This document shows positions 1-39,077 of a stretch of DNA of 39,077 nt, piece by piece; position 1 is the stretch's first letter; every line of letters starts with the position of its first letter. The position numbers and the translations under genes were made by a program. The notes below the pieces were generated by a model. It was given only the letters and a program-made list of their open reading frames with translations. It was not told the DNA's origin and ran no database searches. This DNA comes from a virus (Duplodnaviria; Caudoviricetes), in the IMG/VR virus record IMGVR_UViG_3300014775_001014, positions 1 to 39,077 of that record. One strand, written 5' to 3'.

Positions 1-15
1 GGCGGGGTTCGAAAA

Positions 16-40
16 GCCCCCTTTTCGGGGGCGTTCTTTC
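16..40. terminator. GC-rich hairpin, possible bidirectional intrinsic terminator
   Basis: GCCCCC-TTTTC-GGGGGC (16-32), followed by GTTCTTTC on + and TTTT on the - strand. Confidence 0.4.
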
Positions 41-123
41 AAAGGCGTTCTTTTAAACGTCCCTCCAAAAGCGTTCTCTTAAACGTCCCTCCAAAATCGT
101 CCATCCAAACGTCCCCCCAAAAA
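31..123 (+). repeat. Degenerate tandem repeat, about 7 units of 12-14 bp (CGTYCHYYYAAA)
   Basis: GCGTTCTTTTAAACGTCCCTCCAAAA (45-70) and GCGTTCTCTTAAACGTCCCTCCAAAA (71-96) differ by one base; flanked by CGTTCTTTCAAA, CGTCCATCCAAA and CGTCCCCCCAAA. Confidence 0.7.
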
Positions 124-256
124 CCCCCTTAACGTTATTATAAATCTCCCCCATTATAATAAAAAAACAATTTAACAAGCTATAAAAGTAATACTTGACA
201 CCCCTCTTTCAAAAATTATTTTTTTTAAATTTTTTAACCCCATACCCCTCACTCTT

Positions 257-299
257 TGTAACAAATTATACAGAACCCAAATTAAACCTCCATTACAAT
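257..299 (+). promoter_or_regulatory. Canonical class II NtcA-activated promoter (NtcA box plus -10)
   Basis: tGTA-ACAAATTA-TACa (257-272), exactly 22 nt spacer, then TACAAT (294-299); RBS AGAGG and ATG at 323 downstream. Confidence 0.65.
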
Positions 300-322
300 A
301 GAAGAAACTAAAGAGGTTTAAT

Positions 323-796
323 ATGGAAATTGGAATTAAGTATTCATACCCAGCAAAGACAAAATATTCGGATATCTCCGGAGTAGCTTCTTTCTATAAG
401 TCTAACCAAGGTGCTTTAAAGAAACTCCAAGAACGTTTTCCTGATGGTAACTATGTAATCAACCGAAAGCTTAAATTCGTAGAAGAATACGAAGCAGACA
501 CTAAACGTTACAACGCAGCCACATACATCTACGTCATACCTACAGAAAACTCTCTGGAACTTTCTATTGGTAAAGATAATCTAATTAAACTAATTTTTGT
601 CACTCCAGAAAAAAGATACCCTTTGAAACGTACCTATCCCATTAGAAGAGCGGAAGCACTCTGGAGATTCTTAAACTCTATCAATATGCTTCCCAGTCAC
701 ATCAAAACTAAGGATAGAAACTTCATAATTACTTTTGAAGGTGATAAAATTGAAAACAAAGGTCAACTACTGTTTAAACTGGGTAAATACGCATGA
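323..796 (+). CDS. Hypothetical protein, 157 aa
   Basis: ORF with AGAGG RBS; ATGA overlap with the next gene; no recognised motif. Confidence 0.75.
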   Translation: MEIGIKYSYPAKTKYSDISGVASFYKSNQGALKKLQERFPDGNYVINRKLKFVEEYEADTKRYNAATYIYVIPTENSLELSIGKDNLIKLIFVTPEKRYPLKRTYPIRRAEALWRFLNSINMLPSHIKTKDRNFIITFEGDKIENKGQLLFKLGKYA

Positions 797-1293
797 ATAA
801 ATCAAGAGTGACTGTTAGTATATTAACCATGATATTGGTTTCTGTGACTATTGCAGTGATTAATATCTTTTTGGGAGACTTTGAGAATTTAAAGATTACA
901 CTTCTACTTCTGTATATCTTCATCAGTGCGTTAAGTTTCATGTTCTATCTAATAGAAACTTTTGAAACTCTGGATATATACGATAATGAATTTCACATTT
1001 TGTTTTTGATTGCTTTCTTTGGAGTGTTTGCTTTTATCTATTATGAAACTATAGATAAACTGTACACTTTCTACGAAAAGAAAACTGAAAGGAACAGACG
1101 CATTGGAAATGAAATTTTGAAGTCTTTGATGACTAAAGGTGAAATTGACCCGTTGAGTTTTTACTATACTTTCTCTGATTACACTATAGAAGAAATTGGA
1201 GATTCTTTAGGTTATTTCATTAGAAAATACAAACTTCGCTCCAAATACTCAGAAGAGAAAGGTTACAATTTATACGTCCGTAGGGACAAATGA
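793..1293 (+). CDS. Hypothetical membrane protein (about 3 TM helices plus soluble C-terminal domain)
   Basis: Three hydrophobic stretches in the first ~85 aa; translationally coupled to the upstream gene; followed by a terminator. Confidence 0.75.
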   Translation: MNKSRVTVSILTMILVSVTIAVINIFLGDFENLKITLLLLYIFISALSFMFYLIETFETLDIYDNEFHILFLIAFFGVFAFIYYETIDKLYTFYEKKTERNRRIGNEILKSLMTKGEIDPLSFYYTFSDYTIEEIGDSLGYFIRKYKLRSKYSEEKGYNLYVRRDK

Positions 1294-1300
1294 TTCTTCT

Positions 1301-1330
1301 AAAGCTATCCTCAACTGGATAGTTTTTTTT
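1301..1330 (+). terminator. Intrinsic terminator
   Basis: AAAGCTATCC-TCAACT-GGATAGTTTT followed by a T-run. Confidence 0.75.
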
Positions 1331-1344
1331 ATTTTTTTCCTAAA

Positions 1345-1352
1345 TATAAATA
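1345..1352 (+). promoter_or_regulatory. T4-type late promoter
   Basis: Exact TATAAATA in an intergenic gap 30 nt upstream of ATG 1383. Confidence 0.7.
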
Positions 1353-1382
1353 GTTTTGAAGATTTATAATAGTTTTTATAAA

Positions 1383-1967
1383 ATGGCAAAATATATTCCA
1401 GTTAGACAATATCTTAGGGAAGACCAGTACGATTCCTACGAAGTTGTTGATAGTCTCTTTGAAGGTTATATAACCGTAGAACAGGCTTGTGACTTGGTAG
1501 AAGAAGGCTTAGTTGACCATTATGAGTTAGCTGAAGCTTTAACTGAGTACGGCATCGAACCTATCTACGAAGTTAATATACGTGACACTCTAACAGCGGC
1601 TGGTAGTGGCATTAAGAGCGGTCTGAAGAAGGCTTATAGAGCAGGGAGAAAGGCATACAGAGTAGGGAGAAATATTGAAAGAAAAGCAAAAGATAACTTT
1701 CAGGCAGGTATGTACGGATTGGGTGAATATGGAATTCAACAATCTCTAAATGCTTATGATAGAGCTCAACGTGAGAGGGATACGGGTCATCCCAATCAGG
1801 CTAGAATCGAAAAACACAAAAAGGCGAGTGACAGGTGGAATAGACATTCTGTCGCTATAGCCGACGCTCAGGATAGAATGTATGCTAACCGTAGAGCACT
1901 TAAAAACGCCAAAGATAAGGTCAAATTCGCCAAGAAGTATGGAACTCACTACGAAAGAATGGACTAA
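1383..1967 (+). CDS. Late protein with acidic N-terminal leader and basic C-terminal domain; candidate head-internal protein
   Basis: Start moved from TTG 1356 to ATG 1383; first ~65 aa D/E-rich with L/I-x-E motifs, remainder K/R-rich; N-terminus similar to 2005..2268. Confidence 0.7.
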   Translation: MAKYIPVRQYLREDQYDSYEVVDSLFEGYITVEQACDLVEEGLVDHYELAEALTEYGIEPIYEVNIRDTLTAAGSGIKSGLKKAYRAGRKAYRVGRNIERKAKDNFQAGMYGLGEYGIQQSLNAYDRAQRERDTGHPNQARIEKHKKASDRWNRHSVAIADAQDRMYANRRALKNAKDKVKFAKKYGTHYERMD

Positions 1968-2004
1968 AATATCAATATAAAAATATATTAAACAGAGGAA
2001 AATA

Positions 2005-2268
2005 ATGACATTAGCAGAATCCCTAACTTACGCAAAGCGTGAGCAATTAGAAGAAAACGAATACTACACAATCGATGAAGTAGTTCAACTCTTTCATGAA
2101 GGCTATCTAGACGAGATTGCTTTAGCAGAACTAGTTGAAGAAGGTTGGGTAGAAGACGAAGTATTAACAGAAGCCTTAGATAATTTTTACGGAGGTGAGG
2201 TATTAAACGAGGCTGTAACTCCTGGAGTTGCCGAAGTAGCAATGATTTTAGAACATCGAGTATTCTAG
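2005..2268 (+). CDS. Small highly acidic protein, paralogue of the N-terminus of the upstream gene
   Basis: GAGGA RBS; shared EVV..L.EGY......LVEEG.V....L.EAL pattern. Confidence 0.75.
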   Translation: MTLAESLTYAKREQLEENEYYTIDEVVQLFHEGYLDEIALAELVEEGWVEDEVLTEALDNFYGGEVLNEAVTPGVAEVAMILEHRVF

Positions 2269-2289
2269 AACAAAGACTAAAAAATTTTT

Positions 2290-2314
2290 AAAGTCCTCTT
2301 CGGAGGACTTTTTT
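2290..2314 (+). terminator. Intrinsic terminator with cUUCGg tetraloop
   Basis: AAAGTCCTC-TTCG-GAGGACTTT-TTT, the classic T4-type terminator. Confidence 0.9.
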
Positions 2315-2320
2315 ATATGC

Positions 2321-2349
2321 TTGCATTCTCAGGAGTCTTTTGATAGAAT
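2321..2349 (+). promoter_or_regulatory. Sigma70-type (early) promoter
   Basis: TTGCAT-N17-TAGAAT with extended -10 TG, directly after the terminator and before ATG 2373. Confidence 0.65.
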
Positions 2350-2372
2350 ATCGGAAGAGTTAAAGTATAAAC

Positions 2373-2861
2373 ATGATAAAAATACACTTGGCTAAAGACA
2401 GAGTATATGACCACGAAAAACTTAAAGAACTCGCTGATGAATTGAAGGCTCTATTTTTAAGAAACCCTAAGAACCAACCATCACTCACCTTTAAACAATC
2501 CTTCCAATTCTTTTATTCTTTTAGTGATGATTTTTTGGATTCTTCCGAGTTTTCCTTTTTTGGTTTTCTGAGGACAGTTCAATTTGAAATTTTTGAAGAC
2601 AAAAAAACAAATAAAAATATAACCCCAGAAGATGTCTTTTTGTGTTTTTGTTTGTTAGGCTTTGGAAGTAAAACTATCAAAGGTGCATTTCTGTGGAAAG
2701 ATGAATGGACTTTTGAGCCGTGGACTGCTCATAATTCTAAAAAACTTTATAATTCTAATAATATATTATGGGAACATTACTACCACAAAGATAACAAAAA
2801 AATCTTTAGCCGAGGCTTAGGTAAAGCTATCTATAGCATTTATAACACTGATGAAAAATAA
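2373..2861 (+). CDS. Hypothetical protein, 162 aa
   Basis: ORF downstream of sigma70 promoter; overlaps the next ORF by 11 nt. Confidence 0.65.
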   Translation: MIKIHLAKDRVYDHEKLKELADELKALFLRNPKNQPSLTFKQSFQFFYSFSDDFLDSSEFSFFGFLRTVQFEIFEDKKTNKNITPEDVFLCFCLLGFGSKTIKGAFLWKDEWTFEPWTAHNSKKLYNSNNILWEHYYHKDNKKIFSRGLGKAIYSIYNTDEK

Positions 2862-3333
2862 AACTTGGAAAACTTACACAGTGAAAAGACCAAAACATAC
2901 AGCTAAGTTATACTATAAAAAGATCGAAAAACTCACAGACATTCCCAGTACAGCAACAAGTCTTATAAACAAAATCTCTGGAGAAGATAGTATTATCACT
3001 CTAAGGGGAATAGAAATTAATGAAACCTTTAATGAATTCCTGAGAGATAATAGCTATTCAAAATCTTGGATGGTTCTGGAAATGTGGGATGTGATGGTAT
3101 GGGACGTTAAATGTCGCAACTTACCGCCATGGAGTTGTCAGTTATTCTTTTATAGTTTGACTTTAGATAGACTCGAAAACAAAGCCAATCAAAAAGACAT
3201 GGCAGATATTTTCGCACTTCTTTTAAACGATGAATTCACCATTATAGATTGGAGAATAAACCTCCCCAAAAATTCATTTTCTAAATGCTCTTTAGAAAAT
3301 AAAATTCTTGATTTATTATTCTTACCATTCTAA
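2851..3333 (+). CDS. Hypothetical protein, 160 aa
   Basis: Tightly packed co-directional ORF. Confidence 0.65.
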   Translation: MKNKTWKTYTVKRPKHTAKLYYKKIEKLTDIPSTATSLINKISGEDSIITLRGIEINETFNEFLRDNSYSKSWMVLEMWDVMVWDVKCRNLPPWSCQLFFYSLTLDRLENKANQKDMADIFALLLNDEFTIIDWRINLPKNSFSKCSLENKILDLLFLPF

Positions 3334-3344
3334 TAGGAGTTAAA

Positions 3345-3800
3345 ATGAACACAATAATATTTAAAAAAATAGAATTCTCCAAAACAAACTCCTTCCCCAA
3401 AAAAATCAAAGATAAAGATTGGCTAAAGAAAAATATACATTACGATCTCCTATTTAAGTACATAACTCACGATCAACGTTATAGAGGCTCGGAGGATACT
3501 CTCACATTTAAAACCCTTTATAAAATTCATACCTTTGGAATCACCAAAGAGATAACAGACATAGACTTCTTTTTACCACTCTATGAGCTTCAGTTAAAAC
3601 TACCGTCAAACATAATTGAAAAACGTCTCCTAATTGGAATAACTCATGATGATGTATTGTTAAATATCTTTGAAGCCAGCTTAGAACGTAATGGTGAGAT
3701 TGTCAAAAAATTCTCCTATAAAGAGTCTCCCGATTGCCTATACTCCATAGAGAAGGAAATATTAACTACTTTAGACTCTAACTATTGGTATGAATTATGA
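3345..3800 (+). CDS. Hypothetical protein, 151 aa
   Basis: AGGAG RBS; tightly packed ORF. Confidence 0.7.
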   Translation: MNTIIFKKIEFSKTNSFPKKIKDKDWLKKNIHYDLLFKYITHDQRYRGSEDTLTFKTLYKIHTFGITKEITDIDFFLPLYELQLKLPSNIIEKRLLIGITHDDVLLNIFEASLERNGEIVKKFSYKESPDCLYSIEKEILTTLDSNYWYEL

Positions 3801-3829
3801 GTCATTTTTGAACTAAATATTAGTTATAG

Positions 3830-3853
3830 AAGAGACCCATAGGTCTCTTTTTT
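3830..3853 (+). terminator. Intrinsic terminator-like hairpin
   Basis: AAGAGACC-CATA-GGTCTCTT-TTTT. Confidence 0.7.
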
Positions 3854-3868
3854 AATGGAGAGAACTCT

Positions 3869-5914
3869 ATGACTTTTTTTAGACAACTAGAAACTGGCTC
3901 CTCTGGCTCATTAATTGTTCCTGAAGCCTTTCCTTTAGTGACCGATGGAGAACTAGACAATACTGTTTTTGTTGAGTCCGGAGAATACAAATACTCCGGA
4001 GATACTTTATATCAAGCTACAGACACCTCTTGGGTTCCTTCTTACTCTGTAGTAAATGGAAAAACCTTTGTTCCAGACTATAACGACGAAGATTTGTTCG
4101 AGCATGTGTGGACGGTACCTTCTGGAGATATAAGTGCGGATATCTATAGCTGGAGAAAGTCATTTCAAGTAACTTACGATGAAACCACAAGTGATGGTGG
4201 TACTCCTCCAGAATATACCACAACAGAGGTCACTGCTGACGCTGCCATAAGCTTCAGAACTCGCTTAGATGGAGTTAAAATCACTCCTGGAGATTGGGGA
4301 AGTCAAAGTAAACTCTATTACAGTGACACCTATACAAAATCTATAATGATTTCACCCAATGATAGTGTATCCCCAGGAGACGTTATAAACGGCAATACGG
4401 TCACTAACATAGTCAAAGGTACTTTGTATTATCTTTTAGAGTTTAGTGGCTCTAATGGCTTTTCTGAGGGGGTCTATGGCACTGTTAATGTTTTATGTGG
4501 TTATGGAATAAAAAATAAATTTGGAGTTCTTGGTTGGTTCTTCACAGACTTCAAAAAATATAAAATAACACCAGATTTTCAAAAGAAACTAGACATTGAA
4601 TTTTCTAATTTAATTGGAAACAGTAATATCTTGAATATTACTGATGACGAAGAAGAAACTCTTTACCAGAGTTGCTACAGTGAAATTGGAGCTAGAAAGT
4701 TAAAAAGTGCCATAGAAGAAATCTATAAAGAAGCAAAACTTTTAAATCTAAATACAACCTTTGACGCATTTGAGGAAACTTTTATATCAGACGGCATTGT
4801 AGATAACACTAAAATTGTTGTTGGTAGTGGTGTCAAAGGACAAAACTTTATAACACTTAAAGAACCCGTTGCTTTAGACCTATTGTTCCGAGGTGAATAC
4901 GCCTGGAGCATAAACATAGAGAACCTAGAGATTATTGGAGTCTCAGGGAACGTTTTAACGCTCTCTGGGGCACTTCCAACCACCTTCACGGACAAAAGCT
5001 TAAGATTAACTAAAAGTGCCGTTCTGAGGCGTTATAGAGACCTTCCAGCGTCTTCAAACCGAGTTAAGTACAACATAAGTGACTTCGACTCTTATAGTGG
5101 AGAAAACGAAGACTTTTTAAATCGAAAGAATTATAATTCTTTATTTGAGTCTTTCGGTAACAACATTGGTAAGTTTACTTTGACCTACAACTGGACTTTA
5201 TTAGATTGTAAAGACCCAGGACTTGCTGATGTTGACTCAACAGAAACCTTCATTAATGGAATTGGAAGTACTTGGGATTATCCTTCCACAGATTATAATG
5301 GAAAATTTTATATAGAAGGCTTAGCAGATCAACAATATAAATTGAATGTAACTCCAACATTTAATGGTTCATATTTTACTGGAGCTACTATTTCAGGAGT
5401 TTATACTAGTATACCTTTCACTCAGTTGTTTGGAGTTAATTCCTATGTAAATACAAATTATACGAATGATGCCGGAGTAACTGCTGTAGGTGGACTATAT
5501 GACTTCAGAAGTGAATTTCTAATTCCATTTGCATTTGATATTGGAGCTATTAGTGAAAGATTAGGTGAGTATGTTACTGAAGGAAAACTTTTCAATGAAT
5601 CTTCCTGTCTAATGACTTCCCCACTCACTAAAACTTCCACTGAGATAAAAGTAGATAATACTACCGGATTCTATAATTCTGGTTGGATTCTAATACCGAA
5701 GTATACAGTTAAGGAAGGACGGTTCAATACCTACGACTTTACAGAGTTTGAAGTTATTGCATACTCTAGTAAAACCATAAATACTTTTAGAATATTTAAA
5801 CGTGGTGCTTTTGGAACTCCAATTTTAGATTTTCCTTTACCGGATTTGGAAGATTCGGAGATGGAAAGCATACCCATAGTACAATTTGAAGGTTACGGAG
5901 GAATTAATGGTTAG
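3869..5914 (+). CDS. Putative virion (baseplate-associated) structural protein, 681 aa
   Basis: First gene of the PAAR-gp25-gp6 block; C-terminal 'EIKVDNTTGFYNSG...EVIAYSSKT...RGAFGT' module also seen in the two giant structural proteins. Confidence 0.6.
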   Translation: MTFFRQLETGSSGSLIVPEAFPLVTDGELDNTVFVESGEYKYSGDTLYQATDTSWVPSYSVVNGKTFVPDYNDEDLFEHVWTVPSGDISADIYSWRKSFQVTYDETTSDGGTPPEYTTTEVTADAAISFRTRLDGVKITPGDWGSQSKLYYSDTYTKSIMISPNDSVSPGDVINGNTVTNIVKGTLYYLLEFSGSNGFSEGVYGTVNVLCGYGIKNKFGVLGWFFTDFKKYKITPDFQKKLDIEFSNLIGNSNILNITDDEEETLYQSCYSEIGARKLKSAIEEIYKEAKLLNLNTTFDAFEETFISDGIVDNTKIVVGSGVKGQNFITLKEPVALDLLFRGEYAWSINIENLEIIGVSGNVLTLSGALPTTFTDKSLRLTKSAVLRRYRDLPASSNRVKYNISDFDSYSGENEDFLNRKNYNSLFESFGNNIGKFTLTYNWTLLDCKDPGLADVDSTETFINGIGSTWDYPSTDYNGKFYIEGLADQQYKLNVTPTFNGSYFTGATISGVYTSIPFTQLFGVNSYVNTNYTNDAGVTAVGGLYDFRSEFLIPFAFDIGAISERLGEYVTEGKLFNESSCLMTSPLTKTSTEIKVDNTTGFYNSGWILIPKYTVKEGRFNTYDFTEFEVIAYSSKTINTFRIFKRGAFGTPILDFPLPDLEDSEMESIPIVQFEGYGGING

Positions 5915-6230
5915 ACCTGCATCTGCCTTGGGGGACGTAGACAGTTTTAGTGCTTTGGGTTGCTGTATATTCCCTCCGGGAGTTGTTTCTCCAGTGGTGG
6001 GGAACGTTTTTATAAACGGAAGACCTGCTGCAAAATTTGGAGATGTTTTGAGTCCTAAATTTGGTTCTTGGGTTTGTACTGGAGGTGGGCCCTGTGTGCT
6101 TCCAAGGACTGTCACAAGCACCTCTAAAGTGTTTATAAACGGTAGACCTTCTGCCCATATAGGAGACTCCACAAACATCCCTAGCGGTAGAAGAATTGTT
6201 AGCGGTTCACCTAACGTACTATTAGCATAA
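5907..6230 (+). CDS. PAAR-repeat spike tip protein (T4 gp5.4-like)
   Basis: Three PAAR-type motifs RPASALGD, NGRPAAKFGD, NGRPSAHIGD; GGAGG RBS supports ATG 5907. Confidence 0.92.
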   Translation: MVRPASALGDVDSFSALGCCIFPPGVVSPVVGNVFINGRPAAKFGDVLSPKFGSWVCTGGGPCVLPRTVTSTSKVFINGRPSAHIGDSTNIPSGRRIVSGSPNVLLA

Positions 6231-6619
6231 TGGCATCTATAACTTCAAGACAATTTAAAGATATCAGCTTTGACCTCAGTAAGAATGTAGTTACTGGGGA
6301 TATTAAGGTTTTAAAAAATGCTGAAGCTATTAAAAACTCAGTAAAAAATTTAATAAGAACTGAAATTGGGGAGAGATTAACTAATAAATATATAGGAAGT
6401 AATATACATACCAAATTATTTGAATTAGATGCTTTATTCTCTGCATTAGAAATCAAAGAAAATATTTCGGAAGTTATAAAGACATTTGAAAAGCGAGTAA
6501 TTCTGAAAAATGTTGGTGTGAAAGTTTTAAATCACGAAGTTACGATTACTATAAGTTTCATTATTGTGGGGGAGCCCAAATTAGAAACTTTAGAGTTTAT
6601 TTTACTAAGAGAAAGCTAA
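6230..6619 (+). CDS. gp25: Baseplate wedge subunit gp25
   Basis: FKDI...AIKNSVKNLIRTEIGER...IKTFEKRV pattern; size and position before gp6. Confidence 0.9.
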   Translation: MASITSRQFKDISFDLSKNVVTGDIKVLKNAEAIKNSVKNLIRTEIGERLTNKYIGSNIHTKLFELDALFSALEIKENISEVIKTFEKRVILKNVGVKVLNHEVTITISFIIVGEPKLETLEFILLRES

Positions 6620-6623
6620 TACT

Positions 6624-8501
6624 ATGGACGCTCCATTAACTAGGCTAGAACAAAAGGATATTAAAGCAGTATTAAAGGAATACCTGAGAGTTCAGAGTGA
6701 CTTTACTGACTTTGACTATGAAGGAAGTAACCTAAATATCCTTTTAGACTTACTAGCCTACAACAGTAAAATAACCTCTTATAATATAAACTTAGTAGCC
6801 AACGAAGGGGCACTAGAAACCGCTACATTCCGTGATAACGTTGTAAAACGTGCTAAAGCTCTCGGTTACAATCCAAAGAGCTATACTTCCTCTAAAGTTA
6901 ATCTCAAAGTAACTGTAAACACAGAAACCAATTACGAAAAGATTGAGATAGCTAAAGGTTCAGTTTTATCTGCTATTAACAACAATAATGTTTACCTGTT
7001 TAATACAGAGAAAAAACTCAAAGGGCTCTTCAATGGTACTGTCGTATTTTATATAGAGGCTGCTGAAGGAAAATATCTCAAAAATAGCTTTACAGTATCA
7101 GATTTTACTAGGTTTATAATACCAAATAACTTTGTAGACATCGGCACAGTTAAAGTTAGTGTTTACGAAGAGGGAGAAGAGGTAAGATATTCTAGAATAG
7201 CTAGTATAGATAATATCACATCTAATGATAGAATCTTCTTTATAGAGGAAATAGATGACCAAAAATATGAAATAATATTTGGTGACGGTGTAATAGGCAG
7301 AAGACTACAAAACAATGAACTTGTAGTTATAGAATATTTGGTTACTTCGGGAAAATCTGCTAACAATATAAAAAACTTCTCTTTCACTGGGACAGTAACT
7401 GGTATATATGCAGACGGAAGTAGAGAAAATATTTCTGATGGTGTCACAGTAGAAATATTATCTACCCAAAGTACTGGCGGTAGTGACTTTGAAACTATAA
7501 ACTCTATAAAATTTAATGCTCCTAGATTTTATGCCAGTCAAAATAGAGCGGTAACTGCGAATGACTACGAGAGCATAATAAAGAAGAATTTTCCTAGCAT
7601 CGAAAATATTAAAGTTGTCAGTGGAGATGAGTTAAATCCTCCAAAATATGGGAAAGTTTACATATATTTGAGCTTAGAGAATAGAGCTTTAGATGATTTC
7701 ACTAAAGAAGAAATAAGAAGACTATTAAAAGACCTTAGTTTGTCTGGATTCAAGATAGAATTTTTAGACCCAGACTTCACCACCATTCTTTTGTTTACTA
7801 AAGTACTTTACGATAGAAGATTAAACAATAAGACTGAAGAGGAACTAAGAGTTATAGTTTCTGACGTAATTTCTGCATATAAAGATCTTATTACTGTCAA
7901 ATCCTTTGGTGGTAGATATGTAAATTCTCAACTAATATCTTCAATAACTAGAAGTGACGAATCATTAGTTAGTGTTGATATTGAACCAGTGATGCTTAAA
8001 ACCGTCTGTTTTGAGGTTGGAAAGGCTAGTTATAACATAGACTTCAAAAATCCAATAGGAGGCTGTTTAATAAGCAATTTGATATATGTAGATCGTGGTC
8101 TTTACATAAAAAATTATCAAAATAAAGTGTTCTTAGGTGATGATGGGGCTGGAAGAATAACAATATCTGCATACAAAAATAAAGTTTTAACTGTAATAGG
8201 ATATGTTGGAACTATAGATTATTCCTCTGGAACCATAAACCTTAATATAGAACCGGAAGAAGATATTTGTTTAGATATTTACGCACTCCCAGAAGATAAG
8301 AACATAAATGCTTTAGGAGATACTGTATTGGTCGTTAAAGACGGTGATATTGACGTTGAGCCCTCTGACAACCCCACAGACCTTGTTATAGACCTCCCAG
8401 AAGTAGAACCCCCATCTACAGAAAACGGAGATTTAGATGAAACTGACTTAACTCTAGACGACTTTGGCCCAGAACCAAAAGTTGCGGATAGATGCTTCTA
8501 A
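6624..8501 (+). CDS. gp6: Baseplate wedge subunit gp6
   Basis: FTDFDYEGSNLNILLDLLAYN, YEIIFGDGVIG, SIKFNAPRFYASQNRAVTANDY, GTIDYSSG. Confidence 0.95.
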   Translation: MDAPLTRLEQKDIKAVLKEYLRVQSDFTDFDYEGSNLNILLDLLAYNSKITSYNINLVANEGALETATFRDNVVKRAKALGYNPKSYTSSKVNLKVTVNTETNYEKIEIAKGSVLSAINNNNVYLFNTEKKLKGLFNGTVVFYIEAAEGKYLKNSFTVSDFTRFIIPNNFVDIGTVKVSVYEEGEEVRYSRIASIDNITSNDRIFFIEEIDDQKYEIIFGDGVIGRRLQNNELVVIEYLVTSGKSANNIKNFSFTGTVTGIYADGSRENISDGVTVEILSTQSTGGSDFETINSIKFNAPRFYASQNRAVTANDYESIIKKNFPSIENIKVVSGDELNPPKYGKVYIYLSLENRALDDFTKEEIRRLLKDLSLSGFKIEFLDPDFTTILLFTKVLYDRRLNNKTEEELRVIVSDVISAYKDLITVKSFGGRYVNSQLISSITRSDESLVSVDIEPVMLKTVCFEVGKASYNIDFKNPIGGCLISNLIYVDRGLYIKNYQNKVFLGDDGAGRITISAYKNKVLTVIGYVGTIDYSSGTINLNIEPEEDICLDIYALPEDKNINALGDTVLVVKDGDIDVEPSDNPTDLVIDLPEVEPPSTENGDLDETDLTLDDFGPEPKVADRCF

Positions 8502-8517
8502 TAGATTTAAAGATAAC

Positions 8518-11500
8518 ATGAAACAAGAACAAGAGCAGCCAAAATTATCTCTATTTGTTCCTGAGAGATTTCCACACTTTGTAAGAGATGACAATCTCAG
8601 TATAATTCATTTTATAGAGTCCTACTACAAATCCCAGGAGAGCCCTTTCTTCTCTTTAGATTTAGTAGAATCTTTACTTGATTATTATGACTTAAATAGC
8701 TGCTATTTAAGAAATCTTGTTAAAGAATCTATTCTAGTAGAAATAACAGAAAGTTATATAGAATTAAAGAATACTTGTGGGTTTCCCAGAAGTGGTTTTA
8801 TAAAGATAAATGATGAAATTATCTACTACGGAAGAGTTGACGGAAACCGACTCTACGATTATAGTAGAGGCACCGGAACATTACTAAAAGTAAATGATTC
8901 CTTTGTATTTACAACTTCAGAGGAGGGTACACACACTTTTGGAGATTCTGTAAAGAATGTTGCCTACGACTTTGCATATAGCTTTTATACAAAAATTAAA
9001 TTTGAAATCCTTGAAAGTTTCCCAGAAGCTTTAAACGAAAATCTAAATTTATCTAATATATTAAAAAATATAAAAAGTTTTTACTTAACGAAGGGCACAT
9101 ACACTTCTGATAAGCTTTTCTTTAAGATATTATTTAATGACCTAGTACTGGTAACAAAATTACTTGATACTGGGTTTGGAGCAGTTCTGAAGCTAGTTAT
9201 CCACAACTCCACAATAGTCCGTGTAGATGTTTTAGATGGAGGAGAAGGCTATACAGACACTCTAGAAGTAGTCACTAAAGGAAACGGCTATGGTGCTGAT
9301 TTTAACGTTTCTGTAGTAGATGGTGTGGTTACTGGTGTAGAAGTAGTTAATGGTGGTTTTGGATATGACGTAAACAGTTATTTAGAAATTGCTCAGAAAC
9401 AATTTGAGCTGGGTGATATTGTAGAGGGTGAAAATAACAACTTTGCTAGAGTAGTAAGAGCTTCTGGTAGAAATATATCCTTATATATTCTAAAGGGTAG
9501 ATTTAGCTATGGTGAAATAATAAAGACCGATGAAGTTGTTGATACTATCGATTATTTTGATTCTTTAGATGCTCTACCAAAAAGAATAACTCCATATAGC
9601 AATACATTAAAGTTATCTGATAGTAAAACCATAGAATATGATTACATTACTCTAACACCTTTAGATAATGAAGATACTCTAGAATCTTTAAAACTTGGAA
9701 ATACATTAACCTATAGAAAATGCGATGACACTTACACATTCAGTTATGGTAATGTAAACAGAGTATTAGATTTCTATGGAAAAATAAAATACAATATAAA
9801 TGTAGAATCTAACGATTTTTTATTTTTCAACTCTACAACTAAAGTTTTATCTGTAACTGAAGATGACATTACTGTAGATAATGCCTCCGGATTCTCTCTA
9901 AGTGGTGGATACTTTATCAGTGGTGGCTATGAATACAAATTTGAAAAGAGAAATTTTAACCAACTATTTGACGTAACTAAAGTTGGTCATTCACAGGAGA
10001 TATCAGCAGGGGACTTTGTCCAGTTCATTGCTTATATCCATAAAGGTGAGAAGATTTACAATCTAGTCTATGATGAAAATGGCAAAGGCTATTCTATAGA
10101 ACCTAAATTCAATGGAACTAAAATATTTTTATCTGATGGTGGATTTGGAGAACATCTAAAATACAAAATTCAAGAATCTAGAGTAAATACTCTAGACCCA
10201 TATATAAATTACTGGAGAACTAACGAAACTTTCGTCGTAAAGGACAGTGCGATAACTGAAAATGTCTTTTGTGATATAAGTGCGGTTTTTGAAGGTACTA
10301 ATGAGACTTATGTAGCATTTACACAAATACCTAATAGAAATTTAGACTTCTCTACATTAGGGGCAGCAGACCAAAAAGAATTAAAAAGAATCCAAAAACG
10401 TCCGAGAATAGTAGATAAAAAATCTAAAAACTCTAAAGGTGTTGGTGTACTTTTAGATGGTACTCAGATTCAATCCTTTAGAGGTAGAGAACTCACATAT
10501 GGTAAATACACCACCATGGAGATTATTGATGGTGGTAGTAACTATCCTTTAGTAGAATCTGCTGGAACGGTTACTAATCCCGCTTTAGCAATTAAAGCCG
10601 ATAGTGGAAATTACATTTATTTAGCAGACCTAGTTAAGGTATATGGCAGTGTAGATAATATAAGCATTTTAAACCTCACTACAGACGATTTAAACGGGTT
10701 TACGTCTAAACCATCATATACAATCGAAAACGCTGCTGGAGACGAAGGAAACGGTCTTGTATTAGATTTTAAAACCGAAAAGACCTACAACCAATTTGGT
10801 AGAATAACTAATATAAAAATTACTGCTGTTATCGTAGTGAATGGTGGGCAGAATTACACCAAAAAGCCCACAATAAAAATTGTAGGTGGTGGGAAAATAT
10901 TTCCAATTGCCATACCAAAAGATGACATCTCAATATCGGGTGAAGTAAGATTCTTAAATGGAACTTTTAATGAAGATTTCACTGACGATGACCTTAAAAC
11001 TCAATATCTACTCAGTTCCTCCGAACCAAAAGAAACTCTGGATGCTTTCACTAGAGTAATAAACCCAACCATAGAATATGGTTCTGGAGCCATAATTGAA
11101 GTAGAAACTATTGATGGTATTGTAGTTTCCGCTACTGTAGTAGATGGTGGAAGAAATTATATAGTAACTCCAACTGTAAAGGTTCTTGGTGTTGGCTTTG
11201 GGGCACTACTAAGGGCTGTAGTAGTTGATGGAGTTATAACTGAAGTTATTGTGGAGGCTGGTGGTAATGGCTATAGCATAACCCCGGCAGTTTCTGTTGA
11301 AACACCAGGGGAAGGGTTTAAAACAGCAAGTGAAATAACTAAATGGACTTATAATATTCCTGAGATTATAGCAACTGATGATTATGGTGGTTTTGTTTTT
11401 GATAAAAATTCTGCCTTACATACTCAGATTTTAGATAGAAACACTTTAGTAAGCCAGGAAATAATTCCAGGCTATCTTCAAGTTTCCTATAACCACAACG

Positions 11501-14500
11501 CAACAAATAACACATATTGGGTTATAGATGAGTTATATCATTCAAATATAATAGGTTGGTCTTATGATGGAGTTCCTATTTATAGTGGCTATAGAACTTT
11601 CAAAGAGCCTCTAAACGATAATTCTGCTAATCCAGATAAGCCCATTTTCTCTTCTAGAGCTAGTATAGGTACGTTTATAAATTCATCTGGTCTTATAGAT
11701 TATGCGAATATAGATGAAGTTAGATTTAATTATGACTTAGCAGATTTAACTGCAAGCCCAAGCTTGCTTTTAGAGGCTGAAGCTATTAATCTGGCAAGGG
11801 ATGGTGAGAATCTTTCAGAGTGGGAAATAAGCCCGGCGGATTCTTTAGTTGTTACTGAAAATCAGGCTGTTTCTCCGGACGGAAACACTACCGCAGACTT
11901 ATTGGTTCATGATACAAACACCAATGCTCATATCCTATTTAGAACATTTTCTGGAAGTATTGATACACAATACACAGCTTCAGTTTTTGTAAAGAGTGCT
12001 GGTGTACAATATGCAACTATAAGATTAGATAACAGTGGGTTTTCTAGCGCCAAAATTACTGTTATAGACCTTACTAGTGGAGCTGTAACTACATCCACTG
12101 GAGAGGCAACTCCAATAGCTGAAGACTATGGTAATGGCTGGTACAGAGTTAGTGTCACTAATACAACAGATTCTGACGGAGGAAATTATGTTGTCGCTTT
12201 ATCTCCTTCAATAAATTTTGGTGGTACTGACTATGCTGGTGATGGAATATCTGGAATATATGCTTGGGGTGTACAAGTAGAAGCAGGAGATACCGTAACT
12301 TCTTATATACCATCAGGTTATGATTTCATTTCTAGAGCATCTGAAGCCACCTATATAGACTCCAATGGTCTTATAGCCACCGCAGCTATAGATGAAGCTA
12401 GATATAACTACAATTTAAATGACCTAACAGACCCACCAACACTTTTATTGGAAGATGCTTCAACGAATCTTTTAGAGTCCGTAGATAACTGGGACTCCTC
12501 TAGTATTAATGTTACTCTAAATGCTGAGGTTTCTCCCGATGGGACTGCGAATGCTTTAGAAATAATAGCAGACGACCAAGAGGGTTCCCATTATATAAAT
12601 GGTCTAGTCCTAGATGAGCCTTACACTAATGGAGATACTTACACTTATTCGATCTTTGTTAAGGGTGACGAAGGGTATAAAATTAGACTTGCAGTTTACT
12701 ACAGCCCTGGGTTTAGATATGCAGATTTTGACCTCTTATTGAACGATATTTACGTCCAGGGAAATACCCCCTATTCATACACGGACTATGGCAATGGCTG
12801 GTATAGAGTATCGATAACTTATCAAATAGCTGATGATACCGACAACAGAATGCTATGTCGAGTAATATTAAGGAACTCTGATGGACTTGTAGTATACACC
12901 GGAGACAATACAACTGGGGGCTTATATGTCTTTGGTGGTCAGTGCGAGAAGGGAGACATCCCAACATCTTACATATACACAGACACCACAGCAGCAACTA
13001 GAGAAGCAGATGTGAGAGTAGCTTCTACCTCCACAACTAGAGCAGAAGATATAACAATAATGAACTCTGCTCCACTAGACTCTTCATATAGGTTAAAGCT
13101 TTCTGTAGACACATTTAGACCTAACATTGCAGATTACCCATTTGGTTATTTTGTAGAAGATTTTGAATATGTTAATGGACTTGGAGATTTGGATGAATAC
13201 AATGGAAGATTCTGTGTAACCCCAGAATTTCCAGAAGGTAGATACTGCTATTTTGCTACAGATACCTTTCCATATTTTGTTGGTCTTACTCACAAATATA
13301 CAATAGACCCATACAACATAAAATCGAACTCCAACGTCAATTATTTGCCGGAAAACTTACTTAGAGTTCATTATAATGATGAAAGATATCCATTCTACAA
13401 AAATAATAACGGCTCCAGTTACATAGAAATAAGTCAAGTCAGTGGTGGTCAAATTGATACTGTATATGTCGAAAATGGTGGCTTTAACTATACCATGTCT
13501 GACAAAGTTATAGTTGACAACACTGGAACTAGTGGTAGTGGCTTTAGTTGTAGAATTTCAAAGATCCGAGGAGTTTTTATACTTTTCAGTGACTATAATG
13601 CAATTGACAAAAGGCTCACAGTATCGACTTCAGCAAGCCATGAACTTTTAGATAAAGACGAGATTTTCATAAAGCCGGAAGCATTAAATAATACAATCCT
13701 ACCAGAAACTACAGTAACAATTACTTCTGGTATGGATGATTTTAGTATCCTCAATTGTTTAAACTATCTTTTTGTTCTTGATTCTAGCTTTGTAGACTCC
13801 GGATTTCAGTATTACAAAATAGTCTTTTCTAGAGACCCAGATATATTAGACACTTTATATATCCCAAATTATATATTTGGAGACAAACAAATCCAAATAA
13901 ACACCATAGATTTACCAGAATCTTTCTATATTTTAGTCGTAGACTCCACGGATGTTATTGTAGAAAGCGTAAGGTGCTTTAAAGAGGAGTTTGGGCTCTA
14001 TGGTACACATGAAATAAAGTATGAGACAAACTCTTCCTTCAGCTTTTTAATTCCTGATAACTCTGTGGCATTTAGTGGACTTTTTGAGCCATCTTATTAC
14101 TCAGTAGTCAATACTTCTGGAAATTATAACGCACCCATAGAAGAAGTCTCTATTGTTTCTCCTGGAGACGGTTATAAGTTATCTCCGAAGCTATCTGTAA
14201 GAAGCAGAACTGGTAATGGAGCATCTTTAAACTGCTCTGGTGTCGATGTCGGGAGAGTTCTTGGGTTCGATATAATTAAAAATACTAATTTTGCTTTAGG
14301 ATATACACATGATTATTATGAAACCAGCAACTACTATTCTGGAAAAGTTAAAGGAAATTTCGAGTTATATGATGTTGAATTAATAACTCCATTTTTCCTT
14401 GAAGGTGATAGTCCCATAGTAATTATAAAAAACACTGCTACAATAATTGACGTAAACTTTTTAACTGATGGTGATTACTACTATGGGATTGAGCTTGTAG

Positions 14501-16068
14501 ACACCATTAAGCCACTAGAAGCTGAATATGATTTAAGTATTTTCTATAGAGCAGAAACCGAATTTGATGGAGAAACCTTTTCGTTTGGAACAATAGAATT
14601 ACCCCAAACTCCTGTAACTGATATAGCTTTAAATAATTTGCTATTTTTCAGAAATGGTGTTTTGCAAGATGAGACTGAATATTTTCTATTAAATGGGGAG
14701 ATAACCTTTGACCCCGGAGATGCACCAAAGCAAGAAGAAAGAATCTTTGGGATTAAAACTAATAATGCGACATATAAAAAATTAACTTTCGCATTCTCTG
14801 ATAATGTAACCTCTTTCCATTTAGAACTATTTGAGGGTGATGGTCTCGACCTTAGTGCAGAAACTGGAGATAAGTTTTTAGTATTTAAAGAGGGTATTCT
14901 TCAATCTAAAACTAAATGGACTTGGGATGTAACTAATCGGTATATTATATTCAATGAGCCAGTAGACCCGGATTTCGTTGAACCTTACCAGTCCTTCCAA
15001 GTAATATATCTCCCAGAGTCTTATGAGTTCTTTACCACAGCAGATAATAGCATAGAGATAACTGATAATGGGAATTATACCTTTGCTGGTGTTGGTGGAT
15101 ATGATTTAAACAACATATTACTTTCCTACAATGGTGTACCTCAGGCTAAAACTATAGATTTTATAAGAACATCGGATGACCTTTTGGGGGGCAATTTTGT
15201 AGATTCTCTAGAATTAGTTAATCCGAACCCAGACGAGGGAGAGACATTTGCTTATGTCTTTGGTGGGGATACTTCATACGTTGAGTTAGTTTCTACGGCA
15301 GAATTTAATTCAATCGATATTAAAGGTTATTACAGAAGAATGCCTTTACCATTAGATAAAGCTTTATATACAGAAGACGGAACCAAAGTTCTATTTACAA
15401 ATATCGGTGATAATGGTGATTCTGTATTCTTTAAAGAAAATGAAGGATTAGATTTAAGTGATGGGGAAGAAAATCTCTACTTTTATGACGGAAGTTTATA
15501 CGGGAAATTATATGCCACTAAAGGCTCTAGACTTTACACTAATCTAGATTCAAAACAAGATAAAACTATAATACAAAAATCTAGTAAAATATCGGATAAA
15601 AACGATAGATTAACTAGCAAGTATTATAATCCATTTACTCTAGATATAGGATTCTACAAAGACCCGAAAGACTGGAGAAATACATATAAAAACGTTTCTA
15701 AACCTGCCGGAATAAAGGCTTATGACAGAATGCTCTTTGAGACTTTCTCCTCTTTGGATAAGTCGATTAGAAGTAATACGTCATTAAAGATACTTCCAGA
15801 TGAAGGAATAGGGCAGTATGTGACTGTTACTGATAGTGGAATCGCACTTCCTGATAGCAATTATTGTACTTTTGATTGTTCTGGGTTAATGACCTGGGAT
15901 GGTGGAAATTATATTTATAGTGAAGCTCCACCGATCACATATTCTATAGTTGGTGATAACGCAGTATTCTCAGATTCTGTTGGTGACATTTTGACTGTTC
16001 CTTCGGAGGAGGTTTTAAACCCCGAAATTGTCGTTCAATACCAATGTGTTGATAAGCCTGGATGCTGA
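8518..16068 (+). CDS. Giant baseplate wedge initiator (cyanophage gp7-like), ~2516 aa, with YHYH-like domain
   Basis: Between gp6 and gp8; 'PHFVRDD...FIESYYKSQE', 'KNIKSFYLTKGT', 'HSNIIGWSYDGVPIY...GDLDEYNGRFCVTPEFPEG', many 'V.V.DGG.GY' repeats; start moved from TTG 8464 to ATG 8518. Confidence 0.8.
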   Translation: MKQEQEQPKLSLFVPERFPHFVRDDNLSIIHFIESYYKSQESPFFSLDLVESLLDYYDLNSCYLRNLVKESILVEITESYIELKNTCGFPRSGFIKINDEIIYYGRVDGNRLYDYSRGTGTLLKVNDSFVFTTSEEGTHTFGDSVKNVAYDFAYSFYTKIKFEILESFPEALNENLNLSNILKNIKSFYLTKGTYTSDKLFFKILFNDLVLVTKLLDTGFGAVLKLVIHNSTIVRVDVLDGGEGYTDTLEVVTKGNGYGADFNVSVVDGVVTGVEVVNGGFGYDVNSYLEIAQKQFELGDIVEGENNNFARVVRASGRNISLYILKGRFSYGEIIKTDEVVDTIDYFDSLDALPKRITPYSNTLKLSDSKTIEYDYITLTPLDNEDTLESLKLGNTLTYRKCDDTYTFSYGNVNRVLDFYGKIKYNINVESNDFLFFNSTTKVLSVTEDDITVDNASGFSLSGGYFISGGYEYKFEKRNFNQLFDVTKVGHSQEISAGDFVQFIAYIHKGEKIYNLVYDENGKGYSIEPKFNGTKIFLSDGGFGEHLKYKIQESRVNTLDPYINYWRTNETFVVKDSAITENVFCDISAVFEGTNETYVAFTQIPNRNLDFSTLGAADQKELKRIQKRPRIVDKKSKNSKGVGVLLDGTQIQSFRGRELTYGKYTTMEIIDGGSNYPLVESAGTVTNPALAIKADSGNYIYLADLVKVYGSVDNISILNLTTDDLNGFTSKPSYTIENAAGDEGNGLVLDFKTEKTYNQFGRITNIKITAVIVVNGGQNYTKKPTIKIVGGGKIFPIAIPKDDISISGEVRFLNGTFNEDFTDDDLKTQYLLSSSEPKETLDAFTRVINPTIEYGSGAIIEVETIDGIVVSATVVDGGRNYIVTPTVKVLGVGFGALLRAVVVDGVITEVIVEAGGNGYSITPAVSVETPGEGFKTASEITKWTYNIPEIIATDDYGGFVFDKNSALHTQILDRNTLVSQEIIPGYLQVSYNHNATNNTYWVIDELYHSNIIGWSYDGVPIYSGYRTFKEPLNDNSANPDKPIFSSRASIGTFINSSGLIDYANIDEVRFNYDLADLTASPSLLLEAEAINLARDGENLSEWEISPADSLVVTENQAVSPDGNTTADLLVHDTNTNAHILFRTFSGSIDTQYTASVFVKSAGVQYATIRLDNSGFSSAKITVIDLTSGAVTTSTGEATPIAEDYGNGWYRVSVTNTTDSDGGNYVVALSPSINFGGTDYAGDGISGIYAWGVQVEAGDTVTSYIPSGYDFISRASEATYIDSNGLIATAAIDEARYNYNLNDLTDPPTLLLEDASTNLLESVDNWDSSSINVTLNAEVSPDGTANALEIIADDQEGSHYINGLVLDEPYTNGDTYTYSIFVKGDEGYKIRLAVYYSPGFRYADFDLLLNDIYVQGNTPYSYTDYGNGWYRVSITYQIADDTDNRMLCRVILRNSDGLVVYTGDNTTGGLYVFGGQCEKGDIPTSYIYTDTTAATREADVRVASTSTTRAEDITIMNSAPLDSSYRLKLSVDTFRPNIADYPFGYFVEDFEYVNGLGDLDEYNGRFCVTPEFPEGRYCYFATDTFPYFVGLTHKYTIDPYNIKSNSNVNYLPENLLRVHYNDERYPFYKNNNGSSYIEISQVSGGQIDTVYVENGGFNYTMSDKVIVDNTGTSGSGFSCRISKIRGVFILFSDYNAIDKRLTVSTSASHELLDKDEIFIKPEALNNTILPETTVTITSGMDDFSILNCLNYLFVLDSSFVDSGFQYYKIVFSRDPDILDTLYIPNYIFGDKQIQINTIDLPESFYILVVDSTDVIVESVRCFKEEFGLYGTHEIKYETNSSFSFLIPDNSVAFSGLFEPSYYSVVNTSGNYNAPIEEVSIVSPGDGYKLSPKLSVRSRTGNGASLNCSGVDVGRVLGFDIIKNTNFALGYTHDYYETSNYYSGKVKGNFELYDVELITPFFLEGDSPIVIIKNTATIIDVNFLTDGDYYYGIELVDTIKPLEAEYDLSIFYRAETEFDGETFSFGTIELPQTPVTDIALNNLLFFRNGVLQDETEYFLLNGEITFDPGDAPKQEERIFGIKTNNATYKKLTFAFSDNVTSFHLELFEGDGLDLSAETGDKFLVFKEGILQSKTKWTWDVTNRYIIFNEPVDPDFVEPYQSFQVIYLPESYEFFTTADNSIEITDNGNYTFAGVGGYDLNNILLSYNGVPQAKTIDFIRTSDDLLGGNFVDSLELVNPNPDEGETFAYVFGGDTSYVELVSTAEFNSIDIKGYYRRMPLPLDKALYTEDGTKVLFTNIGDNGDSVFFKENEGLDLSDGEENLYFYDGSLYGKLYATKGSRLYTNLDSKQDKTIIQKSSKISDKNDRLTSKYYNPFTLDIGFYKDPKDWRNTYKNVSKPAGIKAYDRMLFETFSSLDKSIRSNTSLKILPDEGIGQYVTVTDSGIALPDSNYCTFDCSGLMTWDGGNYIYSEAPPITYSIVGDNAVFSDSVGDILTVPSEEVLNPEIVVQYQCVDKPGC
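11647..13053 (+). repeat. Intragenic duplication of a ~226-aa beta-sandwich/fibre-type domain
   Basis: Both units read F.SRAS..T.I.S.GLI..A.IDE.R.NY.L.DLT..P.LLLE...NL, VSPDG, YT.S.FVK, DYGNGWYRVS.T, G.Q.E.GD..TSYI; starts at 11647 and 12325. Confidence 0.85.
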
Positions 16069-16101
16069 TAAGTATTTCAAACAAAACTATTTTTAATTAT
16101 T

Positions 16102-17640
16102 ATGAGTGTAACAAACGACTTTAAGGTTTCTGTGGCTAGACTTTTCTTTAGTTCATTGTCTAATACAAATGAGGTTAACCAAGAAGACAAAACAATCCTA
16201 TATCTTTTTATAGGACGTTCAACTCCTTGGGAATCTTCCCCACCAACCTTTAAAGATTCTCTGAGCAATATCTTAACTACACAGGGGGAAATATATTCTC
16301 TCAAAAGAATAGATAAAGGCAATATATCACACGTAATTCCAAGAATAACTTGGACAGAAAATAGCATCTATGATATCTATGATTCTTATGAAGATATTAG
16401 TGATAAAAACTTTTTTGTAGTAAACTCCCAAAACCAAGTTTTTAAGTGTCTTCACAATGGAGCTAAGAGTCTTTTAGATAGTCCAAAAAGAACTGGGGTC
16501 ACTGCTACGAGTGAACCGATAAAGGACATAAATGACCCAAATAATACAGTTTCTACTCCAGATGGATATGTTTGGAAATGGATTTACACTATACCTACAG
16601 AATTAGATTTGGAGTTTTCTACTCCGAATTTTATTCCAGTAGTTCATGACCAAGATGTTAGAGAGTTTGCTGAAGAAATCCCAGGAAGAATAGAGTCTGT
16701 TAAACATTTAATCGATAGAAACGATACAACTCCTTTAGAAAATCAATTTAATAATGGTATATTTTTTACTCCTATAAAAGGAGACGGTGAAGGTGCCATA
16801 GCTGAGATTATAATTGAGTATGATTCTGGATTTAATGTAATAAAGGAAGTAAATATAACAGCAACTGGGAAGAATTACACATACGGAGTAATTGATATTG
16901 ACGACGTTTATAGTGACCCAACTCTTCTAAACCAAGTTCAGATGTACCCACCATCTACTAATTTAAATTATGAATCAATTGAGTATATCAAACCAATGAT
17001 ATCTCCGAATTTTGGGCATGGATATGACCCAATTTCAGAGTTATTTTCAAATAAATTGATGTTTTCTGAGGTTTTACAATCAGAAGTAGATTTTGGGAAT
17101 GTTCCTTTAGATGCTAATTTTAATTTCTATGGGATAATAAAAGACCCCTTAGATAATATCTACAATAAGTTGACAAAGGAATCTTATTATGCTGCTGAAA
17201 GTATAATAATAGATTCTGTCATTTCTGTAGATAGTGGAGCAATAATACAGCAAAATTTAGACTTAAATCAGGACACTATTACTGATAGCAATGAAATTGC
17301 TTTAGGTGTAGTTGTAAACAGTGAAATTGTTAATATTGGTGGTGTGAACAAAACCTTAATAAGATTTTATGGCGCTACGCAATTTTCTTCATTTGAAAAT
17401 AATCCAGTATATAAAACTAACACATTTGATGGAAGCCTCCCAGTTTTAGTAGGGACTTTAGCATCTTCCTATGATATATTTGATTATACGGGAACTTTAA
17501 AAAATATCAATTTTTCTAATGGCGTTGGTTCAAGAGAATATAAATATGGAACTGGAGAAATACTAGAAATACAAAACATAAATAACATTAAGAGGGTATT
17601 TCAGCAGAGCGAAGAAATAAAAATTATAATAGAGTTTTAA
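16102..17640 (+). CDS. gp8: Baseplate wedge subunit gp8
   Basis: YLFIGRSTPW, VIPRITW, FFVVNSQNQVFKCLHNG, DGYVWKWIYTIP, ISPNFGHGYDPISEL, QSEEIKIIIEF. Confidence 0.92.
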   Translation: MSVTNDFKVSVARLFFSSLSNTNEVNQEDKTILYLFIGRSTPWESSPPTFKDSLSNILTTQGEIYSLKRIDKGNISHVIPRITWTENSIYDIYDSYEDISDKNFFVVNSQNQVFKCLHNGAKSLLDSPKRTGVTATSEPIKDINDPNNTVSTPDGYVWKWIYTIPTELDLEFSTPNFIPVVHDQDVREFAEEIPGRIESVKHLIDRNDTTPLENQFNNGIFFTPIKGDGEGAIAEIIIEYDSGFNVIKEVNITATGKNYTYGVIDIDDVYSDPTLLNQVQMYPPSTNLNYESIEYIKPMISPNFGHGYDPISELFSNKLMFSEVLQSEVDFGNVPLDANFNFYGIIKDPLDNIYNKLTKESYYAAESIIIDSVISVDSGAIIQQNLDLNQDTITDSNEIALGVVVNSEIVNIGGVNKTLIRFYGATQFSSFENNPVYKTNTFDGSLPVLVGTLASSYDIFDYTGTLKNINFSNGVGSREYKYGTGEILEIQNINNIKRVFQQSEEIKIIIEF

Positions 17641-17643
17641 AGT

Positions 17644-20600
17644 ATGATAAGCACAAATCTAAATATAACTCCATACCATGATGATTTTGATTTAGAGGAT
17701 TTGTATTTTAAATACCTTTTTAAATCTGGTGATACTATACAAACCAGAGAGTTAAATGGTATTCAAAGCCTTCTTCAGTCTCAAATAGAAAAGCTCGGTA
17801 ATTATGTGTTTACCGAGGGCTCTGTTGTAGTTCCTGGGCATGCTACTGCTGATACCCAAGCAATTGCAATCCCTTTAAATGCTTTTGTGAGTGGAGTTTC
17901 TGTTGATGATTATATAGAAACTCTGAAAGGAAAAGAAATAACTGGACTCAGTACAAAGATAAAGGCTAAAATTTTAGAAGTACTTAAAGGTGAAGACTCT
18001 GAGATTTCTAGACCGACTTTGTATATTAGATATATGAACAGTTCTCCGGAGGATGGGGGACAAACATTTGTAGATAATGAGTATTTAGAATATGACGGAA
18101 ACATAATAGGTTCAGTATCTTATGTTAATGGTGTAAATTCTACTGGAATAACAGCGAAAGTACAATCCGGTATTTATTTCGTTAGAGGACTATTTGTAGA
18201 AACTGAAGACCAAAGTATAATTGTTGAGCAATATGGAAACTCTGGCTCCTATAAAATAGGGTTTTTTGTAGAAGAAACTATAATAAGTGCTTTAGAAGAC
18301 CCCTCTTTATTTGATAATGCTCTTGGTTCTGAGAACGACACTGTTTCTGGTGCAGATAGACTTAAATTAGTTCTTAAGTTTGGAAGTTTAGATATCGGAA
18401 CCAACTCTAATGAAAACTTCATAGAATTACTAAGAGTATCTAATGGTGTTGTAGTTTCAAAGAAAGAAGAATCTGTAAAAAGTGTAGTTTCTACTGAACT
18501 ACAGAAATCTTTAGCTAGAACTGTTTACAACCAGTCAGGAAATTTTGTAGTAGAGCCCTTTACGGTATCTAGCAAATATACTCTCAACGACTTTGAAAAT
18601 AACGGTTTATATAAGTTATATACTTACAGTGCAGATGGCAAATTAGTAAGAACTTCTGATACTGCAAATCCGGATGAAATAAACGGAAACAAGTATATAA
18701 CATTGGATATGAGTGCTGGTGAAGCTTATGTTATGGGCTTTCCAATAGTTAAGAAGAACAACACTCTAATCAATGTAAACCGTCCTAACTTCTCTCAGAG
18801 TAAAAATAACGATACAACAGTAATGGTCGGTGGAACCTATATCCAAGCACCGACAAATATAGAAGAAAGTGTTTCTGACTCCGGTTATGAAAATATAGTA
18901 TTTCTAGACAACTCTTCCATAGAAATCGGTAAAGCTAAAGCTTTAGGATTAACAGAAAACAATAAATTATTCATATCAAATATTAGTTTTTACACTAAAG
19001 TAGTTGTCAGTGATGCCACCGGAATTACCAATAAAGGTATAGTAACTGGTCTTACTAGTGGAGCTAAAGGATTTATAGAGGTTGTTGATGGGACTGATTT
19101 ATATCTGTCGAATGTTAGTGGAACGTTTTCTATAGGTGAAACTTTAGAATTTAGTAACTTTGCGTTAACACCTACGGTATCATCTACAGAGTCCTATACA
19201 AATACGTCTGTAGAACATGTAAGAAAATCTGACGGGACTACGAATATATTTTCTACTGGTGGAGATGGTTTAGTATTTCTTTACCAGCAAAAGGAAAGAT
19301 TTGCTCAGATTTTAGAAGAGGATAATAGTGTAGTAAATGACCTATCCTACTATTACTCCAAAGTATTCTCCTGGGATGGTGTAACTCCTCTTGATAACAG
19401 TGAGCCATTCTTGGGTACTGGTCTTCTGGTAAACAACACTTCAAATGAGTCTATAAACGTCTCTATAGCCTCAGATGGGACTGTAAGTGGTAATGGAGGT
19501 ATTAGTGACGGGACAATATACGCTAAAGTCCTTAAGGGGGCTCCTACAGCTAAGACAAAGACCGATAGAATAAATAAAATCTTAAAAGTAGATTCTACGG
19601 CTATAGGAGACTTCTACGGCACTAGATACACAGATAACGAAATTTCCCTTGGTGTACCTAGTGTTTATGATATTTTGAGTGTTCGTGAGGTAAATGATTC
19701 AGCAAACCTCTTAACTGGTTTTTCTAGTGTTACTGTCAATGATGCTTCTGGATTAGCTGTCGGTGGAAAAATATTTGGAGTAAAATCTGATTCTGCTGTA
19801 GAGATCGTTTTTATATCTCTAAACACCGTTTATTTTGTGTCTCTCAACGAAAATAAATTTATAAATGGAGAATCTATATATTATATTTGGGATGATACTT
19901 TAACCTCATTATCTATCACTGGAGATGTTGTTGATGGCTATTTTACCGAAATAAGAGATAGATTTGATTTAATTGAAAACCAAAACGATGATTCTTATGG
20001 TATATCTTATTTAAAACTAAAAGAGGACTATACTAAACCATCTTCAGATATTGTTATAGTTTATAGTTACCATGAGCATGGAAATACTGGTAATTATTTC
20101 ACCGTTTCAAGTTATAGTGGAAGCTACGACAATTTAAAATCCTATAGAGGTCTATACCTTTCGGATATAATTGATTTCAGATTAAGTCCCTCTAGTTATG
20201 TCAATAACACTGGGGTTCTTACAGACCCATTTACACTAGTTCAGGATGAAACTTTAAATATAAATTCTCTATCATTTGATGACACTGATTTTGTTTATCC
20301 TGATTCTATATTGACCTTTGACCATACATACTATCTCCCAAGATTTGATGTTTTATATTTAAGAAGTGATGGGCAATTCGACTTTAGAGAAGGTGACTAT
20401 TCTTTAGAACCAAGAGTACCTAATAGTCCAGAGGATGCTCTAGTTTTATTTGAAATATATTATCCTGGATATATTAGAAACCTTAGTCAAATAAAATTCA
20501 GAGCTTTCTCATATCCTCGCTATACTATGAAAGATATAGCGGCTATAGATAATCGTGTAAATAATTTAGAATATTACACCACTTTAAATCTATTAGAAAC

Positions 20601-23600
20601 GGAAGCATCTAATTTTAACGTATTAGACGATGCTGGATTAAATAGATTTAAAAATGGATTTATAGTAGACTCCTTTAACAGTGAAATCTCCTCAACCGCA
20701 GACTACTCTAATCCAGAATTTAGGGCTGCTATAGATGCTGAAAATAAAGAACTGAGAGCATTACATTACAGTGACCATGTGGAATTAGAGTATTCCAGTG
20801 ATACTGGTATGCGTCTTTCTGAAGATGGAAAAAGATTAACACTAGACTATGCAGAAACACCTTATATTTTTCAGCCATTTGCATCTAGAACAGAAAACTT
20901 AAATCCATTTGGTGCTTTTGATTGGACTGGTGTTTTAAATCTCATTCCCAGTAGTGATGTTTGGGTAGAAACTAGAAATCTCCCTGCTCAAAGAATAAAT
21001 GTTGAGGGCAACTTTACTGCTGTTGCAAGAACCACTAATACTTCTCCGGTTTGGACTTCTGCTTCTGGGTGGGTGACTAACAGTGCTTGGAGTTCCACAA
21101 TTAGAACATTTTCTAGTACCTCTAGAGTAGCTAGAAGAGATTGGTGGAGAGGGGGAAGACTAATAACAAATACATTTAGAGACACAAGAACTGTAAGAAA
21201 CCAGTCCAGAGTTTTAACTGGATTCAGAAATGTTGTTAGGGCTACTTTCACTAACACAACAACTACTAATCTTGTATCCACAGAAGATATAGATAAAGTA
21301 AGAAGACAATATATTATTATAAACGGAGAAAATCTAAGACCAAATACAAAGTTATCTTTATTTGTAAATAATCTAGATATGGATTCTGAGATTCTATCTT
21401 CTAGATTAAAACTCCAAAATGTCAGTGGAACATTTACTGAGGGTCAAGCTTTTGATGTGTATCGTCAAATAAACAACAGAAATACACTAATAGCTAAGGG
21501 ACAAATATCTTCCTGGAATGACATAGATAGAATATTGGAGTTATCCGAATTAAATAGCCCAAATGGAACTAGAATAGCCACGCCAACAGATACAATACCA
21601 AGGGTTGGTGATACTATAACAGCTATAGATGGGTCTTCAGCAACTATAGAAGAAGATTTAAGAAGTTCTAATGAGAATGGATTATTCAATGCGTTCTTCT
21701 TAGTTCCATTCGATAGATTTGATACAGGAACCATGGAGTTCTTGGTCGTAAACAGTGATAACAAGATTTTGGGGACTGAGAGCGCATTAACCTCTTCCTC
21801 TACCAGAGCAGTTTCAGAATTTCCTGTCAAAGGCACTCTAAACACCTTCAGAGACACCATAGTATCTGTAAGGAACGCCGTAGTAGACAGAGTAAGAATC
21901 AGTACCAGACAAACACGTACTACAGTCACCAACACTAGAAGTCTAATAGCATCTAGAAGATTTGACCCGTTGGCGCAAAGTTTCTTCATTGAACTAGAAG
22001 AAAATTCAAAAAGTACTGGTATATTTGTAACCTCTCTTGACCTTTATTTCGCAACTAAACCCACGGAAGAAACATCAAAGGTTAAAGTAACTATTAGAAC
22101 TGTAGAAAACGGAACCCCGACAGAAACTATAGTACCATTCTCTACAGTCTTAAAATCTCCCTCAGAGATTGCTACTTCTGATGATGGTTCCCTACCAACA
22201 AAATTTGTATTCCCATGTCCAGTTTATCTGAAAAAGGATGCTGAGTATTGTTTTGTTGTGGAGCCTGGCTCTTCTGTAGATTACAATGTGTTCATTTCTC
22301 GATTAGGTGAAGACGACTTAATTACAAACACTAAGATAGATAAACAGCCCTATATAGGGAGTTTATACAAATCCCAAAACCAATCTGTATGGGAACCTTC
22401 TCAGTTTGAAGATTTGAAGTTTGACTTGAATAAAGCTGACTTCTCTAAAAACAGTGACGGTACTGATAAATCTACCTTAGATGGAACTCTAGTATTAACA
22501 AATAAAGAACACCTCCCAGAGTTACTTTTAGTAAATCCTTTAGAGCTTACTCAGGGGTCTTCTCTGGTGAAGGTGATTCATCCCAATCATGGAATGAATC
22601 AAGAGGGAACTAACTACGTTCAAATTAATAATGTAGAAACTAATATTCCAGATGGTGTTTTAGGTACTACTATCACAGACACAAACTTATCTGGCACTGT
22701 AGTTATCGTAACAAATAGCGCAAACTTTCCAGCATCTGGAGATTTGAAAATAGGCGATGATATATTTTCATATACTAGAAGTGGCAACCAATACACTTTA
22801 AATTCTTATGCTCCAGGCTCCCAGCACAATACGGGAGAAGCTGTCGAGTGCTACACTTTGGCAGGTATCTCTTTAAGAGATATAAATTCAGCTACAAAAA
22901 CAGTAAGTCAGGTTATTGACTTAGATAGCTATTACATAACAGTTAGTACAAACGCAACTGCTTCTATAAGGTTTGGTGGAAACCTTGTAACCGCAACTGG
23001 AAATATTCAATACGAAATAATAACTCCATATGTTGAGAATATAACTCCGGATTCCACAAAACTTTCATTATTATTAGACAGTTACACAGCAACTTCAATC
23101 TACAATAAGAGTACTACTGGAGTAGAAGATTCCTACATATTTGTGTCTGCCGATGAATCTATAAAAAATGGGGAAGAAAACCCATTAATCAGCTCTAGAT
23201 TATTGGCATCTTCGATAAATGCTACCCAAAATGGGCTTCCAAACAGCTATTCCATGTCTTTAAATGTCAATTTATCGTCAGAGGATGCTAATGTTTCTCC
23301 ATTAATAGACCTAGAAAGATGTTTTGCAATTACTACTTCAAATAAAATAAACTATGATACCACTTCAAATGATTTAAAGGCTAGTGAAAAAACTGATTGT
23401 GTATATGTAACACAACCAATATCTTTAAAAACTTCTGCAACATCAGCAAAAATCTTAGTTGATATGGTTAGATATGCTGGAAATGAAGTCCAGTGTTTTA
23501 TAAAGACTAGACCAGAAGGAGAAATTAAAGATCTTTCTGAAATTGACTATATAGAAATTCCTATAGAGGGAGAATATCCAATATCAGAAAATTATAATGA

Positions 23601-23733
23601 CTTTAGAGAAACTTCTTATTTTGTAGATAACTTGCCAGAATTTAGAGAGGCAATTATAAAAATAACCATGAAATCTAAGTCTCAGGCATTAGTTCCAAGA
23701 TTAAAACGTTTTAGAGGATTGCTATTAACATAA
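17644..23733 (+). CDS. Large virion structural protein, VrlC/DUF4815-like, 2029 aa
   Basis: TNLNITPYHDDFD, QTRELNGIQSLLQSQIE, RYTMKDI...NLEYYTTLNLLE, NRFKNGFIVDSF, DPLAQSF, GSLYKSQN..W..SQFEDLKF. Confidence 0.85.
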   Translation: MISTNLNITPYHDDFDLEDLYFKYLFKSGDTIQTRELNGIQSLLQSQIEKLGNYVFTEGSVVVPGHATADTQAIAIPLNAFVSGVSVDDYIETLKGKEITGLSTKIKAKILEVLKGEDSEISRPTLYIRYMNSSPEDGGQTFVDNEYLEYDGNIIGSVSYVNGVNSTGITAKVQSGIYFVRGLFVETEDQSIIVEQYGNSGSYKIGFFVEETIISALEDPSLFDNALGSENDTVSGADRLKLVLKFGSLDIGTNSNENFIELLRVSNGVVVSKKEESVKSVVSTELQKSLARTVYNQSGNFVVEPFTVSSKYTLNDFENNGLYKLYTYSADGKLVRTSDTANPDEINGNKYITLDMSAGEAYVMGFPIVKKNNTLINVNRPNFSQSKNNDTTVMVGGTYIQAPTNIEESVSDSGYENIVFLDNSSIEIGKAKALGLTENNKLFISNISFYTKVVVSDATGITNKGIVTGLTSGAKGFIEVVDGTDLYLSNVSGTFSIGETLEFSNFALTPTVSSTESYTNTSVEHVRKSDGTTNIFSTGGDGLVFLYQQKERFAQILEEDNSVVNDLSYYYSKVFSWDGVTPLDNSEPFLGTGLLVNNTSNESINVSIASDGTVSGNGGISDGTIYAKVLKGAPTAKTKTDRINKILKVDSTAIGDFYGTRYTDNEISLGVPSVYDILSVREVNDSANLLTGFSSVTVNDASGLAVGGKIFGVKSDSAVEIVFISLNTVYFVSLNENKFINGESIYYIWDDTLTSLSITGDVVDGYFTEIRDRFDLIENQNDDSYGISYLKLKEDYTKPSSDIVIVYSYHEHGNTGNYFTVSSYSGSYDNLKSYRGLYLSDIIDFRLSPSSYVNNTGVLTDPFTLVQDETLNINSLSFDDTDFVYPDSILTFDHTYYLPRFDVLYLRSDGQFDFREGDYSLEPRVPNSPEDALVLFEIYYPGYIRNLSQIKFRAFSYPRYTMKDIAAIDNRVNNLEYYTTLNLLETEASNFNVLDDAGLNRFKNGFIVDSFNSEISSTADYSNPEFRAAIDAENKELRALHYSDHVELEYSSDTGMRLSEDGKRLTLDYAETPYIFQPFASRTENLNPFGAFDWTGVLNLIPSSDVWVETRNLPAQRINVEGNFTAVARTTNTSPVWTSASGWVTNSAWSSTIRTFSSTSRVARRDWWRGGRLITNTFRDTRTVRNQSRVLTGFRNVVRATFTNTTTTNLVSTEDIDKVRRQYIIINGENLRPNTKLSLFVNNLDMDSEILSSRLKLQNVSGTFTEGQAFDVYRQINNRNTLIAKGQISSWNDIDRILELSELNSPNGTRIATPTDTIPRVGDTITAIDGSSATIEEDLRSSNENGLFNAFFLVPFDRFDTGTMEFLVVNSDNKILGTESALTSSSTRAVSEFPVKGTLNTFRDTIVSVRNAVVDRVRISTRQTRTTVTNTRSLIASRRFDPLAQSFFIELEENSKSTGIFVTSLDLYFATKPTEETSKVKVTIRTVENGTPTETIVPFSTVLKSPSEIATSDDGSLPTKFVFPCPVYLKKDAEYCFVVEPGSSVDYNVFISRLGEDDLITNTKIDKQPYIGSLYKSQNQSVWEPSQFEDLKFDLNKADFSKNSDGTDKSTLDGTLVLTNKEHLPELLLVNPLELTQGSSLVKVIHPNHGMNQEGTNYVQINNVETNIPDGVLGTTITDTNLSGTVVIVTNSANFPASGDLKIGDDIFSYTRSGNQYTLNSYAPGSQHNTGEAVECYTLAGISLRDINSATKTVSQVIDLDSYYITVSTNATASIRFGGNLVTATGNIQYEIITPYVENITPDSTKLSLLLDSYTATSIYNKSTTGVEDSYIFVSADESIKNGEENPLISSRLLASSINATQNGLPNSYSMSLNVNLSSEDANVSPLIDLERCFAITTSNKINYDTTSNDLKASEKTDCVYVTQPISLKTSATSAKILVDMVRYAGNEVQCFIKTRPEGEIKDLSEIDYIEIPIEGEYPISENYNDFRETSYFVDNLPEFREAIIKITMKSKSQALVPRLKRFRGLLLT

Positions 23734-23734
23734 A

Positions 23735-23965
23735 ATGATAAAAGTAAAAGGACAACCAAACCTCGAAAGAACATTAGAGAATGCCATAATCAACACAGAC
23801 ATCTCAGAGTATGAAAAATACAAAAACTTGAAGAGAGCTAGGTTAAAACAAAGGTCGGAAATAGAAAACATTAAATCTGATATAAAGAATATCAATGAGA
23901 AGCTTGATAATATAGCAGAAGTACTAAAATCTATCAGTGATAAAAATGGCGGTAGTAAAGACTAG
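23735..23965 (+). CDS. Small coiled-coil protein upstream of gp13
   Basis: KVKGQPNLER...AIINTD..EY plus heptad C-terminus; usual position in cyanomyoviruses. Confidence 0.75.
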   Translation: MIKVKGQPNLERTLENAIINTDISEYEKYKNLKRARLKQRSEIENIKSDIKNINEKLDNIAEVLKSISDKNGGSKD

Positions 23966-24749
23966 GGAAGAGTTAAAGGATTATTGTTTAAGGAGGCTTG
24001 GCGCACCTCTCTTAGAAATAAACGTGGCTCCTGAACAGATTGAAGACTGTATCGATGATACTATTCAATTATGGCAGGAAAGATGCTACGACGGCTACGA
24101 AAGAACCTTCCTTAAATATCAAATAACTCAAGAAGACAAAGACAGATTCAACTTTAATGAAGATGTTAAAGTTTCTGATGGATTAAATTTTGAAGAGGGT
24201 CTTGGTGGATATCTGATAGTTCCTGACCACATTATCGGGATAGAAAAAATTTGGAAATTTAGTGGAAAAAGATTCATAGACATGTTTGGCTATGGATTAG
24301 GATATCACTTTTTTATGGACTCTGGTTATAATTTCCACAGTAGAGATTTAACTAATTATGTCATAACCTTTGAATATCTAGAAACTATAGACTGGATATT
24401 AAATAATGAAATTCCAATCAGATATAACAAAACTAAAAATAAGCTGTATATAGATGTGGATTGGAATGAATATAAAGTTGGAGATTATTTATTAATAGAA
24501 TGCTTTAGAGCTTTAGACCCAGAACAACACAAAAAAATTTACAATGAAAGGTTTGTTAAATCCTATGCCACCGCATTGATAAAACGGCAATGGGGCGCAA
24601 ATCTTAGAAAGTTTTCAAATGTTTCTCTACCAGGAAATATTCAGTATAATGCAGACGCTATATATCAGGATGCTGTGGAAGAGCTGAGAGAACTTAAAGA
24701 TGAAATGAAAAATACTTGGGAAACTATACCATTAGATATGATTGGTTAA
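23946..24749 (+). CDS. gp13: Neck protein gp13
   Basis: TREELKDYCLRRLGAPLLEINV, YATALIKRQWGANLRKF, PLDMIG; start at ATG 23946. Confidence 0.95.
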   Translation: MAVVKTREELKDYCLRRLGAPLLEINVAPEQIEDCIDDTIQLWQERCYDGYERTFLKYQITQEDKDRFNFNEDVKVSDGLNFEEGLGGYLIVPDHIIGIEKIWKFSGKRFIDMFGYGLGYHFFMDSGYNFHSRDLTNYVITFEYLETIDWILNNEIPIRYNKTKNKLYIDVDWNEYKVGDYLLIECFRALDPEQHKKIYNERFVKSYATALIKRQWGANLRKFSNVSLPGNIQYNADAIYQDAVEELRELKDEMKNTWETIPLDMIG

Positions 24750-24753
24750 TGAT

Positions 24754-25614
24754 ATGAAGAATCCCTATTTTTCCTATGGAACCCCAGAAGAACAAAAGTT
24801 GTATAGCGACTTGGTTAGAGAAGCTATCGAAATATATGGAGCTAATTGCTACTATATTCCGAGGAAGCTTGTTACTTATGACGATTTATTTGGAGAGGAC
24901 ATTAATTCCTCGTTTGATGAATCTTATATTATTGATCTTTATCTCGAATCCTATCAGAATTTTGAGGGACAAGGCGACTTGTTTACGAAATTCGGAGTCC
25001 AAATAAATGACCAAGCAGTCTTCACGGTTTCTAGAATGAAATGGGAGATGACACTTCAGGATTCTAATAACCTTATATCTTCCAAAAGACCGAATGAGGG
25101 AGATTTAATCTATTATCCACTTTCTAAAAGTCTATTTCAAATAGTTTTTGTTGAGCATGAGGAACCTTTCTGGCAAATAGCAGACGTTCAGATGTATAAA
25201 CTTAGATGTGAGTTGTTTACTTACTCTCAAGAAAGCTTACCAAAAACACCAGAACTTTTAGATTTCAAAACAAAATATTCTTTTGCTATAACATTAACAT
25301 TAAGTAATATAACAGGAACTTTTGTTAAAAATGAAAATATAGTTTCAGATACATTTGAAGCCATTGTTTCTGAATTTAACGTAGATACTGGAGAATTGAA
25401 GGTACACTCAAGAAATGAAAATCCTGTAGAGGGTGCAGAGCTTCAAGGTTTGTTGTCTGGTGCTACCGGAACTATAACTGCATTTAAAACTATGGATGAG
25501 ACATCCAGACCAGAGGATAGTGATAACTTGTACCTGGAAACTAAAAATGCTGAGCAATGGGAATATGAAGAAGATAATGCCTTTGGTGAGTTTCAATTAG
25601 ACGGGAATTTTTAA
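24754..25614 (+). CDS. gp14: Neck protein gp14
   Basis: EAIEIYG..CYYIPR, FEGQGDLFTKFG, RPNEGDLIYYP, FVEHEEPFWQ, YKLRCELFTYS. Confidence 0.95.
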   Translation: MKNPYFSYGTPEEQKLYSDLVREAIEIYGANCYYIPRKLVTYDDLFGEDINSSFDESYIIDLYLESYQNFEGQGDLFTKFGVQINDQAVFTVSRMKWEMTLQDSNNLISSKRPNEGDLIYYPLSKSLFQIVFVEHEEPFWQIADVQMYKLRCELFTYSQESLPKTPELLDFKTKYSFAITLTLSNITGTFVKNENIVSDTFEAIVSEFNVDTGELKVHSRNENPVEGAELQGLLSGATGTITAFKTMDETSRPEDSDNLYLETKNAEQWEYEEDNAFGEFQLDGNF

Positions 25615-25623
25615 TAGATTAAA

Positions 25624-26439
25624 ATGTTTCAACCATCTCTTTATAATAGGTCTATAAAAAAATGTATAATAGCACTGGGTACTTTATTCAATAATATTGA
25701 ACTCACCAAGTATGATGAGAATGGGAATCCCACTAAAAAGTTTAAAGTTCCTTTAAAGTACTCTTCAAAAGACAAGTTAATACAAAGGGTATTAAGCAAT
25801 CCAGATTTAATGAAAGATAACGATCCAATGTTAGTTCTTCCTAGAATGGCATTTAATATAATAAATATAAGCTATGATAATTCGAGAAAACTAAATATTA
25901 TACAGAGGATAGCTGGAGATAAGCTGGATGGCATTGGACAAGATGTTTATTTTTCTCCTGCACCTTATAATATTGGATTTGAATTAAATATACTTTCAAA
26001 AAATAATGATGAAGCACTAGAAATAGTTGAGCAAATACTTCCGCTATTTCAACCGTGTTTCTTTGTGACTATTCAGATAGCTGAAAATTATAATGAGAGG
26101 AGAGATTTATCTATAAGTTTAACCTCTGTAAATTTCCAAGATAACTTTGAAAGTGGCTTTGATAATGTCAGGACTGTTCTTTACACTTTAAATTTTGAAG
26201 TAAAGACATTTTTAATGAATCGTTCTGACGAAAAATCTTCCCTGATTAAAAGTGCTATCGTTGATATATTTGCCGGCATAAACGCATCAGAAAGCACCGC
26301 TAGGAGACGTTATACTGCAGAGGCTAAATCACTACAAGACTATAACGAAGACGGCGTTATAGACGATTTAGACGACGATCTGATACCTTTAGGTGATGAT
26401 TACAAAACTATAGAAATCTGGAGTGATTTTGATGGATGA
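25624..26439 (+). CDS. gp15: Tail sheath stabiliser / tail terminator gp15
   Basis: LGTLFNNI, KVPLKY, LPRMAF, PAPYNIGFEL, EQILPLFQP. Confidence 0.95.
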   Translation: MFQPSLYNRSIKKCIIALGTLFNNIELTKYDENGNPTKKFKVPLKYSSKDKLIQRVLSNPDLMKDNDPMLVLPRMAFNIINISYDNSRKLNIIQRIAGDKLDGIGQDVYFSPAPYNIGFELNILSKNNDEALEIVEQILPLFQPCFFVTIQIAENYNERRDLSISLTSVNFQDNFESGFDNVRTVLYTLNFEVKTFLMNRSDEKSSLIKSAIVDIFAGINASESTARRRYTAEAKSLQDYNEDGVIDDLDDDLIPLGDDYKTIEIWSDFDG

Positions 26440-26845
26440 AAAAATAGTTAAATGCGATGATGCGAAGGAAGCCCCAGAATTAATTTTTAATGGGGAACAC
26501 CTAAAGGAAGATTACGAATATTCCAGACAAACCCTATTAGAAATAATAGAACAAGGAAAGACAGCTATAGGAGATGCTTTACTTATTGCTCAAGCTTCTG
26601 AACAACCAAGAGCCTTTGAGGTTTTGTCCAATTTAATTAAAACAGTTGGAGATGTTTCTGATAAATTTTTAAATTTACAAGAAAAACTAAAAAATATTGA
26701 AAGTAAAGAGAGAGAAGTCAAAGAATATATAGAGCATACAACAAACAACAATTCACTTTTTGTTGGTTCTACTTCAGAGCTTTTTGAAGCTCTATTTGAT
26801 AAAAAAAACAATCAAATGTTAGAGAATGAGAACACTTCCAAATGA
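26432..26845 (+). CDS. gp16: Terminase small subunit gp16
   Basis: DYEYSR..L..IIEQG, PRAFEV...LIKTV, TNNNSLFVGSTSEL; start at ATG 26432. Confidence 0.92.
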   Translation: MDEKIVKCDDAKEAPELIFNGEHLKEDYEYSRQTLLEIIEQGKTAIGDALLIAQASEQPRAFEVLSNLIKTVGDVSDKFLNLQEKLKNIESKEREVKEYIEHTTNNNSLFVGSTSELFEALFDKKNNQMLENENTSK

Positions 26846-27176
26846 CTATACAGCAATTTATGACTTCCCCCCTCTGAAAAGAGGGGATAGCTTCGATCCA
26901 AAAAATTTTGAGATTCTAATAAATGGCGACCCACCACTTCATGAAATAACAGAAGTAAAACTAGAATTAAGAAAACATAAGAAAGTATATAAAAGATATA
27001 TAAATACTGATAACAGCATAGTGATTACTGGCCCTGGAACCTTTTATATTCCAGGTCACATCTTAGATATTCCAGAGGGCGAATATAATTATGACCTTCA
27101 AATTACATATGCAAATTCAGTTGTTAAGACTTATATGAAAGGTATATGGAAAATATGGGAGGATTATACTAAATGA
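26826..27176 (+). CDS. Small Ig-like fibre adaptor/attachment protein (BppU N-terminal-like)
   Basis: KRGDSF...GEYNYDLQIT...VKTYMKG.W pattern, typical of small proteins preceding phage fibres; ATGA overlap with the fibre gene. Confidence 0.55.
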   Translation: MRTLPNDYTAIYDFPPLKRGDSFDPKNFEILINGDPPLHEITEVKLELRKHKKVYKRYINTDNSIVITGPGTFYIPGHILDIPEGEYNYDLQITYANSVVKTYMKGIWKIWEDYTK

Positions 27177-29500
27177 GCCCTACAAATATTAGTCTTCTTG
27201 GGAACGATAACCCAGACCTGATAACTATAAATGTTATCGATGGTGTTCCTCACAATCCAGTATCGACAGTTGATAGTCCTGAAATTGCTCTAACTTTAAA
27301 TAATCAGGAGTTAACTGCTAATATAAATAATTATTCTGTAGAAGAGATAAAGTTATCTACAGAATTGGCAGAAAAAATAAATGATACATCTTTTGTTGGT
27401 AGTGTTACAGTAAGCAATACTAGCGGAGTATTTTTAGAAAAAGGAACTCCGGTATTTATATCTGGAAATGACGGAACCAACATAGAAGTTGGGAAAGCAG
27501 ATATTAACAACTCAGCAAATTTAATTCTTGATGAAGATATTATAGCAGGTAATACTGGCTCTGCTAAGCTCTACGGTACAGTAAACGATATATCTGTTAT
27601 AGATGCCTCAATATACTCCCCAGGTGATATTTTATGGCTTGCTGAGACTGGTGGTTTAACCAATATAAAGCCCTCTACAACTACCGTCCAGAGAATAGGT
27701 GTAATTACTTCTTCAGACCCTTTAAATAACCTTATAGGAATATTTTTCTATAATGACCTTACTGTAGGTGATGTTGCCCTCACTAGCATAACAGATTATG
27801 CCACATCAGCACAAGGCGCTTTAGCTGATTCTGCTTTGCAACCAGAGGATATAGGTGTATCCGTTCAAGGTTTCTCCACAATTTTAGATAACACTACAGA
27901 ATCTTTTATAACTGAACATAAAGACAAAATAGACTTAATATCGGTGACGGAGCCTGTAGATTTAGATGTAGCAAAGCCAAATTATATAGACGAATATAGA
28001 GACTCTTCTGTAGGGGTCAATGATGTAATTCCTGTTCATTATTTTGGTGCTTTTGGTGCAGAAACAAATATTGACACTGCTATTTTACCTAAGGGAGATG
28101 GTAGTTTCAGTTTAGATGTACCTGATGGTACTGTCACTGGTGGTAATAAGAGAGGAAGACAATCTGTAGATTTACAACAAAGTAGACTTACTGCTAACCA
28201 AGTAGCTTCTGGGGATTTATCATTTGCCGCCGGTTACAGAAATACAGTTACCACTGATGGCTTCGCTTTAGGGTTTAGTAATACTACTAATGCTGAAAAG
28301 GGAGGCGCTATTGGTGCTGGAAATAGTGTCGATGGTTATTCTTCAGTAGCTATTGGTTTAAATAATACCATTACTAATAGTAGTGGTATAGGTAGAAATT
28401 ATATATTTGGTAGCTCTAATACACTAAGTGACACCGATTATGCGGTTTTATTAGGAACAGGTAATACTATTCAAAGTGCTAGTGCTTATTCTACGGTAGC
28501 TGGTGGCAGAGCTAGTACTATAGACGGAAGTACTTATAGCTTTATAGGTTCTTCTAATATTAGTAGTATCACAAACTCTGCAAACAGTTCTATTGTTAGT
28601 GCTAATGGAGCTTCTATAGTCAATAGTAGAGATTCTTTTATAGGTGTTGGGCTTGGTTTAAGTATTACTGATTCTGCATATAGCTCTATACTTTCTGGTC
28701 AAAATAATGCTATTGATCCTGGAGGTTCAAATTCTAATTATTCTACTATAGTAGGTGGATTTGGTAATAATATTAGTGAAGGGCCTAGAAGTGCACTTCT
28801 GGGGGGAGTTAATAATATAGTTACAGGATTTAATTCTGCAATCCTTGCTGGTGATAGTAATACTATAAATGGAAATAATAATGTTGCTTCTGGGTTCCAA
28901 AATAATGTTACTGGTGGGCGCTCTTTTGCTTTTGGTTCGGAAAATCAAATAAATGCTAGTTATTCTATTTCATTAGGTTCTGCTAATGAAATTACCACTG
29001 ATAGAACTATCGTCTTAGGTGATAATGGTAAATCCTTCATTCCTTTTAGTTCTATATTTTCTTCGGGGTCAGAAGTAAGTACAGGAGATTCCCAAAGAGT
29101 TGAATTATTACTTAGAAATGTAACAGTAGATAACACTACAGCTACTTTATTAACTACTACTAGTGCAAATACATTTTCTAATAACAATACATTAGTGCCT
29201 CAGGATAATTCTGTAATGGCTGTTGAATGCAGAGTAACAGCAATTCAACAAGGAACTACAAATATTGCCGAATGGATAGTTAAATTTACCTTAGCTAAAG
29301 GAGTAGGAGCAGGAACTATTGTTTCTAAAGGTATTGTAGATGTAGTAGAAAGACATAACGATTTAGGATTAAATATTGATGAAACTTCGTTATTTGTAGA
29401 TGCTACAAATGGTGGAGCTACTTTAAGAGTTTATGGTTTAGCAGCTACTAATATTAAATGGTTAGCTCATTGTGTATGTACTGAAAATATTTACGTTTAG
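27173..29500 (+). CDS. Fibre/spike protein with Ser/Gly/Asn-rich beta-helix (YadA-head-like) repeats
   Basis: DYATSAQGALADSALQP fibre motif; many ~14-16 aa 'S.I.GG..N.I' repeats in the C-terminal half. Confidence 0.75.
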   Translation: MSPTNISLLGNDNPDLITINVIDGVPHNPVSTVDSPEIALTLNNQELTANINNYSVEEIKLSTELAEKINDTSFVGSVTVSNTSGVFLEKGTPVFISGNDGTNIEVGKADINNSANLILDEDIIAGNTGSAKLYGTVNDISVIDASIYSPGDILWLAETGGLTNIKPSTTTVQRIGVITSSDPLNNLIGIFFYNDLTVGDVALTSITDYATSAQGALADSALQPEDIGVSVQGFSTILDNTTESFITEHKDKIDLISVTEPVDLDVAKPNYIDEYRDSSVGVNDVIPVHYFGAFGAETNIDTAILPKGDGSFSLDVPDGTVTGGNKRGRQSVDLQQSRLTANQVASGDLSFAAGYRNTVTTDGFALGFSNTTNAEKGGAIGAGNSVDGYSSVAIGLNNTITNSSGIGRNYIFGSSNTLSDTDYAVLLGTGNTIQSASAYSTVAGGRASTIDGSTYSFIGSSNISSITNSANSSIVSANGASIVNSRDSFIGVGLGLSITDSAYSSILSGQNNAIDPGGSNSNYSTIVGGFGNNISEGPRSALLGGVNNIVTGFNSAILAGDSNTINGNNNVASGFQNNVTGGRSFAFGSENQINASYSISLGSANEITTDRTIVLGDNGKSFIPFSSIFSSGSEVSTGDSQRVELLLRNVTVDNTTATLLTTTSANTFSNNNTLVPQDNSVMAVECRVTAIQQGTTNIAEWIVKFTLAKGVGAGTIVSKGIVDVVERHNDLGLNIDETSLFVDATNGGATLRVYGLAATNIKWLAHCVCTENIYV

Positions 29501-29512
29501 GTGAGAGAGATT

Positions 29513-29605
29513 TTAACTGACGGTGGGGGTGTGGGGGAGGCTATAAGTCCCACGCTCTAATCTGTGATTGAGCGTTGGGATACATGGACATTCCCCACAA
29601 ACAAT
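29513..29605 (+). repeat. 93-bp direct repeat copy 1 (IS200/IS605 left end)
   Basis: TTAACTGACGGTGGGGGTGTGGGGGAGGCTATAAGTCCCACGCTCTAATCTGTGATTGAGCGTTGGGATACATGGACATTCCCCACAAACAAT. Confidence 0.92.
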
Positions 29606-29612
29606 GGCTATG

Positions 29613-29621
29613 TGCTATAAT
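29613..29621 (+). promoter_or_regulatory. Extended -10 promoter (tnpB promoter)
   Basis: TG-C-TATAAT, a perfect extended -10, just inside left end copy 1. Confidence 0.65.
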
Positions 29622-29648
29622 TTTATCACTAGGTCACTTTATGGCAAT

Positions 29649-29886
29649 ATGCTTAGAGCGAATCAATACCAAGAAACCAACCAATCAAGCCATTGGTTTA
29701 GACTTAGGCATCTCCCATTTCTACACCGATTCTGACGGTAATCAAGTCGATTATCCCCAATACCTAAGACAGTCTGAAAAGCAACTAAAGCGGGAACAGA
29801 GACGATTATCCAAGAAACAAAAAGGTTCTAAGAATCGAGCTAAGGCGAGGAATCGCCTGGGTCACAGACATCTAAAAATTCAACGC
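29649..29886 (+). pseudogene. tnpB: Internally deleted and 3'-truncated TnpB (IS605 OrfB) fragment
   Basis: PTNQAIGLDLGISHFYTDSDG (RuvC-I) and YLRQSEKQLKREQRRLSKKQKGSKNRAKARNRL (bridge-helix region); RuvC-II/III and zinc ribbon absent; probable original start ATG-CTT-AGA-GCG (MLRA) at 29649 is out of frame. Confidence 0.88.
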
Positions 29887-29985
29887 CATTTCGTTCTTTC
29901 TAATCCTGTTTTTATGGCTTTTTCCAAGGTTACTCCATACTTACGATTTGATTTCGCAAGTATCTATTCAATATCAATCAAGGTT

Positions 29986-30183
29986 ATGAAAATTCAAAAC
30001 TTATTAATTGCAACCCTAAGCTTTTTTCTCTCTGGCAGCCATACCGTCATTCAGGCCCAGACGATTCCCCAATTGTTATCACTTACGGATCAAGAATCCA
30101 CAACTCAAAATGATTCTGGTGACTTTTTTGAGCAAGACAGTTGCTGTATACGCCAGCGGCGGGGATGTGGTCGTCGCTGTTAA
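29986..30183 (+). CDS. 65-aa secreted peptide precursor, PatX-like architecture (signal peptide, acidic spacer, CCIRQRRGCGRRC)
   Basis: AAGG before ATG 29986; MKIQNLLIATLSFFLSGSHTVIQA resembles a Sec signal; C-terminal RGCGRR resembles RG(S/T)GRR. Confidence 0.55.
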   Translation: MKIQNLLIATLSFFLSGSHTVIQAQTIPQLLSLTDQESTTQNDSGDFFEQDSCCIRQRRGCGRRC

Positions 30184-30272
30184 CTGACGGTGGGGGTGTG
30201 GGGAGGCTATAAGTCCCAACGCTCTAATCTGTGATTGAGCGTTGGGATACATGGACATTCCCCACAAACAAT
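30180..30272 (+). repeat. 93-bp direct repeat copy 2 (IS200/IS605 left end)
   Basis: Differs from copy 1 by two single-base indels; perfect 11-bp stem TCCCAACGCTC/GAGCGTTGGGA (30214-30247) and outer stem TGTGGGGA/TCCCCACA. Confidence 0.92.
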
Positions 30273-30352
30273 AGCGAATTTGTGGAACCATCCTGAACCT
30301 AACAATTTTCTTAAAACAGCAGCTTCACCATATAATAAGGTCATGTCAGGTT

Positions 30353-30360
30353 TATAAATA
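30353..30360 (+). promoter_or_regulatory. T4-type late promoter
   Basis: Exact TATAAATA 26 nt upstream of ATG 30387. Confidence 0.7.
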
Positions 30361-30386
30361 ATTAAAAATTTAAAAAATCTACACAA

Positions 30387-30533
30387 ATGGAAGACCTTAA
30401 ACAAAAGCTATTAGTACTTATTGATGCCTACGCATCCGCTAAATTTTCGGATAATAATTATTTAATGGCTAAAATGGCAGATGAAATAAAGCAGTTTCTA
30501 GAAAGTGTAGAAATAGCTGAGAAGAGCGAATAA
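30387..30533 (+). CDS. 48-aa helical protein, absent from the ORF track
   Basis: MEDLKQKLLVLIDAYASAKFSDNNYLMAKMADEIKQFLESVEIAEKSE; follows a late promoter and ends 1 nt before the next ATG. Confidence 0.7.
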   Translation: MEDLKQKLLVLIDAYASAKFSDNNYLMAKMADEIKQFLESVEIAEKSE

Positions 30534-30534
30534 G

Positions 30535-31089
30535 ATGCCAAGAAAATATATAAGGGATTTTGCCGGAACAAAAATACAAAAGGTAGCCATAGAATCCGGT
30601 AGTACTGGTGGAAGTATAATAGAGGGGAGAGCCCCAATATTAACTGGAACTAGAAGCATTCACACCACAAAATCTGTTAACAGTGGAGTTACTGTTCCAC
30701 TCCTTTCAATTAGACCAAAACTTACATTTAAAGGACAACCTAACCATTCCTGGGTAAGACTTAAAGATTTTCAAATATCTACTTCTACTAATGGAGTATA
30801 TCAGCTAATTTATACTCCAGTATTGAGTGGAGAAGTTTGGACAGATGTTGATACGGATAATAGCCTCGTAGAATACGATTCTACGGCTTCTAGCTACACT
30901 AATGGATACATTCTTTATACTGGGGTTATAAACGCCGCTAAAGGGGCAGATAAGCTCACTATACCAAACATTAGAGACCCATTATATGTCTCTTCTGATG
31001 ATACAGAGACTTATCATTTAACCATAGTATTTACACCAGACTCTAACGGAACAGTAACTTCAGCAATAAATTGGGAGGAAATCTACTAA
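30535..31089 (+). CDS. Putative virion structural protein, 184 aa
   Basis: Late cluster; beta-rich 'VPLLSIRPK...S.VEYD.TA...AINWEEI' pattern of the kind seen in phage structural proteins. Confidence 0.6.
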   Translation: MPRKYIRDFAGTKIQKVAIESGSTGGSIIEGRAPILTGTRSIHTTKSVNSGVTVPLLSIRPKLTFKGQPNHSWVRLKDFQISTSTNGVYQLIYTPVLSGEVWTDVDTDNSLVEYDSTASSYTNGYILYTGVINAAKGADKLTIPNIRDPLYVSSDDTETYHLTIVFTPDSNGTVTSAINWEEIY

Positions 31090-31295
31090 TGAATTTCAAT
31101 TACGACGAACAAGAATACAGAGAATTATTTGAATCAGACGGAAATGAACTCAGACGAAGAATGTTGGGTCTATCTTTAAAAGAACCTCCATCCAGAGGAA
31201 AAATGAAGACCCCAGAAAGGGGTAAAATGAAGGGTGGAAAAAGAGTCAAATCTGGCATTAAAATCGGAAGAGAATATTTCTCTGCCAATTATTAA
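31089..31295 (+). CDS. Small protein with acidic N-terminus and basic C-terminus (RGKMK twice)
   Basis: TAATG overlap with the upstream gene supports ATG 31089. Confidence 0.6.
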   Translation: MNFNYDEQEYRELFESDGNELRRRMLGLSLKEPPSRGKMKTPERGKMKGGKRVKSGIKIGREYFSANY

Positions 31296-31332
31296 AATCT
31301 ATTTTGTTGACAAAAAAATTTGAGAAGGTGTT

Positions 31333-31358
31333 AAGTAGTTCTGAAGAACTACTTTTTT
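31333..31358 (+). terminator. Terminator-like hairpin immediately before the gp17 start
   Basis: AAGTAGTTC-TGAA-GAACTACTT-TTTT; ATG 31362 follows 3 nt later. Confidence 0.6.
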
Positions 31359-31361
31359 ACT

Positions 31362-33032
31362 ATGGAAAGATCTAAAGATACATTTAAAGGAAGTAAACTC
31401 CTTAAACCCAGTAACGTTGACATAGAATATACAGAAGACCAAATAAAAGAAATTATAAAATGTCGAGAAAATCCTGTACATTTTATTGAAAACTATATGA
31501 AAATCGTAAGTTTGGATAGAGGTATCATCCCATTCAAACTTTACCCATTCCAGAGAGAAATGATTGAAATGTTCCATAAAGAAAAATACTCTCTGGTAAA
31601 ATTATCTAGACAGGCAGGAAAGACTACTACAACTGTAGGATTTGTTTTACACGAGCTTATTTTTAACAATAACCATACTATTGGTATTCTTGCGAACAAA
31701 CTTTCAATGTCTAAAGAAATTATAGCAAGAATACAATTAGCATATGAAAAGCTACCAAAATGGCTTCAGCATGGAATTATATCATGGAATAAGGGCTCTA
31801 TAAACCTAGAAAATGGCTCGTCTGTTATAGCAGCTTCTACATCGAGTTCAGCAGTTCGTGGGCTATCTTTTAATACAATTATATTGGATGAATTTGCATT
31901 TGTACCAGAACATATAGCAGAAGAGTTTTTTACCTCTACCTACCCAACAATCACGGCAGGTAAAAGTACAAAAGTAATTATAACTTCAACTCCTAAGGGA
32001 TTTAATTTATTTTACAAGCTATGGACAGATGCCAAAAGTGGTAAGAATGAATTTAAAACCTTTACCATAAATTGGTGGGATGTCCCCGGTAGAGACGAAA
32101 AATTCAAAGAAGAAACGATAAGAAACACTAGTCTTGCTCAGTGGAGACAAGAGTTTGAAACATCCTTTTTAGGTTCTTCGGATACTCTTATAGAACCGGA
32201 TAAATTATCAAAAATTCCAACAAAAAGACCTCTGGAGTTTGATGACCATTTAAGTATATATGAGAGACCAAGAGATGATGGAATGTACCTTATAACAGTA
32301 GACGTTGCTAGAGGTACTGGACAGGATTATTCAGCATTTGTTGTATTTGATATCTCTCAGATACCCTATAAAGTAGTAGGAAAATATAGAAACAATAAAA
32401 TAAAACCTTTAGTATTTCCTTCTATAATCAAGAGAATAGCTGAAAGATATAATAACTCTCATATACTAGTAGAAATCAATGATATAGGTCAACAGATAGC
32501 TGAAATCCTTTATATAGATTTGGAGTATGAATATGTCCTGATGTGTGCTATGAGAGGGCGTGCTGGACAGGTTCTTGGAGGTTATTTCTCTAAAAAAGCT
32601 AACTACGGACTCAAAATGTCTCAAAGCACTAAAAAACTAGGATGCTCAAATCTTAAAACATTAATAGAATCCGACAGATTAATTTTTTCAGATTATGATA
32701 TTCTTGAAGAATTAACTAGATTTGTCAGATACAACAAAACCTATAGAGCAGATTCTGGATATCATGACGACTTAGTAATTTGCTTAGTTATATTTGCTTG
32801 GGCATCTACACAGACATATTTTAAAGAATTGACTTCCAACGATGTTAGAGAACATCTATATAAAGAAAAACAAAAGCATATAGAAAATTCTTTAATGCCA
32901 TTTGGATTTCAGGAAAATGGAGTAGAATTTATGGGAGAACTTGTAACAGAAAACAATGTAATGGATGGTGATGTGTGGCTAAAGGGAGATGATAATCCAG
33001 ATTTAAACTTTGGACATAGTTACTTACTATGA
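31362..33032 (+). CDS. gp17: Terminase large subunit gp17
   Basis: LYPFQ, Walker A SRQAGKT, Walker B IILDEFAF, coupling motif ITSTPKG, nuclease TVDVARG..DYS and HDDLV. Confidence 0.97.
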   Translation: MERSKDTFKGSKLLKPSNVDIEYTEDQIKEIIKCRENPVHFIENYMKIVSLDRGIIPFKLYPFQREMIEMFHKEKYSLVKLSRQAGKTTTTVGFVLHELIFNNNHTIGILANKLSMSKEIIARIQLAYEKLPKWLQHGIISWNKGSINLENGSSVIAASTSSSAVRGLSFNTIILDEFAFVPEHIAEEFFTSTYPTITAGKSTKVIITSTPKGFNLFYKLWTDAKSGKNEFKTFTINWWDVPGRDEKFKEETIRNTSLAQWRQEFETSFLGSSDTLIEPDKLSKIPTKRPLEFDDHLSIYERPRDDGMYLITVDVARGTGQDYSAFVVFDISQIPYKVVGKYRNNKIKPLVFPSIIKRIAERYNNSHILVEINDIGQQIAEILYIDLEYEYVLMCAMRGRAGQVLGGYFSKKANYGLKMSQSTKKLGCSNLKTLIESDRLIFSDYDILEELTRFVRYNKTYRADSGYHDDLVICLVIFAWASTQTYFKELTSNDVREHLYKEKQKHIENSLMPFGFQENGVEFMGELVTENNVMDGDVWLKGDDNPDLNFGHSYLL

Positions 33033-33430
33033 TCACTTAACTTTTCAATTATTTGTGTTACTGGAAATTTATAGGTTCTAAAACTATTTAAAATCATACT
33101 TGTATTTTCTACAACACATTTATTTAACATAAATGTAATAACCCTCTCAGTGACTACTGTTACTCCATGCCTACTAAGATAATTGACATCATAGTTTGAT
33201 ATTTCTGGAAAGAACTCTTTAAAGCTTTTTGTTTCTATTAGGGGAGTTAAATCACACGTAGTATTACTTAAATTACATACATAGCTAAGTTTGAAAATAT
33301 TCAATACGACACTACCATCTGTCTTATAGTCTGGAGTATGCTCCAGAACTAAATTTGTGAGAGTTTCATTCATAAGAACATACCAACGATCTTCTAGGTG
33401 TTCTTTCAGAAATATTTCAAACTTTTTCAT
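33020..33430 (-). CDS. Hypothetical protein, 136 aa; the only credible minus-strand gene
   Basis: Fills the gap after gp17 with a 13-nt convergent overlap; TTAAATA just upstream on - strand; N-terminus MKKFEIFLKE. Confidence 0.65.
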   Translation of the reverse strand: MKKFEIFLKEHLEDRWYVLMNETLTNLVLEHTPDYKTDGSVVLNIFKLSYVCNLSNTTCDLTPLIETKSFKEFFPEISNYDVNYLSRHGVTVVTERVITFMLNKCVVENTSMILNSFRTYKFPVTQIIEKLSDHSK

Positions 33431-33501
33431 AAATATTTAAGCTCACTAAATTTGATTAAAGTCCTATTTTAGAAATTTGGACAATTTTAAGGAGATTGAT
33501 T

Positions 33502-33690
33502 ATGGACAGAAAAACATTATTGAAACTCAGAAAACGTGGTTGGGCTGTTTTAAATGGACAGAACGGAAAGCCCGCTATGATAGTATCTCAAGAAGTTAGA
33601 GAGAATTTAAAACGAAACGAGATTCCAGTAGATAGGCAAAACAAATTGAAAAACAAGGATAATTGGGTGAACGATTATATTGTTCTTTGA
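33502..33690 (+). CDS. Hypothetical protein, 62 aa
   Basis: AAGGAG RBS spaced for ATG 33502; followed by a terminator. Confidence 0.6.
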   Translation: MDRKTLLKLRKRGWAVLNGQNGKPAMIVSQEVRENLKRNEIPVDRQNKLKNKDNWVNDYIVL

Positions 33691-33700
33691 TTTTGGGATT

Positions 33701-33725
33701 GGAGGTGCTGATGCACCTCTTTTTT
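33701..33725 (+). terminator. Intrinsic terminator
   Basis: GAGGTGC-TGAT-GCACCTC-TTTTTT. Confidence 0.85.
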
Positions 33726-33732
33726 ATTTATA
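33725..33732 (-). promoter_or_regulatory. Possible minus-strand late promoter
   Basis: TATTTATA reads TATAAATA on - strand, pointing toward the 33020..33430 gene. Confidence 0.4.
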
Positions 33733-33779
33733 GCATGGGTTCACAAATTTTGCCATTCATAATAGTTTTTGGGGTTTAT

Positions 33780-33787
33780 TATAAATA
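33780..33787 (+). promoter_or_regulatory. T4-type late promoter for gp18
   Basis: Exact TATAAATA upstream of AGGAG and ATG 33830. Confidence 0.8.
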
Positions 33788-33829
33788 TTTTTAAATATAT
33801 AATTATTTTTTAAACGATAAGGAGATAAT

Positions 33830-35779
33830 ATGGTTTTAGTTTCTCCAGGTATAGAAATTAAAGAAATAGAATTGACACGTTCTATAGACGTGTCTGACCA
33901 AACTATAGCTTTTGTTCCTATCCCTGCGGTTAAAGGGCCTTTAGATAAGGTTTTATACATAAATTCTAGAAAAGAGCTGGTAGACTTGCTTGGAGAGCCT
34001 AATGGTTCCAATTACGAGTATTGGTTTGCTGGTGCTACCATAATCCAATATGGTGGTATTTTAGCTACCTACAGACCTAGTACTGACCAGTTAAACTCTG
34101 CTACAGACACCGGAGTAAATGAGTTAGTTAAAAACTACGAAGATTACTACGAAAGAAAAGGAACCTTCACCACGTTTGATGTCATTTCTAGAAGTGCATC
34201 AGATGACTATAACGGACTCTTAATTAGTACAGCTTGTGCATCTCAGATAGCTGCTTACGATGCTTTAAATGTTGCATCATTTAATGTAGCGACATTAGGT
34301 TCTGGAGCCTTAGATATAGGAGTAGAGGTAGACATCTTTGATGGGGCTACTGTTATAGGAACAGGAACAATCGTAGCGATAAATACAAACGATACCGATT
34401 TCACTTTGTATGTAGGATTCACCACAGCAGTCCCCACAGTGGGCATAGGTGATGAAGTTCAACTTACTGGCAGTGGAGTAGCTACTGAAACAGCAACTAC
34501 AGCATCTACCGAAGTTTCAGCAGACCCGAATTGGGATGTTTGGGATGTTATGGAGTATGCTCCTGGTAAAAAATGGAGTTCTTTGTATATTCCCAGACCT
34601 GCCACTTCTGAATATGGCACTTTAAGAAATATTCCCAATGACGAAGTTCATGTAATCATTGTAGATGAACTTGGAACCTTTAGTGGAGTTGCTGGTAGTA
34701 TTTTAGAAAAATACATAGGAAACTCTAAAGAAGAAAATGCCACTGGCTTAGATGGTATTTCCATATTCTACAAACAAAAAATAGAAACTTTAAGTGATTA
34801 CATTTACTTCGTAGGTGATGCTACTTTAGCACCCCTCAACACTTACACCTTACAAGGTGGTTCAAATTACGATTTTACAATTGGTGTAGAGTTAGATAAA
34901 ATCGAATCCGCAGTTTTAAGTAGCTTGGATGTAATCAATGATGCCGAATCTTACAGTGATATAGATTTCATTCTAACCGGAAAGATTACCGCAGCTTTGG
35001 CAGCAGAAGCTATAAGAGTTGCTACTGAAAGAAAAGACTGCATGGCATGTATCTCTCCAGAGCGTTCTGATGTAGTGAATTCTAGCCTGGACAACAACAC
35101 CAAAAACCAAAACGTAGTCAATTTCTTCAGTCAATTCTCTAGTAGTTCCTACGCAGTATTTGACAACAATTACAAATACCTATACGACGAATATGCTAAG
35201 TTGTATAGATATGTTCCCTGTGCTGCCGATGTCGCTGGATTGATGATTAATGTAACAAACAACTCAGAGTCCTGGTTTAGTCCCGCTGGAGCGACTAGAG
35301 GCAACTTAAGAAATGCTATACAATTAGCCTACAATGCCAATAGAAATCAAAGAGATTTGTTGTACACCAACAGAATAAATCCTATTGTTTCTATTGCTGG
35401 TAGTGGTGCTAGATTGATGGGTGATAAAACTGCCCTTAGTTACACTAGTGTCTTCGACAGAATAAACGTCAGAAGATTGTTCATAACTTTAGAAACCTTT
35501 ATCGGAAGATTTGCTAGAGACCAACTGTTTGAAATCAACGATGACACTACTAGAAACAACTTCCGTACTACAGTGGAAGCTTACATGAGAGATGTTGAAG
35601 CTAGAAGAGGTGTTCAAGACTTCCGTGTAGTTTGTGATACCACAAATAATACACAAGAAGTAATTAACAGAAACGAGTTTGTTGCTGATATCTATATCAG
35701 ACCTTCTCGTTCCATCAACTTCATTCAACTGAACTTTATAGCTACTTCTACTGACATAGCGTTCACAGAAATAGTATAG
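33830..35779 (+). CDS. gp18: Tail sheath protein gp18
   Basis: LVSPGIEIKEI, RKDCMACISP, WFSPAGATRG, FDRINVRRLF, FVADIYIRPSRSINFIQLNF. Confidence 0.97.
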   Translation: MVLVSPGIEIKEIELTRSIDVSDQTIAFVPIPAVKGPLDKVLYINSRKELVDLLGEPNGSNYEYWFAGATIIQYGGILATYRPSTDQLNSATDTGVNELVKNYEDYYERKGTFTTFDVISRSASDDYNGLLISTACASQIAAYDALNVASFNVATLGSGALDIGVEVDIFDGATVIGTGTIVAINTNDTDFTLYVGFTTAVPTVGIGDEVQLTGSGVATETATTASTEVSADPNWDVWDVMEYAPGKKWSSLYIPRPATSEYGTLRNIPNDEVHVIIVDELGTFSGVAGSILEKYIGNSKEENATGLDGISIFYKQKIETLSDYIYFVGDATLAPLNTYTLQGGSNYDFTIGVELDKIESAVLSSLDVINDAESYSDIDFILTGKITAALAAEAIRVATERKDCMACISPERSDVVNSSLDNNTKNQNVVNFFSQFSSSSYAVFDNNYKYLYDEYAKLYRYVPCAADVAGLMINVTNNSESWFSPAGATRGNLRNAIQLAYNANRNQRDLLYTNRINPIVSIAGSGARLMGDKTALSYTSVFDRINVRRLFITLETFIGRFARDQLFEINDDTTRNNFRTTVEAYMRDVEARRGVQDFRVVCDTTNNTQEVINRNEFVADIYIRPSRSINFIQLNFIATSTDIAFTEIV

Positions 35780-35791
35780 GAGAAATAAAAG

Positions 35792-36412
35792 ATGCCTAGT
35801 AGTATATCAGAATTTAAACAGAAACTTATCCGTGGTGGAGCTAGACCAAATTTATTTGAAGTTAATGTCACCTTTCCGGAACAGTTGACTTCTGTAAATA
35901 CCTTAAGTGGTGCTGTGGAACAAGATGCTTCTAACGTGAGTACACTTCAGGAGTATACGAAATTCCTAGCTAAATCTGCTCAGATTCCCGGCATGAACTT
36001 GGGAACTATACAACTTCCCTATAGAGGTAGGGTAGTTAAATTCCCCGGAGACAGAACCTTTGAACCCTTTACAATAACTGTTCATAATGATGGAGCAAAC
36101 TTTGTTAGATCTGGTTTTGAAGCATGGAACAATGCTATCAATGATTTAGCAAATAATGTTGGGACTATTTGTTTCCCAGATTATGCTAGAGATGTCATTG
36201 TCAAACAGCTTGGTAGAGGTTGTGGTGGAGAAGCAGAAACTAGCAATTCCTTACCAGTAATTAGAACCTATAAGTTAGTCAATGCTTGGGTAGCTAATGT
36301 TAGTCCTATTGATTTGAACTATGGTTCCGTAGATACAATTTCTGAGTTCTCAGTAACATTTGAATATGATTACTTTGTAATAGAAGAAATTGAAAGAGTC
36401 GAAAATGCCTAG
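35792..36412 (+). CDS. gp19: Tail tube protein gp19
   Basis: GGARPNLFEV, PYRGRVVKFPGDRTF, EFSVTFEYDY. Confidence 0.96.
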   Translation: MPSSISEFKQKLIRGGARPNLFEVNVTFPEQLTSVNTLSGAVEQDASNVSTLQEYTKFLAKSAQIPGMNLGTIQLPYRGRVVKFPGDRTFEPFTITVHNDGANFVRSGFEAWNNAINDLANNVGTICFPDYARDVIVKQLGRGCGGEAETSNSLPVIRTYKLVNAWVANVSPIDLNYGSVDTISEFSVTFEYDYFVIEEIERVENA

Positions 36413-36429
36413 ATTTTAATAAAAATCTC

Positions 36430-36452
36430 CCCCTTTAAGTAGGGGTTTTTTT
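36430..36452 (+). terminator. Intrinsic terminator after gp19
   Basis: CCCCT-TTAAGT-AGGGG-TTTTTTT. Confidence 0.65.
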
Positions 36453-36476
36453 ATTGGCAATTTTCGGAAAATATGA

Positions 36477-36484
36477 TATAAATA
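36477..36484 (+). promoter_or_regulatory. T4-type late promoter for gp20
   Basis: Exact TATAAATA 28 nt upstream of ATG 36513. Confidence 0.75.
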
Positions 36485-36512
36485 TAACAAAGACAACTTT
36501 AAGTGACTTGAT

Positions 36513-39077
36513 ATGGCTGACAATAAACTCGATAAATTGGGTTATGTAATTAAAGACCCAAAGTATAAAACTAAATCTGATTCTGTTATATCTCCTGTAG
36601 AACCTGAAGACGAATTTTTTTCAGCAAGAATATCTAACGGTGGATACTTTGGATATTACTTAGAGCAAGGAACTGGGAAACAAGACGAGTTCCATCTAAT
36701 ACGAATATACAGAGATATGGCACTGTTGCCTGAAGTTGATTCCGCAGTAGATGATGTGGTAAATGAAGCCATAACTTCGGATAGTGACGAGCCTCCTGTG
36801 CTTATTGATTTGTCTAAATTACCTGCTAAAGATACTCTTAAAAATAAAATTCGAGAAGAGTTCGATTATATTTTATCTTTGATGGACTTTGATGATAAAT
36901 GCCATCAGATATTTAGAAGATGGTATGTTGATGGTCGTTTATTCTTTCATAAAATAATCGATTTAGAGAAACCAAAAGAAGGGATTAAAGAGCTTCGATA
37001 TATTGACCCATTAAAAATTAAGAAAGTAAGAGTCAAGAAAGAACAAAAACCAGAAGAAAAGAGAAATTCTCTAGACTTTGGAGAAATTGAAGAGTTTTTT
37101 GTTTATAAGCCTTCTGGATTTTTAAACCAGTATGCCACAATTTCTAAAACTGGTAAGACTATAAAATTATCTAAGGATGCTGTAACTTTTGTTCCATCTG
37201 GTGCTATAGACTACAATAACAACAATGTAGTTAGCTATTTACATAAAGCAATCAAAGCTTCAAATCAACTTCAAATGATTGAAGATAGTATTGTGATATA
37301 TCGTCTTTGCTTGGCAGAATACAGCAGAGTGGCAACTCCATTCGGATACAAATATATTCAGGATATAACTCCTGGAGATATAGTATATTGCTACGACAAC
37401 AGGAAGAAAGGATTAGTAACTACGAAGGTCACTAATCGGTGGATGACAGGCGTTAAAGATACTTATACGGTATCCTCAGAGCATCATAGTATTACTGGTA
37501 CTGATACTCATCCAATTCTCGTAAGAGATTTGTCTACCAACGAAGTTAAGTATGTACCAATCAAAGATATTGTTCCAGAGAAACAATGCTTTGTTTATGA
37601 ATGTCCCCGTAAAACCGAATTAAAACAGCCTTTAGATACATATAAAACATTAAATACACCAGAGTACTTAAACGAAGATTTGGCATTATTACTTGGTTTA
37701 TTTTCTGGTGAAAATTGTCAGGTAGAAGATGATAGAATCTTAGTTTATATAGACAAATACGGTTCTAGAGGTGAAATTTACACTTCATTAATCGAGAAAA
37801 CCTTTCCAGATTATTCTATTATATCTGACCCCTTAGACAATTATGATTTGTATGTATTTAAAAATGAAGATTTAAAATCTTTACTCGATTACTTAAACCT
37901 GAAAGGTTATAGTGAAGAGCAAAGAGTTCCTTCTTGGCTCTATACCTCTCCTTTAGGAGTAAAATTAAACTACGTTTATGGTCTTACAGATAAGTTTGGA
38001 GATAGAGATCATATAGACGGATACTCCATAGAATATACTCATCCATCTATAACTTTCTTAGAAGACTTAAAAGAGATTTGGACATCCATTGGGATGACAT
38101 CTTCCGTAATAACTTATGTAGATTGGGCAAAAACCTATTCTATTAAATTTGGCTTTGACCCACTACCAAAGTTTGAAAGAATAAAGTCAGTTACTAAAAG
38201 TGATAGCTCTCGTGTTTATGACATTGAAGTAGAACATGAGAAACACAATTTTGTTGCTAATGGAATAATAGTACACAACTCCCGTGCCCCTGAAAGAAGA
38301 ATCTTTTATGTTGATGTTGGAAATCTACCAACTCCTAAAGCTTCTCAATACATGAAAGAAATCATGAATCGTTACCGTACTAAAATCCAGTATGATGCTA
38401 AAACTGGATATATCAGAGACGGTAAAAAGCACATGTCTATGCTGGAAGATTTCTTCATTCCCCGTAAGGACGGATGTTTTTCATTAGACACCCGTATAAA
38501 GCTCTTAGATGGGCGTGATGTAGAGCTAGGACAGCTCATAGTTGAACACAAAGAAGGTAAACAAAATTGGACATATTCTGTAGCTCCCGATGGTTCTATA
38601 GTTCCGGGTCTTATATCTTGGGCAGGGGTAACTAGAAATAATGCAGAAGTAGTCAAAGTTACTCTAGACAATGGTGAAGAGATTATTTCTACACCAGACC
38701 ACAAATTTATTCTCAGAAATGGGAAAAGGATTCAAGCCAAAGATTTAACTGAAGGCGATTCTTTAATGCCACTAGACATTATTAATGAAAAATTAATTCG
38801 TGGTAGTAAGCAGAATCCCTATTTTAAAGTTAAATCTAATAAAACTAATAAACATCAAGCAGTACATAGAATAATTCATGAATTTTTTAATGAGCCCCAA
38901 GCTTCAAACGAAGTTATCCACCATGTAGATTTTGATAGATATAACAACAATCCTGATAACTTAGTTGTTATGGATAAAAAGGAACATATAGCATTACATG
39001 GTAAGTCCAGCAGATGCGCTTGGGAAAATGGTAATTATGAATTGCATTGTAAGCGCCTTTCTGAGTCTGGAAAAAAA
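36513..39077 (+). CDS. gp20: Portal vertex protein gp20 with two inteins (3'-truncated by window end; absent from ORF track)
   Basis: Translated by hand with no stop to the window end: YRDMALLPEVDSAVDDVVNEAI, FRRWYVDGR, GIKELRYIDP, SYLHKAIKASNQLQMIEDSIVIYRL | SRAPERRIFYVDVGNLP...HMSMLEDFFIPRKDG. Confidence 0.96.
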   Translation, partial: MADNKLDKLGYVIKDPKYKTKSDSVISPVEPEDEFFSARISNGGYFGYYLEQGTGKQDEFHLIRIYRDMALLPEVDSAVDDVVNEAITSDSDEPPVLIDLSKLPAKDTLKNKIREEFDYILSLMDFDDKCHQIFRRWYVDGRLFFHKIIDLEKPKEGIKELRYIDPLKIKKVRVKKEQKPEEKRNSLDFGEIEEFFVYKPSGFLNQYATISKTGKTIKLSKDAVTFVPSGAIDYNNNNVVSYLHKAIKASNQLQMIEDSIVIYRLCLAEYSRVATPFGYKYIQDITPGDIVYCYDNRKKGLVTTKVTNRWMTGVKDTYTVSSEHHSITGTDTHPILVRDLSTNEVKYVPIKDIVPEKQCFVYECPRKTELKQPLDTYKTLNTPEYLNEDLALLLGLFSGENCQVEDDRILVYIDKYGSRGEIYTSLIEKTFPDYSIISDPLDNYDLYVFKNEDLKSLLDYLNLKGYSEEQRVPSWLYTSPLGVKLNYVYGLTDKFGDRDHIDGYSIEYTHPSITFLEDLKEIWTSIGMTSSVITYVDWAKTYSIKFGFDPLPKFERIKSVTKSDSSRVYDIEVEHEKHNFVANGIIVHNSRAPERRIFYVDVGNLPTPKASQYMKEIMNRYRTKIQYDAKTGYIRDGKKHMSMLEDFFIPRKDGCFSLDTRIKLLDGRDVELGQLIVEHKEGKQNWTYSVAPDGSIVPGLISWAGVTRNNAEVVKVTLDNGEEIISTPDHKFILRNGKRIQAKDLTEGDSLMPLDIINEKLIRGSKQNPYFKVKSNKTNKHQAVHRIIHEFFNEPQASNEVIHHVDFDRYNNNPDNLVVMDKKEHIALHGKSSRCAWENGNYELHCKRLSESGKK
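37308..38279 (+). mobile_element. Intein 1 in gp20 (324 aa) with degenerate LAGLIDADG domain
   Basis: Block A CLAEYSRVATPFG, block B GTDTHPILV, block F VYDIEVEHEKHNFVANG, block G IIVHN|S; central LALLLGLFSGEN, RVPSWL, YVYGLTDKFG. Confidence 0.95.
38475..39077 (+). mobile_element. Intein 2 in gp20 with HNH endonuclease (incomplete in window)
   Basis: Block A CFSLDTRIKLLDG, block B STPDHKFILRNG, AKDLTEGDSL; HNH VHRIIH...VIHHVDFDRYNNNPDNL...EHIALH (38862-38999). Confidence 0.92.

What the first reader, a model, noticed from the sequence alone, without database searches (positions are those of the whole stretch)
29986..30183. Phage-borne PatX-like peptide (RGCGRR): possible viral interference with HetR signalling
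Seen: MKIQNLLIATLSFFLSGSHTVIQAQTIPQLLSLTDQESTTQNDSGDFFEQDSCCIRQRRGCGRRC, i.e. signal-like N-terminus, polar spacer and C-terminal RGCGRR. Established: PatS, HetN and PatX inhibit the heterocyst regulator HetR through RG(S/T)GR, and PatX proteins are short with an N-terminal signal peptide and the motif near the C-terminus. Inference: a captured patX-like gene could let the phage suppress differentiation and keep cells vegetative. Caveats: Cys replaces Ser/Thr, I do not know whether that is tolerated, and no DIF1 (TCCGGA) motif is present upstream. I know of no described phage-encoded PatX/PatS.
Basis: partly seen in the sequence, partly recalled or inferred. Interest (0 to 1): 0.8.

Follow-up and report, generated by a model that had tools for sequence, protein, structure and literature searches.

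The report
Transposon-captured PatX-like peptide in cyanophage
A T4-like virus carries, between two transposon ends, a small gene with bacterial rather than viral codon usage whose likely exported product ends in a one-residue variant (RGCGR) of the signal that filamentous cyanobacteria use to switch off their developmental regulator HetR, so the virus may have picked up a host cell-to-cell signal, though binding is untested.

Summary
The 65-codon ORF is real. It is foreign to the phage: its codon usage is host-like, and 0 of 69 phage gene chunks reach its score. It lies between two copies of an IS605/IS1341-type left end, behind a broken tnpB. Public contigs show it intact in 4 of 4 runs laid, from 3 studies. 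In one run a second context puts a gene ending in canonical ERGSGR-stop about 105 nt upstream, pointing to a tandem PatX-like cluster. It is not a PatX member. Its motif is RGCGR, the PatX models miss it, it has no DIF1 box, and no homologue was found. The transposon's closest relatives lie in hetR-bearing genomes; those named are non-heterocystous filaments, so heterocyst suppression is unlikely. Best reading: a transposon-captured, cysteine-variant PatX-like precursor that would be exported and clipped to damp HetR (0.35). Rivals are a neutral passenger (0.3) and another receptor (0.25). The scan has noted phage RG(S/T)GR peptides before on other DNA (unchecked notes); I found none in print. 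New variant of a known kind; interest 0.5.

The parts
29513..29517 (+). TTAAC target site of the first IS605-family insertion, 13 nt after the stop of the 775-aa fibre-like gene
   Evidence: TTAAC precedes the end in the 12 full left-end matches of 17 hits listed (offset by one base in three)
29518..29603 (+). IS605/IS1341-type left end, copy 1 (DNA hairpin, z -3.65)
   Evidence: 78-90% identical to left ends upstream of TnpB genes in cyanobacterial genomes
29613..29621 (+). extended -10-like TGCTATAAT, the likely tnpB promoter; could drive read-through into the ORF (inferred)
   Evidence: seen; the consensus scan found no + strand sigma-70 site in 29400-30600
29641..29886 (+). internally deleted tnpB remnant (RuvC-I to bridge helix), open and in frame with the ORF
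   Evidence: PF01385 E 8.6e-18; NF040570 E 5.6e-18, far below cut-off; 56-65% identical to cyanobacterial TnpBs
29881..29985 (+). captured upstream spacer; at 29881 a second contig in run X1 enters from a gene ending AFERGSGR-stop
   Evidence: tables 7 and 8 (depth 101 to 144 at this node); linker scores non-coding
29986..30183 (+). 65-aa PatX-like ORF: signal-like residues 1-24, polar spacer, Cys53-Cys54, RGCGR at 59-63, Arg64-Cys65
   Evidence: covered in runs X1, X2, X3, X5
30180..30184 (+). second TTAAC target site; it contains the ORF's stop codon, so the stop is flank DNA, not made by the insertion (inferred from IS605 biology)
30185..30272 (+). IS left end, copy 2 (hairpin z -6.0); differs from copy 1 by two single-base indels that run X3 lacks
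   Evidence: table 4
30324..30328 (+). TTCAC, the last letters of this IS family's right end; run X5 has a right-end hairpin joined here
   Evidence: table 7; right ends ending GGGTAGTTCAC in 5 of 12 left-end loci examined

Best explanation
A T4-like phage carries a small gene with host-like codon usage inside an IS605-family remnant; it was likely captured from a tandem cluster of PatX-like genes of a filamentous, probably non-heterocystous cyanobacterium, and its product would be exported and clipped to a peptide ending RGCGR that is predicted to damp HetR. Shown: the ORF, its foreign codon usage, the flanking IS ends and tnpB remnant, its presence in several phage strains, and a second context behind an ERGSGR-stop gene. 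Inferred: capture by the IS (an insertion at TTAAC right behind the gene, then a join inside tnpB that removed the upstream gene); transcription from the IS promoter or by late read-through; Sec export after about Ala24; processing by the host peptidase PatP, re-entry, and binding in the HetR hood cleft. The effect would be on HetR-controlled behaviour of a non-heterocystous filament (necridia and fragmentation have been proposed), not on heterocysts. Origin as a host gene moved with an IS: about 0.85. Kinship with a PatX-like cluster: about 0.7. The whole chain to HetR: 0.35.
For: Codon score host-versus-phage +14.3; held-out phage chunks -10.0 +/- 4.7, 0 of 69 reach it; host chunks 14.9 +/- 8.8. 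GC 44% versus 35 +/- 4% (2 of 138 chunks reach it). IS anatomy. Loose end reading AFERGSGR-stop at the exact tnpB/cargo node with a depth step of about 43x; chance about 4e-5 for RG[ST]GR plus stop among the 20 listed loose ends (9 more not shown). Layout within the PatX range. PatX-position genes and paralogues of related lineages carry variant copies and Cys pairs: RASGR x4 and PGCDRR (L186), PGCGRR and KGTGRR (G003), RGNGRR, RGGQRR, and a Cys pair just before HRGSGR. 17 of 18 tested genomes with a left-end match carry hetR, of 38 such genomes; the miss, G001, matches the hairpin only. PMC4649674 (passages): the two Arg make eight hydrogen bonds to HetR, the Ser one, and the first residue is free. 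PMC12756182 (part 1 and passages): PatX is Sec-exported and cut by PatP, and HRGTGR binds HetR at 88 nM. ORF intact in 4 of 4 runs laid, 2 synonymous and 1 missense difference; a 2.9-kb deletion variant stops short of it. ESM Atlas nearest clusters are mostly cyanobacterial, including PatX at 0.78, a lead only.
Against: RGCGR occurs in 0 of 54 PatX-like proteins collected (first motif: 51 RGSGR, 1 RGSDR, 1 KGTGR, 1 PGCGR; the set was found with the PatX model, so it is biased). Own PatX profile: -0.2 bits, against 15-60 for 52 left-out PatX and 24.5 for the PGCGRR paralogue; 833 of 1000 shuffles score as well. No significant similarity outside the motif (157 of 500 shuffles reach the best score). 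No homologue in any search. No DIF1 box. Four cysteines would likely form disulfides in the periplasm and could hide Cys61 or block release of a free hexapeptide (inference). The tnpB remnant is also still open, so intactness may reflect recent capture; three SNPs cannot show selection. In Leptolyngbya BL0902 PatX acts largely independently of HetR (PMC11298460, passages). The ERGSGR context rests on one 30-letter loose end in one run, and I could not tell whether it is host or phage DNA. The host is inferred only from IS relatives at 78-90% identity.
Confidence: 0.35

Rival explanations
1. Same origin, but a neutral passenger: the gene came along with an IS605-family element that inserts repeatedly in this stretch of the phage, and it does nothing useful for the virus.
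For: The region is an IS hotspot with at least two insertions and several rearrangements among coexisting strains. The tnpB remnant, which has no function, is also still open. Codon usage is not adapted to the phage. No relative among IMG/VR phages.
Against: The ORF is present in runs of 2019, 2021 and 2023 from 3 studies, survives rearrangements on both sides, and has depth near or above the flanks (X1 147 vs 39 left and 76-98 right; X2 8.6 vs 3-7; X3 3.9 vs 3.9; X5 4.1 vs 5.8); 2 of 3 SNPs are synonymous.
Confidence: 0.3
2. Same origin, but the product is a disulfide-looped exported signal of the wider PatX-like superfamily that binds another receptor (for example a periplasmic sensor domain), not HetR.
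For: Four Cys in the last 13 residues; the Cys-type paralogue in G003 (C-x8-PGCGRR) is not beside hetR, while that genome's hetR-linked gene has KGTGRR. The Atlas ranks two cyanobacterial clusters without the PatX Pfam above PatX (0.87, 0.82), and a 74-aa, 116-member cluster of the same description is also near the G003 paralogue (0.85); leads only. HetR-independent PatX action in PMC11298460. An unchecked scan note (e1-5352170) reports such a case.
Against: No such family or receptor could be assembled here; both Arg and both Gly of the HetR-binding motif are kept; the neighbouring gene is canonical ERGSGR.
Confidence: 0.25
3. One reading: a phage PatX that suppresses heterocyst differentiation in a nitrogen-fixing host to keep cells vegetative.
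For: PatX-like layout and motif; overexpressed PatX blocks heterocysts (PMC7761841, abstract and introduction). Not all 38 IS-bearing genomes were named, so a heterocyst former is not excluded.
Against: The named carriers of the closest IS ends are Microseira, Coleofasciculus, Oscillatoria salina, Microcoleus, Moorena and Desertifilum, none of which forms heterocysts (recalled); the motif is non-canonical; no DIF1 box.
Confidence: 0.06
4. A chance open frame in rearranged DNA; the motif is coincidence.
For: No homologues; no profile hit; RGxGR appears somewhere in 17 of 100 shuffled windows; the scan reads some 250,000 windows.
Against: Frame-specific coding signal, signal-like N-terminus, frame intact across strains, and a canonical ERGSGR-stop gene next to it.
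Confidence: 0.04

Closest known systems
PatX (NCBIfam NF047413, Pfam PF28278; exported HetR-inhibitor precursor of filamentous cyanobacteria)
   Same: Small size, N-terminal signal-like segment, polar spacer, R-G-x-G-R(R) near the C-terminus at the usual distance; next to an ERGSGR gene in one context.
   Different: Cys at the Ser/Thr position plus three more Cys; no profile match; no DIF1 box; not beside hetR here; carried by a phage inside an IS remnant.
Cys-type PatX paralogues found here: P0127 (G003, C-x8-PGCGRR) and the hetR-linked gene named from Oscillatoria salina (L186, PGCDRR plus four RASGR)
   Same: Signal segment, upstream Cys and GC[G/D]RR core.
   Different: Only GCGRR aligns pairwise with P0127; these have Pro, not Arg, before GCGRR; both are unstudied.
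PatS (13-17 aa, C-terminal ERGSGR)
   Same: Related core motif; the upstream gene in the X1 contig ends exactly in ERGSGR-stop.
   Different: The ORF is 65 aa with a signal segment, and the motif is followed by two residues.
IS200/IS605 family, IS1341-like tnpB elements of filamentous cyanobacteria
   Same: TTAAC target, hairpin left end, tnpB, right end finishing GGGTAGTTCAC.
   Different: Here tnpB is deleted, the left end is duplicated round a cargo gene, and only five letters of the right end remain in the window.

Membership tests
PatX | RG(S/T)GR motif near the C-terminus | tested here: not met
   RGCGR; Cys codon unchanged in the runs covering it; 0 of 54 collected PatX-like proteins have RGCGR
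PatX | Match to the family model NF047413 (cut-off 30 bits) | tested here: not met
   no hit at E<=10; own profile of 52 PatX: -0.2 bits versus 15-60 left-out. Some hetR-linked PatX also fall below the cut-off (17 and 15 bits). PF28278 is not in the library.
PatX | Small protein with N-terminal Sec signal peptide and motif about 50-60 residues in | tested here: met
   65 aa, motif start 59, hydrophobic stretch 2.56; heuristic only, export not shown
PatX | DIF1 (TCCGGA) promoter | tested here: not met
   only TCCTGT at 29904 in 29601-29985
PatX | Chromosomal position beside hetR or the conserved upstream oxidoreductase | tested here: inconclusive
   not so in the window; the native context is known only from 30 letters ending ERGSGR-stop
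PatX | Occurs in a hetR-bearing filamentous cyanobacterium | tested here: inconclusive
   host unknown; 17 of 18 tested genomes with the IS end have hetR
PatX | Processed peptide binds HetR and blocks DNA binding or differentiation | not testable with these tools
   needs ITC, EMSA or expression
PatS | 13-17 aa cytoplasmic peptide ending in RGSGR | tested here: not met
   65 aa, signal-like start, RGCGRRC end; NF047415 not hit
IS605/IS1341-type element | Hairpin left end directly 3' of a fixed target (TTAAC) | tested here: met
IS605/IS1341-type element | tnpB gene downstream of the left end | tested here: met
   remnant only; PF01385 65 bits
IS605/IS1341-type element | Hairpin right end | tested here: not met
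   only TTCAC at 30324-30328 in the window; right-end hairpin at that place in run X5
IS605/IS1341-type element | TnpA transposase in cis or in trans | not tested
   not searched; the record is about 22% complete

The most novel reading that the evidence does not exclude
A T4-like phage of non-heterocystous filamentous cyanobacteria has recently captured, by IS605 transposition, a cluster of PatX-like genes (one canonical ERGSGR, one disulfide-gated RGCGR variant) and uses the exported peptides to silence HetR in infected and neighbouring cells, controlling filament breakage. It would be a viral hijack of the oldest cyanobacterial developmental signal, caught in the act, and a handle on what HetR-PatX does where there are no heterocysts.
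Probability: 0.15. Interest if true: 0.85.

Novelty: new variant of a known kind. Interest (0 to 1): 0.5.

Why it matters
[quoted passage not shown] If phages select for PatX-like peptides, these are natural probes of that circuit and a new class of host-signal mimic among phage accessory genes. This locus adds a visible route of capture (IS605 ends, broken tnpB, coexisting rearranged strains) and a Cys variant that tests how strict the RG(S/T)GR code is. Searches for a printed phage PatX/PatS or for RGCGR showed none among the titles listed (20 of 31 listed; 20 of 24; 0 hits; 20 of 347). The library lacks most subscription journals, and Elhai and Khudyakov 2018 was not read.

Tried and rejected
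Homologue searches with the ORF were all blank or chance: 5.8-billion protein index (no candidate, 4-row alignment: 2 hits among 15 candidates, both relatives of P0127); 1.84-billion representatives (self plus 4 repeat proteins); viral, genome and metagenome contigs (0 confirmed of 54, 365 and 595 pattern hits); 401 phylum genomes (40 with E<=0.5, best 0.011; the 25 loci fetched are unrelated); alignment against 201 and 5 genomes; Pfam, NCBIfam, PHROGs; phages and plasmids by blastn (one tnpB hit). The pattern C-x4-RGCGRRC-stop in viral contigs gave 12 loci, none a signal-bearing small gene. The pattern AFERGSGR-stop gave 0 viral and 16 metagenome loci, none resembling the cargo. RGCGR hits fetched from G006, G063 and G030 were not small signal-bearing genes. 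No close phage relative with an empty site was found: TerL at most 58%, neighbour gene blank. Rfam: 2 chance hits. Complex prediction, HetR hood dimer plus residues 36-65: no answer, score 0.01, no evidence either way. No RNA holder listed. Only 4 of the 16 listed runs were laid, so the other 12 are unexamined. Rejected: that the IS created the stop codon (the target is flank DNA); the 199-aa tnpB fusion as the real gene (the linker scores non-coding and the signal segment would be internal); the 29997-30364 joint in X2 (22-letter side, likely foreign). No supplements were opened; those of PMC12756182 list patX in 474 genomes and may hold Cys variants.

Full report
Observation. window:29986-30183 (+) encodes exactly the 65 residues quoted. 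The window is part of a T4-like myovirus morphogenesis region. The ORF lies between the small terminase (phrog_445) and the large terminase, which is at most 56% identical to cultured Synechococcus phages and 58% to IMG/VR contigs. The record is about 22% complete. RGxGR occurs once in the window's six frames (shuffles: mean 0.17), in the tail of 1 of 9 signal-like small ORFs. Only this frame scores as coding.

The gene is foreign. GC is 44% and GC3 0.40, against 35% and 0.25 in phage genes; 2 and 4 of 138 chunks reach these values. The codon score, host versus phage, is +14.3. Held-out phage chunks give -10.0 +/- 4.7, and 0 of 69 reach it; host chunks give 14.9 +/- 8.8 (the host model comes from 104 genes in the cyanobacterial loci I fetched).

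It sits in a transposon remnant. A 91-nt direct repeat brackets it (29513-29603, 30180-30272). The repeat is the left end of an IS605/IS1341-type element. Homologous ends at 78-90% identity follow TTAAC and mostly precede TnpB genes in cyanobacterial genomes, and they fold into hairpins. Behind copy 1 lies a deleted tnpB (29641-29886). The ORF's stop lies inside the second TTAAC. IS605 elements insert 3' of their target (established), so the stop is native. The family's right end finishes GGGTAGTTCAC (5 of 12 loci). Only TTCAC remains at 30324-30328, where run X5 has a right-end hairpin.

Population evidence (4 of 16 listed runs laid, 3 studies; contigs only). All four runs cover the ORF, in whole or part. 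Contigs bridge it to the tnpB side (X5 29775-30156) and to the downstream phage gene (X3 30108-30485), so the arrangement is not an assembly artefact. Three differences lie in the ORF: two synonymous, and Ile55Thr; none touches the motif residues. In X1, depth rises from 39 (fibre gene) through 60 and 101 to 144-147 on the ORF, then falls to 98 and 76. Two of the branches can be read. One joins 26872 to 29773, a 2.9-kb deletion of the fibre gene that spares the ORF. The other enters at 29881, the tnpB/cargo junction, from DNA whose last 30 letters read AFERGSGR-stop, about 105 nt before the ORF, with a depth step of about 43x. The chance of such a motif plus stop among the 20 listed loose ends is about 4e-5. 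I read this as the un-rearranged context: a canonical PatS/PatX-type gene in tandem with the ORF. Tandem patX pairs exist in G057 and G063. It rests on one contig in one run. I could not tell host from phage DNA, and pattern scans did not recover it.

Likely host. The closest left ends lie in genomes whose proteins are named from Microseira, Coleofasciculus, Oscillatoria salina, Microcoleus, Moorena and Desertifilum; these are non-heterocystous filaments (recalled). Of 38 genomes with a left-end match I tested 18; 17 carry hetR, and the miss (G001) matches the hairpin only. The holding runs are labelled aquatic and estuary metagenomes. This is an inference from a mobile element, not a host assignment.

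Is it PatX? It is built like PatX but is not a member. Among 63 PatX-like proteins collected from genomes, length is 56-98, motif start 49-94 and tail 0-35; the ORF has 65, 59 and 2. NF047413 misses it. My profile of 52 PatX gives -0.2 bits, against 15-60 for left-out members. Similarity outside the motif is not significant (157 of 500 shuffles). There is no DIF1 box, and RGCGR is in 0 of 54 proteins. No homologue was found in any collection. Variant motifs do occur naturally in these lineages: PGCGRR in a paralogue and KGTGRR beside hetR in G003, PGCDRR plus four RASGR beside hetR in G267, RGNGRR, RGGQRR and Cys pairs. The ESM Atlas places the ORF near cyanobacterial small-protein clusters (0.87, 0.82) and PatX (0.78); all are under 0.9 and the recognition value is low, so these are leads only.

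Mechanism. In PMC12756182 (part 1 of 8 and passages), PatX is Sec-exported and cut by the pan-cyanobacterial peptidase PatP, and HRGTGR binds HetR at 88 nM. In PMC4649674 (abstract, outline and passages), the hexapeptide binds the hood cleft by backbone bonds and two Arg; the Ser makes one hydrogen bond to Glu253, and the first residue is free. The cleft residues are kept in the G267 HetR. A Cys could be partly tolerated (inference), but four Cys in an oxidising compartment may loop the peptide and block this. In PMC11298460 (passages), PatX acts largely independently of HetR in a non-heterocystous strain. PMC7761841 (part 1 of 7 and passages) defines the motif as RG(S/T)GR. I commit to capture by the IS (about 0.85), kinship with a PatX-like cluster (about 0.7), and export, clipping and damping of HetR in a non-heterocystous host (0.35). 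Rivals: neutral passenger (0.3), another receptor (0.25), heterocyst suppression (0.06), chance (0.04).

Novelty. Literature searches showed no phage PatX/PatS and no cyanobacterial RGCGR among the titles listed (lists partly shown); Elhai and Khudyakov 2018 was not read and no supplements were opened. The scan's own notes report RG(S/T)GR or RGEGR peptides in other phages and elements (12 distinct notes; unchecked and not counted as support); none holds RGCGR or resembles this sequence. What this locus adds is a visible capture route, a Cys variant, and a canonical neighbour. Verdict: new variant of a known kind, interest 0.5; novel case probability 0.15, interest 0.85.

Noticed in passing
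window 26873-29772: A contig in run X1 joins 26872 to 29773: a 2.9-kb deletion variant lacking the 775-aa fibre-like gene, left end 1 and part of tnpB. The fibre gene has about half the depth of the terminase there (39 vs 76), so IS-linked fibre loss may be common in the population.
   Followed up: partly
window 30324 and 30653-30838: Run X5 shows right ends of the same IS family at 30324 and, inverted, at 30653; X1 depth drops from 98 to 40 over 30654-30838 inside the virion structural gene 30535-31089 (phrog_1645). The region is an insertion hotspot.
   Followed up: partly
window 29881 (run X1 loose end): A gene ending in canonical AFERGSGR-stop lies upstream of the cargo in another context; if that DNA is viral, the phage population carries an exact PatS/PatX motif.
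   Followed up: partly
window 36513-39077: The portal gene appears to hold two inteins (Cys...His-Asn-Ser ends, the second with an HNH-like stretch; pattern recalled, not scanned).
   Followed up: no
window 1-39077: Divergent T4-like myovirus (TerL at most 56-58% to anything held) whose IS points to a non-heterocystous filamentous host; I recall few T4-like phages of such hosts.
   Followed up: partly
L186:582-1082 (G267): The gene in the patX position before hetR is a 166-aa precursor with CPGTPGCDRR and four RASGR copies and no RG(S/T)GR; named hypothetical protein of Oscillatoria salina.
   Followed up: partly
L250:365-580 and L320:879-1097 (G003): One genome has KGTGRR in its hetR-linked PatX and a separate Cys-loop paralogue ending PGCGRR; the paralogue has only two close relatives in the protein index.
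   Followed up: partly
window 29584-30183: The public gene call (P0002, 199 aa) fuses the tnpB remnant to the peptide gene, hiding it from annotation.
   Followed up: yes
window 30353-30360: TATAAATA, a T4-type late promoter (consensus recalled), lies after the IS remnant and before the 48-aa ORF 30387-30533.
   Followed up: no
window 27173-29500: 775-aa fibre-like gene with very low GC3 (0.165) and a weak ice-binding beta-roll match (PF21300, E 3.9e-5, under cut-off).
   Followed up: no
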